Assembly (NCBI GenBank): GCA_001773695.1
Contig: MEXN01000005.1
Location: 67,687-131,686, forward strand
Reading direction: 5' to 3'
DNA: 64,000 nt
Origin: Candidatus Amesbacteria bacterium RIFCSPLOWO2_01_FULL_48_25
GTDB taxonomy: Bacteria > Patescibacteriota > Microgenomatia > CAZETR01 > Amesbacteraceae
In this document: one piece after another, positions 1 to 64,000 of the stretch
Layout: each line of letters starts with the position of its first letter
Numbering within the stretch: the first letter of the stretch is position 1
Notes under the pieces: generated by a model
Databases searched by the model: none
Told to the model about the DNA's origin: nothing
What the model saw: the letters and a program-made list of their open reading frames with translations, nothing else
Program-made: the position numbers and the translations under genes

Positions 1-40
1 TGGGGTTGGGGGAGTTGGGTCGGGGTCAGATTTTGAGAGA

Positions 41-790
41 GTGGAGGGAAAGTCGAGGGAAGGAGATAGTGTGAGCGGGGTGAGCTTGAAGGATTTACTT
101 GAAGCGGGGTGTCATTTCGGGCATCAGTCCAGGAGGTGGAATCCAGCTATGGCCAAGTATATTTATACGGCCCGGGACGGGGTACATATTTTAGATTTGG
201 CCCAGACTAAAAAAGGGATCGAGGAAGCGGCCAAATATTTGGGCAGCATGGCTTCTGAGGGCCGCGTGATTTTGTTCGTGGGCACCAAGCGTCAAGCCCA
301 GGAAGTAGTTAGGAGGGAAGCGGTGAGACTGGGGATGCCGTATGTGACTGCCAGATGGATAGGGGGGTTGTTGACCAATTGGGAACAGGTGCAAAAGAGG
401 CTGGCTAAACTTGCTGATTTGAAAGATAAGAGGAATAGGGGGGACTTTAAGGTTTACACCAAGCGGGAGCAACTGCTGCTAGACCGGGAGATAGCCAAAT
501 TGGAGAAGTTTTTTGGCGGTGTTTCGACTCTTTCTAAACTTCCTGACGTGTTGTTTGTCGTGGACTCACATAGAGAAGAAGTGGCGGTAAAAGAGGCCAG
601 AAGGATGAACATTCCAGTAGTGGCTCTGGTGGATACCAATGGCGACCCGGCGCTTATTGATTATGTGATTCCGGTTAATGACGATGCGGTAAAATCGGTA
701 GAATTGGTGGTGACCGCAATCGCAGATGCGATTGCAGGTTCCAAGCCACAAATCTCAAGTAACAAACAAGAATCAAGTCCCAATGAATAA
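41..790 (+). CDS. rpsB: 30S ribosomal protein S2
   Basis: GTG start. Translation has the S2 hallmarks LLEAGCHFGHQSRRWNPAM and VVDSHRE...AVKEARRMNIPVVALVDTNGDP. The stop overlaps the tsf start (ATG 783). Confidence 0.9.
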   Translation: MEGKSREGDSVSGVSLKDLLEAGCHFGHQSRRWNPAMAKYIYTARDGVHILDLAQTKKGIEEAAKYLGSMASEGRVILFVGTKRQAQEVVRREAVRLGMPYVTARWIGGLLTNWEQVQKRLAKLADLKDKRNRGDFKVYTKREQLLLDREIAKLEKFFGGVSTLSKLPDVLFVVDSHREEVAVKEARRMNIPVVALVDTNGDPALIDYVIPVNDDAVKSVELVVTAIADAIAGSKPQISSNKQESSPNE

Positions 791-1238
791 AATCTCAATA
801 GAGGACATAAAAAAACTTAGGGAGAAGACCGGGGCGGGAGTGTCCGATTGCCGGGAGGCATTGGAGGAGTCGGGGGGGGATATGAAGAAAGCTGAGGAGG
901 GTTTGCGTAAAAGGGGGATTGAACGGGCGGCCAAAAAGGCCGATCGGGAAGTGAGAGCGGGAGCCGTCTTTTCTTATGTGCATCACACCGGCCGATTGGG
1001 GTCGATGGTGGCTCTGGCCTGCGAGACGGATTTTGTGGCTAAAACCGATGATTTTGTCAAATTAGGTAAAGAATTGGCCTTGCATGTTGCCGCTTCAAGG
1101 CCCGAGAGTGTTGATGTGCTTTTGGGGCAGGAGTACGTGCGGGATCCGGCTAAAAAAATTTCCGATTTGGTAAAAGAGGTGATCGGTAAATTGGGTGAAA
1201 ATATTCAGGTAGTTGATGTCAGGATCGTAGAAGTGTAG
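783..1238 (+). CDS. tsf: Elongation factor Ts (short form)
   Basis: MNKISIEDIKKLREKTGAGVSDCREALEE is the UBA-like N-terminus of EF-Ts, and the gene sits in the conserved position after rpsB. The ORF track starts it at 726, but the ATG at 783 fits the conserved N-terminus. Confidence 0.85.
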   Translation: MNKISIEDIKKLREKTGAGVSDCREALEESGGDMKKAEEGLRKRGIERAAKKADREVRAGAVFSYVHHTGRLGSMVALACETDFVAKTDDFVKLGKELALHVAASRPESVDVLLGQEYVRDPAKKISDLVKEVIGKLGENIQVVDVRIVEV

Positions 1239-1251
1239 ACTAAAGTCCACA

Positions 1252-1806
1252 ATGGATTTGGGGGAAGTGAAGCAAAAGATGCAGGCGGGAGTGGATTATA
1301 CGCGGCGGGAAATGGCGATGATCAGAACCGGGCGGGCAAATCCGGCGCTGGTTGAGAATATTGTCATAAACGCATACGGCGGGACGGCAAAGATGAGGGT
1401 GGTGGAGCTGGGGACTATTTCTGTACCGGAGCCGCAGCAGCTGGTGATTACACCTTACGACCAATCGATAATTGGCGATGTTAGGAGGGATTTGGAGGCG
1501 GCAAATTTGGGAGTGATGCCGGTAATTGATAACGGGGTGATTCGGATGACATTTCCGGCACTAACGACCGAGCGGCGATTGGAATATGTGAAATTGCTAC
1601 ACACCAGGCTGGAGGACGGGAGAGTGAAAATAAGGCAAATTAGGCACGATAAAATGACCGAGTTAAAGAGGCAGTTTGAGGCGAAAGAGCTAACCGAGGA
1701 TGATAGGCATAGGCTGGAGAAGGAACTGCAGGAGCTGACTGATGAGATGATGAAACTGGTTGAGGAGATGGGGAAGATGAAGGAAGAGGAGTTGAAAACT
1801 TTGTAG
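1252..1806 (+). CDS. frr: Ribosome recycling factor
   Basis: 184 aa with the RRF-typical MIRTGRANPALVENIVINAYGG...LVITPYD and a C-terminal coiled coil. It follows tsf directly, with no pyrH between them. Confidence 0.9.
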   Translation: MDLGEVKQKMQAGVDYTRREMAMIRTGRANPALVENIVINAYGGTAKMRVVELGTISVPEPQQLVITPYDQSIIGDVRRDLEAANLGVMPVIDNGVIRMTFPALTTERRLEYVKLLHTRLEDGRVKIRQIRHDKMTELKRQFEAKELTEDDRHRLEKELQELTDEMMKLVEEMGKMKEEELKTL

Positions 1807-1826
1807 ACTTATAGTATAATAGGGTT

Positions 1827-2018
1827 ATGACCAGTGGTGAGTGGTGTAAGCGTAAATATAGAAATTCTGAGTTATCGTTGGGTGCCAGAATTAAGCTGGG
1901 GTTGTTGGCTCTGGCGTTGGCTTGTGGGTATGGTTTGTACAAATTAGGGCCGGATAATTGCAATCATGCGGCGATGTACGGAGATATGTGCCCACCTGCG
2001 ACTTCGCAAAGCAGGTAA
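1827..2018 (+). CDS. Small hypothetical membrane protein (63 aa)
   Basis: One hydrophobic helix (LGLLALALACGYGLYKL) in the frr-rseP gap. Supported only by ORF length and position. Confidence 0.25.
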   Translation: MTSGEWCKRKYRNSELSLGARIKLGLLALALACGYGLYKLGPDNCNHAAMYGDMCPPATSQSR

Positions 2019-2037
2019 TGTCTGATACACTTGGGAA

Positions 2038-3168
2038 ATGGCGACGGGGGTGATATTTTTTGTAGTTCTGTCGATTTTGGTGCTGGTCCACGAATTGGGG
2101 CATTTTATGGCGGCTAGGTTATTTGGGATCGAAGTAGAGGAATTTGCTTTCGGATTGCCGTTTACTAAGCCGATTTTTAAGATCAAAAAAGGGAAGACGC
2201 AGTATGGGTTGTATCCACTTTTATTTGGCGGATTCGTGAGATTAGAGGGGGAAGAGCAGGAGAGTGGAAGAGCAGGAGAGTATAAGGAGGGGTCGTTTTG
2301 GAGCAGGGGAAAGAAACAAAGAATGATGGTGATCGCGGCCGGTGTAGTCATGAACGTGGTCTTGGCTTTGGTTGGATTTGGTGTGTTGTATGCGAGTGTC
2401 GGAGTGCCGGTTAGAAGAGTGGAGCTCGTAACTGTGGTCGAAGTGCAGAAGGATACTCCCGCTGATTCTGCTGGTATTGCCCGTGACGACCGGATTGTAG
2501 CGGTGGAGGGCCGGCCGGTATCTGCTTCCGAGTTTCCCCAATTGATGAAATCCTGGGCCGGGGTGGAGGTACATTTACTAATCGAGCGGGGGAAAGGGAC
2601 ATATTTGTTTGAAGGGATTGCTCCCGGTCCGGTGGAGCAAAAGATCGTGGCCATTGTGCCCCGGGCCAACCCTCCGGAGGGACAGGGATCGATAGGAGTT
2701 CTTATTTCCAATTATCCGTATCTGGAAACAATAAAATGTTCAATGTCTAATGTTCAATGTTTAGTATTGGCAGCGGGAAAAGGGGTAGAAAGCACGGTGA
2801 TTTGGGCGGGGAGAGTGTTCGACGGCTTACGGAGTATTGGAAAAAGCTTGGTGGCGGGGAAGGCGCCTGAGGGGGTGTCGGGACCGGTAGGGATTTACCG
2901 ATTGGTGGATGTGGTGGCTGTGGGCGGGTTTTGGCCGCTTTTGGAGTTGACGGCAATATTGTCTGTTAACTTGGCTGTATTTAACGTTTTGCCCATTCCG
3001 GCGCTGGACGGAGGACGGATGATATTTATCTGGTGGGAATGGGTGAGGAAAAAGAGAGTGACACCTGAGTTGGAGAGAAAAATAAATTCCTGGGGAATGG
3101 CTTTTTTGATAGGTTTACTTGTCCTAATTACGCTTCAGGATGTGATTAGTGGAGGGTTGGGGAAGTAG
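2038..3168 (+). CDS. rseP: RseP-type site-2 zinc metalloprotease with PDZ domain
   Basis: HELGHF (HExxH) in TM1, a PDZ-like middle region, and a C-terminal LDGG motif (LPIPALDGGRMIF). Conserved position downstream of frr. Confidence 0.8.
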   Translation: MATGVIFFVVLSILVLVHELGHFMAARLFGIEVEEFAFGLPFTKPIFKIKKGKTQYGLYPLLFGGFVRLEGEEQESGRAGEYKEGSFWSRGKKQRMMVIAAGVVMNVVLALVGFGVLYASVGVPVRRVELVTVVEVQKDTPADSAGIARDDRIVAVEGRPVSASEFPQLMKSWAGVEVHLLIERGKGTYLFEGIAPGPVEQKIVAIVPRANPPEGQGSIGVLISNYPYLETIKCSMSNVQCLVLAAGKGVESTVIWAGRVFDGLRSIGKSLVAGKAPEGVSGPVGIYRLVDVVAVGGFWPLLELTAILSVNLAVFNVLPIPALDGGRMIFIWWEWVRKKRVTPELERKINSWGMAFLIGLLVLITLQDVISGGLGK

Positions 3169-3180
3169 CAAGGGATAAAT

Positions 3181-3579
3181 CTATTTCTGTCTCCGGTAAA
3201 CGGGAAGCTTGGGAAGGCCATATGCTACAGATCTAGTTTCGTCCAGAAGTCTGTCCATGAGATTACCGGTTCGTTTCATCACTTTCGGGTCGGGGTCTTG
3301 TGGGTTCAGTGTAGGATCAATATATTGTGATTCTTGGTGCCGTCTTCCATATTCAGTCATTATTTCCTGGTAGTCCTGGGAGCTAAGCCCTGGGAAAGGT
3401 GGACCGAGTTGGGTGAGGTAGTGGGCGAACAAGCTAAGCATGTTTTTTAGATGGATCTGGGCTCTTATTTGATCTTCGGGAGACATCTCACCGACTTGTT
3501 TAGTCATGTATGCTACTTGGCCTTCGAAAATATTTACGACTTTTCGGGGATCAAGAGTTTCTCTGATGTTGAGCGGCAT
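3181..3579 (-). CDS. Hypothetical protein
   Basis: 132-aa ORF convergent with rseP. Balanced composition, no recognised motif. Confidence 0.4.
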   Translation of the reverse strand: MPLNIRETLDPRKVVNIFEGQVAYMTKQVGEMSPEDQIRAQIHLKNMLSLFAHYLTQLGPPFPGLSSQDYQEIMTEYGRRHQESQYIDPTLNPQDPDPKVMKRTGNLMDRLLDETRSVAYGLPKLPVYRRQK

Positions 3580-3620
3580 AATTTAGAAATTATAGGGTAA
3601 TTTGGTAAAATGTCTAGGTT

Positions 3621-3827
3621 ATGGATGGAGGTCAGATGTTTTTAGTTGGGATGGGGCTGTTGACAGTGGCGGTAGTGGTGGGAGTGGGGTTGAAGGTGGG
3701 GGAGTTGGAATTGAGGCAGGAAAAGGAGAATAGATGGTATCGAGAGAGAGCTCACGTGGTTACTGATAGCTCTGAAATGCTTAGAGGGTTGCAGGCTAAA
3801 AGGGCAGAAGGAGCTGAGAAGGAGTAG
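3621..3827 (+). CDS. Hypothetical small membrane protein
   Basis: 68 aa with an N-terminal TM helix (MFLVGMGLLTVAVVVGVGL). Confidence 0.3.
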   Translation: MDGGQMFLVGMGLLTVAVVVGVGLKVGELELRQEKENRWYRERAHVVTDSSEMLRGLQAKRAEGAEKE

Positions 3828-3834
3828 TTAATAT

Positions 3835-4233
3835 ATGACCAGGGAACTGGAAGAGTTAATTGGTAATGAGGTCGAACCGAAGTATAGGAGAAAGTCGATT
3901 TACGATGCGGTGGTGATTGCCTATAAAAGACGAGAGCATGGGAGGCGGATTAATAACTTGATGTCAGAGCGGGGGATTACCATGCGTCAGGTGACTGGTC
4001 AGATGGAGGTGGATGTGGAACGGGAGGTGGCGAGAATGTTTATTGAGGTGGTTATGACCGGGAGGCGGGAGAGGGAATATTTAAACGTGGCGGCGGCGAC
4101 AAATTTGGCGGCAATGACACCGGAGCAGATTCAGGATTTGCATAGCATTGGGCCGGTTAAGGGGCCGATGGTGTACCGAGCGTTACAGAGGTGGTCTGAA
4201 CTCCATGGGGGAGGTCAGGCTGAGACTGAGTGA
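3835..4233 (+). CDS. Hypothetical protein
   Basis: 132-aa ORF starting 8 bp after the previous ORF. No motif recognised. Confidence 0.4.
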   Translation: MTRELEELIGNEVEPKYRRKSIYDAVVIAYKRREHGRRINNLMSERGITMRQVTGQMEVDVEREVARMFIEVVMTGRREREYLNVAAATNLAAMTPEQIQDLHSIGPVKGPMVYRALQRWSELHGGGQAETE

Positions 4234-4579
4234 GGTGGAAGATATTTCTATCGAAGCAGACGGAAAGAGTTTGTCCCCTGAATGTGTATGAATGTGATTT
4301 GCCGTCTTCGACTTCTGCCATCCAGGGAGAGTATGGTTTGCCGGTCTTTTGATAAATTGTATAGAGAGTGACATAAGGGTGGGGGTGATTGTATAAATCT
4401 TTGTAGAAGTCGGGGAGGAGGAGAGAAGAGTCGTTTAGAAAATGGGGTTTTGTGGTTTGGAGGGGAATACCAGTACAGCTGGATGGAGAAAAAGGGAAGG
4501 CTTGGACGGGGGAGGTAATGCCCAATAGGGCAAGTGCGATGGCGAGGTAGATGTGGAGGTGGCGGATTTTTTCTGGCAT
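4157..4579 (-). CDS. Hypothetical secreted protein
   Basis: N-terminal signal peptide (IYLAIALALLGITSPVQA). Overlaps the 3' end of the preceding + strand ORF. Confidence 0.35.
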   Translation of the reverse strand: MPEKIRHLHIYLAIALALLGITSPVQAFPFSPSSCTGIPLQTTKPHFLNDSSLLLPDFYKDLYNHPHPYVTLYTIYQKTGKPYSPWMAEVEDGKSHSYTFRGQTLSVCFDRNIFHLTQSQPDLPHGVQTTSVTLGTPSAP

Positions 4580-4767
4580 TTCTGAGCTGATTATATACCC
4601 ACAAAGAACTTGTTAATAGGCAACAAAAATCCTATACAAATAATGTTGAACTAGCGCAATATTTACTAGTGTCTGGATATATATAGTAACTACTTTTTAT
4701 AAGCCCGGGGGGGCGGGGTGTAAGACCGAAGATTGAACGAAAATGTTGGATTTTGGAAAATTGATTG

Positions 4768-4796
4768 TTGACCGGAAAATTTTGGGAGATTATGAT
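4768..4796 (+). promoter_or_regulatory. Sigma70-like promoter of galU (TTGACC-17-TATGAT); -10 ends 7 nt before the ATG
   Basis: TTGACC at 4768-4773, a 17-bp spacer, TATGAT at 4791-4796, and the start codon at 4804. This implies a leaderless or near-leaderless transcript. Confidence 0.4.
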
Positions 4797-4803
4797 GCGG
4801 TGA

Positions 4804-5685
4804 ATGGCAAAGGTTCGTAAGGCGGTAATTCCAGCGGCGGGGTTTGGGACGCGGTTTTTACCGATGACCAAGGCCAGTCCCAAAGAGATGCTGCCGGTCG
4901 TGGACAAGCCGATTATCCAGCGGGTAGTGGAAGAATTGGTGGGAGCGGGAATAGAAGACATTATTATCGTCACCGGTTATCATAAGCGCAGTATCGAAGA
5001 TCACTTTGATGCGCCGTCTTCGGAGTTGACACAGATGTTGAAAAATAAACCAGAGATGCTTTTGAAAGTGGAAAAGATAGGTAAATTGGCTAATTTTGCC
5101 TATGTGCGGCAAAAGGGACCGTATGGCAACGGGACGCCACTTCTCAACGTGCGGCATTTGGTGGGTAACGAGCCGTTTATTTATACGTGGGGGGATGATT
5201 TTGTCGAGGCGGCGCCGGTCACCAGATTTGCCCAGATGGTTGAGTGTTATGAGAAGTATGGAGCGACTACTTTAAGTTGTATCCGGGCGACTCGCAACCA
5301 GGACTATGTGAAATATGGATTTGCATCGGGAAAAAAGTTGGCGGAGGGGGTAATTGAGGTGGAAAAGATTGTGGAGAAACCGGGGAAGGAGAATGCTCCT
5401 TCAGATCTGGCTACGGTAAGCGGATTTCTGGCGGCGCCTGAGATATTTGAATACGTGGATCAAGCGGCCTCTGGTTTGCAGCCGGGACATGAGTTTTACT
5501 ACAATGATGTATTGAAGCTGATGCTTTTAGCGGGTAAAAAGATCATAGCCCGGGAAATTGAAAACGCCAGGTTTTATGACACTGGGGATAAACTGGATTA
5601 TTTGAAAGCGGTTGTCGAATTTGGGATAAAGCACGAGGATATCGGGGAGGAGTTTTCCAAATGGATCGGAGGGCTAAAAGTATGA
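4804..5685 (+). CDS. galU: UTP--glucose-1-phosphate uridylyltransferase
   Basis: N-terminal AVIPAAGFGTRFLPMTKASPKEMLPVVDKP is the nucleotidyltransferase signature of GalU. Length 293 aa. Confidence 0.85.
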   Translation: MAKVRKAVIPAAGFGTRFLPMTKASPKEMLPVVDKPIIQRVVEELVGAGIEDIIIVTGYHKRSIEDHFDAPSSELTQMLKNKPEMLLKVEKIGKLANFAYVRQKGPYGNGTPLLNVRHLVGNEPFIYTWGDDFVEAAPVTRFAQMVECYEKYGATTLSCIRATRNQDYVKYGFASGKKLAEGVIEVEKIVEKPGKENAPSDLATVSGFLAAPEIFEYVDQAASGLQPGHEFYYNDVLKLMLLAGKKIIAREIENARFYDTGDKLDYLKAVVEFGIKHEDIGEEFSKWIGGLKV

Positions 5686-5858
5686 AGAACAAGGAGAGGG
5701 AGCGGTTGGAGATATTGAAGGAGAATTTGGAGGTAAGTCAACGAGAACTGGATGCGGCTATAGGGTCCGGAGCGGTTGGTTGGGCCAGGGAATTTGCGAA
5801 AAAGGTAAAAAATGTCAAAAGACAGTTACTGGGAAGGAAAAATAGGCGCAAGGTCTGA
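5661..5858 (+). CDS. Hypothetical small basic protein
   Basis: 65 aa, Lys/Arg-rich. Overlaps the galU 3' end. Confidence 0.25.
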   Translation: MDRRAKSMKNKERERLEILKENLEVSQRELDAAIGSGAVGWAREFAKKVKNVKRQLLGRKNRRKV

Positions 5859-6162
5859 TATGGAATTTGATCCGGGAAAGCCATATGTGGAATCGGAAGA
5901 TACAGTGAGGTTGACGTGGAGAGATGGGTGGATTAGGAATGGAGTGTGGAGAGTGAGTATAGAGGACTATTTGACTTTTGTGCGGGATGTGGGGTTGATC
6001 TCATGGGGGTGGATGATGAGGTTGGTCCAACCGGAAGTTGGTGATTGGATCTTACCGGTACCAATTATAAGGAATGGGCGATTGCATAGGATCTTGTTTG
6101 ACCAAAGAGAAGCTGAGGAGAAATTGGTGATGTATGAATCTAGTGGACCAGAGCAGGGGTAG
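5812..6162 (+). CDS. Hypothetical protein
   Basis: 116-aa ORF, no motif recognised. Confidence 0.35.
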   Translation: MSKDSYWEGKIGARSDMEFDPGKPYVESEDTVRLTWRDGWIRNGVWRVSIEDYLTFVRDVGLISWGWMMRLVQPEVGDWILPVPIIRNGRLHRILFDQREAEEKLVMYESSGPEQG

Positions 6163-6181
6163 ATAAGGGATAGTGTAGAAT

Positions 6182-6673
6182 GTGGGGCGGATGGCGGCAG
6201 AAAATGGATCATTTGAATGGCTGGATAAACTGGAGTTTAAAAGGAGCGGTGGGCAGGTATTGAACCCTGGATGTGACCCTGGAAGGCATGCCTGTGCAGA
6301 CGGATGTGTGGTGGAATCCGGGCTTCGTTGGGAGGTTAGGATGGGGTTAATAAAGAATAGTGTCCAGGTAAAGGAGTATTTGGAGAGGCAGCCTTGCCCG
6401 GTGTTTGCAGTGGTTGTGACGAAGGCGATGGGGAAGGAGGCAAAAATTGTGGTTAGTGTCGAGGAGTTTAAGAGGAGATTGGAAAAGGAAAGGAAAAAAA
6501 AGGCCGATTTGGACGCGCAAATTGCCCAGGCCAGGGCTAATGGGGGCAAGGGGGTGGCGGGGTTGGAGAAGAAAAGGAAGCAGAGTGGGTCGGTGATTGG
6601 AGCAATTGTGACGAATCTAAAGAGATTGAACAAGGCTCGTGGTTCTGATCATGACGCGGAGGTTATGGATTGA
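6182..6673 (+). CDS. Hypothetical protein
   Basis: 163-aa ORF with a charged coiled-coil-like C-terminus. Contains an A8 run at 6493-6500. Confidence 0.4.
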   Translation: MGRMAAENGSFEWLDKLEFKRSGGQVLNPGCDPGRHACADGCVVESGLRWEVRMGLIKNSVQVKEYLERQPCPVFAVVVTKAMGKEAKIVVSVEEFKRRLEKERKKKADLDAQIAQARANGGKGVAGLEKKRKQSGSVIGAIVTNLKRLNKARGSDHDAEVMD

Positions 6674-7840
6674 GGCCAGGCGATAGTAGAGAAGCTCATG
6701 TGACTTGAAAAGATGATGGAGGTAAGAGCGCGAATAATCGCGGCAAGTGGAGCAATCGCAAGTGTCGTCGATGGGGTTTTTGTCTAGTTTGAATTGGGAT
6801 TTGGAGATATCAAGCCTTTCGGTTTTTGACTGACGATTATATAAAAGACCGCAGCGGGCGAGCCGAGTGGGAGCTACACAGTCAAACATATCCGCGCCGG
6901 CACGGATTACCGAAACTATATCTGACGGTTTGACTCCGACCCCCATGGTGTAGAGGGGTTTATTTTTGGGAAGGAGATCGCGGATGATGGCGAGAGCTTG
7001 TGAGGTTTGGCTTGGGTTGGAGCCGATGACGGCGCCGCCTATTGCGATACCGGGAAGATCTTGGTCGACAATAAATTTGGTGGATTCTTTTAATAGGTCG
7101 GGGTATTGACCACCCTGGATGATGCCAAAGAGGGCTTGTTTATTGCGGACTCGATCTTGCGAAAATTCGTGCTCGACTCCCGCAAGCGGGGTCCGGCTGC
7201 GCGCGAATTTTCTGTCAAGATCTGCGTCCTTCCATGTTTTTATGCATCGGAGTAGCCAGGCGTGGGTTCTGAGCATTGCCTCTTTGGCGTAAGCATGAGA
7301 CGCGCCGGCGGGGATGGGGTGATCGAAGGCCATAATGATATTCGCCCCAATATCTATTTGAGATAGGGTGGTAGTTTCAGGCGACAAAAATTGGAGCGAG
7401 CCGTCGAGATGGGATTTGAAATATGCTCCTTTGTCTGTAATTCGAGGAGTAAGACTCATGATTTGAAAGCCTCCCGAGTCGGTCAGAATGGGGTGAGGCC
7501 AGTTCATGAAGGTGTGGATGCCACCTAACTTTTTGATGTTTTGTGGACCGGGACGAAGATAGAGATGATAATTGTTGGCCAAGATTATTTGGGCGCCTAC
7601 TGACTCGAGATCTTCGCTGGAGAGGGACTTGACGGAGGCGGCTGTACCCACGGGCATAAAGACGGGAGCGGTGATATTGCCATGAGGCGTGGAAATGACC
7701 ATTTGGCAATTATACCTATTGACTGGGTGTGAAAAGGAGTAGAATTGGGCATGGCTGGGGTTATAAAGAAAGAGATATCTGAGTGTCCTCATAGTGAGCA
7801 CACTTCGAAATGGAAGGATGACTTTACTGGAGCAGGTCAT
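6617..7840 (-). CDS. tgt: Queuine tRNA-ribosyltransferase
   Basis: TPHGNITAPVFMPVGT near the N-terminus, the catalytic region LTDSGGFQ, and the zinc site CDCSTCRDYSRSYLHHL. The true start may be an internal Met (M17 or M47). Confidence 0.85.
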   Translation of the reverse strand: MTCSSKVILPFRSVLTMRTLRYLFLYNPSHAQFYSFSHPVNRYNCQMVISTPHGNITAPVFMPVGTAASVKSLSSEDLESVGAQIILANNYHLYLRPGPQNIKKLGGIHTFMNWPHPILTDSGGFQIMSLTPRITDKGAYFKSHLDGSLQFLSPETTTLSQIDIGANIIMAFDHPIPAGASHAYAKEAMLRTHAWLLRCIKTWKDADLDRKFARSRTPLAGVEHEFSQDRVRNKQALFGIIQGGQYPDLLKESTKFIVDQDLPGIAIGGAVIGSNPSQTSQALAIIRDLLPKNKPLYTMGVGVKPSDIVSVIRAGADMFDCVAPTRLARCGLLYNRQSKTERLDISKSQFKLDKNPIDDTCDCSTCRDYSRSYLHHLFKSHELLYYRLASIHNLRVMIRTTSLVQSL

Positions 7841-7894
7841 TGCGAGACGCGACGGCTCTTGACAAGAGGAAAGGGGATGTGATGTACTGGATGA

Positions 7895-8434
7895 GTGATG
7901 AAGAAGTTGTTGGTGTCTGTGGTTTTGGGGCTTTTGGTTTTGCCGGTGGCTGTGGGGGCGCTGGATGAGGAAGAAGTGGATGGATTGAAAGAACAGCGGG
8001 CGAAGTTGATGCTGGAGAGGCGGTCGGAGACTACGGCTCAGATTTTAGAGAGACTGGTCAAAAATATGAATGGTATAAACAGCCGGCGGGTGGCTGCTAT
8101 GAACCGGCATTTGGAGAGGATGCGAGCCTTGATGGAGAAAGTGGGTGCTGCTCGTGATAAAGCTGCCGCTTCCGGAAAAGATGTAAGTGCTGTGGACACG
8201 GCCGTGACGGCCGCGGATGCGGCGATTGCGTCGGCCCAGGCAGCGGTGGATGCGCAAGGGGCAAAAGTTTATAGTGCGACCACCCGGGCGGAATTTATGG
8301 CTGCTAAGAAGCAGCTGGCAACTGATTTGAGGGGGGTGCACCAAAGAATCGTGGAGGCGAGAAAGGCAGTAGCTCGAGCGATATCATCATTAGCTAAAGT
8401 CAGAGGGGAGGTGGCGCCGACGGCTACGCCGTAA
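7895..8434 (+). CDS. Hypothetical secreted coiled-coil protein
   Basis: Signal peptide MMKKLLVSVVLGLLVLPVAVGA, then an Ala-rich helical sequence. Confidence 0.5.
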   Translation: MMKKLLVSVVLGLLVLPVAVGALDEEEVDGLKEQRAKLMLERRSETTAQILERLVKNMNGINSRRVAAMNRHLERMRALMEKVGAARDKAAASGKDVSAVDTAVTAADAAIASAQAAVDAQGAKVYSATTRAEFMAAKKQLATDLRGVHQRIVEARKAVARAISSLAKVRGEVAPTATP

Positions 8435-8445
8435 AAAGGGATATT

Positions 8446-8712
8446 ATGGCATCTTCTGAACAAAATCAAAATAATTTTCTTATGTTTCTGCTTTTGGCTG
8501 GGGCGTTTCTGGCAGCAGGAGTGGTTTTGATGAGGCTGATTCCGGTAAGGACTGGTAGTTTGTCGGGTTACGCTAGAGGGCAAAATGTAGTTAAACCAAC
8601 TGTGTCTCCTGATGTGAGCGCGAGTGATTTGATGAATGAACTAAACACCACCGCGGATGACGGGGGTGAGGGCGATCTTCGCCAACTGGATCGAGACGCA
8701 GCGGGATTGTAG
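8446..8712 (+). CDS. Hypothetical membrane-anchored protein
   Basis: 88 aa with an N-terminal TM helix (FLMFLLLAGAFLAAGVVLM). Confidence 0.35.
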   Translation: MASSEQNQNNFLMFLLLAGAFLAAGVVLMRLIPVRTGSLSGYARGQNVVKPTVSPDVSASDLMNELNTTADDGGEGDLRQLDRDAAGL

Positions 8713-8735
8713 GGGCGGAGTATAATAAGGGGCTT

Positions 8736-9071
8736 ATGAATAGTTGCGTTTTTTGTCGGATTGTGGCGGGTGAGTTGCCTACCCAGAAAGTGTGGGAAGA
8801 CGAGGAGATAGTAGCCTTTAAGGATGTTAATCCCTCGGCGCCGGTACATGTATTAGTAGTACCTAAAAGGCACATTGATAAGTTGACGGAAGCTACTAGC
8901 CAGGATCGGGACTTGTTGGGTGGATTGCAGTTGGCAGCGGCCGTTGTCGCTCAAAAAATGGGAATAGCGGATGGATTTAGATTAATGTTGAATAACGGAG
9001 CCAGCGCGGGGCAAGTGGTCTGGCACCTGCATTATCATGTGCAGGGAGGATGGAAAGGGGGGGTGAAATGA
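8736..9071 (+). CDS. HIT-family (histidine triad) hydrolase
   Basis: CVFCRI..., VLVVPKRH, and the histidine triad HLHYHV near the C-terminus. Confidence 0.8.
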   Translation: MNSCVFCRIVAGELPTQKVWEDEEIVAFKDVNPSAPVHVLVVPKRHIDKLTEATSQDRDLLGGLQLAAAVVAQKMGIADGFRLMLNNGASAGQVVWHLHYHVQGGWKGGVK

Positions 9072-9075
9072 TTTT

Positions 9076-9261
9076 ATGGCGACAGTGGTACACAAAAAAC
9101 CCGGCCAATCAGATGACAAACTTATCGCTGACTTTCGTAAGAAAGTCCTTAATGATGAGTTGATTTTGGAGATCAAAAAGCGGGAATTTTATCGTAAGCC
9201 GTCGGTATTAAAGCAAGAGAGAATTAAAGAGCGCAGAAAAACGCGACGGAGGAGTTATTAG
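9076..9261 (+). CDS. rpsU: 30S ribosomal protein S21
   Basis: 61-aa basic protein with the S21-typical KKREFYRKPS and an Arg-rich tail. Confidence 0.8.
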   Translation: MATVVHKKPGQSDDKLIADFRKKVLNDELILEIKKREFYRKPSVLKQERIKERRKTRRRSY

Positions 9262-9266
9262 GAAAT

Positions 9267-9692
9267 ATGATTTCCGAAAAAATTAGGAGCGATTTGACGA
9301 GTGCCATGAAGGCGGGTGATTCGCTGCGGGTTTCGGTGTTGCGGATGGCCATTTCGGCCTTTGACTATAGAAAGATCGAGTTGCAGCGGGAACTGACTGA
9401 GGCAGAGGGGGTGGGTGTCCTACAAAACGAGGCCAAAAAGAGGCGAGAAGCGATCGAGTCGTACCGGGCAGGAGGACGGGGGGAGCAGGCGAAAACAGAG
9501 GAGGCAGAACTGGCTATTTTGCAGGGTTATTTGCCTTCGATGATGAGTGAAGAGGAAATAAGGACGGAAGTGGCAAAGATGGAATTGCCTAAAGATTTTG
9601 GCGGGGCGATGCGGTTAGTTGCCCCGGTTTTTAAAGGTAAGGCAGACGGAGGGTTAGTGGCTAGAATTGTTGGGGAGATGGTGAGTGGTTAA
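9267..9692 (+). CDS. yqeY: GatB/YqeY domain protein
   Basis: 141 aa. The YqeY pattern (DLTSAMKAGD...LRMAISAF..., ...EAELAILQGYLP) and its position directly after rpsU match the conserved rpsU-yqeY arrangement. Confidence 0.7.
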   Translation: MISEKIRSDLTSAMKAGDSLRVSVLRMAISAFDYRKIELQRELTEAEGVGVLQNEAKKRREAIESYRAGGRGEQAKTEEAELAILQGYLPSMMSEEEIRTEVAKMELPKDFGGAMRLVAPVFKGKADGGLVARIVGEMVSG

Positions 9693-9948
9693 GTATAAGA
9701 CCGGTGATGTTGGTGGTCGGGTATTTGAAGTGTGGCTGGGGGACGAGAAAGAAATGAGAGAGTTGGGGAAGAAATGGATGAAGGACGATGAATTTCATGA
9801 GGTGATCAGTTTTCCTCTAGACGAAATTGGACCGGGGCCGGATGGGGTGTGGAGATTGGGAGATGTAGTAATTTACAAAAGGGCTAAAAATAGGGATTTT
9901 TTTATAGTACATGGAATTGAGCATTTGCTTGGGCGTCATCACGATTGA
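9685..9948 (+). CDS. ybeY: Short YbeY-like endoribonuclease (rRNA maturation factor)
   Basis: EVISFPLDE... and HGIEHLLGRHH match the YbeY motifs SFPF and HxxxHxxxxxH. Only 87 aa, whereas YbeY is typically about 150 aa. Confidence 0.65.
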   Translation: MVKYKTGDVGGRVFEVWLGDEKEMRELGKKWMKDDEFHEVISFPLDEIGPGPDGVWRLGDVVIYKRAKNRDFFIVHGIEHLLGRHHD

Positions 9949-9996
9949 GTAGGAAATTTATACAGTTGATTAGTGAGATCGGGATCGATATAACTG

Positions 9997-11385
9997 ATGT
10001 GGCCTATGACTTTGTATTTGAAATACCGGCCCCAAACTGTTCCTGAATTGGATTTGAAGGCTGTTCGGGAGTCCTTGGGAAAAACTCTTTCTAACAAAGA
10101 CCTGCCTGCCGGCAGGCAGAGTTTGCCACATGCGTGGCTGTTTTCGGGTCCGAGAGGCGTTGGAAAGACGAGTGCAGCTAGGGTGCTGGCTAAATACATT
10201 AATTGTCGGGGGAAGGAGAAGCCATGTAATAAGTGTGATTTATGTTTGGGGATTACGGCAGGGGCGTGTCCGGACGTAGTTGAGATTGATGCGGCCAGTA
10301 ACCGGGGTATAGATGAGATTAGGCAGTTGCGTGAAGGGGTGGGCTTGGCGCCCATGCAGGCTAAATTTAAGGTTTATATTATCGACGAGGTGCATATGTT
10401 GACGTCGGAGGCGGCTAATGCTTTGCTGAAAACATTGGAGGAGCCGCCGCCACATGTGATGTTTGTGCTGTGCACGACAGAGGCGGAGAAGTTGCCGGAG
10501 ACTGTGATCAGCCGATGTACGAGGGTGGTATTTTCTAAGCCTAGCCTAGAGGAGATTGTGGAGAAGCTGAAAAGAGTGGCGGGCGAGGAGAAATTGAAAG
10601 TTGATCATGGACAACTGATATTGATAGCTAAGGCGGCGAGGGGGAGTTTCAGGGATGCCATAAAAATGCTGGAACAGGTGATGCTGGGGGGAAAGTTGGA
10701 TGAAATAGAAGGGGCGGGGGAGTTTTTGGAGATGGGGACTGATGAGGCGCTTGCTTATGTCAATAAGCTGGCAGAGAGAGGAGTGAATTTGCGGACTTTT
10801 GTGGAAAAGTGTGTTGAGGAGCTGCGGGAGAAATTGCTGGAGACGAAGGATGTGAGTTTGATTTCTAAAATTGAGGAGTTGGAGAGAGCGTATGGGAGAA
10901 TGAAAGATGCGGCGGTGCCGCAATTGCCTTTAGAAATATTTGTGATTGAAAGGGCGGGAGAGTCTAAGAGTATAAGAGCTGGAGGGGAAAAGAAGAGTGA
11001 AGGACCAACAATAAAGAAACAAGAACCTGTGGTGGGTGGGAATTTGGGGGGGCATATGCTAGATGATGTGTTGTCACATTGGCCGGAGGTGATGAAGGCG
11101 GTTCGGCCAAAAAATCATTCGGTGGAAGCGCTCCTTCGTTCTACCAAACCTGTCGGGTTTGACGGGCGGGATTTGATTTTGGAGGCTTTTTACGAGTTTC
11201 ATAAAAAGCAGTTGGAGACTGAAAGGTGCCGAGTGATTGTAGAGCAGACGGTGAGTGAGGTATTGGGGGTGGATGTGGTGGCATTGAAGATGCAGCTGGG
11301 GCATGGTTCAACGGTTGCGAAGGCCACCGGCGGAGACGGAGGAGAGGAGTTAGTCAAGGCGGCAGAAGAAATATTTAAACGATGA
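9997..11385 (+). CDS. dnaX: DNA polymerase III subunit gamma/tau
   Basis: Walker A GPRGVGKTS, the zinc module CNKCDLC, and DEVHML...ALLKTLEEPP. Contains the in-frame 18-bp palindrome at 10102-10119, which encodes LPAGRQ. Confidence 0.9.
   Translation: MWPMTLYLKYRPQTVPELDLKAVRESLGKTLSNKDLPAGRQSLPHAWLFSGPRGVGKTSAARVLAKYINCRGKEKPCNKCDLCLGITAGACPDVVEIDAASNRGIDEIRQLREGVGLAPMQAKFKVYIIDEVHMLTSEAANALLKTLEEPPPHVMFVLCTTEAEKLPETVISRCTRVVFSKPSLEEIVEKLKRVAGEEKLKVDHGQLILIAKAARGSFRDAIKMLEQVMLGGKLDEIEGAGEFLEMGTDEALAYVNKLAERGVNLRTFVEKCVEELREKLLETKDVSLISKIEELERAYGRMKDAAVPQLPLEIFVIERAGESKSIRAGGEKKSEGPTIKKQEPVVGGNLGGHMLDDVLSHWPEVMKAVRPKNHSVEALLRSTKPVGFDGRDLILEAFYEFHKKQLETERCRVIVEQTVSEVLGVDVVALKMQLGHGSTVAKATGGDGGEELVKAAEEIFKR
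10102..10119. repeat. Perfect 18-bp palindrome CTGCCTGCCGGCAGGCAG (type A element), in-frame within dnaX
   Basis: Self-complementary. The same core with its 3' flank (..GCAGRRTTTGCC) recurs at 45150-45169. Confidence 0.8.
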
Positions 11386-12014
11386 CCAAGCCACAAACCC
11401 GCCTGCCGGACGGGCAGGTCTCAAGCCACAAATTAATTTTATTGATTGCATACTTGCTAATATTGAGTGTTCCTGGGGTGACGTGGGTGAAAAACTCTGG
11501 GTGGAGTGGTGGGGTGGTTTACGGGTTGGCAAGGCTGGCCGGGTTGTATGCGTTTACCTTGATGACGCTTCAAGTGGGAATCGGGGGGCTGGCGGATAAA
11601 TTGAGGCCGATTTTTGGAGCCAGAATAATCAGATGGCATATATGGCAGGGAACAGTGGCTTTTAGTTTGGCAATGTTGCATCCGGTACTTATGGCTGTCG
11701 TGTTTGGGGTGGGAGAAGTTCTGCGAATGGGCGGGGACGCGGTGTGGGGGAAAATAGCCTTAAATCTTTTAATTATTTCTGTTTTGGCCGGAGCGATGCG
11801 GGCTCAGCCGTGGCTGGTCAGGTATTGGCGGTGGGTACACCGGCTAAATTATGTCATATTGGCGATGGTGTGGTGGCATTCGTGGAGACTAGGGACGGAT
11901 ACTCATACCTGGCCGATGGCGGGAATTTATTTACTGGCGCCGGTGGTTTTGGTTTGGGCTTTGACAAACAAGCTATTGGAGTCTAGAATCCTGAGTAAGT
12001 ATGGGTATCGGTGA
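11382..12014 (+). CDS. Hypothetical polytopic membrane protein
   Basis: Several hydrophobic helices. Its 5' end is occupied by the type B hairpin element, so the real start may lie downstream of 11432. Confidence 0.5.
   Translation: MTKPQTRLPDGQVSSHKLILLIAYLLILSVPGVTWVKNSGWSGGVVYGLARLAGLYAFTLMTLQVGIGGLADKLRPIFGARIIRWHIWQGTVAFSLAMLHPVLMAVVFGVGEVLRMGGDAVWGKIALNLLIISVLAGAMRAQPWLVRYWRWVHRLNYVILAMVWWHSWRLGTDTHTWPMAGIYLLAPVVLVWALTNKLLESRILSKYGYR
11398..11418. repeat. Type B hairpin element CCCGCCTGCCGGACGGGCAGG, flanked by 11-bp direct repeats CAAGCCACAAA (11387-11397 and 11422-11432)
   Basis: The 21-mer recurs at 29849-29869 with one change (A to T in the loop). Direct repeats on both sides were read from the sequence. 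Confidence 0.8.
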
Positions 12015-12270
12015 TGCATTCGGAAAACTTGGAGATATAAACAAGCTAAGACAGCAGGCAATGCAGATGCAAAAGAATTTGTCTGGTCAGGTGATTACCG
12101 TCGAGGAAAATGGGGTGTATATCGAGATATCCGGGGACCAGAGAATTTTGAAACTGTCTATCCAGGGGATGGAGAACCCGGTTCTAAATGATGTTTTGAA
12201 CAAGGCGATTCGAAAAAGTCAGGAGCTGGCGGCGAAAGAGTTGATGAATGTTTCCGGCGGGCAGATGTAG
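12001..12270 (+). CDS. ybaB: Nucleoid-associated protein YbaB/EbfC
   Basis: 89 aa with the typical GDINKLRQQAMQMQKNLSG... pattern, in the conserved position between dnaX and recR. Confidence 0.8.
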   Translation: MGIGDAFGKLGDINKLRQQAMQMQKNLSGQVITVEENGVYIEISGDQRILKLSIQGMENPVLNDVLNKAIRKSQELAAKELMNVSGGQM

Positions 12271-12751
12271 GATTAGCGGGGTTTTTTGGCGAGAGATTTG
12301 AGGATGAGGTAGGAGATGATCCCAATTCCTGATAGGACCCTGGGGTGCTTGAAGGCGTATTCGAGTTCATCCTGGAACTGGTTTGCAAGTGCCTTACCCA
12401 TAGGATCGCGAGGATCAGCGTCGATGTATTTTTTGGTGCGGGTGTATTTGGAAACCAGTGTGAAGATATTGTCTTTTGCAGCTCCGGATTCGATTGGCAT
12501 AATTTTATGGATTAATTTTTCGCGTTTCGGGATCGGTGCGATTGCTAACAGCATCAGCGTTGGTGGTGGGTTGAGAGGGATATTCGTCGATGCACAGGTC
12601 GGCGCGCGAGTCCTTCTTGTATTCGGGCCTTATTTTCGGAAGAAAGATGTTTTAACATGCAGCCAGTTTTGTTCTTTATTCCCATGCCTACCAGATATTT
12701 GCAGAGTTCGCAATTGGGGATGCTCATAATAGAATTGTATCCTATAGTGAC

Positions 12752-13261
12752 GTGGGGGTCAAGGGGGATGTTATACTGAGGGATATGGCTATAAAAGATA
12801 TATTTCCGGAGGAACTGCCTGGCAACGGAGTAATCCGGATGGGTGGGTCTGAGACAATTGAAAACCGGTTTGCGAGAGCGGCTGTGTTGGGGTTGCTGCG
12901 GAACGATTATAAGAAGCGGAAGGAGAGAGGGCAACCGGCTTCTGATAAGAGGTCGGCGGTTCCAGCCTATGGCCAGATTCTTGTTGTGGGTAGGGAGGGA
13001 CCCGATTTGGGGCCAAGTGTGCAACGATTGCTGGGTGAGGAGGATCTGAATACTTCTGAACAGGCGGGGGGGTTGATGACAATCAGTGTGGTGAATATGG
13101 GCATGGATGCGGCTGGCATGGCATTGGATAGACCACAGGGTGAAGAGCCGGGAAGAGTTGTGGTGCTGCAAACGGATCAGGACGGCTATGAAGGCTTTTT
13201 GGGTCTGATGGAGCGGGAGCGACAAGTACTGTCTTTTGCTCTTCTGGCTTTAAGGAAGTAA
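12752..13261 (+). CDS. Hypothetical protein
   Basis: 169-aa ORF on the same strand as the dnaX-ybaB-recR string. The long minus-strand ORF opposite it is low complexity (Pro/His/Gln-rich), so the + strand was preferred. Confidence 0.4.
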   Translation: MGVKGDVILRDMAIKDIFPEELPGNGVIRMGGSETIENRFARAAVLGLLRNDYKKRKERGQPASDKRSAVPAYGQILVVGREGPDLGPSVQRLLGEEDLNTSEQAGGLMTISVVNMGMDAAGMALDRPQGEEPGRVVVLQTDQDGYEGFLGLMERERQVLSFALLALRK

Positions 13262-13280
13262 TGGGTTAGAATATAAGCTT

Positions 13281-13871
13281 GTGAGAGTAGCTAGAGCAAT
13301 AAGTAGCCTGATTGAGGCGTTTGAGCGATTGCCGGGGATCGGGCCGAAGTCGGCGGCGCGGCTGACTTATTATCTGTTGCATGTGCCCCAGGGTGAGCTG
13401 GATAAGTTTTCTGGGGCGGTGTCTGATTTGAAGAGGAATACCAAGGAGTGCTCGGTATGTCATAATGTGGCGGAGACGGACCCGTGTGATATATGTGCTG
13501 ACCCAGGCCGGGACCGGAAGATGATTTGTGTGGTAGAGCAGCCGCTGGACGTACTAGCTTTGGAAAGGGGAGATGGATATAAGGGAGTGTATCACGTGCT
13601 GCACGGGGTAATTGATCCGTTACATAATATCGGGCCGGAAGAAATTAAGATAGTCGAGTTAATAGAGAGATTAAGAGATGAAGGAATTAAGGAGGTAATA
13701 TTGGCGTTGAATCCGAATATGGAAGGTGAGGCCACCTGCCTGTATATAAAAAGATTATTGAAGAATGTAAAAGTGACCAGATTGGCGCATGGATTGCCGG
13801 TGGGGGCGGATATTGAGTATGCCGACGATCGGACCTTGGCGCATGCGATGGAGGGGAGGAGGGAATATTAA
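13281..13871 (+). CDS. recR: Recombination protein RecR
   Basis: HhH LPGIGPKSAARL, the C4 zinc finger CSVCHN...CDIC, and a Toprim-like region (VVEQPLDVLALERGDGYKGVYHVL). Confidence 0.9.
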   Translation: MRVARAISSLIEAFERLPGIGPKSAARLTYYLLHVPQGELDKFSGAVSDLKRNTKECSVCHNVAETDPCDICADPGRDRKMICVVEQPLDVLALERGDGYKGVYHVLHGVIDPLHNIGPEEIKIVELIERLRDEGIKEVILALNPNMEGEATCLYIKRLLKNVKVTRLAHGLPVGADIEYADDRTLAHAMEGRREY

Positions 13872-14884
13872 TGATCAGGCCACTTGCTTTAAAGTCGGGT
13901 GATGTGGTGGGGTTGGTGGCGCCGTCTGATGCGGTGGAAAGAGAGGGAGTGGAAAAAAGCCTGGAGATAGTTAAATCCTGGGGATTGAAAGTGAAAGTGG
14001 GGAAACATGTGTATGCCAAAGTTGGAGATTTTATGGCTGGGACGGCGGAGGAAAGAATGGAGGACTTGAAGACGATGATTTTTGATGATGAAGTTAAAGC
14101 AGTTTGGGCGGCATCGGGTGGGTATGCGGTGACAGAGGTGATGCCGGTATTTAACCGGGAGACGATAGATCACCTCAAGGATCATCCTAAATGGTTTATC
14201 GGTTACTCGGATATGTGCATGATTTTAAATGCCTTAACTAGCTTTCGAATGGTGTCTGTTATGGGACCAAATATGTGGGGACTGCATGAGTGGGATAAGA
14301 TGAGCCAGGAGACGGTTTGCAAGATGCTTTTTGGAGAAGAAGTGGGGGGGGTAGGAGAAAAGGCGAGGTGGACGGTGGGTTTGGGGGGAGAAGCGGAAGG
14401 GAGAATTGTGGCTTCCAATCTGGAACTTTTGATCTTGTCTTTCGGGACACGATTTGACCCGATTATGTATGGGGAGGGGGATATTTTGTTGGCCCTCGAG
14501 GAGCTGGACATAGATAAAAGTACGTTGCAGCGGCAAATCGACGTAATTTTTAGTCACAAAAGAGCCAAGAGGATTAGGGGAATAATTGTGGGACGGCTGA
14601 CGAATATTTTGGAGAAATCATATCCGGAGTGGGGAATGAAGGTGACGGCGGAGGAGCTGATTCGCGGGCGAGTGAAAAAAGTAGGCCTGCCATTGGCGTT
14701 TTGCGGAGACTTCGGGCACCCGGAGTGGGCGTATGGGAATTTCCAGGAAATAAAGCGCTTTTTTCATAACCGACGGTTTTACCCGCTGCCGAATGGAATT
14801 TTGACTAAGTTGACAGTGGGGGAAAAAGAATGTAAGTTGGATTTTTTAGAACCCGTGGGTAATATGGAGAACGGTAATGCCTAG
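13871..14884 (+). CDS. ldcA: LD-carboxypeptidase (peptidase S66, LdcA-like)
   Basis: GDVVGLVAPS at the N-terminus, then ASGGYA and the GYSDMCMI nucleophile motif. Confidence 0.75.
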   Translation: MIRPLALKSGDVVGLVAPSDAVEREGVEKSLEIVKSWGLKVKVGKHVYAKVGDFMAGTAEERMEDLKTMIFDDEVKAVWAASGGYAVTEVMPVFNRETIDHLKDHPKWFIGYSDMCMILNALTSFRMVSVMGPNMWGLHEWDKMSQETVCKMLFGEEVGGVGEKARWTVGLGGEAEGRIVASNLELLILSFGTRFDPIMYGEGDILLALEELDIDKSTLQRQIDVIFSHKRAKRIRGIIVGRLTNILEKSYPEWGMKVTAEELIRGRVKKVGLPLAFCGDFGHPEWAYGNFQEIKRFFHNRRFYPLPNGILTKLTVGEKECKLDFLEPVGNMENGNA

Positions 14885-15158
14885 TGACGAATGGTTGCGC
14901 AGAGCTGAGATATTGGTGGGTGGGAATTGTGATGATTTGCGTAGACCGGAGGATAATAAAGAGAGAATTGTTTTGAGGGCTGAGGATTTTTTGGCTCATC
15001 AAATAGCTTGTTTTTTTCATCGAAACGTCCCTATTTTGAGAGAAAAACGCCGGAGAAGGCAAGAGGTGAGAGTGTCGGATTTTTCGTGGTGTCCTGATGA
15101 TTGTCCGGCGGCGTTATTGTACCAAGCCGGGCGAGGGAAAAATGGTCATAGAAAATAA
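14877..15158 (+). CDS. Hypothetical protein (possibly the 5' part of a frameshifted gene)
   Basis: 93-aa ORF overlapping the next ORF by about 60 bp in another frame. Confidence 0.25.
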   Translation: MPSDEWLRRAEILVGGNCDDLRRPEDNKERIVLRAEDFLAHQIACFFHRNVPILREKRRRRQEVRVSDFSWCPDDCPAALLYQAGRGKNGHRK

Positions 15159-15375
15159 ATGGTTGGTGGTGTGCAATGATCAAATTTTGGATGGGAGTAA
15201 CGACCTGATGGCGGCGTTGATGATGGTGGGGAGGTATTGGGGGGATGGAAGTGTGAGGGTGGGGGTGATGGAAAGGGAGAACTATAAAGCTGCAGTGTTG
15301 GGGAGGTTGGAGGCGATGGCGAGGTTAGATGAGTTGAGGAAGGCGGGATTTGGGCCTGGAAGCCAGGAAGTCTGA
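15097..15375 (+). CDS. Hypothetical protein
   Basis: 92-aa ORF. See the preceding entry. Confidence 0.25.
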   Translation: MIVRRRYCTKPGEGKMVIENKWLVVCNDQILDGSNDLMAALMMVGRYWGDGSVRVGVMERENYKAAVLGRLEAMARLDELRKAGFGPGSQEV

Positions 15376-15387
15376 TATCATTTAGAT

Positions 15388-15819
15388 ATGCAGGTAAAGC
15401 TGGTTAGAAATCCTTGGGAGACGAGCTTTGAGAACTTGACGACTAAAGTACATAAGTCGGTCAAGAAGGCGGCTTCGGATGCGACAAAAACGATCGCTGC
15501 TGATGTAAAATCCTCCTTCGCTGAAGCTCCGGCGGACAAGCAGGTTGCCCAGGCAAATTTGCAGGCAGTGCAACAGGAAGTGAAGCCGGAGGAAAAAAAG
15601 AAACTGGACCAGTGGCGGCGGAATCTGGCGGATTTGGAAGCGCAGATTAAAAAGGCCAGGGAAGAGAGGTTAAAAAAGGAGCAGGCGCTTCGGCAAGCTC
15701 AGGGTGAAAGAGCCGAAAAAAAGAAGGTGGAGGAGAAAAAAAAGAAAGAAGAACCGGTGTGGAAGAAGATGATGAAGATGGGGAGCCAGGCGGAGAGGAA
15801 AGTAAATGCGGGAGGATGA
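15388..15819 (+). CDS. Hypothetical Lys/Glu-rich coiled-coil protein
   Basis: 143 aa. The C-terminal half is KKEE-type low complexity with several poly-A tracts. Confidence 0.4.
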   Translation: MQVKLVRNPWETSFENLTTKVHKSVKKAASDATKTIAADVKSSFAEAPADKQVAQANLQAVQQEVKPEEKKKLDQWRRNLADLEAQIKKAREERLKKEQALRQAQGERAEKKKVEEKKKKEEPVWKKMMKMGSQAERKVNAGG

Positions 15820-15964
15820 TATACTAAGTTTATGTCTAGGGAAGTAAAGAAAAAGAAAGTAAAGGTTCCGCCGGTGGCGGGGTTTGACAGGGGGCCGAGG
15901 GATTTTTTCCGGGGGTCGACGGGGTTTTTCAATAAGGATCTAAAAATTCAAAATAAGGGTTTTA

Positions 15965-15993
15965 TTGGCATGAGACGGGGTTCGCGGTAGAAT
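15965..15993 (+). promoter_or_regulatory. Sigma70-like promoter of cysS (TTGGCA-17-TAGAAT); -10 ends 6 nt before the GTG start
   Basis: TTGGCA at 15965-15970, a 17-bp spacer, TAGAAT at 15988-15993, and the start codon at 16000. Confidence 0.45.
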
Positions 15994-15999
15994 GAGCTA

Positions 16000-17427
16000 G
16001 TGAGGATTTACAACAGTCTTTCTCGTCAGGTAGAAGAAATTGAGCCGTTGAAAAAAGGAAAAGTGGGGATGTATACCTGCGGGATGACGGTCTATGATTA
16101 TGCGCACATCGGGCACGGGCGTAAATACGTGTATGACGATTTATTGCGCAGAACTTTGGCTTACAATGGATTAGATGTGATACATGTTCAAAACGTGACA
16201 GATGTGGGGCATTTAGTATCAGATGCGGACGAAGGGGAGGATAAGTTGGAGAAGGGAGCGAGAAAATTAAAGAAAACGGTGTGGGAGGTGGCAAAGTATT
16301 TTGAGAGGGATTTTTTCGAGAATATGGATTTGCTTGGTGTTTTGCGGCCGACGATTGTGGCTCGGGCGACGGAGCATATTGAAGACCAGATAAAATTAAT
16401 TGACAGGTTAGTAGATCGCGGTTTTGCCTATGACACGCCGGAAGCAGTTTATTTTGATGTAGGCAGATTTCCTCGGTATGAGGGGTTGTTTGGGCGGGGC
16501 GGGCTTTCGGAAAAACAGACGGCGGTTCGGCCAGAAGTCGAGCGGGGGGAACATAAAAAAACCCCTGCTGATTTTGCGTTGTGGTTTAAACGGGTGGGCA
16601 GGTTTGCTGATCACCAAATGCACTGGGACTGCCCGTGGGGGGATGGATTTCCGGGGTGGCATATCGAGTGTTCGGCCATGTCGATGAAGTATTTAGGAGA
16701 AACGTTTGATATTCATACAGGCGGCCTAGAGCACCAAATGGTGCATCATCCAAATGAAATAGCCCAATCTGAGGCAGCATCCGGGCATCCATTCGTGAAG
16801 TACTGGGTGCATTATTCGCACTTAACTTTGGATGGAGTGAAGATGGCCAAAAGTGTAGGCAATGTGCTTCGGGTGCAAGATATTATAGAAAAGGGATTTT
16901 CACCTCTGGCACTGCGGTACTTGTATTTGACAGCGCATTACCGGACGCCTCTAAACTTTACTTGGTCAAGTATGGCGGCGGCGCAAACGGCATACGACAA
17001 ACTTTTGGACTTTGTCCGTAAATCCCAAGCTCCAAGTCTCAAATCCCAAAGAACTGAATTATCAAAAGAAAAATTAAGAAAATTGGAAAGTTACAGATCG
17101 AGATTTGAAGGGGCAATAAACACTGATTTGGGTTTCCCTGGGGCGCTTTCAGTAGTGTGGGAGATGGTCAAAAGTAACATTCCAGATTACGATAAAGCGG
17201 ATGCACTTTTGGATTGGGATGCTGTGTTGGGACTGAATTTGGCGGGGCCGCTTATTTCTGAAGAGGCACCGGGTGAGGTGAAGGATATGCTGCAAAGGAG
17301 AGAGCAGCTGCGTCGAGAGGGAAGCTATGTGGAGGCGGACAACACTCGGGTGGAGATGGAAAAAATGGGATGGAAGATAGAAGATACTAAAATGGGATCT
17401 AGACTTAAGAAAATTCCTAATTATTAA
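16000..17427 (+). CDS. cysS: Cysteine--tRNA ligase
   Basis: HIGH motif (YDYAHIGHGRKYV), the zinc-binding C in MYTCGMTVYD, and the KMSKS-type motif KMAKSVGN. Contains the low-complexity insert SQAPSLKSQ. Confidence 0.9.
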   Translation: MRIYNSLSRQVEEIEPLKKGKVGMYTCGMTVYDYAHIGHGRKYVYDDLLRRTLAYNGLDVIHVQNVTDVGHLVSDADEGEDKLEKGARKLKKTVWEVAKYFERDFFENMDLLGVLRPTIVARATEHIEDQIKLIDRLVDRGFAYDTPEAVYFDVGRFPRYEGLFGRGGLSEKQTAVRPEVERGEHKKTPADFALWFKRVGRFADHQMHWDCPWGDGFPGWHIECSAMSMKYLGETFDIHTGGLEHQMVHHPNEIAQSEAASGHPFVKYWVHYSHLTLDGVKMAKSVGNVLRVQDIIEKGFSPLALRYLYLTAHYRTPLNFTWSSMAAAQTAYDKLLDFVRKSQAPSLKSQRTELSKEKLRKLESYRSRFEGAINTDLGFPGALSVVWEMVKSNIPDYDKADALLDWDAVLGLNLAGPLISEEAPGEVKDMLQRREQLRREGSYVEADNTRVEMEKMGWKIEDTKMGSRLKKIPNY

Positions 17428-17433
17428 TTTCTA

Positions 17434-18093
17434 ATGCTAAACAAGATTTTAAAAATTATTTTGGTTTTGGATTTGGTGGCAGTGAACGGACTGCTGATTT
17501 ACCAACTTACAATTCTCAATTCACAAATAATTTCCAATGAACTAATTTCCAAGAATGAAACATCAGTTGAACAAATTGACCAGTGTGGGGAGGAGTGCAG
17601 GGAAGAAATCAGAAATCAAGTAGCAAATTTGCAGATTAAGGATCAGAAATTGGTTTTACCTACTATGGTGCCGACGGTGACGCCGACTCCGAAGCCGGTG
17701 GTGAAATCGGTGGTTAAAAAAGTTAGGCGGGAGGAGATTTTGACGATTCCGGGGAGCGGTTCGACGGGTGCGACCGACTGGGCAAATTTGAGCGGGACCG
17801 AGTTTTATTTTGATACGCGAGATTATCCGGGGTTGGTCGAAGTTTATTTTGAAGCCAATATGAGACTGGTAAGCGGGGGAGGCAGCGCTTATGTGAGGCT
17901 TTATGATGTTACGAATAATATTTCTCCAGTGGGGGGTCAGAACGACACCAAGTCCCAGGTCGATATCTGGACCAAATCGCAAAAAGTTTATTTCTGGGCC
18001 GGAAAAAATCTCATTCGGGTTCAGGCCAAGACTCTAGTGCCGGATACTACGGTATATAATAGTGGGAAACTGAGGATCGTGACGGAGAATTGA
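17434..18093 (+). CDS. Hypothetical membrane-anchored protein
   Basis: N-terminal TM helix, then a Thr/Pro/Val-rich linker and a beta-rich C-terminal domain. Confidence 0.5.
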   Translation: MLNKILKIILVLDLVAVNGLLIYQLTILNSQIISNELISKNETSVEQIDQCGEECREEIRNQVANLQIKDQKLVLPTMVPTVTPTPKPVVKSVVKKVRREEILTIPGSGSTGATDWANLSGTEFYFDTRDYPGLVEVYFEANMRLVSGGGSAYVRLYDVTNNISPVGGQNDTKSQVDIWTKSQKVYFWAGKNLIRVQAKTLVPDTTVYNSGKLRIVTEN

Positions 18094-18102
18094 ATAAGGA
18101 AG

Positions 18103-18147
18103 TAGTAATACTAGTTGACAGGGTAATACTGGGAGTATTAGTATTAC
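18103..18147 (+). promoter_or_regulatory. Promoter/operator of the VapBC-like module: TTGACA(18115)-18-TAGTAT(18139), with GTAATACT half-sites at 18105, 18124 and inverted at 18140
   Basis: Inverted repeat GTAATACTAG / TTAGTATTAC brackets the -35 and overlaps the -10. The ATG at 18151 lies 6 nt after the -10. Confidence 0.45.
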
Positions 18148-18150
18148 ATT

Positions 18151-18381
18151 ATGTATATTTCGCCGGTGACGCAGAAGGGGCAGGTGACTATTCCCGCGGG
18201 ATTGCGGGCGCAGTTTGGGGTGGAGCCTTATGGGAAAGTTAAGATCGAGCCGGGGAACGGATACATAAAAGTGTCGGCGACTGAGGATATTTTGGATCTG
18301 GCAGGAAAATGGAAAGCCCCACGGGGCAAGAACGCGTTGGCGGCCCGCCGGGCAATGGAGAAGACCTATAGGAGGTTTTAA
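18151..18381 (+). CDS. AbrB/SpoVT/MazE-family antitoxin
   Basis: KGQVTIPAGLRAQFGV...GKVKIE matches the swapped-hairpin (SpoVT/AbrB) signature. Its stop overlaps the PIN gene start. Confidence 0.7.
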   Translation: MYISPVTQKGQVTIPAGLRAQFGVEPYGKVKIEPGNGYIKVSATEDILDLAGKWKAPRGKNALAARRAMEKTYRRF

Positions 18382-18794
18382 TGAAGTATTTTCTGGATAC
18401 GAATGTCTTTTTGCGAGTGGCGGCTAGGGAAAATCAGAAAAGCTTTGAGGAGTGCAAACGGGTTTTGGAGAGGGTGAAACGGAGTGAGTTGGAAGCGGTG
18501 ACGGCGGGCCTGGTGTTGGCGGAAGTGGCTTGGACGTTGGGCTCGCATTACAAATGGGAGAAAAACCGGGTGGCGCTGGTTTTGAAAAGTATTGTTAACC
18601 TTGGAGGTTTGCGGTTTGTGAACGGTTACGGAGCGGCAGGGGCAGTAGAGCGTTTTTCGGAAAAAACGGTAAAGTTTGTGGACGCGATGATTGGCTCAAT
18701 CAGGGAGGTCGCGGATGGGGAGTGGATTGTGGTGTCGTATGACCGGGATTTTGACAAACTGGGAGTTAAAAGGGTTGAGCCGGGAGCAATATGA
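18381..18794 (+). CDS. PIN-domain toxin (VapC-like)
   Basis: The N-terminal FLDTNVFLR supplies the first acidic residue of the PIN fold, with further conserved acidic positions downstream. 137 aa. Confidence 0.75.
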   Translation: MKYFLDTNVFLRVAARENQKSFEECKRVLERVKRSELEAVTAGLVLAEVAWTLGSHYKWEKNRVALVLKSIVNLGGLRFVNGYGAAGAVERFSEKTVKFVDAMIGSIREVADGEWIVVSYDRDFDKLGVKRVEPGAI

Positions 18795-19456
18795 TTCAGG
18801 CGGTCATATTCGACTTGGATGGGACGGTTTTGGATAATGAGTCCCAATGGGAGGCCGCCTTTCGGGCGGGAGTGGACAGTTACCAGTCGACAGTTGTTCA
18901 GTTGGTGAGACAGCCAAATGGGTGGGTACATGAGCCGGGGATAGGGTTGGAGCGAAACTGGCTCAAGATTACCGAAGGGGATGTAGAGATGGCGAGGAAG
19001 TTGGCGGCGGAGACAAAAGCGAAGTATGTATCAAGCGTAGCGGATAACGGATTGGGGTTGAGGGACGGGGTGGTAGAAGTGGTGGAGAAAGTGAAAGAAA
19101 GAGGGTGGCGGACGGCTTTGGCGACCAGCTCCTTGTGGCATGTTGTGGAGCGGGAACTGGAAGAATTATCACTGCAGCTGGCGTTTGACGTGACAGTCAC
19201 CGGGGATGAGGTGCTGCTGCCTAAGCCGGATCCGGAAATATACACACTAACGGCCCAAAAATTGGGACTGGAGCCAGTGGAATGCCTGGTGATTGAGGAC
19301 GCGGTAGCGGGGGTGCGCTCGGCCGTGGAAGCGGGGTGCCCGGTCGTGGCCCTAGCGTCTGATTACGCGCCGGGTAAATTGTTGACTGCCGCGGCTGGTG
19401 AAGGAAAGATTTGGGTAGTGGAAAGTATGGAAGAAGTATTAAGCCTTGAGTTTTGA
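18791..19456 (+). CDS. HAD-superfamily hydrolase (beta-phosphoglucomutase-like)
   Basis: DxDGT motif I (VIFDLDGTVLD), a cap domain, and motif IV (IEDAVAGVRSAVEAGCPVVAL). Confidence 0.75.
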   Translation: MIQAVIFDLDGTVLDNESQWEAAFRAGVDSYQSTVVQLVRQPNGWVHEPGIGLERNWLKITEGDVEMARKLAAETKAKYVSSVADNGLGLRDGVVEVVEKVKERGWRTALATSSLWHVVERELEELSLQLAFDVTVTGDEVLLPKPDPEIYTLTAQKLGLEPVECLVIEDAVAGVRSAVEAGCPVVALASDYAPGKLLTAAAGEGKIWVVESMEEVLSLEF

Positions 19457-19876
19457 AATGGTGACAATTTCTAGTTTTTGAGAAAAATGTTCTAAACGCG
19501 AGTCGTTGGTAAGGAATGACGTACAAGCGTGTTCTTGGGCAAGGCTGAGTTGATAGCAGTCGGGGAGGGGGAAACCGTATTTTGCTTTGATGTGGGCGGC
19601 GTCGATCGCTGTTTGCATGTTGGGCTCGACCACTTTGAGGCTAGTGAGATTAGTAAATAAATTTAAGTATTTTTCGATTAAAGATTTGTTTTCCTGTTTC
19701 ATGGGATTTACCAGAACTTCTGTAACTGTAATGATTGAGGTAATAGACTGAAGCTGGTTTTGGAATATTTGATTAAATATTGGAGATATTTTGGGTGAAA
19801 AATCTGGATGGTTTTCGATCAAATAGATGAGCGCGTTCGTGTCTAGAAATATTTTGGGCGTCATGATTTTGACCAT
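19439..19876 (-). CDS. PIN-domain toxin (VapC-like)
   Basis: KIFLDTNALIYL near the N-terminus. The start is more likely MTPKIF (19864) than 19876. Confidence 0.7.
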   Translation of the reverse strand: MVKIMTPKIFLDTNALIYLIENHPDFSPKISPIFNQIFQNQLQSITSIITVTEVLVNPMKQENKSLIEKYLNLFTNLTSLKVVEPNMQTAIDAAHIKAKYGFPLPDCYQLSLAQEHACTSFLTNDSRLEHFSQKLEIVTISKLKA

Positions 19877-20100
19877 TCGTTTCTGAGGCTTTTGATGTAT
19901 TCATCTGAATTGCCGTATACACCAGTGCCTGAACCACGTAGATATGACATCCAGTCTTTGGGGGCGAGTTTGAGGCGGACTGCGTCTGGAGAGATTTCCC
20001 ACAGTAAATCGTCGCCCGGTTTGGCTCCGAGGGCTTTGCGGACTGGAGAGGGAATAAGGCGGTTGACTTTGGATTTTGTGTATTGCGGTAGGGTGTACAT
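19861..20100 (-). CDS. AbrB/SpoVT-family antitoxin (79 aa, start MYTLPQY)
   Basis: RLIPSPVRKALGAKPGDDLLWEI is the AbrB-type DNA-binding signature. The longer 128-aa ORF in the track extends through the operator and has a Cys-rich, unlikely N-terminus. Confidence 0.6.
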   Translation of the reverse strand: MYTLPQYTKSKVNRLIPSPVRKALGAKPGDDLLWEISPDAVRLKLAPKDWMSYLRGSGTGVYGNSDEYIKSLRNEWSKS

Positions 20101-20148
20101 GCTATCATAATAAACTCTTGATAGCATATTTGTCAAATGGTAGCATAG
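20099..20148 (-). promoter_or_regulatory. Minus-strand promoter/operator of the second VapBC-like module: TTGACA (20136-20131), TATTAT (20112-20107), inverted repeat ATGCTATCA..TGATAGCAT (20099-20107 / 20119-20127), third TAGCAT at 20141-20146
   Basis: The palindrome overlaps the -10, and the start codon (20100) lies 6 nt downstream of it. Confidence 0.45.
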
Positions 20149-20214
20149 GGCAAAAGCTTTTATGGCCATGCGGTTTATCTTATTGGTGCATAGTGGAGGA
20201 TATAAATAAATGCA

Positions 20215-20251
20215 TTGACATACTAAACATACTATGATATGTTTCATACTA
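20215..20251 (+). promoter_or_regulatory. Promoter (TTGACA 20215-20220, TATGTT 20238-20243) with three direct CATACTA repeats (20219, 20228, 20245) before the RHH antitoxin gene
   Basis: The repeats span the spacer and the start region. Confidence 0.4.
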
Positions 20252-20529
20252 TGCAGACAGTTACGACTAATTTAAGGATAGACGAGGAAGTTTACCGCCG
20301 AAATAGACTTATTGCGGTTGAGGAGGGGATGAGCTTTAACGAATATGTTAACCAGATATTGAGAGAAGAGCCGACCAGGAGGTATTTGGCATCCGCGAAA
20401 AAGACCAAAAAGTCGAAGACGGGAGAGGATTTTTATGAAGCTTTTGAAAAATTTATAGATGATCCGTACGAGCGAAAGCCGATGGGGTTATCCGAGGAGG
20501 ATAAGATCATTTACGGAGATAATGAATAA
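20251..20529 (+). CDS. Ribbon-helix-helix (CopG/Arc-like) antitoxin
   Basis: TTNLRIDEEVYRRNRLIAVEEGMSFNEYVNQILRE matches the RHH beta-strand plus two helices. The ATG at 20251 (MQTVTT) is preferred over 20239 because of the promoter position. Confidence 0.55.
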   Translation: MQTVTTNLRIDEEVYRRNRLIAVEEGMSFNEYVNQILREEPTRRYLASAKKTKKSKTGEDFYEAFEKFIDDPYERKPMGLSEEDKIIYGDNE

Positions 20530-20929
20530 AATCTTTTTGGATACGGGGTGGTTTAAGGCCGAGTTGGACGAGCGGGATGGTCATCACCTCCGGGCAAAAA
20601 ATATTTTCAGAAGAATTAAAAAAGAGAGGCTAGTGATGGTCACGACCAACTTTGTCCTCGATGAATCTTTTACTTTAATTAAAGATAAATGTGGTGTATT
20701 TAGGGCAAAAAGATTATTTGGGTTTTTGACCAAGTTTCCGGAAAAATTCGGAATCGAAAGGGTGACTTTGGAAGATGAAAGGAGAGTGTGGGATTGGTTT
20801 TGGCATGACTGGCGGGAGTTATCGTACACCGATTGTACCAGTTTTGCTGTTATGGAAAGGTTGGGCATAGAAAAGGTGGCGACTTTTGATGAGCATTTTG
20901 AAACGGCTGGATTTGAAGTGGTGAAGTGA
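20522..20929 (+). CDS. PIN-domain toxin (VapC-like)
   Basis: Starts MNKIFLDTGWF with the conserved acidic residues. It overlaps the antitoxin's 3' end. Confidence 0.7.
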   Translation: MNKIFLDTGWFKAELDERDGHHLRAKNIFRRIKKERLVMVTTNFVLDESFTLIKDKCGVFRAKRLFGFLTKFPEKFGIERVTLEDERRVWDWFWHDWRELSYTDCTSFAVMERLGIEKVATFDEHFETAGFEVVK

Positions 20930-20977
20930 TTGGGGATGTGGTGGAGGGGATGGAGGAAGTGAAAGGGTTGATGGAAG

Positions 20978-20986
20978 TGGTATAAT
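20978..20986 (+). promoter_or_regulatory. Extended -10 promoter TGGTATAAT, 9 nt upstream of the ATG at 20996
   Basis: TGnTATAAT with no good -35. The same TGGTATAAT..GTATG arrangement recurs at 23942-23959. Confidence 0.45.
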
Positions 20987-20995
20987 TTAGTTTGT

Positions 20996-21232
20996 ATGAC
21001 AAAGACGGGTGAGATTGCGAAGGTCGCTAAAGCCATTGCTAGCAGGATGGCTGAAAAACGTGATTCTAGGCTCTTCAGTGAGGAGCCGACTACGGGGGCT
21101 GATCCTAGGGAGGCTGGGTGGATTGAGACTGGGGAGACGGATGGTAAGGGAAGGAAAATACTTGTCAATAAGGATTTACCAGGGAGCAAGATGTATGAAG
21201 CGGGTGACAACTTTGAAGTGGTTGACGATTAA
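20996..21232 (+). CDS. Hypothetical protein (78 aa), first gene of the unknown-function operon
   Basis: Helical N-terminus, acidic C-terminus, no motif recognised. Confidence 0.45.
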   Translation: MTKTGEIAKVAKAIASRMAEKRDSRLFSEEPTTGADPREAGWIETGETDGKGRKILVNKDLPGSKMYEAGDNFEVVDD

Positions 21233-21288
21233 CTTGGGCGGTGAGATCTAGTGTGGGGATATTGGAAGAAATTTGGTAAGATTGGGGT

Positions 21289-22044
21289 ATGCCACCGGCG
21301 GCGCCAGCGAGTCCCGATATTGGTGCGAGGACAAGGTCTTTGGCTGAATTGACTAGACCACAAAAACCTGAGAATCTTGTCCAGGGTTTGTTTGGGAAGG
21401 GTGCAGTTGTTGGGGAGGACTTGGCTCAACGAGCTGAGATGGCGAGGTTAAGACAGGATGCGGCGGCGCTTGCGAGTGCAGAGCAGAAAATGATTACTGG
21501 TCAAGGGGGGTTGACGCCGAGAGAGAGCGAAGTGTTGACCGATTTCAAGTTGCGTAGTTTAGGGGTGGGGGAGAAAAAGGGAAACTCTGAAAAAAAAGCC
21601 ATGTCATTGGCTGTAGAGAAAGCAGAAACTAGAGAAAAATGGGATTTGGGGGTAGGGGCCATGAAGGTTGATACGTTAACTGGATCTCCTGAGTTGATAG
21701 TCGATCAGCGCGATGAAACGGTAGATGGCAAAACGACGATGGTGCCTCGGGTGGTAATGCTCCCTGTAGGCTCGACTCACAAATCTTTGGAAAGGCTTTG
21801 GGTTGATGATGGAAAGGGAGGAAGAAGGTATTTTAAGGCGGTTTCTGGACGGGAGGCTCAGGAAGCGGAGAGGAGAGTGGGAGAGATGATAGAAAAACTC
21901 AACAAAGACTCTCTGATTCCTGTGTATAAGGCTTCGAAAAGGATTTATTACCACGAGCTTACTGAAAAAGAGGTGCGGGTTGAGGACACAAGCAGATTTG
22001 TGGATGCTGGGAAGTATAGAAATCCTGTAGACAATAAAAAATAA
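21289..22044 (+). CDS. Hypothetical protein (251 aa)
   Basis: No TM helix and no recognised motif. Its stop abuts the next start. Confidence 0.45.
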   Translation: MPPAAPASPDIGARTRSLAELTRPQKPENLVQGLFGKGAVVGEDLAQRAEMARLRQDAAALASAEQKMITGQGGLTPRESEVLTDFKLRSLGVGEKKGNSEKKAMSLAVEKAETREKWDLGVGAMKVDTLTGSPELIVDQRDETVDGKTTMVPRVVMLPVGSTHKSLERLWVDDGKGGRRYFKAVSGREAQEAERRVGEMIEKLNKDSLIPVYKASKRIYYHELTEKEVRVEDTSRFVDAGKYRNPVDNKK

Positions 22045-22389
22045 GTGTGGTTTAATGGGGTGATGTTTGATGGGGTGTTGGATAAAGCGGGGTTTGTGGC
22101 TAGATTGAAGGAGTTGGGGTATTCGGACGAGGAGATTTCTTCTGAGTGGAAGAAGCTGGAAGACGAATTTTATCGGCAGGTATTAGTGGCTGTCTACGAT
22201 GGCCTTTCGGGTGAAGAAAAAGGCCGGTTGTCTCCGGATGGGGACTTTGGTGAGGCTATAGATAAGGTAGTGGCTTATGTTAAGGAGAACTTGTCCAAGC
22301 TGGACGGCAACGGGATTATTAAATCTGCTGCAATGCGGGCCCAGGAAAATTATTTGAAGGGATTTAAGGTTGAGGAGGGGATTTCGTGA
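22045..22389 (+). CDS. Hypothetical small protein (114 aa), paralog of the 23311-23679 product
   Basis: FVARLKELGYSDEEISSEWKKLEDEFYRQVLVAVYDGL aligns with FVRQLKEKGVSDEIITAEWEKIYKLFCLSYVMQVYDRL of the downstream ORF. Confidence 0.5.
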   Translation: MWFNGVMFDGVLDKAGFVARLKELGYSDEEISSEWKKLEDEFYRQVLVAVYDGLSGEEKGRLSPDGDFGEAIDKVVAYVKENLSKLDGNGIIKSAAMRAQENYLKGFKVEEGIS

Positions 22390-23339
22390 CGACTTTGACG
22401 AGTGGAGAAACAACTGTGGGGGCGCAGAATTTGGGAAGGGAATCTCTTGTGAGTTGGAAGGGGAGTGTTGGGGGAGCGTTTGAACTGATAAAAAATGGTG
22501 GACTTATTGTTCTGGGTGCGAGAATGGGAGTTGAGTTGGCAGGGCAATTGCCTCCCGAGGCCTGGAATTTACTTAGTACGTATGCTCAGCATTTTACAGG
22601 CGCCGGGAGAGAATCGGCGGAGGTGATGGTAGCGGGTGGAGTGGTGGTAGGATCGGCTCTGGCGGTTCCGGCAGTGGAGTGGGCGGTTGAATCGTTGGCT
22701 GGGCTCAGGAGACGGAAAGAGAAAAAATTTGAGCTGGATGTAAGAGGGGGAGTGAGCGAGAAGAGCAGGGGTGTTTATCATATGGCCATGGCTGAGTTAC
22801 CGAAGAATTTGTCTGCGGAGGAGATCCAAAAGGCCGTTCCAAGGACGATAGTTGAGTATTTGGCGGCTCGGGGAGTTGAGGGGGGTTTGTCTGGGGATAA
22901 ATTGGATAAAGGGGTTGAGGCGGTTGCTCAGGCGATGAGAGTCATTGAAGGAGATCCAGCTTTGAAAAAAGAGCTTAATGCGAAATATTCGATGCCGGGC
23001 AGGGAACCAAACCCGGTAGGTCAGGATTTGACAGAAAGGGAGAAGGTTTACTTGGGGGGGAGAATGTTTCAGCAGGCGGCATTGGAGAACCATGTGGATG
23101 GTGAGAGAGTGTCGGATAACTTGAAATTGTTGGGTTTGGACGGAAACAGGACAACGTATTTGGATGCAGTGGTTGGTGCGGTGGTGGGGAGTGAGCCAGT
23201 AATGAAATCGAGCCCAGTTGTTAAAAGGTTGGCAGAGTTGATAAGGGGGGGCGAGGATGGGGGAAAGGTATACGACGAGGCAGTAAATGGAATTAGAGGT
23301 TTGATGGGGGGTGTTGGAGGTCGGGGGAGAAATGGATAG
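22386..23339 (+). CDS. Hypothetical Gly/Ala-rich protein (317 aa)
   Basis: Overlaps both neighbouring ORFs by 4-29 bp. One hydrophobic stretch (GGVVVGSALAVPAVEWAV). Confidence 0.45.
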   Translation: MTTLTSGETTVGAQNLGRESLVSWKGSVGGAFELIKNGGLIVLGARMGVELAGQLPPEAWNLLSTYAQHFTGAGRESAEVMVAGGVVVGSALAVPAVEWAVESLAGLRRRKEKKFELDVRGGVSEKSRGVYHMAMAELPKNLSAEEIQKAVPRTIVEYLAARGVEGGLSGDKLDKGVEAVAQAMRVIEGDPALKKELNAKYSMPGREPNPVGQDLTEREKVYLGGRMFQQAALENHVDGERVSDNLKLLGLDGNRTTYLDAVVGAVVGSEPVMKSSPVVKRLAELIRGGEDGGKVYDEAVNGIRGLMGGVGGRGRNG

Positions 23340-23679
23340 CGCGAATTTGTATGATAGGATTTTGGGGAAGGAGGAGTTTGTAAGGCAACTAAAAGAGAAA
23401 GGTGTTTCGGATGAGATTATTACTGCGGAGTGGGAGAAAATCTATAAGTTGTTTTGTTTATCGTATGTCATGCAAGTTTATGACAGACTACCGATGAGCT
23501 TGCAGAAAGAGGCGGAGATGGGTCTGGACATAACTAAGGCCGAAGGCGCGACTGAGTTTCTACAAAGAGTTTCCAAGCATACGAAAGAGTTTGGTGGTAA
23601 AATGGACGTGGCAGATTTAGTTAAGGAGGCTGCCAACGAGGCATACAAGATGTATGTTGAACTAGAGGAGAAAAAATGA
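23311..23679 (+). CDS. Hypothetical small protein (122 aa), paralog of the 22045-22389 product
   Basis: See the paralog entry at 22045-22389. Confidence 0.5.
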   Translation: MLEVGGEMDSANLYDRILGKEEFVRQLKEKGVSDEIITAEWEKIYKLFCLSYVMQVYDRLPMSLQKEAEMGLDITKAEGATEFLQRVSKHTKEFGGKMDVADLVKEAANEAYKMYVELEEKK

Positions 23680-23924
23680 ATATTGATGCTAGTATGGCTG
23701 AAAAAACAGGTCATTCGCCGGAGAATCCTTTGGCTAAAGGAAAGAGAATATTTTTGGGGGCGCTGGCTCTGGCTAACACCGCAGTGGCTGGAGTAGGGAT
23801 TGGAGTGCTGGCAATGGGTGAGTTGGGTCATTCTGCGGCCCTAGCGGGGGCTGAAGGATTGGTGGGCGGTGTGTTATTCGCTGCAGTTGTGAACAAAGTG
23901 GTTAATAAGGCATTCGGGTATTGA
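23676..23924 (+). CDS. Hypothetical glycine-zipper membrane peptide (82 aa)
   Basis: GALALANTAVAGVGIGVLAMGELGHSAALAGAEGLVGGVLFAAVV contains repeated GxxxG/AxxxG motifs. Last gene of the operon. Confidence 0.45.
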   Translation: MNIDASMAEKTGHSPENPLAKGKRIFLGALALANTAVAGVGIGVLAMGELGHSAALAGAEGLVGGVLFAAVVNKVVNKAFGY

Positions 23925-23956
23925 TCGGTGTTGGCATTTTGTGGTATAATGAATGT

Positions 23957-24070
23957 ATGTTGAAAGAGTTGGCTCAAAAGCTAACGATTATTCGAGAGGC
24001 TCGGGAGGCTGCATTAGCGGCAGCGAGAGAGGCTGATCAGCAAGAGCGGTTAGGGCCGCTTTATGGGTGA
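23957..24070 (+). CDS. Hypothetical 37-aa helical peptide on a leaderless transcript
   Basis: MLKELAQKLTIIREAREAALAAAREADQQERLGPLYG. Preceded by TGGTATAAT (23942-23950), which places the ATG at the predicted transcription start. Too short for the ORF track. Confidence 0.25.
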   Translation: MLKELAQKLTIIREAREAALAAAREADQQERLGPLYG

Positions 24071-24148
24071 TAGGGGGGGACACAAACGTTGAAATTGAAG
24101 GTTGGAAGCCGTCTCCTAAAGTCGGTTCTGAGACTCAAGACAAGGGAA

Positions 24149-24508
24149 CTACTGGATCGTAAGGGGAATGGAGATGAGGTCGGTGGGAGAGCCGAGAGTG
24201 AGGGAAATGGTGTCACCTGGCTGGACGGACGAGGAGAGGTCGATAATTTGGGTGAAATTGGAGTCGGAAACGGTAGTTGAATAAATCTCGCGGTTGGATG
24301 AATCGGTAATGATCAGGGGTGCGGGTGGGGATTTGATGAAGCCGGTGACGGTGAAAAGGCTTGGGATTCTTTGGCCGGAGCGGGGGGAGGTGACGATGAT
24401 GTTGGGAAGGGGAAGGCTGGGGAAGCGGGTGAAGAATTGGGGCTGGTATTTGAAGGTGAGGAAGGCGGCGATGGCCACTCCCAAGATGACCAGAAGCGCG
24501 ACTTTCAT
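24149..24508 (-). CDS. Hypothetical secreted / membrane-anchored protein
   Basis: N-terminal hydrophobic helix followed by a Ser/Thr-rich beta-type sequence. Confidence 0.45.
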   Translation of the reverse strand: MKVALLVILGVAIAAFLTFKYQPQFFTRFPSLPLPNIIVTSPRSGQRIPSLFTVTGFIKSPPAPLIITDSSNREIYSTTVSDSNFTQIIDLSSSVQPGDTISLTLGSPTDLISIPLTIQ

Positions 24509-24522
24509 GTTAATATATTAGC

Positions 24523-25527
24523 ATGCCTAACCTGTGGCTGGTGTTTACAACTGGGCTTTTGGCTGGGGGAGTGACATGTATGGCAGTTCAGGGAGGTCTT
24601 CTCGCCACTGCAGTGGCGGCAAATCCCAATCCTCAAGCCACAAACCCCAATAAAATCTTGGGGACGATTAGTTTTTTAATCAGCAAGCTAGTTGCTTACA
24701 CGATACTGGGGTTGATACTCGGGTGGTTGGGAAGTAAGTTGCAGTTTTCGCCGCAATTTTTCGGGTGGCTGCAAGCAATTGTCGCTGTATATATGCTGGG
24801 GGTGGGACTATCTATGCTTGGTGTCCACCCAATTTTTCGATATTTCGTGATCCAGCCGCCTAGATTTTTGACGCGGATGGTAAGAAATCAGGCTAAAGCC
24901 GGAACGGTTTTTGCCCCGGCTGTACTAGGAGCCATGACGGTTTTTATCCCCTGCGGCACAACACAGGCGATGATGGCACTAGCCGTCGCCTCGGGTAATC
25001 CGGTATGGGGGGCCGCTATTTTGGGGACATTTGTATTGGGAACTAGCCCACTGTTTATGGGTTTGGGGATGGCAATGAGCAAGTTGGGGGACATGTTTCG
25101 GGAGAGATTTTTGCGATATGCAGCGTGGGTTGTCGTTGGAATGGCAGTGTGGGGTGGGAATTCGGCGGCTGTCGTATTGGGTAGTCCGGTGACGATTCAA
25201 GGAGTGCTGGCGCGGGCGGAGTGTGCCATTAGCTATTGTGAGGGACAAGTGGCGGGAATGGTGTCTGATCGGGTGACGGTGGAGATTAATAAAAGCGGAT
25301 ACAGCGTGTCTAATTCGGTGCGGGCTGGAGATGAGGTTAAAATGACATTGGTAAATACTGATGGGCGGGGATGCCAGCAAGCGGTAACTATCCCGTCTTT
25401 GGGAATATCCAAAATTGTGCGGCCGGGGCAGAGCCAGGAAATTAGCTTTAAAGCCCCTCAGAAACCTGGGGAGCTGTTGATTGCTTGCGCTATGGGAATG
25501 TATACCGGAAGCATTAAGATAATATGA
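24523..25527 (+). CDS. Polytopic membrane protein with conserved TM cysteines and a C-terminal cupredoxin-like domain; probable copper/heavy-metal handling
   Basis: At least 6 TM helices with Cys in TM1 (GGVTCMAV) and in a later TM (VFIPCGTTQ), similar to DsbD_2/CcdA-type proteins. The C-terminal roughly 100 aa is beta-rich with C..C..M ligand-like residues. Followed by copZ. Confidence 0.45.
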   Translation: MPNLWLVFTTGLLAGGVTCMAVQGGLLATAVAANPNPQATNPNKILGTISFLISKLVAYTILGLILGWLGSKLQFSPQFFGWLQAIVAVYMLGVGLSMLGVHPIFRYFVIQPPRFLTRMVRNQAKAGTVFAPAVLGAMTVFIPCGTTQAMMALAVASGNPVWGAAILGTFVLGTSPLFMGLGMAMSKLGDMFRERFLRYAAWVVVGMAVWGGNSAAVVLGSPVTIQGVLARAECAISYCEGQVAGMVSDRVTVEINKSGYSVSNSVRAGDEVKMTLVNTDGRGCQQAVTIPSLGISKIVRPGQSQEISFKAPQKPGELLIACAMGMYTGSIKII

Positions 25528-25727
25528 CAAAAAAAATCTATAAATTGTCGGGGATGCATTGCACTAGTTGCGCTATGGTGATCGAGGGAGAACTAGAAGA
25601 TCAGCTAGGGGTGAGAGCCGCGTGCGATTGGATCAAGCAGATAGTGGAGGTAGAGGGAGAGGTGGATGACAAGAAAATTCGCCAGATAATTGAGGCGCAG
25701 GGATACAGGGTGGTGGGAGAAGGCTGA
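25524..25727 (+). CDS. copZ: Heavy-metal-associated (HMA) copper chaperone
   Basis: GMHCTSC (GMxCxxC metal-binding loop) in a 67-aa ferredoxin-like protein. Confidence 0.75.
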   Translation: MTKKIYKLSGMHCTSCAMVIEGELEDQLGVRAACDWIKQIVEVEGEVDDKKIRQIIEAQGYRVVGEG

Positions 25728-25728
25728 G

Positions 25729-26847
25729 ATGGATATCCCACTGGCGGAGAGATTGAGACCGACAACACTTGATGAATTTGTGGGCCAGGAGCATTTGGTG
25801 GGTAGAGATAAGCCTCTTCGCGTTGCCATTGTACAGAAACATAAATTTAGCTTTATTTTGTGGGGGCCGCCGGGGTCCGGGAAAACGACACTGGCTCGGA
25901 TTTATGCGAAAGCGTTGAAGTTGGAATTGACAGAGATTTCAGCAGTGTCGGCGGGTAAAGACGAGATGCGCCAGGCTGTAAAAATGGGTGGAGTGTTGTT
26001 TGTGGATGAGATTCATCGATTTAATAAGGCTCAACAGGACTATTTATTGCCATATGTCGAGAATGGGACAATTACCTTGATTGGGGCGACGACCGAAAAT
26101 CCCAGCTTTGAGGTAATTAGTCCGTTGTTGTCTCGAGCCAGAGTTTTTGTCTTGAATGAACTGACTGACGAGGAGATGAAACTGATTATTGCCAGGACGG
26201 GAATAAAGATAGCGGTGAAAGAAATGGATTGGTTAGTGAGGATGGCCAATGGGGATGCCAGGCAGGCTATAACTATGATTGAGAATACGCAGGAACTGTA
26301 TAAAAAAATAACTTTAGAGACATTGAAGAATACTTTGCAATCCAAGCATTTGCGGTATGACAAACTGGGAGAGGAGCATTACAACACTATATCGGCATTT
26401 ATTAAATCCATGCGGGCGTCTGATGTGGATGCCGCATTGTACTATTTGGCCAGGATGGTGGATGCGGGCGAGGACCCGCTTTTTATTGCTCGGAGAATGG
26501 TGGTGTTTGCCAGCGAAGATGTGGCGGCACCCACGGCTTTGGTTGTTGCCAATGCTGTGTTTCGGGCGTGTGAGACGGTTGGATATCCTGAGTGCCAGGA
26601 GAATTTGGCGGCGGGGGTGGTGTATTTCTCTAGCGCTAAAAAAGACCGGCGGGCGTACGACGCGTATATGACTGCCCTTTCTGATGTCAAGAAATACGGC
26701 AACTTGCCGATCCCCTTAAAAATTAGAAATGCTCCGACAAAGTTGATGAAAGATTTAGGTTATGGGAAAGGATATGAAAAATATGCAAAAGAGAGTCTAT
26801 TGCCGGATGAATTGAAAGGAAAAGTGTATTTTAAGAAAAATGCCTGA
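25729..26847 (+). CDS. rarA: Replication-associated recombination protein A (AAA+ ATPase RarA/MgsA)
   Basis: LAERLRPTTLDEFVGQEHL, Walker A GPPGSGKTT, Walker B VLFVDEIHRFNKAQQD, and the conserved MgsA C-terminal domain. Start taken at MDIPLAE. Confidence 0.85.
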   Translation: MDIPLAERLRPTTLDEFVGQEHLVGRDKPLRVAIVQKHKFSFILWGPPGSGKTTLARIYAKALKLELTEISAVSAGKDEMRQAVKMGGVLFVDEIHRFNKAQQDYLLPYVENGTITLIGATTENPSFEVISPLLSRARVFVLNELTDEEMKLIIARTGIKIAVKEMDWLVRMANGDARQAITMIENTQELYKKITLETLKNTLQSKHLRYDKLGEEHYNTISAFIKSMRASDVDAALYYLARMVDAGEDPLFIARRMVVFASEDVAAPTALVVANAVFRACETVGYPECQENLAAGVVYFSSAKKDRRAYDAYMTALSDVKKYGNLPIPLKIRNAPTKLMKDLGYGKGYEKYAKESLLPDELKGKVYFKKNA

Positions 26848-26871
26848 GGAGTTAGCTGACCAATTGGGTGA

Positions 26872-27207
26872 TTACTCGTGGGATCTGGTGCAATGTTTTC
26901 TCTGGCCGTGGAATGTGACAAGACGATGAGAGCTTTGTTGATTGGCAAATACTTCAAGAACCGTGGCTGAGAGTGAGGCTAGTTCCGGGTCTTGGATATT
27001 GCGGCGCAAGGTTGCAGCCTCTTTTTGTGGATCGAGAAGAACTCTGGCTAAGGCCAAAAAGGTAATGTTGGGATAGGTTGATTTCAATTCAGCGGCGAGA
27101 TTTTCGAGGTCGGTTAAATTTTTTTTGTGAAGAGGGCAGCGGCTGGGGCAGTTTGCTGGGTAATTTGGTAGGAGGAAATTCCAGATGCAGGGGATTTCGA
27201 TAGCCAT
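26872..27207 (-). CDS. Hypothetical protein
   Basis: 111-aa ORF convergent with rarA. No motif recognised. Confidence 0.4.
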   Translation of the reverse strand: MAIEIPCIWNFLLPNYPANCPSRCPLHKKNLTDLENLAAELKSTYPNITFLALARVLLDPQKEAATLRRNIQDPELASLSATVLEVFANQQSSHRLVTFHGQRKHCTRSHE

Positions 27208-27269
27208 GGGATAGGATTATACATCAGGGTGGTTGACAGAGCTTATGAGGGGGAATTAATATAGTCTGG

Positions 27270-28058
27270 ATGCCTGCCCGGAAGAAAGTTATTAAGAAGG
27301 AGGAGGAAGAATCTAAGCCGGAGGTGAGATTGGAGACGGCGGTTGAGGGAACTCCGGCATCTTCTACTACCGATGAGTATGCGGCTACGTCAGTGACGGA
27401 ATTGGGTAAAGCTAGCGCCGGGTCAGTGCCGGAAGTGGCGCATGCGGTGACGGTGGGTGACTTGGCTCGGGTAACTGAGCCGGAAGCGGTTACGTCAGCG
27501 CCAGCGGTGACAACGGCGACTCCATCAACTACCCAAATGCCGGTGGTTATGCCTGAGGTGGAGATGGCTAGTGCCAAGGGTGGGGGGTGGAACTGGCTGG
27601 GGGTGGTAGTAGCGTTTTTGGGTGGGGCAGCTATTGGAGGATTGGGCGGATACGCGGCGTGGGGGTCGGGACTATTGGCCAAACTTATTAAAGCTCCAGC
27701 AGCGGTAGTGATGACAAAAGGGGGCACAGAGACGGCCCCAACTGCCGCTCCAAGTCCCACTATGGCAACGGTCGCGAGGGAGGATTTGAAAGTTCAGGTA
27801 TTGAACGGGAGTGGTGTACGAGGAGCAGCGGGGGTAGCTGGGGGTTATTTGGAGAGTTTGGGATATAGCATTGCTGATGTGGGCAACGCTCCGGACAGTG
27901 ACTTCGAGGAGACGGTGGTCCGGATTAAGTCCGACAAGAAGACGTATTGGGAAATGTTGAAAGCGGACTTAGGGGGAAAGTACACAGTTGTGGCCCAGGT
28001 GGAGAGCCTTGAAGAGGGCTCACTATATGATGTTGTCGTTATAGTGGGGAAGAAGTGA
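27270..28058 (+). CDS. LytR_C-domain membrane protein
   Basis: Low-complexity N-terminus, one TM helix, and a C-terminal LKVQVLNGSGVRGAAGVAGGYLESLGY...VVRIKSD typical of the LytR C-terminal domain. Confidence 0.55.
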   Translation: MPARKKVIKKEEEESKPEVRLETAVEGTPASSTTDEYAATSVTELGKASAGSVPEVAHAVTVGDLARVTEPEAVTSAPAVTTATPSTTQMPVVMPEVEMASAKGGGWNWLGVVVAFLGGAAIGGLGGYAAWGSGLLAKLIKAPAAVVMTKGGTETAPTAAPSPTMATVAREDLKVQVLNGSGVRGAAGVAGGYLESLGYSIADVGNAPDSDFEETVVRIKSDKKTYWEMLKADLGGKYTVVAQVESLEEGSLYDVVVIVGKK

Positions 28059-28059
28059 G

Positions 28060-29025
28060 CTATTTGAAGAGAGTGAGGGAGGAAATTTGGGCGGTGACGA
28101 AGGCGACGTAAAGAGTGATCAAAACGATGCCTTCAAGATATGAAAGACGGTTTTTGGAATGGGTGAAGACCAAAAAAAGCACTAATGAGAAAACCATAAA
28201 GATGGCGGAGATCTCGATTTGTATTTGGGAATTGACGACGAAAGGGGAGAAAATTGCTAAAAGTGAGATGATGAAGGTGTTGGCGGCGGCGCTGCCTAAA
28301 ATGTCACCGATGACCAGATTGGTATGACGGCCGCGGATGGCGGCGATGGCGACTGAGATTTCGGGAATATTGGTGCCCAGTGACAAAAACAGAGTACCAA
28401 TGACGAGAGGGGGGATGCGGAGGAGGGTGGCCAGGCGGAGGGAGGAAAAAAGGACAGCGCGGGAAGACAAAACTACTCCAATGAGCCCTACCAGAGTGAG
28501 AAATACTGTGTTTAGAAATTTTTGGTTGAGCAAATTTTCGTCGAGAGGCGGAGAATCCGGCGGACGAAGTTTGTAGACGTATAGCAAATAGCCAATATAG
28601 AGCAAGATTAGAAATACACCGTCTAGTCGGGTAAGGCGGGAATCAAGAAGAAGAATAAGGGGGGAGAGAATGAGAACGGCAATATGCAGTATTCGGTCGG
28701 GATGGGCCAGTTCGTCGCGAATAATAGCATTGGGATGAAAGACGGCGGTGCCGCCAGCGATAAGGGACAGAAGAACAATGGTGGCGCCAAAGAGATTGCC
28801 CAGAGAAAGTTGGGGGTTTCCAGAAAGAATGGAATTAACTGCGATTCCGGTTTCGGGGATGGAAGTGGCGATGCCTAAAATAATAAATCCGGTAAGGAAT
28901 TGGGAGAGGCGGAGAAAGACTCCCAGACGGGAGACTGCGGTAACTAGATAGCCTGCAGTTTTGCCTAAAATTATGAGGCCAATTAGACAGGTGAAGAAAT
29001 AAAAGAGCAGGTGGACAGGGACCAT
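28060..29025 (-). CDS. Ca2+/cation antiporter (CaCA family, YrbG-like)
   Basis: Two alpha-repeat motifs, GNLFGATI and GDILGSAAANTF, in a 10-TM protein. Confidence 0.75.
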   Translation of the reverse strand: MVPVHLLFYFFTCLIGLIILGKTAGYLVTAVSRLGVFLRLSQFLTGFIILGIATSIPETGIAVNSILSGNPQLSLGNLFGATIVLLSLIAGGTAVFHPNAIIRDELAHPDRILHIAVLILSPLILLLDSRLTRLDGVFLILLYIGYLLYVYKLRPPDSPPLDENLLNQKFLNTVFLTLVGLIGVVLSSRAVLFSSLRLATLLRIPPLVIGTLFLSLGTNIPEISVAIAAIRGRHTNLVIGDILGSAAANTFIISLLAIFSPFVVNSQIQIEISAIFMVFSLVLFLVFTHSKNRLSYLEGIVLITLYVAFVTAQISSLTLFK

Positions 29026-29044
29026 TTAATATAATGTAACAGAT

Positions 29045-30076
29045 ATGACGGGGTTTTGGAAAAGTTTGTCGCGGCCATTTTGGGCAATGGCGCCAATGGA
29101 AGATGTGACGGATACGGTTTTTAGAAGAATCGTGGCCAGTGTGGGGAAGCCGGATGTGTGTTTTACGGAGTTTACGAATGTAGATGCGATAGTGTATGCA
29201 GTTCGGAATGCGCAAAAGTCTGTCCTCGAACTACCGGTCTCACTGCGTTCGCCGGGATCGCTGCGGGCGGATTTTGCTAGCATTCCTGCACTGCAGAGAT
29301 TGTATTTCTCTGAATCAGAGAGGCCGATTGTGGCTCAGATTTGGGGGACGGATCCTCAAAAGTTTTATGAGGCCTCCAAAATTATAAAAAAACTCGGGTT
29401 TGACGGGATAGACATAAATTTCGGCTGTCCGGTTAGAGACGTGGTCAAAATCGGCGCTTGTTCGGCGATGATAGGAAAAAATTCGCAGGTGGCTGAAATA
29501 ATTGCGGCTGTGAAAGAAGGAAGTAAGTTGCCGGTGAGTATCAAGACCAGGATTGGATTTAAAGCGATAGTTACCGAGGAGTGGATTGGATTTTTGTTGG
29601 GGCAAGGGCTAGCGGCGATTACGGTTCATGGGAGGACGGCAGTCGAGCTCAGCTCGGTGCCGGCGCATTGGGAGGAGATTGGGAAGGCGGTCAGTTTAAG
29701 AGATCAGTCTGAGTCTGAGACTTTGATAGTTGGTAATGGAGATGTGAAGAGTCTGGAGGAGGCAAGAGAGAAGGTTCGTGAATATGGAGTGGATGGGGTG
29801 ATGATAGGAAGGGGGGTTTTGGAGAATCCCGCGATTTTTAATTCTAAACCCGCCTGCCGGTCGGGCAGGTTTTTAATTTTAAATCGAACTCAAAAGTTGA
29901 AATTATTGAATCAGCACTTAAAACTTTGGGAAGAGACGTGGGGGGAACACAAAAATTTTGCGGCGTTTAAAAAATATGTAAAAGTTTATGTCAGGGATTT
30001 TGAGGGAGCGGGGGAATTACGGGCGAGGCTAATGAATGCGGCGAGCTATAGTGATTTGAGGCAGATTCTGGGGTAA
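29045..30076 (+). CDS. dusB: tRNA-dihydrouridine synthase (DusB-like)
   Basis: APMEDVTDTVFRRI at the N-terminus, a TIM-barrel flavin-binding region, and the catalytic Cys region (INFGCP). Contains the in-frame type B hairpin at 29849-29869. Confidence 0.85.
   Translation: MTGFWKSLSRPFWAMAPMEDVTDTVFRRIVASVGKPDVCFTEFTNVDAIVYAVRNAQKSVLELPVSLRSPGSLRADFASIPALQRLYFSESERPIVAQIWGTDPQKFYEASKIIKKLGFDGIDINFGCPVRDVVKIGACSAMIGKNSQVAEIIAAVKEGSKLPVSIKTRIGFKAIVTEEWIGFLLGQGLAAITVHGRTAVELSSVPAHWEEIGKAVSLRDQSESETLIVGNGDVKSLEEAREKVREYGVDGVMIGRGVLENPAIFNSKPACRSGRFLILNRTQKLKLLNQHLKLWEETWGEHKNFAAFKKYVKVYVRDFEGAGELRARLMNAASYSDLRQILG
29849..29869. repeat. Type B hairpin element CCCGCCTGCCGGTCGGGCAGG inside dusB, flanked by 14-bp direct repeats TTTTTAATT(C/T)TAAA (29835-29848 and 29870-29883)
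   Basis: Second copy of the 21-mer found at 11398-11418. Both copies are bracketed by direct repeats, and this one is in-frame (encodes PACRSGR). Confidence 0.8.
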
Positions 30077-30087
30077 AATGGGCTTGG

Positions 30088-30576
30088 ATGTTGCAAAAGA
30101 AAACGGTAGTAAAGGCGGAATCTGCAAGACGGGAGTTTGCCAAGCGATTGATGGCTGTCGTTATTGGGACTTGGGTGTGGGAAATGGGTTTAGAGAAGCA
30201 AGGGAAGAAATGGCAGGAAGCGGGTAGGGTGCTTGATGAAATGTTGGCAGAGGCAAAGAAACGAGGTTATGAGGAATTGGTGGAGAAACGGAGAGGGAAG
30301 TTGGTGCCGGCTGGATGGTTATACGATCAGGTGGAAGAGATGATAGAGGAATTTGAGGACGACATGTTTTGGGAAAGATTGGAGACGGATTTGGCCCATC
30401 GGGATTTGGAGGAAAATCATGGAGAGGACTTGAAGAAAATGGGTGATGAGAAAAAAGCCGACTTGCACGATCGGTATCACGAGAAATGGGCTCAGGAGTT
30501 TGAAAAAAATGGACTGAAAAGGCTGGATATAATAGACAACGTTCCCTCGGTTAGGACGGGAAGAGTGAGGAATTAA
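30088..30576 (+). CDS. Hypothetical acidic protein
   Basis: 162-aa ORF, charged and helical, no motif recognised. Confidence 0.4.
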   Translation: MLQKKTVVKAESARREFAKRLMAVVIGTWVWEMGLEKQGKKWQEAGRVLDEMLAEAKKRGYEELVEKRRGKLVPAGWLYDQVEEMIEEFEDDMFWERLETDLAHRDLEENHGEDLKKMGDEKKADLHDRYHEKWAQEFEKNGLKRLDIIDNVPSVRTGRVRN

Positions 30577-30627
30577 ATATGGGTGATTCTTGCATAGCAG
30601 TAATATTTATTGTATGACTGAGCGAGA

Positions 30628-31755
30628 GTGAAAATGTCGAAGAAGTTGTTTCTGCTGGTACTGATTTTCTCTTTGGCGGTGTTTCTGACAGCTTCGCGTA
30701 GTTCTAAAGCGGAAGTAACGTTGACGAGTTTTGGCTCTTTGGTATTACCGGAGACTTCTGCTTGGGTTAACCTGGGAATTGCAATTTCCGAAGGGGCGGA
30801 AGGGGAGTGGGACAGGTATCTGTGGGGAGGATTTGCAGAGAGTCTGGTTAAAAAGCATGGGGTTTACTATTTGTATTATCAGGGTTCGTCCTCATTTAGC
30901 GATACATGCAACGATAATACGTATAGACAAATCGGGGTAGCGACATCGACGGACGGGATCAATTGGACGAAATATGCCGGTAATCCGGTGATAACTTGGA
31001 CGGATCAGGGAGCAGTGACGGAGGGGGCAGTCAGTTCGGGGGCAGTTTTGGGAGCAGATGGGAATATATACCTCTATTATGGGGCGAATAGCGCTTATGA
31101 TCAGTGTTTGGTGCATGCTGCCGGAAGGCTGGCCCAAAGTAGTGACGGTATTAATTTTACTGACGTAGGTGAGGTTATTCACAATGCGTCTCCGTTGTGG
31201 GGCTTCGGCGATGAGATTTTTCCGGTAGGGGTTTATGAAAACGGAGGCAGTTGGAATGTGTTTTATATTCCAAATGGGGTAAGCAAATATGCGAATAAAA
31301 AGTTGGGTGTTATTACCGGATCGAGCTTGACAGGATTGGACCCAAATCAGAGCAGGGGAGTAAATGGCGGGTTGCCGGCTTGGGGTCCAGTTTCGATTGT
31401 AAGTGATAGTTCGGCGGCTTATGCATTTGTAAATGACCCAGCGACAAATCGTCCCGTGAAGGTTTACTCGTTTGCCCCTGGCTTTCCTTCTAGTATGACT
31501 TTGCGGAAGACATATGTATTCTCTGATTGTATGCAAGCGTCAGTGTTGTATGAACCGGAGATGAGCAGGTGGCTAATGCTGTGCAGAGACGTGCCCGATA
31601 ATGCTTTTTATAGGGTAAAGGTTGCCCCGGTAGTGTTTGCCACTCCCAGTCCGACGGGAGGTCCGGTTCCGACCATAGGTCCCAGCTCAACTTCTTCTCC
31701 AAAATCCACGCCACCATCAAGCTCCCCGACACCCTGGCCTACAGGGACTAAATAG
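30628..31755 (+). CDS. Secreted five-bladed beta-propeller glycoside hydrolase-like protein (GH43/GH32/GH130-type fold)
   Basis: Signal peptide, then repeated blade motifs (GVYYLYYQGS, GVATSTDGINWTKYAGNPVI, GNIYLYYGAN), and a Ser/Pro/Thr-rich C-terminal tail. Confidence 0.5.
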   Translation: MKMSKKLFLLVLIFSLAVFLTASRSSKAEVTLTSFGSLVLPETSAWVNLGIAISEGAEGEWDRYLWGGFAESLVKKHGVYYLYYQGSSSFSDTCNDNTYRQIGVATSTDGINWTKYAGNPVITWTDQGAVTEGAVSSGAVLGADGNIYLYYGANSAYDQCLVHAAGRLAQSSDGINFTDVGEVIHNASPLWGFGDEIFPVGVYENGGSWNVFYIPNGVSKYANKKLGVITGSSLTGLDPNQSRGVNGGLPAWGPVSIVSDSSAAYAFVNDPATNRPVKVYSFAPGFPSSMTLRKTYVFSDCMQASVLYEPEMSRWLMLCRDVPDNAFYRVKVAPVVFATPSPTGGPVPTIGPSSTSSPKSTPPSSSPTPWPTGTK

Positions 31756-32037
31756 AACAACATGACTTTTAGGCTCGAATCCGAGTGGTGGTGGCGGAAT
31801 GATAAAATTGGTGAATGACATTAAAAAAGACTTGGGTAGTGGTTTTCTGTGGTAGGGAGGGTTTTTGCCCAAAAGGTGGGATATGAACCTATCGGTAGGG
31901 ATCGAGATTGCGCCATCCCAACGTTCTTCCGGAGCTGAGAAAGATAAGAATTATTACCCAAGGGGATGAATTTGGGAGAATAGTTAGTTCGATAACTCCC
32001 AGTATAAAAATGAGTTATTTGCAAACCGAAAATATTA

Positions 32038-32682
32038 TTGTATAAATCGAGCATGAGATTGGAATCAGTATTAATGCACGATGCTATTGGCGAGAAAGAT
32101 TTGGCAGTAGTTCCGCGTCAAAACCTCTTCAGCGGGGAATATTGGAGCGGAGTTCGAGAGATGGGAGAAGAAGAGCTGTTCCAATTATTGAGTCGGCAAA
32201 TGGTTTTTAAAGAAAGAACAGAGGAGCTGGAAAAGGACGAAAGTTTAAAACAAGTAATACCTTATTTCTTGGTTCGGAGAGATGATCAATATTTAACTGC
32301 CAGGAGAAAAAACACTCAAGGAGAAAAAAGGTTGCATGGTGGTAGATTAATTGGATTCGGTGGGCATCTAAGAGCAGGCGATATCAAAGGAAGGATGAAA
32401 GACTGGTTGGAAAGAGAGTTTGATGAGGAGATTGAAGCCGAAAAGGTTTTAGGAATTTCTTTTTTCGGTGTTGTGAATCATGACGGGCCGGAAGACAATG
32501 GGGTGCACAAAGTTCACTTTGGGCTAATTTTTGAAATTCAGGTTGAAGATGAGGCAAAGATTAGGGAAGAAGACAAGTTTCAAGAAGAGGAATTCTTGCC
32601 AATTGAGTCTTTAATTTGGAAGAGAGAGGAAATGGAGTTGTGGAGCAGGCTTGTTTTGGACTTCATTGCCCAGGGAAAATGA
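32038..32682 (+). CDS. Putative Nudix-like hydrolase
   Basis: A degenerate Nudix-box-like stretch (GGHLRAGD...LEREFDEEIEAE). The assignment is weak. Confidence 0.3.
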   Translation: MYKSSMRLESVLMHDAIGEKDLAVVPRQNLFSGEYWSGVREMGEEELFQLLSRQMVFKERTEELEKDESLKQVIPYFLVRRDDQYLTARRKNTQGEKRLHGGRLIGFGGHLRAGDIKGRMKDWLEREFDEEIEAEKVLGISFFGVVNHDGPEDNGVHKVHFGLIFEIQVEDEAKIREEDKFQEEEFLPIESLIWKREEMELWSRLVLDFIAQGK

Positions 32683-32694
32683 TAAAATTGAGCC

Positions 32695-33324
32695 ATGAAG
32701 ACAAACGCTTTCATTGACGCTTCGAATCTCTTTTATGGGGGCGAGAAGAGTTTGGGATGGAAAATTGATTACGCGAAGCTGATAAAGTATTTGAAGAGTA
32801 AATATGGAGTTTCCGAGGTCTATTATTTTGGCGGTGTAGAAATACATGGATATCAGTACGATTATCTTAAAAATGACTGTGTGCCGGTGGACGAGTTGGA
32901 AAGTAAATTATTAGAGTACATTAAGAAAGAGAAGAAGAATCTTGATGAGGCTAAGCTCTTTTTATTGTCTAAGCACTTGGGGCGGATACGCTTTTATCTA
33001 AAATTGAAACAATTTGGATATACATTATTCTTGAAACCAGTGAAACTATATCATCAGGAAGATGGCAGCACTCAAAGAAAAGCTAACTGTGATGTAGAAA
33101 TGGCTTTCTATCTAATGAAAGAGAAAGACAATTTCGATCGAGTCTTGGTATTGTCCGGAGATGGAGACTTCTTGCCGGTTCTTAAACACCTTAGGGAGAT
33201 TGGAAAGGAAGTTATCATATTAGCTAGAGGAGAGAGGACAGCGAGGGAAATTCGTCAATTTGCTGGAGACAAGTTTAGAGATTTCGTGAAGCTTGAGCGG
33301 GAAATCAAATATGAAGGTAAGTAG
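32695..33324 (+). CDS. NYN-domain (LabA-like) protein
   Basis: FIDASNLFY at the N-terminus, CDVEMAF and LSGDGDF match the conserved NYN/LabA acidic residues. Confidence 0.7.
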   Translation: MKTNAFIDASNLFYGGEKSLGWKIDYAKLIKYLKSKYGVSEVYYFGGVEIHGYQYDYLKNDCVPVDELESKLLEYIKKEKKNLDEAKLFLLSKHLGRIRFYLKLKQFGYTLFLKPVKLYHQEDGSTQRKANCDVEMAFYLMKEKDNFDRVLVLSGDGDFLPVLKHLREIGKEVIILARGERTAREIRQFAGDKFRDFVKLEREIKYEGK

Positions 33325-33333
33325 ACAAAAAAA

Positions 33334-33360
33334 GAAGCGGACATACGAGATATCCGCTTC
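33334..33360 (+). terminator. Hairpin GAAGCGGA-11nt-TCCGCTTC downstream of the NYN gene, flanked by an A-run upstream and an AUGUUUAGU tail
   Basis: 8-bp perfect stem 10 nt after the stop. The weak U-tail makes intrinsic termination plausible but unproven. Confidence 0.4.
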
Positions 33361-33411
33361 ATGTTTAGTAAGTTCATTATATACATATGTTGATTTTTGT
33401 CAATATTTACT

Positions 33412-34317
33412 ATGGGTCTAGAAATTGGGATTATTGGCCTGCCGAATGTGGGAAAGTCCACATTGTTTAATGCACTTTTGAGGAAACAGCAGGCGTATGT
33501 GGCTAATTACCCGTTTGCGACGATTGAGCCAAATATTGGAATAGTGCCCGTGCCGGATGAGAGATTGCAGAAACTAGCGGATGTGGCACACACGGAAAAG
33601 ATCGTCCCGGCGACGGTGAAATTTGTGGATATTGCCGGGTTGGTGAAGGGGGCGAGCCAAGGAGAGGGGTTGGGGAATAAATTTTTATCACATATCCGGG
33701 AAGTAGACGCGATAGTTTATGTACTAAGGGATTTTACGGATGAGAATGTGATCCGGGCGGGATCGGTCAGCCCGCAAAGTGATTATGAGACACTACGGAC
33801 GGAGTTGCAATTGGCAGACTTGGAGACGATAGAAAAAAGAAAAGCTAAAAAAGGTGAAATTCAAGAGGCGCTGGCATTATTGGCTGAGAAGCCGGAGATA
33901 AAAGTATTGAATGTCGATGAGGACAAGATCGCGCCCAGGGAGGAATACATTGTTTTGAGTGCCAAATTGGAAAGTGAACTGGGGGATGAGATAAAAGATT
34001 TGGGGATTTCAGAATCGGGTTTGGAAAAGTTGATTAAAAGATCATATGAGATTTTGGGATTGCAGAGTTTTTTGACGGCCGGCGAGAAAGAGGTGCGGGC
34101 GTGGACTATTAAAAGGGGGATTAAAGCGCCACAGGCCGCAGGAGTAATCCACACCGATTTTGAAAAGCATTTTATAAAAGCTGATGTTATTTATTGGGAG
34201 GATTTTGTAAAGCTGGGGGGGTGGCAGAAGGCGAGAGAAGCGGGCAAAGTGCGGCTAGAAGGACGGGATTATGTGATGCAGGAAGGGGACGTAGTGGAGT
34301 TTAAAGTGGGGGTTTAA
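33412..34317 (+). CDS. ychF: Ribosome-binding ATPase YchF (Obg-family GTPase, short form)
   Basis: GIIGLPNVGKSTLFNAL (G1), DIAGLVKGAS (G3), and a C-terminal TGS-like domain. ATG at 33412 preferred over the upstream TTG. Confidence 0.85.
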   Translation: MGLEIGIIGLPNVGKSTLFNALLRKQQAYVANYPFATIEPNIGIVPVPDERLQKLADVAHTEKIVPATVKFVDIAGLVKGASQGEGLGNKFLSHIREVDAIVYVLRDFTDENVIRAGSVSPQSDYETLRTELQLADLETIEKRKAKKGEIQEALALLAEKPEIKVLNVDEDKIAPREEYIVLSAKLESELGDEIKDLGISESGLEKLIKRSYEILGLQSFLTAGEKEVRAWTIKRGIKAPQAAGVIHTDFEKHFIKADVIYWEDFVKLGGWQKAREAGKVRLEGRDYVMQEGDVVEFKVGV

Positions 34318-34703
34318 GTGGGTGGTTGGGTTGCTTCTTGAAGAAATTTTGATTTTATTTCCCCAGCCATTTGATTAAGTTCGGCTGGTGTGTAGGGTCC
34401 TTTATCACTGGCATTAAGGGCCTCAGTAATTAGAGCTTGGATTTGCGCGGCTGTGGAGTCAACGTATGTATGAGACATTTTAATATTGAGATGCCGGTCC
34501 GCCATGATAGCTTTGTATGTGGCCAAGAATAAGTATCCAGGTGCTTGTTTCCAGATTTCTTCGGGGTTGGTTACACCAGGAGTGTTTTTTACAAGATATG
34601 GTTTGAGAATTGTGGATTCAGCTTTGGTATAATCCCGGGTTGGGTTGTCTGGTTGCCCGATGGGACGACCAAGCTTGAAACTATAATTTTTTTCGTCTCC
34701 CAT
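34314..34703 (-). CDS. Hypothetical protein
   Basis: 129-aa ORF convergent with ychF. Confidence 0.4.
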   Translation of the reverse strand: MGDEKNYSFKLGRPIGQPDNPTRDYTKAESTILKPYLVKNTPGVTNPEEIWKQAPGYLFLATYKAIMADRHLNIKMSHTYVDSTAAQIQALITEALNASDKGPYTPAELNQMAGEIKSKFLQEATQPPT

Positions 34704-35009
34704 ACACTTTTAATTATAGCGTTTATATGGAGTTTTTGCTATACTTGGGAGATGTTTGAGATTCCCGATGAGACTGCTCGAGAGTATGATAAGTTAGTGA
34801 AGTGGCTTGAAATAAAAAGTGAATCACTGGCTTTGTATGGGTTTGGTATGATTTTGAGCGTGGCTGAGATGGCTGGTAATTTGCTGGGTAGAGTTGTAGG
34901 ACGAACTGGAAGGACGGGTGATGAGAAGTAGTGGGCGTATTCGGAGCAGGCTCAGGTGGAGAAGCCATCATAAAGTGGAATTGAGCTGGATTTTATTGTA
35001 AAATGCATC

Positions 35010-35276
35010 GTGATGAAAAAGTATGAATTGACGATTTTGGCCACGGATTTGGCCGGGTTGGTCGAGAAAATCGAAAAACTAGTTAAAGTTCTTAAGGGAG
35101 GGGTCGAAAAAGTGACGGAGATGGGGAAGAAACCACTGGCGTTTACGATTAAGAAAGCCGGCGAAGCCCATTATTTATCACTGGATGTTGAACTGCCGGG
35201 TGAGTCGGTGGTACAATTGAGAAAGAAGTTATCGGTGGATAAGGTAATCTTGAGATATTTGTTGGTGAAAAAATAG
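35010..35276 (+). CDS. rpsF: 30S ribosomal protein S6
   Basis: MMKKYELTIL...VILRYLLVKK shows the S6 fold pattern. First gene of the rpsF-ssb-rpsR string. Confidence 0.8.
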   Translation: MMKKYELTILATDLAGLVEKIEKLVKVLKGGVEKVTEMGKKPLAFTIKKAGEAHYLSLDVELPGESVVQLRKKLSVDKVILRYLLVKK

Positions 35277-35278
35277 AA

Positions 35279-35800
35279 ATGGCTACGAGGTCTTTAAATA
35301 AGGTGATGCTGATTGGGAACTTGACCCGGGATCCGGAGATGAGATACACACCCCAGGGGACAGCAGTGTGCACTTTTGGTCTGGCGACTAACCGGACATG
35401 GGTGACTGACTCTGGAGAGAAAAGGGAAGAGACGGAATGGCATCGGATCGTGGCCTGGAACAAATTGGCTGAGCTATGTTCGCAACTTCTGTTTAAGGGG
35501 CGGAGAGTGTATGTGGAGGGTCGGTTGCAGACCCGGCAGTGGACGGGCCAGGACGGATCGACTAGGCAGGCGACTGAAATTGTGATCGAGGATATGCTGG
35601 TACTGGACTCTAAAAGGCAAGGAGAAGAGGGAGGCGGAGGATATGACGTGACTCCAATGGAGCCGGTAATGGCTGCCGGAGGCTCTGAAGATATAGCTAA
35701 AGAAGTGGTTTCGGCTACGGCTGGGAAGCCAGGAAAGAAAAAAGAAGAGAAAGAGGAGAAAGAGGAGAAAACAGAAGTTGCCGAGGATATACCCTTCTAG
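35279..35800 (+). CDS. ssb: Single-stranded DNA-binding protein
   Basis: OB fold (VMLIGNLTRDPEMRYTPQG...WHRIVAWNKLAE), a Gly-rich linker, and the acidic tail ending DIPF. Confidence 0.9.
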   Translation: MATRSLNKVMLIGNLTRDPEMRYTPQGTAVCTFGLATNRTWVTDSGEKREETEWHRIVAWNKLAELCSQLLFKGRRVYVEGRLQTRQWTGQDGSTRQATEIVIEDMLVLDSKRQGEEGGGGYDVTPMEPVMAAGGSEDIAKEVVSATAGKPGKKKEEKEEKEEKTEVAEDIPF

Positions 35801-35802
35801 TC

Positions 35803-36033
35803 ATGATACAGAGAAAAAGAATATTCAAAGTTCCTAGGAATTGTATGTTTTGTAAAGAAGGCCGGGAGCCGGATTTTAGAGATGTGGCGGCGCTTTCTAG
35901 ATATGTTTCGGATCGGGGGAGAATATTGGGGAAGGACCGGACTGGGGTATGCGCCAAACATCAGAGGAAGCTCGCTAGGTCGATTAAGAGGTCTAGGCAG
36001 ATGGCTATGATGCCCTTTGTTGCAGGATTGTAA
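35803..36033 (+). CDS. rpsR: 30S ribosomal protein S18
   Basis: CMFCKEG...DFRDVAALSRYVSDRGRIL...RKLARSIKRSRQMA matches the S18 signature. Confidence 0.85.
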   Translation: MIQRKRIFKVPRNCMFCKEGREPDFRDVAALSRYVSDRGRILGKDRTGVCAKHQRKLARSIKRSRQMAMMPFVAGL

Positions 36034-36042
36034 TCTGGTACT

Positions 36043-37311
36043 ATGGACGGCATGGGAGTGAGGAAGTATCTACTCATAGTAACCCTGATTACTCTATCAG
36101 TAACGGTGGGTTATTGGTTGGGGGAGCAGAGAGTAAGGCTGGCTTGGCAGGGATGGAAACCCGGGGTGGTAGTTAACAAGACTCCAAACTTCCCAACTCC
36201 TCAGAGCGACGTAGATTTTTCCTTGTTTTGGCGGGTGTGGGATAGATTGGGAGAGTTGTATGTGGACAAAAATGCACTGGACTCCAAAAAAATGCTGGAC
36301 GGGGCGATTTCAGGCATGGTGGGGGCTGTCGGTGACCCTTATACCGTGTATTTGCCGGGACAAATTAACAAAGAGTCCAAGGAGGATTTGGGAGGAGCGT
36401 TTGAGGGGGTGGGAATACAACTGGGGTATAGGGATAGCCGATTGGCGGTTGTGGCGCCACTTGAGGGGTCCCCGGCATATTTGGCGGGGGTAAAAGCGGG
36501 TGACTATATTTTGCATATCAAGGACGTTGTCGCTAAAATGGATCGAGATACGGATGGGCTGAGCTTGCCGGAGGCGGTGAGACTTATTCGGGGAAAGAAG
36601 GGGACAGTGGTGCAATTGTCTCTTCTTCGAAACGGCCAGAAAGAACCGATCAAAGTAGATTTGGTACGGAATACGATTGTGGTGAAGAGTGTGGAGGTGA
36701 TGTTTTTGGATCGTGAATTATCTGAAAGCGAGAGGGCTAACATTGCCTGGATTAAGCTTTCTAGATTTGGGGATAGGACCCAGTCGGAATGGGGAGAGGC
36801 AATTAGCCGCATTGTGAACAATGAATCACGTATAACGGGAATCGTCTTAGACTTAAGAAATAATCCGGGGGGGTATTTGGAGGGAGCGGTGCAAATTGCA
36901 GGGGAATTTTTAACCCCTGGGAAATTGGTAGTAGCTCAACAATATGGTGATGGGTCTAAAATTGAAAGTAAGGTGGGGCGGAACGGGTCTTTGCTTAAGA
37001 TTCCATTGGTGGTTGTGGTGAACAAGGGAAGCGCCTCGGCTTCGGAGATTCTGGCTGGGGCGCTACAGGATTATAAGCGGGCTAAGATTGTAGGGGAGAA
37101 GTCGTTTGGCAAGGGAAGCGTGCAGCAGCCGGAGGATTTTGCCGACGGGTCGGGATTGCATGTGACAGTCGCTCGCTGGTTACGGCCGAGCGGGGAGTGG
37201 ATAGATAAAAAAGGAATAACGCCAGATTTTGAGGTGAAATACGAGGCGTCTGATAGCGCAGAGTTAAAAGATGACTTGCAGCTAGTAAAATCCATAGACT
37301 TGTTGAAGTAG
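36043..37311 (+). CDS. ctpA: Carboxyl-terminal processing protease (peptidase S41) with PDZ domain
   Basis: N-terminal TM, a PDZ region (GVGIQLGYRDSRLAVVAPLEGSPAYLAGVKAGD), and the S41 catalytic region (NNPGGYL...GSASASEILAGAL...GKGSVQ). Confidence 0.8.
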   Translation: MDGMGVRKYLLIVTLITLSVTVGYWLGEQRVRLAWQGWKPGVVVNKTPNFPTPQSDVDFSLFWRVWDRLGELYVDKNALDSKKMLDGAISGMVGAVGDPYTVYLPGQINKESKEDLGGAFEGVGIQLGYRDSRLAVVAPLEGSPAYLAGVKAGDYILHIKDVVAKMDRDTDGLSLPEAVRLIRGKKGTVVQLSLLRNGQKEPIKVDLVRNTIVVKSVEVMFLDRELSESERANIAWIKLSRFGDRTQSEWGEAISRIVNNESRITGIVLDLRNNPGGYLEGAVQIAGEFLTPGKLVVAQQYGDGSKIESKVGRNGSLLKIPLVVVVNKGSASASEILAGALQDYKRAKIVGEKSFGKGSVQQPEDFADGSGLHVTVARWLRPSGEWIDKKGITPDFEVKYEASDSAELKDDLQLVKSIDLLK

Positions 37312-37349
37312 GTATTAATTTCAGGTATTTTTAAGGATGGAGGAGTGAA

Positions 37350-38531
37350 ATGAATGCCATGAAGACTATAGACTTGAGAAGTTTTGGAGTCGGGGCTTTG
37401 GCTGCTGTAGTGGTCGTGGGGAGCGTGGTTGGAGGGTCGGTTGCAGATAGGTTGGGGAAGATGGAGTGGCTGGACAAGTTTCTGCCGAGGCAGAACAATA
37501 CTCAGTCCTCAAGCCTCAATTCTCAAAGGGTTTTAAGTGAGGAGAATGTGGTGATTGAGGTGGCGGAAAAGGTATCGCCATCGGTAGTAACTGTGGGAAT
37601 TAAAAAGACACAAACGGTAAGGTTTATGGATCCGTTTGGGATGTTTCGCCGGATTCCTGGGGGCCAGCCTCAGGAGAGGAAAATTGAGCAGGACATAGGT
37701 ACGGGTTTTGTGATCTCGGCCGACGGGCTAATTGTGACTAATAAGCATGTGGTAGATGATTCGGATGCCGAGTACAAGATCGTGACTCGGGACGATAAGA
37801 CGTATGAAGTGGAAAAAATTTACCGCGATCCAGTGAGCGACCTGGCTATTTTGAAAATAAGTCCTTCGGCAGGCTCAGGATTTAAACCAGTGGAGATGGG
37901 CGACTCGGCAAAATTGAAAGTAGGGCAGTTTGTGGTGGCAATTGGAACCGCTTTGGGGGAATTTAGGCATACAGTGACGACAGGGGTGGTGTCCGGATTG
38001 GGGCGGGGGATTACGGCCGGAAGTCCGTTTGAGGGATCGGAAAAACTGGATGACGTAATCCAGACTGATGCGGCTATAAACCCGGGTAATTCGGGAGGGC
38101 CGCTCCTCAATTCGGCCGGACAGGTAATAGGAGTAAATGTAGCAGTGTCTACCCAGGGGCAGAATATCGGGTTTGCCCTACCCATAAATGTAGTGAAAGA
38201 AGCAATAGAAAATTTTAATAAAACCGGCCAGTTTAGCCGGCCGTACTTGGGAGTCAGGTACCGGATGATTGACTTAAAAACCGCTCTTAATAACGATGTT
38301 GTCCAGGGAGCATATGTGCAGGAGGTGATCGAGGATTCGCCGGCTGCCCGGGGTGGGATAGAGCCGGGAGATATTATCACGAAAATGGGTGGGGAGAAAA
38401 TAGACGGAGACGATCAGAATGGCCTGGCTAAGTTGATTTCCGGGCACAAAGTGGGAGACAGAGTAGAACTTGAGGTGTGGAGGGAAGGGGAGACTAATAA
38501 ATTGACGGTGACGCTGGAAGAAGCAAAGTAG
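37350..38531 (+). CDS. htrA: HtrA/DegP-family serine protease (S1C) with PDZ domain
   Basis: Catalytic triad context (TNKHVV, DLAILK, GNSGGPL) and a C-terminal PDZ domain. Confidence 0.85.
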   Translation: MNAMKTIDLRSFGVGALAAVVVVGSVVGGSVADRLGKMEWLDKFLPRQNNTQSSSLNSQRVLSEENVVIEVAEKVSPSVVTVGIKKTQTVRFMDPFGMFRRIPGGQPQERKIEQDIGTGFVISADGLIVTNKHVVDDSDAEYKIVTRDDKTYEVEKIYRDPVSDLAILKISPSAGSGFKPVEMGDSAKLKVGQFVVAIGTALGEFRHTVTTGVVSGLGRGITAGSPFEGSEKLDDVIQTDAAINPGNSGGPLLNSAGQVIGVNVAVSTQGQNIGFALPINVVKEAIENFNKTGQFSRPYLGVRYRMIDLKTALNNDVVQGAYVQEVIEDSPAARGGIEPGDIITKMGGEKIDGDDQNGLAKLISGHKVGDRVELEVWREGETNKLTVTLEEAK

Positions 38532-38546
38532 ATTTGGTAAAATGGC

Positions 38547-38882
38547 TTGATGAAGGCGAAGATACACCCAACTTACTATTCCGATTGTGTGGTCACGTGC
38601 GCGTGCGGCACGACTTTGACCGTGGGTTCGACTAAGCCTGCGATTTCTGTAGAAATTTGCTCGGCTTGCCATCCGTTTTTTACGGGGGAGATGAGGTTTG
38701 TGGATACCATGGGGAGGGTGGAACGGTTCCAACAGAAACAACAGGCACTAGGTCTTGCTCAAGGTAAGCCGTTGTCGAAGAAAGCCAGAGTAGCACTCAA
38801 AAAGAAACTTGAGGAGGAGGAAGAGGCCAAGAGGCCAAAGAGTCTCAAAGAGATGTTTGATCGGGTTAAAGCGAGGGCGTAG
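38547..38882 (+). CDS. rpmE: 50S ribosomal protein L31 with a Lys/Glu-rich C-terminal extension
   Basis: [10 protein letters not shown]...CACG...[10 protein letters not shown] is the L31 zinc ribbon. About 40 extra C-terminal residues. Confidence 0.8.
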
Positions 38883-39737
38883 ATGGACTATTTAGAGCAG
38901 GAGCTGGCTAAGATTGAGACTAAAATCGTCGAGACTGGTGAGTTGGTGGAAGAATTAGGAGAAGTAGCAGCCAAAGAATTGGAGGAATTGAAGCGGAGGC
39001 GGGACGAGTTGAAACGAATAATTGAGGGTGAACCGGCGGAGTCGCAAAGTTTTAATAGCGTTATTTTGGAAGTAAGACCCGGGGTGGGAGGGGAAGAAGC
39101 TAAGATCTGGGCAGAGGATCTGCAGCGAATGTATAACCGCTTTGCGGAGTTCAACAGTTTTTCAGTTTCCCAGTTGGACAGTGGGGTAATTAAAATTAAA
39201 GGCAAAGGGGTTTGGGAGAAGCTGAAGTATGAGACTGGAGTTCACAGGGTGCAGCGGGTGCCTGAAACTGAGGCGCAGGGGCGGATCCATACTTCTACAG
39301 CGTCGGTAGTAGTGCTGCCTGAAGTTCCTGAGTCTCAAATTGAAATTGGCGAAGATGATCTGTTGTGGGAGTTTAGCCGGGGGGGCGGGCACGGGGGGCA
39401 GAATGTGAACAAGGTGGCGACGGCGGTGCGATTAACTCATAAACCGACAGGAATCGTGGTGTCTTGCCGGCAGGAGAGATTCCAAGAGCAGAACCGGAAA
39501 ATAGCATTGGAGTTATTGAGGGCGGAGTTATGGGAAATAGAGCAGGAGAAGAAGAGCAAGTTAATCAGTGATCAGCGATCTGCAATCGGGAGGAGTATGC
39601 GGGCGGAAAAGATCAGGACTTATAACTATCCACAAAACCGGGTAACGGATCACAGAATTGGTAAGAGCTGGCACAAGCTGGACCGGATTATTGATGGGGA
39701 TTTGGAGGATGTGGTTGTTTCTTTGTCTCAGCTATGA
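38883..39737 (+). CDS. prfA: Peptide chain release factor 1
   Basis: GGQ motif (RGGGHGGQNVN) and a PET tripeptide in the position of the RF1 PxT anticodon-mimic (SPF would indicate RF2). Conserved rpmE-prfA arrangement. The 3' end overlaps the convergent EamA gene by 50 bp. Confidence 0.85.
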   Translation: MDYLEQELAKIETKIVETGELVEELGEVAAKELEELKRRRDELKRIIEGEPAESQSFNSVILEVRPGVGGEEAKIWAEDLQRMYNRFAEFNSFSVSQLDSGVIKIKGKGVWEKLKYETGVHRVQRVPETEAQGRIHTSTASVVVLPEVPESQIEIGEDDLLWEFSRGGGHGGQNVNKVATAVRLTHKPTGIVVSCRQERFQEQNRKIALELLRAELWEIEQEKKSKLISDQRSAIGRSMRAEKIRTYNYPQNRVTDHRIGKSWHKLDRIIDGDLEDVVVSLSQL

Positions 39738-40638
39738 TCACGCCGATTGCGGTTATGAAGGCGCCGAAAATAAAAATTGGCGTAACCTGTTCGTGTAGCC
39801 AGAGTATGGATAGAGGAATGGTGAAAATGGGGTAGAGATAGGAGAACACGGCGGTTTCTCCGGTTTCTATGGTTTTTTGGGCCCGGTGCCAGAGAGAGTA
39901 GGCGAGAGTGCCAGATATCAGGGCCATGTAAAATATGCTGGCATGGGCGCTTGCGGGGATGCTAGTTACTAGATGGTAGATGCTAGATGGGGAGTACAGA
40001 AAAAGTACGATTGGGATTACGGTTACAAATCCGACGATGAAAGAAAGTTGAGTTAGGGCGAAATCAAAGTTTACGAGGTGCCGAAGTAGAAGTTTTGCCA
40101 TGATGGCTAATACGATGCCAACCAAGAGTGAAGCGATAATGTATAGGTTACCTGATAACGATGAGCCTGGTTCGAAAACTATCGCCATGGTTCCTAGCGT
40201 GGCGATGGCCATACCGGTCTTTTCGCGTCGCGTGACACGTTCGTGCAAGAAAGCGGCTCCGGTTGCTGAGACCATGATGGGATATAGGGCGTTGATGATG
40301 CTGCCGTCTAGAGCTGTAGTTTTTTCGTAACCTAGAAATAAAAGCCCTAATGAAACTGTTGACGTTAGGAAGCAGTAGATGGTAATCCAAATAATGTCGG
40401 AAATTTTTTTGGGCCATTGAGTTTTGGTGAAAGAAAGTAGGAAGATTCCTGCAATTGCTGATAGAAAAAAACGATAAAGAAGAAATAGAAATGGAGGTAT
40501 AAATCCCACCGTGAAGCGGATGACGGGACCGGCAAAGCCCCAAATGGCAGAAACGGCAAGAAGGATAAGGTAAGCGCGAGTACGGGTTTTGGTCACTGCT
40601 CTATTGTTGGGTTTTGGACTCGTATTTTCAATCGCCAA
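39688..40638 (-). CDS. EamA/DMT-family transporter
   Basis: Ten predicted TM helices in two EamA-like halves. Confidence 0.7.
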   Translation of the reverse strand: MAIENTSPKPNNRAVTKTRTRAYLILLAVSAIWGFAGPVIRFTVGFIPPFLFLLYRFFLSAIAGIFLLSFTKTQWPKKISDIIWITIYCFLTSTVSLGLLFLGYEKTTALDGSIINALYPIMVSATGAAFLHERVTRREKTGMAIATLGTMAIVFEPGSSLSGNLYIIASLLVGIVLAIMAKLLLRHLVNFDFALTQLSFIVGFVTVIPIVLFLYSPSSIYHLVTSIPASAHASIFYMALISGTLAYSLWHRAQKTIETGETAVFSYLYPIFTIPLSILWLHEQVTPIFIFGAFITAIGVIIAETKKQPHPPNPHQ

Positions 40639-40996
40639 AAAATTTGGTATACTATGGGGTATGAGGTTAGAAGATTTTTTGGGGCCAAGAAACTATGCTC
40701 GATTAGGAGTGGGTATATTGATCATTGCTACGGCTTGTGGTGCAGTGAGGACGCCAGTGGTGGATGTGTTTGCTACCGAAGAGGCGAAGGCTGATGCAAG
40801 TAGAACAGCATTGGAGCTGACTCAGAGCGCTTTGGGGATTTGCGCTGATTTGGAACGAATTAATGGTGATTTGGCGACTTTAGCCGTGGAAGGTGGGGAT
40901 CAGGCAATTGTGGTAACGCAAATTTTGGCCCAAATGACTGAGAGGCCGGTGCCCGCTTGTGCTACTGCGACTGCGACAGTTGAGCCAGTTCAATAA
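40589..40996 (+). CDS. Hypothetical protein
   Basis: 135-aa ORF bridging two convergent/divergent genes. The start is more likely internal (MRLEDFL). Confidence 0.3.
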   Translation: MVTALLLGFGLVFSIAKKFGILWGMRLEDFLGPRNYARLGVGILIIATACGAVRTPVVDVFATEEAKADASRTALELTQSALGICADLERINGDLATLAVEGGDQAIVVTQILAQMTERPVPACATATATVEPVQ

Positions 40997-42182
40997 CGAG
41001 ATAGTTTTGGCTGAGGGTTTTTTGTTCTCCCGTGGCCATGTTTTTGAGAGTAACCGTGCCTTTTTCGATTTCTTCTGGGCCTAAAATGGCAACATACGGG
41101 ATGCCTTTGGCGCTGGCGTATTTGAGCTGTTTGTCTAACTTAATATTCGGGTCGGGATAAAGTTCAGTATTAATATTTTGTGAGCGGAGGGATTGAGACA
41201 GGGAGAGAGAGTTGTTTAATAGTTCCGGTGAGAAAACGGTTACGAGAACTTGAGTGGGGGTTTTAAATTGGGGAACTAGCCCAAGTTTTTCGGCGGCCTC
41301 GAGAGTGCGGTCGAAGCCAAAAGCAATGCCAGTGCCGGGGATTTTTTGACCGGTGATTCTTTCTACAAGTGCGTCGTATCTTTCGCCACCGCCGACCGAA
41401 CCGGAGGAGTATTCTGGGATAACAATTTCCCAAATGGGGCCTTGGGAATAGGAGAAAGCCCGGGCGAGGGTGGGCTGGAAACGATACCAGTCCGGAGGGA
41501 AGCCGGCATTTTTCAGATAATCGAAAATGGTATTAATAGTTTCGTCGGGCTGAATATTTCTGACCTGGTCGAAATACTTTTGGGCCAGATCCGGGGTAAT
41601 ACCCTTGGAGATCATGCTGGAAATTACTCCGTCAGAGCCGATTTTATCCAGTTTGTCGATGGCGGAAATGGCGGCGTAGGGGATATCTTTCATCAGGTCG
41701 CGGTTATTAACTACGGCGACCACTTGTTTGAAGCCTAGAGATTTGTAAAGATCCAAAGAAATTGCGATGGTTTCGGCGTCTGCCAGGGGGGATGCGACTC
41801 CGAAAATATCCACATCTGCTTGGACGAATTCACGATATCTACCAGCCTGGGGTTTTTCGGCTCTAAAATTGGATTGGATCTGGTAGCGGCGGAATGGAAA
41901 GGTTAATTGATTGAAATACTGGCCGATTACCCTGCAGGTGGGAACGGTCTGGTCGTAGCGGAGCATAATTTCCCGATCACCCAGGTCTTTGAACTTGTAG
42001 AATAGTTTCTCGTCTTCGCCGATTTCGCCTTTGAATAATTCGTATGACTCTAAAGTCGGGGTTTCCAAGGGTTCGTAGCCCCATTTTTCAAAAACTTTAA
42101 TCATTTGGCCTTTTAACCACTGCCTAGCCGCTGCCTGCGGCGGCAAAAAATCCCGAAAGCCTTTGAGGGTTTGAGTGGTCAT
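40962..42182 (-). CDS. hisS: Histidine--tRNA ligase
   Basis: KGFRDFLP near the N-terminus, class II motif 2 context (RYDQTVP...FRAEKPQAGRYREF), and a C-terminal anticodon-binding domain. Confidence 0.9.
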   Translation of the reverse strand: MTTQTLKGFRDFLPPQAAARQWLKGQMIKVFEKWGYEPLETPTLESYELFKGEIGEDEKLFYKFKDLGDREIMLRYDQTVPTCRVIGQYFNQLTFPFRRYQIQSNFRAEKPQAGRYREFVQADVDIFGVASPLADAETIAISLDLYKSLGFKQVVAVVNNRDLMKDIPYAAISAIDKLDKIGSDGVISSMISKGITPDLAQKYFDQVRNIQPDETINTIFDYLKNAGFPPDWYRFQPTLARAFSYSQGPIWEIVIPEYSSGSVGGGERYDALVERITGQKIPGTGIAFGFDRTLEAAEKLGLVPQFKTPTQVLVTVFSPELLNNSLSLSQSLRSQNINTELYPDPNIKLDKQLKYASAKGIPYVAILGPEEIEKGTVTLKNMATGEQKTLSQNYLVIELAQLSQSQ

Positions 42183-42197
42183 ATGTTTATTTAAGCA

Positions 42198-42219
42198 TAA
42201 AAAAGCACCTTGCGGTGCT
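42198..42219 (-). terminator. Intrinsic terminator-like hairpin AGCACC-GCAA-GGUGCU followed by UUUUU, 16 nt upstream of the hisS start codon
   Basis: 6-bp perfect stem with a GNRA loop, then a T5 run on the minus strand. Confidence 0.6.
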
Positions 42220-42328
42220 CTGTATTATCGACTTTGGCGGATTTTTACAGTTTGCCTTCTGTACAGTATTTGGCTGTCTCCTCCCCAGGCGTGACTTGGG
42301 TACAAGCGGATTTACAAATTGTACACTT

Positions 42329-42358
42329 TTTATACCGGATATATTTGACTTGTCAAAT
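42329..42358 (-). promoter_or_regulatory. Minus-strand promoter TTGACA (42356-42351) -16- TATAAA (42334-42329), embedded in the palindrome ATTTGAC-TT-GTCAAAT (42343-42358), just downstream of the yafQ-like stop
   Basis: Consensus -35 within a 7-bp-arm inverted repeat. It would give a roughly 140-nt leader for hisS that ends in the terminator hairpin. Confidence 0.4.
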
Positions 42359-42359
42359 T

Positions 42360-42626
42360 TCAGTAGACTTGGGGGTGGGTACCGATGTCTAAAAACAATA
42401 CAGTGTTTTCGTCCAGTTTTTCGTAAATAACACGGATATTTCCGGTGATCCAGAATGCCCTGTGTCCGAAATGGGTTCCGGTTAAAGCATGGTCTTTGAT
42501 GAGGGGGTTTTTTGGATCTTGTTTAAATAGACCGACTCTTTCTATTGTTTTGGAAGTAAGTTTTTGATTTTGGGAAATTCTTTTTTTGTAGTGCTTTTTG
42601 AATGTGGGATGAAGTTCAATGTTCAT
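42360..42626 (-). CDS. RelE/YafQ-family toxin
   Basis: HPTFKKHYKK...NPLIKDHALTG...RAFWITGNIRVIY is typical of YafQ/RelE mRNA interferases. Overlaps the antitoxin stop. Confidence 0.7.
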   Translation of the reverse strand: MNIELHPTFKKHYKKRISQNQKLTSKTIERVGLFKQDPKNPLIKDHALTGTHFGHRAFWITGNIRVIYEKLDENTVLFLDIGTHPQVY

Positions 42627-42907
42627 GAATTGAGGTATTTGAACATCTCGTCAACGTCAGTGAAACCGACGGTTTTGACTTTTCCTGATTTGACATCCTC
42701 GCTCATTTTATTATATTTTCGGATGGCCTTGTGGGAGAGTTGGACTGGTTGGGGCTCGAAGGTGACGCGGATGGCCTGGGATGAAAGCTGATTTAAAAAA
42801 ACCCTAACGGCTTCCTGAAGAGAGGAAAATCCTTGGGAAAGAGCGGATTTGGCTGCTTTATCACGAAGGGCCTTGCTAATGGGAACCTGGAGAATAGTTG
42901 CGTCCAT
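42623..42907 (-). CDS. DinJ/RelB-family antitoxin
   Basis: N-terminal RHH-like segment (ILQVPISKALRDKAAKSA) directly upstream of, and translationally coupled to, the YafQ-like toxin. Confidence 0.6.
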   Translation of the reverse strand: MDATILQVPISKALRDKAAKSALSQGFSSLQEAVRVFLNQLSSQAIRVTFEPQPVQLSHKAIRKYNKMSEDVKSGKVKTVGFTDVDEMFKYLNS

Positions 42908-42942
42908 GTTTATTATTATAATGGTTTGATAATGGATGTCAA

Positions 42943-43725
42943 CTAGCGGTTTTTTTCGTTGTGATTGAGGAAGTATGTTCCGGCAGTAAGGTAGAGGAGG
43001 AAAAGGACCGACATGATGGCCAGATTTATGAGGGGAGAGTGGAGAACGACTCGGGAGTATTCCGGGCGGCCGAGATAATACAAACCGCGTAAAAAGTCGA
43101 CAGCGTAGGTCATGGGGGCGATGCGGGAAAGAACAAAAAGGAGCGGGGGGAGGTGGGTAATGGGATTAAAAACACCGGCTAGGAAAAACTGGGGAAAGAT
43201 GACGAAGGGAAAAACTTGGTTGGCTGATTGAACACCGGAAAGATTGGACATGACTAGGACGCCGAAGGCGCCACCCAGAAGACAGGCAAGAAAGCCGGCG
43301 GGTAAAATGAGAATTAAGCGGGTCCAATCGACTGGAATGCTCATGATAAGGCCTAAAATCAAGATACTAAGGACCAATATGAATGAAACAGTCGATTCAC
43401 CTAAGATTTTGCCGGTAATTATGGTGTAGCGGGAGATGGGGGCGACGAACATTTCTTGGGCGAAATCAGAGTCGCGGTCGGTGACTAGAGAGATGATGCC
43501 CGAGGCTGAGGATTGAAAAAGTGTTTGGGCCATGACGCCGATGAAAGTAAACAGAAGGACATTGAAGCCCAGAGAAGAGGCGACGTTGGCTTGGAGGCTT
43601 TGACCTAAGATACCTATGAAGATGAGAGGGAACATAAAACTAAAGATGATACGGGTGCGGTCGCGCAAAAGTTTGGTGACGTCGCGGCCGGCTATGGCTA
43701 ATATGGCGTTTAGTTCATGGTTCAT
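42943..43725 (-). CDS. ABC-2 type transporter permease
   Basis: Six TM helices with the ABC-2 architecture. Translationally adjacent to the ATPase gene. Confidence 0.75.
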   Translation of the reverse strand: MNHELNAILAIAGRDVTKLLRDRTRIIFSFMFPLIFIGILGQSLQANVASSLGFNVLLFTFIGVMAQTLFQSSASGIISLVTDRDSDFAQEMFVAPISRYTIITGKILGESTVSFILVLSILILGLIMSIPVDWTRLILILPAGFLACLLGGAFGVLVMSNLSGVQSANQVFPFVIFPQFFLAGVFNPITHLPPLLFVLSRIAPMTYAVDFLRGLYYLGRPEYSRVVLHSPLINLAIMSVLFLLYLTAGTYFLNHNEKNR

Positions 43726-43727
43726 AG

Positions 43728-44501
43728 TCAGTTAGTCTCTTGGATGATTTTTAGATAGGCCTGTTCGAGGGTGGTGTGGTGGCCGGTGTATTGCCTCTTG
43801 ATGTCACCGGGGCTGCCGTAAGCCACTATTTTGCCGTTATTTATGATGCAGACGTTGTCGCAGTCTTCTGCTTCTTCGAGATAGTGGGTGGTGAGAAAGA
43901 TTGTGGTGCGATCGTTTTTGCGAATATGGGTAAGATAGTCCCAGAGATTTTTTCGGGATAGTGGGTCGAGACCGGAAGTGGGTTCATCTAAAAAAAGGAT
44001 TTCCGGTTTGTGCATCAGACTTCTGACGATTTCTAATTTGCGTCTCATGCCGCCGGACATGTCTTTGACTTGCTTATTTAAGTCTGTGGCAGTTAATCCT
44101 ATGACCTCGGTTAGAGATTTAACTTGGATTTTATAATTATCCGGCATTTGGGTGTAAAGCGGGCGGTAGGGGAAAAGGTTATATAGACAAGCGTGGAAGC
44201 GGATGTTTTCCTCGGCAGTGAGGTTTTTGTCCAGGCTGGGGTTTTGAAAGATAATGCCGATTTTTGCCCGGACAGAAGCGCTTTGAGTGGCGACGTCTAG
44301 GCCTGCTACCAGGCAGTCGCCTGAAGTTTTGGAGAGGGTCGTCGTTAGAATGGAGATGATGGTGGTTTTACCGGCGCCATTGGGGCCCAATAGAGAGAAG
44401 AATTCGCCCCTTTTTACACTAAAGCTAATATCGTCAACGGATGAGGTGGGGGAGTTGCGATAACGTTTAACCAGGTTTTTGACGGAGATAATCGACGACA
44501 T
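43728..44501 (-). CDS. ABC transporter ATP-binding protein
   Basis: Walker A GPNGAGKTT, signature LSGGMRRK, and Walker B ILFLDEPTSGLD. Confidence 0.85.
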   Translation of the reverse strand: MSSIISVKNLVKRYRNSPTSSVDDISFSVKRGEFFSLLGPNGAGKTTIISILTTTLSKTSGDCLVAGLDVATQSASVRAKIGIIFQNPSLDKNLTAEENIRFHACLYNLFPYRPLYTQMPDNYKIQVKSLTEVIGLTATDLNKQVKDMSGGMRRKLEIVRSLMHKPEILFLDEPTSGLDPLSRKNLWDYLTHIRKNDRTTIFLTTHYLEEAEDCDNVCIINNGKIVAYGSPGDIKRQYTGHHTTLEQAYLKIIQETN

Positions 44502-44504
44502 GAT

Positions 44505-45038
44505 CTAGAGTTTGCGGTGAAGGAGCGTTTCGAAGTTCTCCAGGGCTTCGGAAATGGCTAGGGGTTTGGGAGAGAGTTCTTTTTCCACTTGGGACTCAAT
44601 CTGGGCAGTGTTGAGGGCCTTGAGCATATGTTCAAGTTCGGGATCCGGTTTTTTGTCGGTAACTATTTTTTTGTGAATTTCGGCTAGGAGTTGGAGGGAT
44701 TTGGTAATTTCCTTTTCGGCGATTTCGTTTATCTGGAGGTGGATTTCCTCTCGAAGTGAGTCGATTGCGGAGGCGCGGTTTTGGCTCATGAGGACAAAAA
44801 CGGCCAAAAATATGGCTTCAAGAGAAACGAGCATGGTAAGGAAGGTGAACGGGTAGGGGTCGATAATGGATAGCCCCGGGATGGACCCGGAGTTCATGGC
44901 AATCCAGAAGGCAAAAACTATGATGTTTGTTGTAAAGAATCCGAAGGATCCGGCGATGCGGGTGATGTCATCGGCCATCCGCTCTGTAAACTTGCGGTTC
45001 TTTTGCAGTTTGGCTTCGAAAGAGTGGACAGGGGGCAT
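44505..45038 (-). CDS. DUF1003-like membrane protein
   Basis: Two TM helices followed by a long charged coiled coil. Family assignment made from memory of the sequence pattern only. Confidence 0.45.
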   Translation of the reverse strand: MPPVHSFEAKLQKNRKFTERMADDITRIAGSFGFFTTNIIVFAFWIAMNSGSIPGLSIIDPYPFTFLTMLVSLEAIFLAVFVLMSQNRASAIDSLREEIHLQINEIAEKEITKSLQLLAEIHKKIVTDKKPDPELEHMLKALNTAQIESQVEKELSPKPLAISEALENFETLLHRKL

Positions 45039-45039
45039 T

Positions 45040-45684
45040 TCAAGGAGATTGTACCAGATGGATCAGGCGGGCAGTAAGGGTATTGGCCGTGGCGCTTTCG
45101 GTACCCACGACGACAATTTTGGAGTTTACTTTGACGTCGGAAGCTTTGGCCTGCCTGCCGGCAGGCAGGATTTGCCCAGTGTATTTGGTGGCGGAAGTGA
45201 GTTTTATGGTCAGGGTCTGGTTTTTGTTATCGGTTACAGTGAGTTGGGAAGTCGTAACTTTAGTGATGTTTGTGAAGATGGCGCGGCGTTTGTCCGCCCG
45301 GGGAGTGGGAACGACCAGGAGGCGTTTGGCGGTCAGTTTGCCTTCGGCGTCGGCGTCACCCATTGCCAAAACGGTAGTGCCTTCTTTGAGGTCTGCAATG
45401 GTGCCGTCCTTACCACCGGTTAACTTGATGATTGAGTCGGTGGTGACGGTTATGGTTCTGGTAGCGTTGCCTGTGGTAGTCAGGGTGAGGGTGGCGTCGG
45501 ACTTGGAAGAGATAGTACCCAGGTAGGCACGTTTGGAAATTGCCTGTTTAATGAGGTTTAGCTCCTCGTCAACTTTCTTTTTGATGGAGTCACGGATGCC
45601 GCTGTCGGTGGCGGTTGGGGATTGGGCAGCAATTAGAGCAGGAGAGTTTAAGAGTAGGAGAGCTAGAGCCAGGAGAGTTTTCAT
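45040..45684 (-). CDS. Hypothetical secreted beta-rich protein
   Basis: Signal peptide MKTLLALALLLLNSPALIAAQ. Thr-rich repeats. Contains the in-frame type A palindrome, which encodes LPAGRQ. Confidence 0.5.
   Translation of the reverse strand: MKTLLALALLLLNSPALIAAQSPTATDSGIRDSIKKKVDEELNLIKQAISKRAYLGTISSKSDATLTLTTTGNATRTITVTTDSIIKLTGGKDGTIADLKEGTTVLAMGDADAEGKLTAKRLLVVPTPRADKRRAIFTNITKVTTSQLTVTDNKNQTLTIKLTSATKYTGQILPAGRQAKASDVKVNSKIVVVGTESATANTLTARLIHLVQSP
45150..45169. repeat. Perfect 20-bp palindrome CCTGCCTGCCGGCAGGCAGG (type A element) inside a secreted-protein gene
   Basis: Same core and 3' flank as 10102-10119. Confidence 0.8.
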
Positions 45685-45685
45685 T

Positions 45686-46126
45686 TTAGATTTTGCTAGT
45701 GGAGTAAGTAACTAATAGTTTTTGCTCGGTGGAGTTGCCGGAATTGTCAAAAACCACGATACGCAGTTGGTTGTAACCGCCTTCCAATTCGACCTCGGCT
45801 GAAAAGTTACCGGTGGCACTGCTTGTGGTGATCTTCTCCTCGGTTTCGGTGAAGATGACTATTGTTGCAGATGGGGAAGTTTTTCCGGATATAGTGAGAA
45901 CGTTATTATTTGTTAAAAGCTCGTCACTTGGGGAGTCGAGGGTGAGGGACAGTTGAGATGATGGTGCGGGAGCGGGTGAGGGGCCTTCAGCTAGTGGGGA
46001 AGAGGTGGGGGTGGGTTTGGTGGTGGCGGCCTGACGCAAACTTTTATTGGCTGTCCAGATTCCGAAAGTGATGGTAAGGCCTACGGCAAAGCCGATAAGA
46101 ATGGCTAAGATGACCTCCTTTTTCAT
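45686..46126 (-). CDS. Hypothetical membrane-anchored Ig-like protein
   Basis: N-terminal TM helix, a Pro/Ser/Thr linker, and a beta-rich domain. Confidence 0.45.
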   Translation of the reverse strand: MKKEVILAILIGFAVGLTITFGIWTANKSLRQAATTKPTPTSSPLAEGPSPAPAPSSQLSLTLDSPSDELLTNNNVLTISGKTSPSATIVIFTETEEKITTSSATGNFSAEVELEGGYNQLRIVVFDNSGNSTEQKLLVTYSTSKI

Positions 46127-46159
46127 TGTTGGTCTTGAGATTAACAGCGGAAACTGGTA

Positions 46160-46816
46160 TTGTCAAGAATTGTGGAAATAACTTATTTGGGACACTCAAG
46201 TTTTAGACTGAAGGGTAAGTCGGCTGTAGTGGTGACTGACCCTTATGATGAAAAATGCGGTAAGTACCCTCGTGATATTACGGCGGATATGGTGACAGTT
46301 TCGCACGATCATGGTGACCATAATGCCACGAAATTACTTAGTTCATCGTTTATTGTTCGTGGTCCTGGGGAATACGAGGTGAAAGGGGTATCTGTTGTTG
46401 GAGTACACACTTGGCATGATGATAAAAACGGAGTGGAGAGGGGGGCAAACTCGGTTTATGTAATAGAGATTGACGGACTGCGAGTGGCGCACTTGGGAGA
46501 CTTGGGACACAAGTTGGCTCAAGAGCAAATAGATGAAATGGGGCCTGTTGATGTGGTATTGGTTCCAGTGGGCGGGGTATATACCATAGATGCCAAGATT
46601 GCGGCGGAAGTGGTTCGCCAGGTGGATCCGTGGGTGGCGATTCCGATGCATTACCAGCAAGGAGGGTTAGATGCTAAGGTTTTTGGCCAGTTGGGAGGAG
46701 TGGGTGAGTTTTTGAGCGAGATGGGAAAAGGTGAGGTACAGCCGGTAGCAAAGTACGTAATAACAGTTGACAAACTTCCGTCCGAAATGCAGGTAGTTGT
46801 TTTGGAGAGGAAATAG
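46160..46816 (+). CDS. Metallo-beta-lactamase-fold metal-dependent hydrolase (UPF0173-like)
   Basis: ITYLGHSSF and the SHDHGDH metal-binding motif. Confidence 0.7.
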   Translation: MSRIVEITYLGHSSFRLKGKSAVVVTDPYDEKCGKYPRDITADMVTVSHDHGDHNATKLLSSSFIVRGPGEYEVKGVSVVGVHTWHDDKNGVERGANSVYVIEIDGLRVAHLGDLGHKLAQEQIDEMGPVDVVLVPVGGVYTIDAKIAAEVVRQVDPWVAIPMHYQQGGLDAKVFGQLGGVGEFLSEMGKGEVQPVAKYVITVDKLPSEMQVVVLERK

Positions 46817-46831
46817 TATATTTGGGGCAAG

Positions 46832-48151
46832 ATGGCAGAATTAAAAGTGCCGCCGCATTCGATTGAGGCTGAGAAGTCGGTATTGGGGGCGTGTCTTTTG
46901 GATCGGGATGCGGTCGTAGAGGTGGTGGAGTTTTTGCGGCCGGAACACTTTTATGAGGACAAACACGGGAAGATATTTGAGTCGATAGTGGATTTATACC
47001 AGGCTCGTGAGCCAGTAGACGTGGTGTCCGTGGCGGAAACGCTGAAGAAGAAAAAGGCCTTGACGGCAGTCGGCGGGCAGGCGTATCTGACCGAACTGGT
47101 AAATAATGTGCCGACGGCGGCTCACGCCCAGCATTACGGACAACTGGTGCGGGACCATTTTACGAAGCGGCAGTTGATCTCGTCCGCTGCTCAGATTTCG
47201 GACATGTCGTTCGACGCATCTGCCGATGTGAAGCAGATTTTGGATACTGCCGAACAGAAAGTGTTTTCGCTGTCCCAGCAACATTTAAAGCAAGTGTTTG
47301 TGCCGGTTAAGGAAATTTTGTCCGAGTCATTTGATCGGCTGGACGAGCTGCATAAAACTGCTGGGGCGCTACGAGGAGTGCCGACGGGATTTTCTGATTT
47401 GGATGATACATTGGCTGGAATGCAGGATTCAAACCTTCTTATTCTGGCTGCCAGGCCAGGGGTGGGGAAGACGGCATTGGCTCTGAATATTGCTCAAAAC
47501 GCCGCATTTGGGTATAAGCAGCCGGTTGGATTTTTCTCACTTGAAATGAGCCGGGAGGAGTTGATGGATCGACTTTTGGTATCCCAGGCGGAAATTGACG
47601 CTTGGAAAATGAAAACAGGAAATTTGGAGGAAGGAGAATTTGACCGGTTGTCCCGGGCAATGGGGGAGCTATATGAGACACCGCTTTTTATAGATGATAC
47701 GCCGGGGGCGTCGATATTGGAGATGAGGACCAAGGCCAGACGACTACAGGCGGAGCACGGATTGAGGCTGGTCATTGTTGATTACTTGCAGCTAGCCCGA
47801 CCGGTTCGGAATTTGGATAATAGGGTGCAGGAAGTATCGGAAATTTCCCAGGGATTAAAAAATTTGGCTCGGGAACTCAAAGTGCCAGTACTGGCTTTGT
47901 CCCAATTGTCCAGGCAGGTGGAGTCCCGCGGGGTGAAAAGACCCCAGCTAGCTGATCTAAGGGAGTCGGGAGCGATTGAGCAGGATGCGGACGTGGTGAT
48001 GTTCATGTGGCGGGAAAACGATGAGGATTTGGAAAATATGACTTTGGATATTGCCAAACACAGAAACGGTCCACTACGCTCTCTTAAACTGCGCTTCCGT
48101 GGCGACAGGATCAAGTTTTATGGAGTGGAGGGGAAGAGGAAGGGGGAGTAA
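46832..48151 (+). CDS. dnaB: Replicative DNA helicase
   Basis: N-terminal PPHSIEAEKSVLGACL, Walker A ARPGVGKTALALNIA, Walker B LVIVDYLQL, and the arginine finger region. Its last 39 bp are duplicated at 48827-48865. Confidence 0.9.
   Translation: MAELKVPPHSIEAEKSVLGACLLDRDAVVEVVEFLRPEHFYEDKHGKIFESIVDLYQAREPVDVVSVAETLKKKKALTAVGGQAYLTELVNNVPTAAHAQHYGQLVRDHFTKRQLISSAAQISDMSFDASADVKQILDTAEQKVFSLSQQHLKQVFVPVKEILSESFDRLDELHKTAGALRGVPTGFSDLDDTLAGMQDSNLLILAARPGVGKTALALNIAQNAAFGYKQPVGFFSLEMSREELMDRLLVSQAEIDAWKMKTGNLEEGEFDRLSRAMGELYETPLFIDDTPGASILEMRTKARRLQAEHGLRLVIVDYLQLARPVRNLDNRVQEVSEISQGLKNLARELKVPVLALSQLSRQVESRGVKRPQLADLRESGAIEQDADVVMFMWRENDEDLENMTLDIAKHRNGPLRSLKLRFRGDRIKFYGVEGKRKGE
48113..48151. 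repeat. Direct repeat copy 1 (39 bp, the dnaB 3' end: AAGTTTTATGGAGTGGAGGGGAAGAGGAAGGGGGAGTAA)
   Basis: Matches 48827-48865 at 37 of 39 positions. Confidence 0.9.
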
Positions 48152-48164
48152 TTATTTGTCACCA

Positions 48165-48201
48165 TTGACAGGGTATGAAAGTATGATAGTATGAAAGTAT
48201 G
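48165..48201 (+). promoter_or_regulatory. Promoter/operator of the inserted TA cassette: TTGACA (48165-48170) -16- TAGTAT (48187-48192), with direct repeats GTATGAAAGTATG at 48173-48185 and 48189-48201
   Basis: Shares TTGACAGGGTA...TAGTAT-6nt-ATG geometry with the promoter at 18115-18150. Confidence 0.45.
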
Positions 48202-48441
48202 GATGATGTGATAGTAATGCTCCAACCCAGGGGACAGATAACGGTACCTAGGAGATTCAGGGTCAAATATGGTTTTGGTCAGGGCCCGGTAAGGGTGAGG
48301 GATGTGGGTGGTGGGGTGATGATAGAACCAGTGACGATTTTGAAATATCGAGTGAGAAGATATAGCGATCAGGAAGTGGACGAGTTTTTGAAGCTGGACG
48401 AAAAGGAAAGTCGGGAGCTGAAAAATGCGGGTATTATTTAA
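48199..48441 (+). CDS. AbrB/SpoVT-family antitoxin
   Basis: PRGQITVPRRFRVKYGF...VRV matches the swapped-hairpin motif. It overlaps the toxin start. Confidence 0.65.
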   Translation: MDDVIVMLQPRGQITVPRRFRVKYGFGQGPVRVRDVGGGVMIEPVTILKYRVRRYSDQEVDEFLKLDEKESRELKNAGII

Positions 48442-48865
48442 CGCCTCGGTAATTATTGCCGGGGTTGGTTCTCCGGCCGGAGGGTCTGGGGCGGCTTTAG
48501 AATTGGCAAAGCGAGGTAAGATCGTGGGGATTGTATCTGAACTTATTGTGAATGAAGTGGTAAGTCACGCCGGAAAGGTGAAAAAGGACGAAGTGGAAAT
48601 GCAAGCGATAGTTGTGGAGACTTTTCGTGAAGTAACTCTCGCTCCGAGTAAGTCGCAGGTTGAAAAACAAGCTGTTCATGTGACGGATCCCGGGGATGCT
48701 CATATTTTGGCGACCTACATGAATGAAAAATGCGACCTGCTTATCACTTTGGACAAGAAACACCTGTTGGTTTTGCAGGGTAAGTTAAAGGGGGTGGAGA
48801 TTTTGACCCCCGGCCAGCTTATTGGGAAGTTTTATAGAGTGGAGGGGAAGAGGAAGGGGGAGTAG
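48425..48865 (+). CDS. PIN-family toxin-like protein
   Basis: 146-aa ORF with acidic residues placed for a PIN-like fold (LFNASVII, DAHILAT, LITLDKK). Its C-terminal 13 residues are a copy of the DnaB tail. Confidence 0.55.
   Translation: MRVLFNASVIIAGVGSPAGGSGAALELAKRGKIVGIVSELIVNEVVSHAGKVKKDEVEMQAIVVETFREVTLAPSKSQVEKQAVHVTDPGDAHILATYMNEKCDLLITLDKKHLLVLQGKLKGVEILTPGQLIGKFYRVEGKRKGE
48827..48865. repeat. Direct repeat copy 2 (39 bp), immediately abutting the tRNA-Leu 3' end
   Basis: AAGTTTTATAGAGTGGAGGGGAAGAGGAAGGGGGAGTAG. Confidence 0.9.
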
Positions 48866-48950
48866 TGCCGGGGGAGGGACTCGAACCCACACGAGCGTTT
48901 CGGCTCACTGGTTTTTGAGACCAGCCTGTCTACCATTCCAGCACCCCGGC
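48866..48950 (-). tRNA. tRNA-Leu (anticodon CAA), class II with a long variable arm, no encoded CCA
   Basis: Folded by hand: a 7-bp acceptor stem (GCCGGGG/CCCCGGC) with discriminator A, a 3-bp D stem, the anticodon stem CUGGU/ACCAG with loop CUCAAAA, a variable arm GAGC-CGAAAC-GCUC, and the T arm GUGGG-UUCGAGU-CCCUC with one U-U mismatch. Confidence 0.8.
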
Positions 48951-49167
48951 CGATATTGCTTATTTTAGCTTTTGGGGCGTAAAATTGCCAGGTTATGAGA
49001 GAACGAGAAGTTGTGACAAGAAGACTTGATATATTGCCCGTTGGGTTTGGGTTGGGTATAGCTTTTGTTGCTAAGGGTGAGACATGGCTGGTCAGAGTGA
49101 CTAAAAATGAGGGGGTGAGTTACATTCGGAGATTAATGAATGCGGATGCGGGAGAGGTGAAGAAAAA

Positions 49168-49725
49168 ATGATCGGGGTGCAGGATATTAGGAATGGGACG
49201 GCGTTTCTTTTGGATGGGCAACCATGGGTGGGCCTTAAATACGAGCACATCAAAATGGGCCGGGGGTCGGCAACGATTAAGATCAAGATGCGGAATTTGT
49301 TGACCGGGGCGATTGTGGAAAAAGCGTTTATCAATTCAGCTCGGGTAGAGGAGATTAATTTGGCGAGAAAGCCGATGCAATACCTGTACAAGGACCAGGG
49401 GTATGTATTCATGGATCCCAGAACATATGAACAGGTGGTTCTTCCGGCAGATGTGGTGGCTGAGTCGCTGGGTTATTTGAAAGAGGGAATAGTAGTCAAC
49501 GTTTTGTTTTGGGATGAGCGGGCGCTCCTGTTGGAACTACCGCCAAAAATGTCATTTACTGTCGTGGAGTGCGACCCGGGGATAAAGGGTAACTCTGTGG
49601 CCAACCTGTATAAACAAGCGCTTTTGGATAACGGGATGAGTGTGAGGGTGCCGCTTTTTATTGAGGTGGGGGACGGAGTGGTAATTGATACGCGTGATGG
49701 AAGTTATGCGGAGAGAGTGAAATAA
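49168..49725 (+). CDS. efp: Elongation factor P
   Basis: 185 aa with three OB-like domains (KMGRGSA...IKMRNL). Preceded by an SD-like GGAGAGGTG. Confidence 0.9.
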   Translation: MIGVQDIRNGTAFLLDGQPWVGLKYEHIKMGRGSATIKIKMRNLLTGAIVEKAFINSARVEEINLARKPMQYLYKDQGYVFMDPRTYEQVVLPADVVAESLGYLKEGIVVNVLFWDERALLLELPPKMSFTVVECDPGIKGNSVANLYKQALLDNGMSVRVPLFIEVGDGVVIDTRDGSYAERVK

Positions 49726-50402
49726 TGGATAAGTTGGCGAGTTTAACAATTGTACAGTCGATTAGTAGTGTTGCGGGGGTTTTTGCTGGGGGATTTTGGG
49801 TGTGGAAGAGGATGCGGGCAGAATATGAAAGTGAAAAAATATTGTCACTTCTGGCCAGAGTAATAGTTGGAGCGATAGTTTTTGGAGGTGTGAGCTACTT
49901 TGTGATATATAGAAATTTGGGCGTATGGGTGTGGGGGACGGTTGCTGGGGCCGGGGTAGCTGTGTATTGGTGGTGCGTGAATTCGGAGTGGGACACGTGG
50001 GAGTGGTTGGACGGGTTGACGGCAGGAGGGCTGGTAGTCGGAACTGTAGTGGCGCTGGCGGGGCTTAAGTGGCAGCAGGCGGTAGGATATGGTGTGGGAG
50101 TGGGAGTGGTGGCGGTGTTGGCCGGGGTACATCGGAGATGGCGATGGTATGTGAGTGGGAAACCCGGGTTGGTGGGTCTAATTGGCTTGATGTGGTTGGG
50201 ATTGGTGCAATTGCTGGTTGCAAACCGCAACAATGACGGTTTATACTGGGGCGGCTTTGAGCTTTCACAGTGGATCGGTTTGTGGGTAGTGGTGGCCTGC
50301 ACTGTGGTAATATATTTGCGTGGGGGACGGAGAGTTACGCAAGATGCGTATAACTTATGGCAAAAGACGAAAATAATAAAAAAAAGAAGTCATCGAGAGT
50401 GA
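49725..50402 (+). CDS. Hypothetical polytopic membrane protein
   Basis: Gly/Val/Trp-rich TM segments. Confidence 0.45.
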   Translation: MDKLASLTIVQSISSVAGVFAGGFWVWKRMRAEYESEKILSLLARVIVGAIVFGGVSYFVIYRNLGVWVWGTVAGAGVAVYWWCVNSEWDTWEWLDGLTAGGLVVGTVVALAGLKWQQAVGYGVGVGVVAVLAGVHRRWRWYVSGKPGLVGLIGLMWLGLVQLLVANRNNDGLYWGGFELSQWIGLWVVVACTVVIYLRGGRRVTQDAYNLWQKTKIIKKRSHRE

Positions 50403-50761
50403 TCAGATACCCTTGGGAGGTGCTGGAGCCGGTGAGGAGATATTTGGGAGAGAGGCTGGCTACGCTGGAGAAAAGAAAGAGGGCGGTTTCTGAGGCGGAT
50501 CCGTTTCGGGATAAGAGCAGACTGGATGACAACGCGGCTATTGATGCAGATGCGGCGGAACAAGTGGGGCATATGCAGGCGTCGGCCATTCGCCAAGTGC
50601 TCGACCGGAGTATTATCCAGGTAAGAAAGGCTATGTCTATGATGAAGATTGGTAAGTATGGTGTGTGTGAGAATTGCGGGAAAATGATAGACACCGACCG
50701 GTTGATGGTTATGCCGGAAACGACCTTGTGTGTGGGCTGTGAGAAAAAGAGAGAGAAATGA
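50357..50761 (+). CDS. DksA/TraR-family C4 zinc-finger protein
   Basis: C-terminal CENCGKMIDTDRL...CVGC is a four-Cys zinc finger after a helical region. The start may be internal. Confidence 0.6.
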   Translation: MAKDENNKKKKSSRVIRYPWEVLEPVRRYLGERLATLEKRKRAVSEADPFRDKSRLDDNAAIDADAAEQVGHMQASAIRQVLDRSIIQVRKAMSMMKIGKYGVCENCGKMIDTDRLMVMPETTLCVGCEKKREK

Positions 50762-51462
50762 AGATAATTTTTGAAGATGAATGGATCTGCGTGGTGGACA
50801 AGCCGGCGGGGGTAATAGTGAATGATTCGCACACATCCGGCGATACATTACAAAGCTGGTTTGCAAAAAAAAATAAGATTGAGAGGGACGACACGGAATT
50901 TGGTTCTAAGCAAGGCGTGGTGCACCGGTTGGATAAAGACACCAGTGGAGTAATGATATTGGCCAAAACCCCAGCGGCTTACGAAAAAATGAAATATCAG
51001 TTTCTCGAGAGAAAAGTTGTGAAAGTATATTTGGCTTTGGTGCATGGGATTATGAATGAGAGAGAGGGGATTGTGAGCATGCCTGTTGTTAGGAACCCTA
51101 AAAATAAAATGAAATTCACAGTCGGAAATGATCTATCCCGGACGGCAGTCACGCAGTGGAGAGAGATTCATAGGTACAAGGGCATAGGGGAGCAGAGCTT
51201 TAGTCTGTTGGAGATAAGACCGATGACGGGAAGGACTCACCAAATTAGAGTACATCTGAAGCATTTGGGTCACCAAATCGTGGGAGATCCCATTTATGGA
51301 GGGAAACGGTATAGAGAGGATGTGGCGTGGTGTCCCAGATTGTTTTTACATGCCAAGTCCTTGGGATTTGTACATCCGGGTACTGGTGAGGAAGTTGAAT
51401 TTGAGGCGCGGATCCCTGCGGCGCTTGAGAGGGTGTTGGCAAACTTGGTACACTTGAACTAA
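50758..51462 (+). CDS. rluA: RluA-family pseudouridine synthase
   Basis: Catalytic HRLDKDTSG motif and RTHQIRVHL. Confidence 0.8.
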   Translation: MKIIFEDEWICVVDKPAGVIVNDSHTSGDTLQSWFAKKNKIERDDTEFGSKQGVVHRLDKDTSGVMILAKTPAAYEKMKYQFLERKVVKVYLALVHGIMNEREGIVSMPVVRNPKNKMKFTVGNDLSRTAVTQWREIHRYKGIGEQSFSLLEIRPMTGRTHQIRVHLKHLGHQIVGDPIYGGKRYREDVAWCPRLFLHAKSLGFVHPGTGEEVEFEARIPAALERVLANLVHLN

Positions 51463-53162
51463 TGGCGTACGAATCGATAGGGGTTTTGGCGGGGGTGTTG
51501 ATACTTTCCGCAGTCGGGGGGGCGTTGGCTAGATGGATGAGACTGCCTGTTATAACTGGCTATATTTTGGTGGGGGTGATGGTGGGATGGATAGGATGGG
51601 CGGCAAATCCTGGGGTTCGAAATTTACTGGGACTGATGGGGCAAATGGGAGTGATGTTCCTGCTGTTTTTGGTGGGATTGGAGTTGCCCGTGTCTCAGGT
51701 GAAGAAGATGGGGAGAGCGGCACTTTTATCTGGAGTGGGACAGATAGCAGTAACTTCGGGTTTGGGATTCTTTTTGTCCCGCCTTTTGGGGTTTGGGATA
51801 GCAGCGGCTTTGTATTTGGGAGTAGCACTGACGTTTAGCAGCACGATAATAATAGTAAAGCTGCTTTCGGAGAAGAGGGAATTGAATAGCTTGCATGGGC
51901 GGATTGCCGTGGGATCGCTTCTGGTACAGGATTTTGTGGCCATAGGTATTTTGATTGTGCTTTCCGGGGTGGGCAGATTTGACGGTGTGGGAGTGGCGGC
52001 TTTGTTAATAAAAGGGACGGCAGCGGTAGCAATTGGTCTGGGTCTGGCTGACAAAGTTTTGCCGTGGGTGGCTCGGAAGTTGTCAACTTCGGTTGAGGTG
52101 TTGTTTATTTTTTCTATTGCCTGGTGCTTGGCTGTCGCTTGGGTGGCGGCATCCAAGTGGGTGGGTTTGTCACTTGAGATCGGAGGGTTTTTGGCGGGAT
52201 TATCGCTCGCTCATGCTGCGGCTCATTTTCAAATCACGGCCCGGATTCGTCCCCTGAGGGATTTTTTCCTGACTCTATTTTTTGTGGTACTGGGGACTCA
52301 AGTAAGTTTGGAGTCTTTGGGATCTGTTTGGTGGCCGGCTATGGTACTGGCACTTTATGTGATGGTCGGGAACCCGTTGATAATGGTGTGGGTTTTGACC
52401 GGGTTGGGCTATGGTAAACGGACTGCGTTTTTGGCCGGAATAACTATGGGTCAGATCTCGGAATTTTCCCTGGTGGTAGTGGCGGCGGCTGTCGCGGCCG
52501 GACAAGTGCCGCGGGAAGTAATAGGGGTTGTGACCGTGGTAGGGCTGGTTACGATGACGACAGGTAGTTATGTGGTGGCAAATTCCGAGAAAGTTTATAG
52601 AAGAATAAGTAAGTACTTGCCGGTTTGGCCAGGGAAGGGCAAAAAACAATCGCCTCTTGAACTTTCGGGGGAGGAGCTAGTTGGACACGCAATCCTTTTT
52701 GGCCATAGTCGAACTGGATCGAGTTTGGGCAAATCTTTGGCCACATTTGGGAGATTGGTTGTCGTTGATTTTGATCCGGTGGTGGTGGAGAAGGCCAAGA
52801 GTGAGGGGTTGGACGCGATCTTTGGGGACATGTCCGACCCGGAATTGTATGAAAGTTTGGGGTTGGATAGGGCTAGTGTGGTGGTGTCGACAGTGCCGGA
52901 TTTGAGTGATACCCTGCAACTACTTAGGGTACTGCGCCCGGAGGGAAAAAGGGGAGGGAAGAAGCAGCTGGTGATAGTGACGGCCGTTGACAGCGGGGAC
53001 GCGAAAGAGTTGTACAGGGCGGGTGCGGATTATGTGTTGGTGCCGCATAGCGTGGGCGGGGATTTTCTGGCGCAGATATTGGACCGTCACAAGCGGGATA
53101 TGGAGTACGTGGTGAACTATGGCAAGTTACATTGGAATTGGTTGGTGGCAAATGCGGTTTAG
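51462..53162 (+). CDS. Monovalent cation:proton antiporter (CPA2/Kef-type) with a C-terminal RCK/TrkA-N domain
   Basis: About 12 TM helices, then a Rossmann-like domain (GHAILFGHSRTGSSLGKSL). Confidence 0.75.
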   Translation: MAYESIGVLAGVLILSAVGGALARWMRLPVITGYILVGVMVGWIGWAANPGVRNLLGLMGQMGVMFLLFLVGLELPVSQVKKMGRAALLSGVGQIAVTSGLGFFLSRLLGFGIAAALYLGVALTFSSTIIIVKLLSEKRELNSLHGRIAVGSLLVQDFVAIGILIVLSGVGRFDGVGVAALLIKGTAAVAIGLGLADKVLPWVARKLSTSVEVLFIFSIAWCLAVAWVAASKWVGLSLEIGGFLAGLSLAHAAAHFQITARIRPLRDFFLTLFFVVLGTQVSLESLGSVWWPAMVLALYVMVGNPLIMVWVLTGLGYGKRTAFLAGITMGQISEFSLVVVAAAVAAGQVPREVIGVVTVVGLVTMTTGSYVVANSEKVYRRISKYLPVWPGKGKKQSPLELSGEELVGHAILFGHSRTGSSLGKSLATFGRLVVVDFDPVVVEKAKSEGLDAIFGDMSDPELYESLGLDRASVVVSTVPDLSDTLQLLRVLRPEGKRGGKKQLVIVTAVDSGDAKELYRAGADYVLVPHSVGGDFLAQILDRHKRDMEYVVNYGKLHWNWLVANAV

Positions 53163-53991
53163 GAAGATTTTTGGCGGTTGGATTGTGGTGGGGGGCATTG
53201 TTTGGGCGGGGGTAACAATTGTCGCGGTAACGAGGGGTTATTTGCTTCGGAAATGGGATGGGATGAGCCGATTTACGATTGTTGATATTGGCGATGGAGA
53301 TGAAAGCAGGACAGTGGTCGAAAGTTTTGATCCAGTTTCTAGGAGGGGTGTCAAACTTATCCTGCCCGATAATATGGAAATCGATACAGTAGGAGGGCGG
53401 GGTAAGTGGAGGGTAAAAATGTTGAGTCAGGCACCGTCTTGGTTTGGGGGAAAGAAGTGGGCGGCAGATTCGGTAGCTGATTATATGGGGATAATGTATA
53501 CCGGAGAAAAGACGCTTTTGGGCTGGTGGGATAATTTGGCTTGGTGGAGATGGAGATCTAGGGTAGATTGGCGGGAGAAGGATGTAGCAGACTCGAGTTG
53601 GGTGGAAGAAGTAGTGGCGGCGGACGGAGAGAGAATGTGGCGGTTGGGATTAAATTGGGATGTTGAAGCAAGGGAATTATTTGTATCCGCGGCAATAGTG
53701 GGTGAGAAGTTGAATGTGACCGTGGTGAACACCACAATTACATCCGGTTTGGGAGGACATGCGGCCAGGTCGTTGGAGTCGGCGGGCTTGCGAGTAGGAT
53801 TGGTTAAGTCCGATGAAGATGCGGGTGGGGAGAGATGCAAGATCGTGGCGGGGGGAAATACACTTGATAGCATTGGGGCTAAAAGAATGGTTGGAAATTT
53901 TGGTTGTGGGGCGGAAGTGGGGGAGTTTGGGGAGGGGGAGGTAGAACTGAGGTTGGGTATCAATTATCAGAGATGGTGGTTGGGAATCTAG
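53152..53991 (+). CDS. LytR_C-domain (LCP-like) membrane protein
   Basis: TM helix, then LNVTVVNTTITSGLGGHAARSLESAGLRVG typical of the LytR C-terminal domain. Start taken at MRFRKIF. Confidence 0.5.
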   Translation: MRFRKIFGGWIVVGGIVWAGVTIVAVTRGYLLRKWDGMSRFTIVDIGDGDESRTVVESFDPVSRRGVKLILPDNMEIDTVGGRGKWRVKMLSQAPSWFGGKKWAADSVADYMGIMYTGEKTLLGWWDNLAWWRWRSRVDWREKDVADSSWVEEVVAADGERMWRLGLNWDVEARELFVSAAIVGEKLNVTVVNTTITSGLGGHAARSLESAGLRVGLVKSDEDAGGERCKIVAGGNTLDSIGAKRMVGNFGCGAEVGEFGEGEVELRLGINYQRWWLGI

Positions 53992-54755
53992 GACTCTTCG
54001 CGTGCGGAATCGGCGTCGAAGCGTGATTCGGTATCTTGTTCTTCCGGGGTGGAGACATCCGGTTTTTCGTCGTGAACGAGCTCTGGGGGCGTAAATGCCG
54101 CGTAGGAGAGTTTTTCACTGAGAGGGAATGAGGGAGAATGGCGGAATTTGTGGCTGCGAAAAGTCTCGCGGATGAAAATTTTGAGAGTGGGGGACGATAC
54201 GTGTTCACGAGTATCGACCGATTTGATCCAGGCGTCGTATTTGTTGCCGGCGTTAATCAGCGAGCGCAATCGGGAGGCCAAGTCGTCTGGAAGCCTACCC
54301 AGATATGCATTTTGGGAGGAGACGACGCTGACCAGGTGTCCGCGAGCGACGATTTTTACGGCGTCACCCGGATGGAGAGAGGAAATAACTTTGGGATCTC
54401 CGGGCCGGATAAGAGGAACTGTCTTGGTGACTCCGGGTTCTTCTAGGAATAAAGGGAGGACAGCTGGAGGTGGAGAAGAGCGGATAGGGGAGACTCGGGA
54501 CTTTTTTAATAGTTCGAGGTTTCTGGTGGCTATGGAGTTGAATTTGTCTAATCTGGTGACCTGTGAGTAGATATTTTTGGCTTTGGTTTTTAGTCCGAGT
54601 TCGGTGTATGCCCGGCCGAGACGGTTTAGGGAGTCGATGTCTTTCGGGTTTTGTTTTATGAGCCGAAGATTTGTGGTTACGGCTTGTTTCCAATCAGACT
54701 TTAGAGCGGCATTGATGGCGTCTTGGGGAGTATAGTCCATATTAAACTGTTGCAA
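53988..54755 (-). CDS. Hypothetical TPR-like protein
   Basis: N-terminal helical repeats (AINAALKSDWKQAVTTNLRLIKQNPKDIDSLNRLGRAYTELG). Confidence 0.45.
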   Translation of the reverse strand: MQQFNMDYTPQDAINAALKSDWKQAVTTNLRLIKQNPKDIDSLNRLGRAYTELGLKTKAKNIYSQVTRLDKFNSIATRNLELLKKSRVSPIRSSPPPAVLPLFLEEPGVTKTVPLIRPGDPKVISSLHPGDAVKIVARGHLVSVVSSQNAYLGRLPDDLASRLRSLINAGNKYDAWIKSVDTREHVSSPTLKIFIRETFRSHKFRHSPSFPLSEKLSYAAFTPPELVHDEKPDVSTPEEQDTESRFDADSAREES

Positions 54756-54800
54756 AGTATATGGTGTGTGTGGAGGATGTCAATGGTGTAAAATTGCGCT

Positions 54801-55523
54801 ATGTCCGGTCATTCGAAATGGGCGACAATTCACCGACAAAAAGAGATAAAAGACGCGAAGAGGGGAGCAATATTTACGAAACTGGCGGCAAATATTACAG
54901 TAGCGGTTAAATCTGGGGGAGGGATTGCTGATCCGAGTCAAAACTTCAGGTTGAGGCTGGCAATTGATAAGGCCAAGCAATTTAATATGCCTAAGGAGAA
55001 TGTGAACCGGGCAATCGAGAAGGGTATGGGTGGGGTTTTGGAAAATACGTTGACAGAGGTGGTGTATGAGGGCTTTGCGCCGGGCGGGGTGGCGGTAATG
55101 ATTGAGGTTTTGACTGATAACAAGCTGCGGGCAGCCCAAGCGGTTCGGGAGGTTTTTGATAAAAACGGAGGGACGATGGGAAGCAGTGGAGCGGTAGCGT
55201 ATTTGTTTTCACAAAAGGGGGAGATAAGAATTAAGAATAAGGAGTTGAAGGATGAAGATGAGCTGAGGATAATCGATTTGGCAGTTTCTGAAATTGTGAG
55301 GGGCGAGGACGAGTGGATGATATATTGCCATCCTGACCAAACGTTTGTCATTCGCGACAGATTGGCAGGTATGGGGTGCGAAGTGGTGGGGGCCGAGCTG
55401 GTGCGGTTACCGGAGACCACGGTCTTGGTGTCAGACCCCGGAGCCAGAGTTAAAATCGAAAAAATATTGGAAATGTTGTCTGAATTGGACGATGTTCAAA
55501 AGGTTTGGACCAACTATGCGTAA
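54801..55523 (+). CDS. yebC: YebC/PmpR-family transcriptional regulator
   Basis: MSGHSKWATIHRQK...RGAIFTKLA is the invariant YebC N-terminus. 240 aa. Confidence 0.85.
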   Translation: MSGHSKWATIHRQKEIKDAKRGAIFTKLAANITVAVKSGGGIADPSQNFRLRLAIDKAKQFNMPKENVNRAIEKGMGGVLENTLTEVVYEGFAPGGVAVMIEVLTDNKLRAAQAVREVFDKNGGTMGSSGAVAYLFSQKGEIRIKNKELKDEDELRIIDLAVSEIVRGEDEWMIYCHPDQTFVIRDRLAGMGCEVVGAELVRLPETTVLVSDPGARVKIEKILEMLSELDDVQKVWTNYA

Positions 55524-56286
55524 AAGACAAAAATTTGTTTTGACGTCGGTGCTACTGTCTGTCGGAGTTCTGGCTGTTCAGTATGCTCCTCTGGAGTGGA
55601 GGTACTGGCTGGTTTTTGGATTGGCGGCTGTTTCCTGGGCGCTTTCGGCCTGGTCGCTTCGGGAGGGGCTGACTGGAGTAGAGTGGTTGGTGGTGACGAT
55701 GCCGCCGGTGCTGTTTACTGGGGCGGTGGGTCTGTTTTACATATTGTTGCCCCAGGCGTGGTGGGCGAAACTACTGGTAGTATTTTTGTTTGGGGTGGGT
55801 GAGTATGCCTTGCTTTTGACAGCTAACATTTTTTCAGTGGCGGCGATTCGAACTATTGCTCTTTTGCGGGCTGCTCATGCTGTAGGATTTGTGATGACAC
55901 TTCTGACGGGATTTTTCATGTATGACACAATTTTATCTTTCAGGTTGGATTTTTGGTGGCAGGGACTTTTGGTCGGAATGGCGACGTTTTTGCTTTTAGT
56001 GCCGGCTTTGTGGTCGGTGGACTTGAGAGAGAAGATTTCTGCTGACACCTGGTGGTTTAGCTTGGGGTTGGGAGAGAGTGTGGGGGGGCTGGCGGTGGCA
56101 GTGGCGTTTTGGCCGGTGACGCTGGCCGTGGCATCGTTGTTTTTGACCACGGCTTTATATGTGTTTTTGGGTATTTCCCAGCATCACTTCTCGCAGAGAT
56201 TGTTTTTTAGAACTGTTATGGAATATGTGGTGGTGGGAGTGGTAGTGTTGGTGACAATGTTAGTCACTTCGGCGTGGGGGGTGTAG
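55519..56286 (+). CDS. Hypothetical polytopic membrane protein
   Basis: Start taken at MRKRQKFVL, which overlaps the yebC stop. Six or more TM helices. Confidence 0.45.
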   Translation, partial: RKRQKFVLTSVLLSVGVLAVQYAPLEWRYWLVFGLAAVSWALSAWSLREGLTGVEWLVVTMPPVLFTGAVGLFYILLPQAWWAKLLVVFLFGVGEYALLLTANIFSVAAIRTIALLRAAHAVGFVMTLLTGFFMYDTILSFRLDFWWQGLLVGMATFLLLVPALWSVDLREKISADTWWFSLGLGESVGGLAVAVAFWPVTLAVASLFLTTALYVFLGISQHHFSQRLFFRTVMEYVVVGVVVLVTMLVTSAWGV

Positions 56287-56455
56287 TTTCCTCGCCTGGC
56301 TCCAAATTTATTCCCAGGGCTTTTAGTGTTTTTAATATTTCGTCAAGACGTTCTGGCCCTATTGGTTGTTCGGGCAGGGTAGCAGTCCAGCCGGCAGGGG
56401 TGCCTCTGGTGATTGATTTGATTCTGACTCTTACCTCGGCCGGGGGCGGGGGCAT

Positions 56456-57094
56456 GTGGTTGAGATTATAGACACAGTTTGGTTTAAAATTCCAGATATG
56501 TTTCCGGATTGGGAGCGGAGAGTAATTACGCCTTCGATGATTAGAGAGGCTAAGTATGGGCCGATGAAACTGGACGAAAGAAGTAAAGAATTGGCTAGAG
56601 CGGGGCAAGAGTACCATAGGCGTTTGTTTTCGTTAGTTCTGGGTGGCGGGCTGATTGATATTGACGGGAGAAATGTAAAGAAAGAGGTTACGGTAAAGAG
56701 AGCGGTGAGTTTTCCGTGGGAAGTGAAGGCTCGACTGGATGTGGTTGTGGAGAATGGTGATGGCCGTGTGGTTGTTGAGGGGAAAATGCGCAGAGGTGAA
56801 GAGAAAATAGATGCTGTTCAGGCTGTCTGCATAGCAATAGCTGGAGCTACGATTAGGGAATTATTTTTTTGTTATGGTCATGAACACCGATTAGTTCATG
56901 TAAATGTGGAAGGTTTGCGGGAATTGCAACCGATCTTACTGAGCGTGGCTGGGGCTGCCTTGGCTTTCTTGGGGAGGGGAGGACAACGGATGTCAAAAAG
57001 CCAGTTGAAGGAAGAGTTACTGGGAAATTTTAACCCAGTATACGACAGATTGGTGGGTGAGGGGATGAAATTTTTTGGGGTCAATGGGAAGTAG
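56456..57094 (+). CDS. Hypothetical protein
   Basis: 212-aa ORF, no motif recognised. Confidence 0.4.
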   Translation: MVEIIDTVWFKIPDMFPDWERRVITPSMIREAKYGPMKLDERSKELARAGQEYHRRLFSLVLGGGLIDIDGRNVKKEVTVKRAVSFPWEVKARLDVVVENGDGRVVVEGKMRRGEEKIDAVQAVCIAIAGATIRELFFCYGHEHRLVHVNVEGLRELQPILLSVAGAALAFLGRGGQRMSKSQLKEELLGNFNPVYDRLVGEGMKFFGVNGK

Positions 57095-57426
57095 GGTAGT
57101 CGCTTTTCACGCGGGGAGGGGAGAGTTTTCACAACTAGGTGATATTACTATGGGACTATCCTGTTGCACTTGGGAAGTGATATTGGGGCTTAACATGGGT
57201 TAGATTACACTAATCTTAGATTTAAATGATATAGTTTGATGTGTATCCCCGAGTAGGGGGGTGCTCCCTTGTTGAGCACAATTTGTGGATAAGTGCTAGG
57301 AAAATGCCGGAGAGAGAGTTATGGATTAAGGTTTGGGGACTGGGGACTAGTAAGAGCAATTAATAAAGTGATAGTGAATAGTAATAGAGATATAGAAAGA
57401 AGGGTTGTTGTTCTTCCCTAGTGGTA

Positions 57427-57455
57427 CTTGACGGCATTACAGTAACTGGGTATAA
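57427..57455 (+). promoter_or_regulatory. Near-consensus sigma70 promoter TTGACG-17-TATAAT, about 70 nt upstream of the xerC-like gene
   Basis: TTGACG at 57427-57432, a 17-bp spacer, and TATAAT at 57450-57455. Sits inside a 430-bp AT-rich non-coding region. Confidence 0.5.
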
Positions 57456-57530
57456 TATCTCTTAGGCTCGGTTACCTTTGATCGGAGGAGACCTAGTCTA
57501 AGAGTTATTAATCCGAGTGATAATTTTCCT

Positions 57531-58493
57531 ATGAATGACGAGGTTCCCCAGAAGTCAAAAGTGAGATTACCCTACTTTGATGAATTCCTCTTATTTCTCA
57601 AGACCCAAAACTATTCCGAAGAAACTTTGTATAACTACGAGGCGGATTTAAAACAGCTGGAACATTTTTTAGAAGAAGAAGAAATTGACTTTCTAGCCTT
57701 GAATAAAGAAAAGGTTAACCATTATAAGGCGTATCTGGTCAGCCGGGAGCGAAAACAGCCGTTTACGGGGCTTACAGCGGGTCGTAAGCTTGAAGCGAGA
57801 TCGGTAAATCGCAACTTATCGACCTTTAGGACTTATTTGCGATATCTCATCGATATGGATCGGAAGGTTCCGGTGCCGCCGGATGCAGTAAAGTTGGTGA
57901 AGACAGATAAGAAACACCCGCAAGTGGCGGAGCTGGCTGAACTAATTTCTCTTATCGAAAGTCCGATGCGGCTTGAGAAAGATCAATTGATTGGGATTCG
58001 CAATCGGGCGATGCTCGAAGTTTTGTTATCCACCGGGATGCGAATTTCGGAACTGGTGTCACTTAATAAAAACCAGCTAGATGGTACGGGTAGATTGTTT
58101 ATCCGCGGTAAGGGACGCAAAGAGAGGTTTGTTTATTTGACCGACAGGGCGGTGTATTGGCTGAACCAATACTTAACCCGAAGGGTGGATCCGGCGCCGG
58201 CGATGTTTGTGCCGTACCGGGGGAATAATGCTGGCAAAATGATTAGGCGGATTTCCACCAATTACTTACAAGCGAAAATTAAGGAGTACAGGGAGAAACT
58301 AAGGATAAATGTACCAACCTCGGCTCATTCGTTGAGACATGGGTTTGCAACTTATCTGGCGGAAAGTGGTGCAAACCCGGCGGCAATACAGGTATTGTTG
58401 GGTCACGAATCTTTGGATACTACAACTCGTTATGTCCATGCGTCGGATAAATTTGCTGAAGAGACGCACCGAAAATTTCATCCGGTAAAATAG
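57531..58493 (+). CDS. xerC: Tyrosine site-specific recombinase (XerC/XerD family)
   Basis: Catalytic residues in context: R in RNRAMLEVLLSTGMRISEL, HSLRHGFAT, and LLGHESLDTTTRYVH, which contains the catalytic Tyr. Confidence 0.8.
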   Translation: MNDEVPQKSKVRLPYFDEFLLFLKTQNYSEETLYNYEADLKQLEHFLEEEEIDFLALNKEKVNHYKAYLVSRERKQPFTGLTAGRKLEARSVNRNLSTFRTYLRYLIDMDRKVPVPPDAVKLVKTDKKHPQVAELAELISLIESPMRLEKDQLIGIRNRAMLEVLLSTGMRISELVSLNKNQLDGTGRLFIRGKGRKERFVYLTDRAVYWLNQYLTRRVDPAPAMFVPYRGNNAGKMIRRISTNYLQAKIKEYREKLRINVPTSAHSLRHGFATYLAESGANPAAIQVLLGHESLDTTTRYVHASDKFAEETHRKFHPVK

Positions 58494-58545
58494 CCCCTGG
58501 TCCCCTACTCCAGTCCCCTGTTTGTGAAAACAATTTTGTGGAAAT

Positions 58546-58959
58546 TTAAATTTCGTTAATAAATCCACGGCATTTAGGCGAACCACAGTGGCAAACTTCC
58601 AATGGTTCTTTGGAATCGAAGGCGTAGTCGACAGTTAGTTCGTTGCCTTTCGGAATAAATTTGTTGGAATAAAGAAAAACCCGATTTTTAAATCTTTCAG
58701 CGTCGCAATTCGGATCACAGGAGTGATTTATATATTTTGAGTTGTTACCTCCGATTGCAGCGTCGATACTGTATCTGTCGTTGACGTCGAAGATATATGT
58801 GATACCAATTTTTTCGTTTTGTTTTTCGCGACGTGCTTCCTCTTTTTTGTCAATTAACTCTCCAGTATATTCAATTATCCGAGTGCCGACCGGGATATCT
58901 TGACCCGCAAAAATTCCGAAATTGTGGATATGAGATTTTTTTACAAAAGTTTTAATCAT
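58546..58959 (-). CDS. SET-domain protein (putative protein-lysine methyltransferase)
   Basis: GIFAGQDIPVGTRIIEYTGELI, NHSCDPNC, ELTVDY, and the post-SET CHCGSPKC cysteine cluster. Confidence 0.7.
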   Translation of the reverse strand: MIKTFVKKSHIHNFGIFAGQDIPVGTRIIEYTGELIDKKEEARREKQNEKIGITYIFDVNDRYSIDAAIGGNNSKYINHSCDPNCDAERFKNRVFLYSNKFIPKGNELTVDYAFDSKEPLEVCHCGSPKCRGFINEI

Positions 58960-59111
58960 TAATTTTATTTCAATAATTTATTACGCACAAATATGATATT
59001 TAACGCCTTAGTAGGGCCATAAAAAAACTTGACATAAAATTGATTATTATTCAGACTCAATTGTATTAGTTGTATAGTGTTTGTTTGAAATGAAAATTTC
59101 AAAAGCCGTTA

Positions 59112-60071
59112 ATGAAAAGAATAAATTCGATAACTGTATTATATAACTTACCCGAATTGAGTGATGAATCGGACACTGATACGCAAAAATCGGCTCAGAG
59201 AGTGGCGGAGGAATTGAAGCGATATTATGACGTTAGAATATTGGGAATTGATAGTAACGATATTGGTAATTTGATGAATTTAAAAACGGATTTTGTGTTT
59301 AATCTGGTCGAGTGGTCGGGACTAAATTCGCAATGGGGAGTGAAAGTTATCGAGACTTTGGAAAAGGCCGGTCTCCCCTACTCTGGTTCTAACTCTTGGG
59401 GGTATTGGTTGTCATGTAATAAAAAAATTATGAAAGAAGAGATGGATAAAAAAAATATTCCTACACCAAGATGGTTTGTAAACGAGGGCAAGTTGAAATT
59501 TCCGGTGATTGTGAAACCCGTGCTTGAGCATTGTGGGATAGGAATTTCGCAAACCAGTGTTTGCTACAACGACCAAGACACAAGAAACAAGGTACAAGAA
59601 ATGATGGAAAAATATAAACAACCGGTGTTGGTGGAAGAATATATCGACGGGCGGGAGTTGCATGTGACTATTCTGGAAAAAAACGGGGAACCGTGGGTGC
59701 TGCCACCTGCCGAGGTGATTTATGAGAAAAAAGAAGGGCATGTGCCGATTTTGTCCTACGAAATGAAGTGGAACGAGAAGTCGGAAGAGTACAAAATGGC
59801 TAGGATGCAGGTGGCGAAATTGGATAAGAGGCTTGAGAAAGAGGTAGGGAGAATCGCTAAAAAGTGCTATTTGGAATTGGGGGGAAGGGATTATCCCCGT
59901 TTGGATCTAAGAATTAGGGATAATGAGATTTTTGTGTTGGAGATAAATAACAATCCGGGTATTGATTACGATGTTGAAAGCGGTATTGGTGTGTCTGCAA
60001 GAGCGGTGAGTTTGAATTGGGAAGACTTACTGAAACACATTGTGGAAAACGCTTGGAGGAGGTTTGTATGA
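59112..60071 (+). CDS. ATP-grasp ligase, D-Ala-D-Ala ligase (Ddl)-like, copy 1
   Basis: Ddl-type layout with EEYIDGRELHVTIL and the C-terminal RLDLRI..NEIFVLEINNNPGI. Confidence 0.7.
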   Translation: MKRINSITVLYNLPELSDESDTDTQKSAQRVAEELKRYYDVRILGIDSNDIGNLMNLKTDFVFNLVEWSGLNSQWGVKVIETLEKAGLPYSGSNSWGYWLSCNKKIMKEEMDKKNIPTPRWFVNEGKLKFPVIVKPVLEHCGIGISQTSVCYNDQDTRNKVQEMMEKYKQPVLVEEYIDGRELHVTILEKNGEPWVLPPAEVIYEKKEGHVPILSYEMKWNEKSEEYKMARMQVAKLDKRLEKEVGRIAKKCYLELGGRDYPRLDLRIRDNEIFVLEINNNPGIDYDVESGIGVSARAVSLNWEDLLKHIVENAWRRFV

Positions 60072-61117
60072 CTCCATTACATTTTGATTATCCGATTTCC
60101 GTGGCGGTATTGTATTACGGGGGGGAAGCCGGTGATTTACAGGATACTGAGGAGGCAGTAGAAGGAATTACCCAAGCTCTGGAAGAAAACGGACACGTGG
60201 TCCGGACGATGTTGGTGAATGAAAGAAATTGGTTGAGGGCGGTTCGGACGCCGGGTGAGGTGGTGTTTAATTTGGTGGAAGATCCAATGTGGGAGTTGTA
60301 CGTAAAAGTGGGGCAAAGGTTGGAAATGCTGGGGAGAGCTCAGGTGGGACATGATATGAAATGTTTCAAGTATGCGACACGTAAGGCGTGGGTAAAAAAT
60401 CGGATGCAAAAATTGGGAATAAGCACCCCGAATTTTAGGATATTTAACCGGAGATCTAAGTTTAGTCAGGTGCGGGGACTTGAATTTCCATTAATGGTTA
60501 AGCCGTCCAGGCAGCACGCTGGGATTGGGATTTCCCAGGACTCGGTGGTGATTGACCAGCAGGAATTGGAAGAAAGAGTGAAGTATTTGTTTAGTAATTT
60601 TCCCGGAGAAGTAATTGCGGAAGAGTTTGTAGATGGGCGGGAAATTCACGTCACTTTGATGGGTAATAATAGGCGGGTGGTGGCGCTGCCAGCGAGTGAA
60701 GTAAGTTTTGGGGGAGAGTTTGTAGACAATTGGGATGTATATTCCTATGAGGCTAAGTGGGATAAGAAGTCTTGGGAGTATTGGGACGCGCGGGTGGAGG
60801 CACCGGCGAAATTGCCCCGCAAACTGGAGGAAAAGATAGAGAAACTGGCTATCGGTGCGTATAGGGCATTTGGGTGTCGGGATATTGCCAGAATAGACTT
60901 AAGGCTTAATGAAAAGGACCGACCGTTTATTGTCGATGTAAATATGAACCCCAGCCTAAATAAATTTGACGATCAGGATGCGACGCTGGCGTCCGTTTAT
61001 GCATTGGACTGGACGTATGAGCAATTTGTGGAGACCTTAGTGGCGATTACTTATAAACGTGTTTATGGGAGGTTGCCGGACCGGATTCGCGAGCGGCAAT
61101 TGATGCTGACGGCATGA
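60068..61117 (+). CDS. ATP-grasp ligase, Ddl-like, copy 2 (paralog of the upstream gene)
   Basis: EEFVDGREIHVTLM and RIDLRLNEKDRPFIVDVNMNPSL. The ATG overlaps the upstream stop (ATGA). Confidence 0.7.
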   Translation: MTPLHFDYPISVAVLYYGGEAGDLQDTEEAVEGITQALEENGHVVRTMLVNERNWLRAVRTPGEVVFNLVEDPMWELYVKVGQRLEMLGRAQVGHDMKCFKYATRKAWVKNRMQKLGISTPNFRIFNRRSKFSQVRGLEFPLMVKPSRQHAGIGISQDSVVIDQQELEERVKYLFSNFPGEVIAEEFVDGREIHVTLMGNNRRVVALPASEVSFGGEFVDNWDVYSYEAKWDKKSWEYWDARVEAPAKLPRKLEEKIEKLAIGAYRAFGCRDIARIDLRLNEKDRPFIVDVNMNPSLNKFDDQDATLASVYALDWTYEQFVETLVAITYKRVYGRLPDRIRERQLMLTA

Positions 61118-61497
61118 TACTTGAAGACGGAAAAACTAACACCCAGTTCGGTCAAGAGCTTATACTGGACTTGTACGAGTGCGATTTGAAAAGAATTTCT
61201 GACGGGGAGCATATCCGAAAATATATTGTTAAATTGTGTGATGAAGTGATTTTGATGAAGAGATATAAAGGGCCGTTGATTGAACATTTCGGACATGATA
61301 ATCCAATTACAGCGGGATACTCGGTGGTGCAACTTATAGAGACTAGCTGCGTCTCGGGACACTTTTCTGAATACAAAAAATCCTGTTACATTAATATTTT
61401 TTCGTGCAAATGGTTTGATGCGGATGCTGCGGCGGAGTTTACTAAGAACTGGTTTGGAGCTACCTCGTTTCGTAGGAAAGTGTTACAACGGAGGTGA
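61114..61497 (+). CDS. S-adenosylmethionine decarboxylase-like pyruvoyl-dependent decarboxylase (SpeH/PdaD family)
   Basis: 127 aa. LILDLYECD, LIETSCVSGHFSEY (corresponding to the ESH-type self-cleavage region) and NIFSCKWFD follow the class 1a AdoMetDC pattern. The start overlaps the upstream stop. Confidence 0.55.
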   Translation: MILEDGKTNTQFGQELILDLYECDLKRISDGEHIRKYIVKLCDEVILMKRYKGPLIEHFGHDNPITAGYSVVQLIETSCVSGHFSEYKKSCYINIFSCKWFDADAAAEFTKNWFGATSFRRKVLQRR

Positions 61498-62185
61498 TGT
61501 CAGTGGAGCCGGGTTCTACTTGGGTATCCCCTCCCCCACGGCCTATGGCCTTTTCGGATAGTGCTAGGTAGGGTCTGGGAAATGAAGGCTCCGATTCCTG
61601 GACATTGACGATTCGACCCAGGGTAAGTCCAGCTGAGCGGGACAGGCTTTCCGCCTTGATTTTGGCTTCTTTGACTGCCTCTTGCCGGGCTTGTTGTGAT
61701 AGTTCTTTTTGGCGGGTTTCGTCTACGGTAAATTGGACTGAGCTAATTGTATTGGCACCTTGGGCTGTGGCTGTATCTATGGCCTCGTTTATTTTTTCAA
61801 GATTTCTGACGGTGACAGTAAGACTGGTAGATACTTGGTAGCCAGTGATGCGATTGGTGCCGCTTTGGTAGTCGTATTGAGGATAGATGGAATATTGATC
61901 GGTCTTAATGTCCTTTTCGGCAATGCCAGCACTTTTCAGGCTGGAAGTAATCCGGTTGATTATAGTGTTGGCTTCTGTTTGGGCTGCCTTGACAGTGGGA
62001 CGGGAGACCGTGATGCCTAGGCTGATGATGGCTGTGTCGGGGATGACTGTAACTTTGCCGGTGCCAGTGACGGTGAATAAATCTTGTTTTTGGGTGACGG
62101 TAGAAGAAATTGGTATGGCTGGAGCGAAGCGCAGAAGGAGGTAGGCCAGAATGAATATGGAGAAAATATTAATTAGGCCTTTCAT
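61460..62185 (-). CDS. SIMPL-domain (DUF541) protein
   Basis: Signal anchor, then TVTGTGKV...IPDTAIISLGI typical of the SIMPL family. Confidence 0.6.
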   Translation of the reverse strand: MKGLINIFSIFILAYLLLRFAPAIPISSTVTQKQDLFTVTGTGKVTVIPDTAIISLGITVSRPTVKAAQTEANTIINRITSSLKSAGIAEKDIKTDQYSIYPQYDYQSGTNRITGYQVSTSLTVTVRNLEKINEAIDTATAQGANTISSVQFTVDETRQKELSQQARQEAVKEAKIKAESLSRSAGLTLGRIVNVQESEPSFPRPYLALSEKAIGRGGGDTQVEPGSTDITSVVTLSYETR

Positions 62186-63560
62186 ATATCCCTGTTTTGG
62201 TTATATCATTTTGTGAAACAAGTTTCCATTCTTTATATTCGGTGGGAAGTTGACCGCGGACAAGGAGGTAATCGAGGTTTCCGGAAGGCGTTGCAATGTA
62301 AGCGTTTAGGTAGAATAAATTATTAATGCCGATAGGTAGAACTTTATCTGTGTCTTTGAAAAAATGATCGAAGTCGTAGTAATCTCCAAAGTCGAATGCG
62401 AGTTTGGAGGCAAGGAGTTTTTCTTTGGGTTGGAGATATTTTAAATTAGCAGCGAAACGATAAGAGATGCTGAATACCGAATACAGAATACAGAATACTA
62501 TAAGGGCCTTGTGTTTTGATGCTATCGATGCCGCGACGATGGATAGGGCGGGGAGGTAGGGCAGGATGAAGCGGCCGCCACCGGTATTGGGGGTCAAGAT
62601 CCAAATTATTAAAGATAATAGAGAATAGAGAATAATAATTTTTAATTTATGATTTTTAATTTTTAAAGTCGGGATTAAAAGTAGTGAAACCAGATAGATG
62701 GGGTGGATGGGATCGACGGCGTGGGTAAGTAAATTTAATAAATTTCTGGGATCTAGTGAAATGTGCGTGTCAGTGTAGAGAGATGAAAAGAAGGGATAAA
62801 ATGGGTTGCTAGTGTGATAATAGGCACGGAGAAGCCAAGGGCTTAAAACGAGTATTACGTATAACGTATAACGTATGAGGGGTTTGAATGATTTTTCTTT
62901 GAACCAGAGAAGTAGCCAGAAGATGGGGAGGGAGGTGAGGGCTAAAAGCTTGGTGGAGGCGGCGAGTCCTAGCATGACGGCGGATTTGTATATTTTGTTC
63001 TGGGTGAACATATAAAGGGCCATGATTTCAAAAAAGGCCCTGGATAAATCTATGTAGGCCGAAGTTTGTTGCCAGCCAAATACAAGATTGGCTGATAATA
63101 TGAGAACAGCTAAGAGTGAGCGGGAAAGTTTGTAGGTGACGATAAGAGTTAAAACTCCGAACAAGTAATGAATAAGCTTGCCCGGGAAAATAAAGTAAAA
63201 CATTTCGGTGAGCATGGGCATGACGGAGTATTTAAACTGCGCGCCGGGGATGAAAATCATTTCACCTCGTTGAAGCCAGATTTTGGGAAGAGTGAGATGA
63301 TACCAGAGAGCGTCGAAACCGATTTCCGGGCCAAGAGCGCCAACCAAGTTTACAAGTAACTGAGTGATTAAAAGACTAAGTAATATTTTTGATAATTTAT
63401 CTTCCGGAAGTTTAAAAGAGAGATTCTTTAATTTATTAAACAGCCAGAGCGCTAGGGGGATAGTGACTAAAATAATATTGGTTTTGGTGAGGAGGTGGAG
63501 TACGCCGAGGAAAAAAATGGTGTATGAATAGAGGCCGAGGGTGAGAGCTAGTGCGAACAC
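62169..63560 (-). CDS. Membrane glycosyltransferase, family 39/83-like (PMT/ArnT-type)
   Basis: 463 aa with about 11 TM helices and an early extracytoplasmic loop, consistent with a GT-C fold. Contains three 7-bp tandem-repeat tracts. Confidence 0.55.
   Translation of the reverse strand: MFALALTLGLYSYTIFFLGVLHLLTKTNIILVTIPLALWLFNKLKNLSFKLPEDKLSKILLSLLITQLLVNLVGALGPEIGFDALWYHLTLPKIWLQRGEMIFIPGAQFKYSVMPMLTEMFYFIFPGKLIHYLFGVLTLIVTYKLSRSLLAVLILSANLVFGWQQTSAYIDLSRAFFEIMALYMFTQNKIYKSAVMLGLAASTKLLALTSLPIFWLLLWFKEKSFKPLIRYTLYVILVLSPWLLRAYYHTSNPFYPFFSSLYTDTHISLDPRNLLNLLTHAVDPIHPIYLVSLLLIPTLKIKNHKLKIIILYSLLSLIIWILTPNTGGGRFILPYLPALSIVAASIASKHKALIVFCILYSVFSISYRFAANLKYLQPKEKLLASKLAFDFGDYYDFDHFFKDTDKVLPIGINNLFYLNAYIATPSGNLDYLLVRGQLPTEYKEWKLVSQNDITKTGIYERPN
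62472..62499. repeat. 4 x 7-bp tandem repeat GAATACN inside the glycosyltransferase gene
   Basis: gaatacc gaataca gaataca gaatact. Further tracts at 62613-62640 (AGAGAAT-like) and 62854-62880 (TATAACG x3). Confidence 0.8.
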
Positions 63561-63623
63561 AACATTATTTTACTTCGTTTTCTTTTTCCAGGCAGGTGAC
63601 TGAGGAGATGGAATAGCCCTTTA

Positions 63624-63977
63624 TTATTGAGTTGTAATTAAGTGGGAAATTAGTATTTGGTCCAACTTGTCCGAATTTAATTTATGAACTTCGTCCTTTT
63701 TTTCTTGTTTCTCAGCGTCCCTGTCGTAGTAGGCTTCACCTACTTTACCGAATCCGCAGGCTCGGAGAACGTTTCGGGATTTTATATTTTGAGGATCGAT
63801 GGTGGCTATAAAAATTGTCTCGTGGTGTGTGAGTCCTTTGCCACTCGCATAGGCCTTTATGGCTTGCCTGGTGGCACTGGCTACTTGATTAGGTTTGGCT
63901 CCCGGGAGAGCAGCAAAGCTGACTTCTGAAAGTTTAGTATCTGGTATATTAATTCCTCCCTTCTTGAAACAATCCAT
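63624..63977 (-). CDS. GNAT-family acetyltransferase-like protein (probably partial; N-terminus beyond the window)
   Basis: SRNVLRACGF near the C-terminus is the typical GNAT motif D region. Confidence 0.35.
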   Translation of the reverse strand: MDCFKKGGINIPDTKLSEVSFAALPGAKPNQVASATRQAIKAYASGKGLTHHETIFIATIDPQNIKSRNVLRACGFGKVGEAYYDRDAEKQEKKDEVHKLNSDKLDQILISHLITTQ

Positions 63978-64000
63978 TGATTCCTGGCTTACGGGATAAA

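Follow-up and report, generated by a model that had tools for sequence, protein, structure and literature searches.

A conserved gene trio in an Amesbacteria genome pairs two Ddl-like ATP-grasp ligases with a predicted pyruvoyl-dependent ornithine decarboxylase

The window analysed here, a stretch of 64,000 nucleotides from Candidatus Amesbacteria bacterium RIFCSPLOWO2_01_FULL_48_25 (contig MEXN01000005.1), carries an operon of three genes. The first, AG1 (59112-60071, +), encodes a Ddl-like ATP-grasp amide ligase of 319 aa (Pfam Dala_Dala_lig_C, 88 bits), and the second, AG2 (60068-61117, +), encodes its paralogue, likewise a Ddl-like ATP-grasp amide ligase, of 349 aa from ATG 60068 (103 bits in Pfam). 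The third, DC (61114-61497, +), encodes a protein of 127 aa with an AdoMet_dc domain, which is predicted to be the proenzyme of a SpeDC-type pyruvoyl-dependent L-ornithine decarboxylase; its Ser78 codon, read from the sequence, lies at 61345-61347 (+) and would mark the self-cleavage site (T77/S78) and the precursor of the pyruvoyl group. A SET-domain gene (58546-58959, -; 137 aa; Pfam SET, 88 bits) is transcribed divergently. The Pfam matches and coordinates agree with the identity and placement that a preliminary description had given to these four genes, and the translational coupling it proposed is borne out by direct reading of the two ATGA junctions, between AG1 and AG2 (ATG 60068-70, TGA 60069-71) and between AG2 and DC (ATG 61114-16, TGA 61115-17).

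The ORF listing starts AG2 earlier, at TTG 60017; the ATG at 60068 is preferred because the homologues measure 348-353 aa and a Shine-Dalgarno sequence, GGAGGAGG, is present. No terminator-like site was found on the coding strand between the AG1, AG2 and DC genes. The AT-rich divergent intergenic region of 152 bp (58960-59111, GC 0.24) is the likely promoter region of both the operon and the SET gene, and the sigma-70-like matches within it (59050-59078, +; 59089-59060, -) are weak and in no excess over chance. Downstream, a convergent SIMPL gene overlaps the DC gene by 38 bp.

ATP-grasp ligases activate a carboxylate as an acyl-phosphate, which is then joined to an amine. AG1 and AG2 are 31% identical (E 3e-43), which supports the paralogy proposed for them earlier, and both are predicted to be catalytically intact. 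In the residue numbering of E. coli DdlB, AG1 keeps the ATP/Mg and transition-state residues K97, K144, E180, K215, R255, D257, E270 and N272 throughout its 108 orthologues, and AG2 conserves them save for E270, which is D. The D-Ala site differs from that of Ddl: E15 is replaced by A or S in AG1 and by D in AG2, H63 aligns with E in the ligase sequences, S150 is C in AG1 and A in AG2, and Y216, which is H or F in Van ligases, is W in both proteins and in 222 of 223 ligase sequences. S281 is kept in the 108 AG1 orthologues and is D in 107 of 115 AG2 orthologues, the latter call depending on alignments at 22-25% identity. It is AG2, the ligase encoded directly upstream of the DC gene, that carries Asp for this predicted carboxylate-binding serine.

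Against the Ddl models, AG1 and AG2 score 117 and 110 bits with NCBIfam NF002378 (cut-off 243) and 101 and 103 bits with TIGR01205 (cut-off 246), and the NCBI pipeline names their homologues merely 'ATP-grasp domain-containing protein'. For the AlphaFold2 model of AG2 (pLDDT 91.9), the best 50 PDB matches listed by Foldseek are all Ddl or D-Ala-D-lactate/VanA-type enzymes at 16-25% identity, with TM values of 0.75-0.87 against Ddl structures, and therefore add no functional clue. AG1 and/or AG2 might still be the divergent D-Ala-D-Ala (or D-Ala-D-X) ligases of this lineage, engaged in ordinary peptidoglycan precursor synthesis. Among characterised families none is closer than Ddl in fold or sequence (PDB match E 1e-17), the catalytic residues are intact, no further Ddl paralogue was seen in the window or in the compared loci, which cover a small part of each genome, and at one rearranged locus (L021) the ligases adjoin an LD-carboxypeptidase gene and another gene whose product matches MurL faintly (24 bits, cut-off 700). 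However, the scores stay under half of the Ddl cut-offs, more than 220 sequences depart from Ddl at the D-Ala-binding positions E15, S150 and Y216, the wider family occurs in arrays with GNATs, and neither the neighbours of the ligases with a Pfam annotation nor the annotated clusters of recurrent neighbours include a mur or fts gene. This explanation is held to be quite improbable. A canonical Ddl identity was rejected on score, active-site residues and the context of annotated neighbours, and both proteins are, to judge from their sequences, very probably not D-Ala-D-Ala ligases, a point on which the preliminary description was right. A graspetide/microviridin-type RiPP system was also considered, because a stand-alone Peptidase_C39 gene adjoins the two ATP-grasp genes in relatives; it was rejected, as the best Pfam/NCBIfam matches of the ligases are all Ddl-type, the window holds no C39 gene and no precursor peptide is evident.

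AG1 and AG2 can be assigned instead to a broad, widespread and uncharacterised family of tandem or fused pairs, to which AG2 scores 130-178 bits as against 67 bits to the best solved Ddl. At E <= 1e-30 the family comprises about 250 clusters (50% identity), and its more distant members run into the thousands. In its metagenomic loci, which have no taxonomic labels and include one contig of 2.3 Mb, 152 copies were counted in 79 loci as arrays of two to three genes. In 25 loci the ligases are followed by a small GNAT, in 6 by a GNAT-histone-deacetylase fusion; fusions of the AG-AG and AG-GNAT types exist as well. The usual partner of the family is a GNAT and not a decarboxylase, a homologue of DC being found in 0 of 80 broad-family loci.

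DC scores 56.4 bits with Pfam AdoMet_dc (PF02675; gathering score 25), and its 127 aa are the size of class 1b. A DC-family profile aligns over its whole length, albeit weakly (E 0.2-0.35), with T. maritima SpeD (1TLU/1VR7), and S78, H83 and C98 fall on S63, H68 and C83 of that enzyme with equal spacings of 5 and 20 residues. These three residues, together with Q73, T77, F84 and Y92, are invariant across 14 DC homologues; the self-cleavage serine, on which the preliminary description let its reading of the 127-aa protein depend, is thus present. SpeDC enzymes decarboxylate L-ornithine with a pyruvoyl cofactor and descend from AdoMetDC/SpeD of class 1b (Li, Liang, Phillips, Michael, J Biol Chem 2023, PMC10407285). 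Fig. 8 of that paper gives Gln, Thr, Phe and Tyr as diagnostic of their central region, and Q73, T77, F84 and Y92 of DC correspond to these residues by positions inferred from the alignment. The ODC module of KXK35843 has the same four residues and shares with DC 38% identity (E 3e-28) and the motif QLIETS..GHF..Y.NIFSC. In the D. phosphitoxidans fusion, the mutation S229A abolished ODC activity, and Ser78 of DC is equivalent to the Ser of the aligned 'IETS' motif of that fusion.

Taken together, the signature and the family context make it highly probable that DC is a SpeDC-type enzyme that cleaves itself at T77/S78 and converts free L-ornithine to putrescine. A true AdoMetDC or an arginine decarboxylase is less likely, because DC has the Thr-Ser, Gln, Phe and Tyr signature. 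The motif of true SpeD, 'ESH..IHTWPE', is present in L084 and in T. maritima, and phage phiN3, whose enzyme is a bona fide AdoMetDC although it belongs to the ODC-like clade, has Asp where DC carries Thr. Relatives of DC adjoin speD/speE in other phyla, a bona fide speD and/or speE stands beside DC homologues in ten of the compared loci (L068, L069, L073, L074, L077, L078, L081-L084), and 42 relatives were found in viral contigs; phages are also among the reported carriers of SpeDC (PMC10407285). The SpeDC clade acts on free L-ornithine and was already known to be common in CPR bacteria (PMC10407285), so that its presence in such an organism is not unexpected, and the idea of a decarboxylase acting on a peptide made by the ligases finds no support. 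By itself DC is ordinary; it adds Amesbacteria to the published family and agrees with what is known of CPR bacteria, which make putrescine with a small cofactor-free enzyme.

Upstream of the operon, beyond the SET gene, lies a gene for a XerC/XerD-type tyrosine recombinase (57531-58493, +; Phage_integrase, 118 bits), which scores 195 bits with the XerC model, under the equivalog cut-off of 335. It is preceded by 436 bp of non-coding DNA (57095-57530) in which Rfam and tRNA searches gave no match; the size of about 430 bp reported for this region holds, whereas its AT-richness is only mild (GC 0.415 against 0.478 in the window). Such features were earlier called compatible with horizontal acquisition, and a cassette delivered by the recombinase was accordingly considered. 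GC at 57-60 kb (0.39-0.43) is indeed somewhat under the window mean of 0.478, and the gene content between xerC and AG1 varies among relatives. Yet similar dips of GC occur elsewhere in the window, and at third codon positions the three genes have a GC skew (+0.48, +0.57 and +0.26) that matches the strong strand bias of the whole genome. Moreover, the order YebC-DUF5656-XerC-...-AG1-AG2-(DC)-SIMPL-GyrA is conserved in Amesbacteria and other Microgenomates, with recombinase orthologues of 75-87% identity at the same position in L001-L015, L092 and L093. Delivery by the recombinase is therefore scarcely credible, and a mobile or integron-like unit was rejected on synteny and composition: the recombinase gene is a conserved chromosomal neighbour, not a marker of a mobile element, and the operon is chromosomal and vertically inherited. 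The SET gene, which had been counted as part of the unit, is present in L005 and L006, missing from the matching position in L001-L004 and, in some loci of Gottesmanbacteria, found 4-5 kb away from DC; with a presence so variable, absent or replaced in some relatives, it was rejected as a functional partner.

A search for the trio in other genomes, as the preliminary description had advised, found AG1-AG2-DC clustered in nine distinct related genomes, an arrangement that exceeds chance and is retained although AG1 diverges to 33-55% identity. In two more it is rearranged: L014 has the permuted order AG2-DC-AG, and in L021 two AG genes on the opposite strand flank DC, with a SpeE-like gene and the LD-carboxypeptidase gene nearby. 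Hints of a relation to the cell wall, namely an LD-carboxypeptidase and the faint MurL-like neighbour, are restricted to L021 and L096. The AG1-AG2 pair occurs without DC at the identical syntenic spot in L092 and L093, alone in the Woesebacteria locus L091, and again at L087-L089; AG2 homologues of other Microgenomates loci are not adjacent to a decarboxylase, and on one contig of 1.02 Mb the two are 570 kb apart. Likewise, DC stands without ligases in 65 of 80 genome loci, next to EamA transporters, a GDSL hydrolase or Tdh/Kbl. The genes are thus not one obligate cassette, as was first proposed; the operon joins two modules, each of which is conserved separately.

The best guess at the function is still the synthesis of either a conjugate between polyamine and amino acid or a modified precursor of the wall. 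It is proposed tentatively, with somewhat less than even confidence, that putrescine is the amine to which the ligases join either amino-acyl or peptidyl groups, giving amides in the manner of the phevamine pathway, or a peptide of the cell wall. The DC proenzyme would cut itself between T77 and S78, with S78 becoming the pyruvoyl cofactor, and would convert free L-ornithine to putrescine, the acceptor. AG2 may then acylate putrescine with an amino acid, and AG1, in which the predicted carboxylate-binding Ser281 is retained, may attach the next residue or make it ready, so that putrescine would end up with an amino-acyl or dipeptidyl group, much as in the hsvABC/phevamine pathway. In the other version, putrescine would be joined to a carboxylate of the peptidoglycan peptide. 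The ATGA overlaps, the retention of the trio in nine relatives and the clustering in L014 and L021 support this proposal. Against it stand the ligase pairs without DC (L092, L093, L091), the many DC loci without ligases and the frequency of gene-end overlaps in compact CPR genomes; the change of Ser281 to Asp rests on alignments of low identity, and the ODC-like clade includes, in phiN3, a true AdoMetDC. No description was found in the literature of an operon of ATP-grasp with SpeD/ODC genes, of ATP-grasp enzymes together with putrescine and peptidoglycan, or of operons with Ddl-like, GNAT and deacetylase genes.

Nearly as likely is that the adjacency is incidental, with DC supplying putrescine for the general needs of the cell, as elsewhere in CPR bacteria, the ligases making an unrelated product such as a di- or tripeptide (possibly N-acetylated), and the genes having become neighbours in one lineage through rearrangement in a compact genome. 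The separate occurrences of the two modules, the quite different neighbours of DC elsewhere and the preference of the wider family for GNATs all speak for it. Against it, the trio stays together with translational coupling in nine related genomes, the clustering survives a permuted order (L014) and differing strands (L021), a SpeE-like gene is added in L021, and GNAT-histone-deacetylase partners would suit the chemistry of polyamine acetylation.

The value of the putrescine-acceptor proposal lies in the link between decarboxylase and ligases, through which the paired Ddl-like ATP-grasp enzymes, a widespread family, gain a testable hypothesis. If true, the proposal would mean that organisms almost without biosynthesis make polyamine amides or polyamine-decorated walls by a new route; if false, there is still a warning not to count these genes as Ddl/Van in metabolic reconstructions of CPR bacteria. 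Its extension to the whole Lys215-Trp216 family, as amino acid:polyamine or peptide:polyamine ligases that make amino-acyl or peptidyl putrescine or attach putrescine to a cell-wall peptide, is considered unlikely. On that reading, attachment to the wall would name the long-missing enzyme type for diamine-containing peptidoglycan, and the GNAT, GNAT-deacetylase and SpeE-like partners in other phyla would perform acetylation, deacetylation and alkylation on the same polyamine scaffold. In public records, paired Ddl-like ligases regularly carry the wrong label 'D-alanine-D-alanine ligase', and matches of this kind could pass for van-type ligases in surveys of resistance genes.

In comparison with known systems, DC resembles SpeDC in size, in the PF02675 fold family, in its Ser/His/Cys processing residues and in the motif 'VQLIETS..GHF..Y.(N/D)IFSC' of the KXK35843 ODC module. 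It differs in clustering with two ATP-grasp ligases rather than with speD, speE, hss or casdh/casdc, and the predicted enzyme is only 38% identical to the single validated module aligned. AG1 and AG2 share with Ddl, their nearest characterised family in sequence and structure, the three-domain ATP-grasp architecture and the ATP/Mg and transition-state residues, but they score far under the family cut-offs, have E15, H63, S150 and Y216 (and S281 in AG2) replaced, and are paired paralogues with no mur or fts gene among their annotated neighbours. Two wall systems can be likened by description only. Aslfm, the D-aspartate ligase of Enterococcus faecium described by Bellais et al. in 2006, is reportedly an ATP-grasp enzyme that adds the side-chain residue to the peptidoglycan precursor, a precedent for an ATP-dependent ligase decorating the stem peptide. 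For diamine-bearing peptidoglycan the precedent is that of Selenomonas and Veillonella, in which, according to what Kamio and co-workers are said to have found, putrescine or cadaverine is amide-linked to the alpha-carboxyl of D-Glu.

The closest parallel in logic is the hsvABC operon of Pseudomonas syringae, in which two ATP-grasp ligases build the dipeptidyl-polyamine phevamine A (O'Neill et al., PNAS 2018, PMC6187163). The ligases act in turn on an amine of the polyamine, HsvC adding Val and HsvB adding Phe, and the polyamine enzyme HsvA is an amidinotransferase acting on spermidine (PMC6187163). No amidinotransferase domain was found among the annotated neighbours of AG1-AG2-DC. Both are three-gene operons in which two ATP-grasp ligases are combined with an enzyme for supplying or modifying a polyamine, a likeness in logic only; the polyamine enzyme is an amidinotransferase in hsvABC and a predicted putrescine-making decarboxylase in Amesbacteria.

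The xerC/xerD-type recombinase gene (57531-58493, + strand) is followed by a SET-domain gene (58546-58959, - strand), a 152-bp spacer of GC 0.24 (58960-59111), and three + strand genes, which encode the paralogous Ddl-like ATP-grasp ligases AG1 (59112-60071; 319 aa; Pfam Dala_Dala_lig_C, 88 bits) and AG2 (60068-61117; 349 aa; same family, 103 bits) and the decarboxylase DC (61114-61497; 127 aa; Pfam AdoMet_dc, 56 bits against a gathering score of 25). Both junctions, AG1/AG2 and AG2/DC, are ATGA overlaps, and a scan of the coding strand between the three genes found no terminator-like site. A convergent SIMPL-family gene shares 38 bp with the 3' end of DC. AG1 and AG2 are paralogues of 31% identity (E 3e-43). 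The gene set, positions and overlaps of the preliminary description are thus confirmed by coordinates, Pfam matches and junctions. The 436-bp non-coding stretch 5' of the recombinase gene (57095-57530), searched for RNA genes, gave no Rfam or tRNA match; it contains short blocks kept in Amesbacteria relatives (about 57104-57159, 57216-57240, and 57438-57504) and a near-consensus sigma-70-like promoter (TTGACG-17-TATAAT, 57428-57456).

The position beside a recombinase had suggested a horizontally acquired cassette that includes the SET gene, yet a mobile cassette now appears very improbable. Nine distinct relatives (loci L001/2/3/13, L004/15, L005/6, L007, L009-L012, and L014, the last in permuted order) share the order YebC - DUF5656 - XerC - variable genes - AG1 - AG2 - DC - (Peptidase_C39, ~510-aa membrane protein) - SIMPL - ... 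- GyrA. The recombinase orthologues are 75-87% identical and lie in the same position each time; the recombinase is a chromosomal Xer-type gene. The third-codon GC skew of AG1 (+0.48), AG2 (+0.57), and DC (+0.26) tracks the very pronounced strand bias seen throughout the window. Given this synteny, the Xer orthologues in place and the matching skew, a horizontal origin is unsupported. Nor is the SET gene a fixed partner, as its presence varies among relatives and the genes between XerC and AG1 include SET, MFS, RHH-Nudix, and HD. SET-domain genes 51-53% identical to that of the window lie 4-5 kb from DC in four Gottesmanbacteria-type loci without AG ligases (L020, L023, L027, and L033), and for this reason SET and DC may stem from a common older neighbourhood. 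In one Amesbacteria long-read assembly (L004, 6051-6945, the same as L015), AG1 is broken into fragments of 80, 36, and 106 aa next to an intact AG2 and DC, which reflects either a pseudogene or assembly frameshifts.

Over the whole window (1-64000), G amounts to 32.4% and C to 15.4%, and the GC skew of +0.357 rises monotonically with no switch; the syntenic loci of relatives have skews of +0.12 to +0.29. Third-codon skew in the coding sense lies between +0.26 and +0.72 for genes on the + strand and between -0.41 and -0.59 for those on the - strand, and this opposition identifies the asymmetry as mutational strand bias rather than an effect of gene orientation.

In a set of 5.8 billion proteins, 212 relatives of DC were recovered, those with organism names being from CPR bacteria (Amesbacteria, Patescibacteria), with 58-99% identity among the 120 matches listed; a further search of 185,579 species genomes gave 332. 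In a profile of 14 relatives aligned to Thermotoga maritima SpeD (1TLU, 1VR7), the invariant S78, H83, and C98 of DC align with S63, H68, and C83, which serve self-processing and catalysis. AdoMetDC homologues have given rise to pyruvoyl-dependent L-ornithine decarboxylases (SpeDC) in many phyla including CPR (Li et al., 2023, PMC10407285), and four residues, Gln, Thr, Phe, and Tyr, set SpeDC apart from AdoMetDC and arginine decarboxylases. The motif of DC is VVQLIETSCVSGHFSEYKKSCYINIFSC and that of the C-terminal module of KXK35843, a Ca. Omnitrophica fusion protein, is LVQLIETSLVSGHFANCSNGAYIDIFSC (Fig. S5 of PMC10407285), whereas true SpeD has ESH.(S/T)IHTWPE. DC is 38% identical to this module (E 3e-28). 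The KXK35843 fusion was shown to decarboxylate L-ornithine, and in the D. phosphitoxidans fusion an S229A mutation assigned ODC activity to the corresponding C-terminal module (PMC10407285). Within the ODC-like clade, the protein of phage phiN3 is a true AdoMetDC; in it Asp, not Thr, precedes Ser. DC-family genes stand directly beside bona fide speD and/or speE in ten loci from Clostridia, Planctomycetota, Omnitrophota, and other bacteria (L068, L069, L073, L074, L077, L078, and L081-L084), the genomic setting given for SpeDC in PMC10407285. On viral contigs, 42 relatives occur, in agreement with PMC9992855. From sequence and context we conclude that DC is probably a putrescine-forming ornithine decarboxylase, and as such a new member of an already published family.

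The nearest solved proteins to the ligases by sequence are Ddl, VanA-type, and D-Ala-D-lactate ligases (best E 1e-17), and the AlphaFold2 model of AG2 (pLDDT 91.9) superposes on Ddl structures with TM 0.75-0.87 at 16-25% identity. An alignment of 108 AG1 and 115 AG2 orthologues with E. coli DdlB shows that the residues for ATP, Mg, and the transition state are all retained (K97, K144, E180, K215, R255, D257, E/D270, and N272, DdlB numbering). That AG1 and AG2 are divergent Ddl is nevertheless unlikely, as they score 110-117 bits with NCBI Ddl models whose cut-offs are 243-246, and substitutions affect the D-alanine-binding residues, bar S281 in AG1. E15 is A/S in AG1 and D in AG2, H63 is E in both, G149 is H in both, S150 is C and A respectively, and Y216 is W (222/223 sequences). 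Ddl S281, which contributes to carboxylate binding of the second substrate, is kept in AG1 and is D in AG2.

An exhaustive search of 1.84 billion representatives puts the AG family at 251 clusters with E <= 1e-30, and at 3451 when the limit is relaxed to E <= 1e-10. Many of these proteins are fusions, either AG-AG (650-720 aa) or AG-GNAT (about 500 aa). Starting from a more distant member, a metagenome scan yielded 80 loci; 79 of them contain 152 family members, arrayed in twos or threes, and in 25 loci the array is followed by a small GNAT acetyltransferase. Scores, active-site replacements, and arrays or fusions therefore place AG1 and AG2 in a family of paired amide ligases that is widespread but uncharacterised and very probably lies outside Ddl proper; a wall-related role is possible. 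The family is undescribed yet very common, and the literature searched held no description of the conserved operon that joins a Ddl-like array with a GNAT. Among L096-L175, the arrays outside CPR (e.g. L156 3390-5716, L137 857-3147) have a ~159-aa GNAT next, and in six loci a 580-aa GNAT-histone-deacetylase fusion. In an Amesbacteria-like contig (L008, 1283-2314), the DC gene, with no AG pair directly upstream, precedes a 343-aa Acetyltransf_6 (PF13480) GNAT-type protein. An ORF cut by the window end (63624-63998, - strand; weak Acetyltransf_3 match, E 0.0095, below cut-off) is worth noting only in that GNATs usually partner the AG family elsewhere.

The loci speak both for and against a joint role of ligases and decarboxylase. 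L092 (a 775-kb contig) and L093 have XerC - AG1 - AG2 - SIMPL - GyrA without DC, a Woesebacteria contig has the AG pair alone, and AG2 homologues of other Microgenomates do not adjoin DC, all of which argue against an obligate trio; on one 1.02-Mb contig the two are 570 kb apart, and the neighbours of DC in Gottesmanbacteria are EamA transporters, a secreted GDSL hydrolase, and Tdh/Kbl. Incidental adjacency is almost as probable as the putrescine-conjugate reading given below. Coupling is favoured by the ATGA overlaps, the fact that the trio stays together although AG1 identity falls to 33-55%, the permuted order AG2-DC-AG in L014, and L021 (1968-7362), where in a different CPR lineage DC lies between two AG-family members on the opposite strand. 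L021 also encodes an LD-carboxypeptidase (Peptidase_S66), a short SpeE-like protein (about 190-200 aa), and a 456-aa protein whose resemblance to MurL is faint (24 bits, the cut-off being 700); L096 (1-4668) repeats the AG-LdcA-SpeE-like part. The window has its own Peptidase_S66 LD-carboxypeptidase gene (13871-14884, + strand), which points to peptidoglycan peptide turnover in the host, and its remaining genes are ordinary CPR housekeeping (TGT, DnaX, CysRS, HisRS, DnaB, RF, HtrA, CtpA-like and others).

Our leading, still tentative reading of the trio is the formation of a putrescine conjugate. By family membership, DC would cleave itself at T77|S78 and convert L-ornithine to putrescine, and each ligase would phosphorylate a carboxylate with ATP and join it to an amine, in Amesbacteria presumably putrescine. 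AG2 is the candidate acylator of putrescine, being coupled to DC and carrying an acidic residue at a position with which Ddl binds carboxylate; AG1 may add or prepare a second residue. A wall-directed variant, in which putrescine is placed on a stem-peptide carboxylate, is possible and is hinted at by the context of L021 and L096.

The AG1-AG2 operon with the predicted ornithine decarboxylase is confined to one CPR lineage, and a description of such an operon was not found in the literature searched. Its use lies chiefly in offering a testable lead to what paired Ddl-like ligases act on; annotating these as Ddl or Van enzymes should be avoided. The proposed logic has its nearest worked-out parallel in hsvABC, where spermidine is modified by an amidinotransferase and a pair of ATP-grasp ligases attaches Val and, after it, Phe, yielding phevamine A (PMC6187163).
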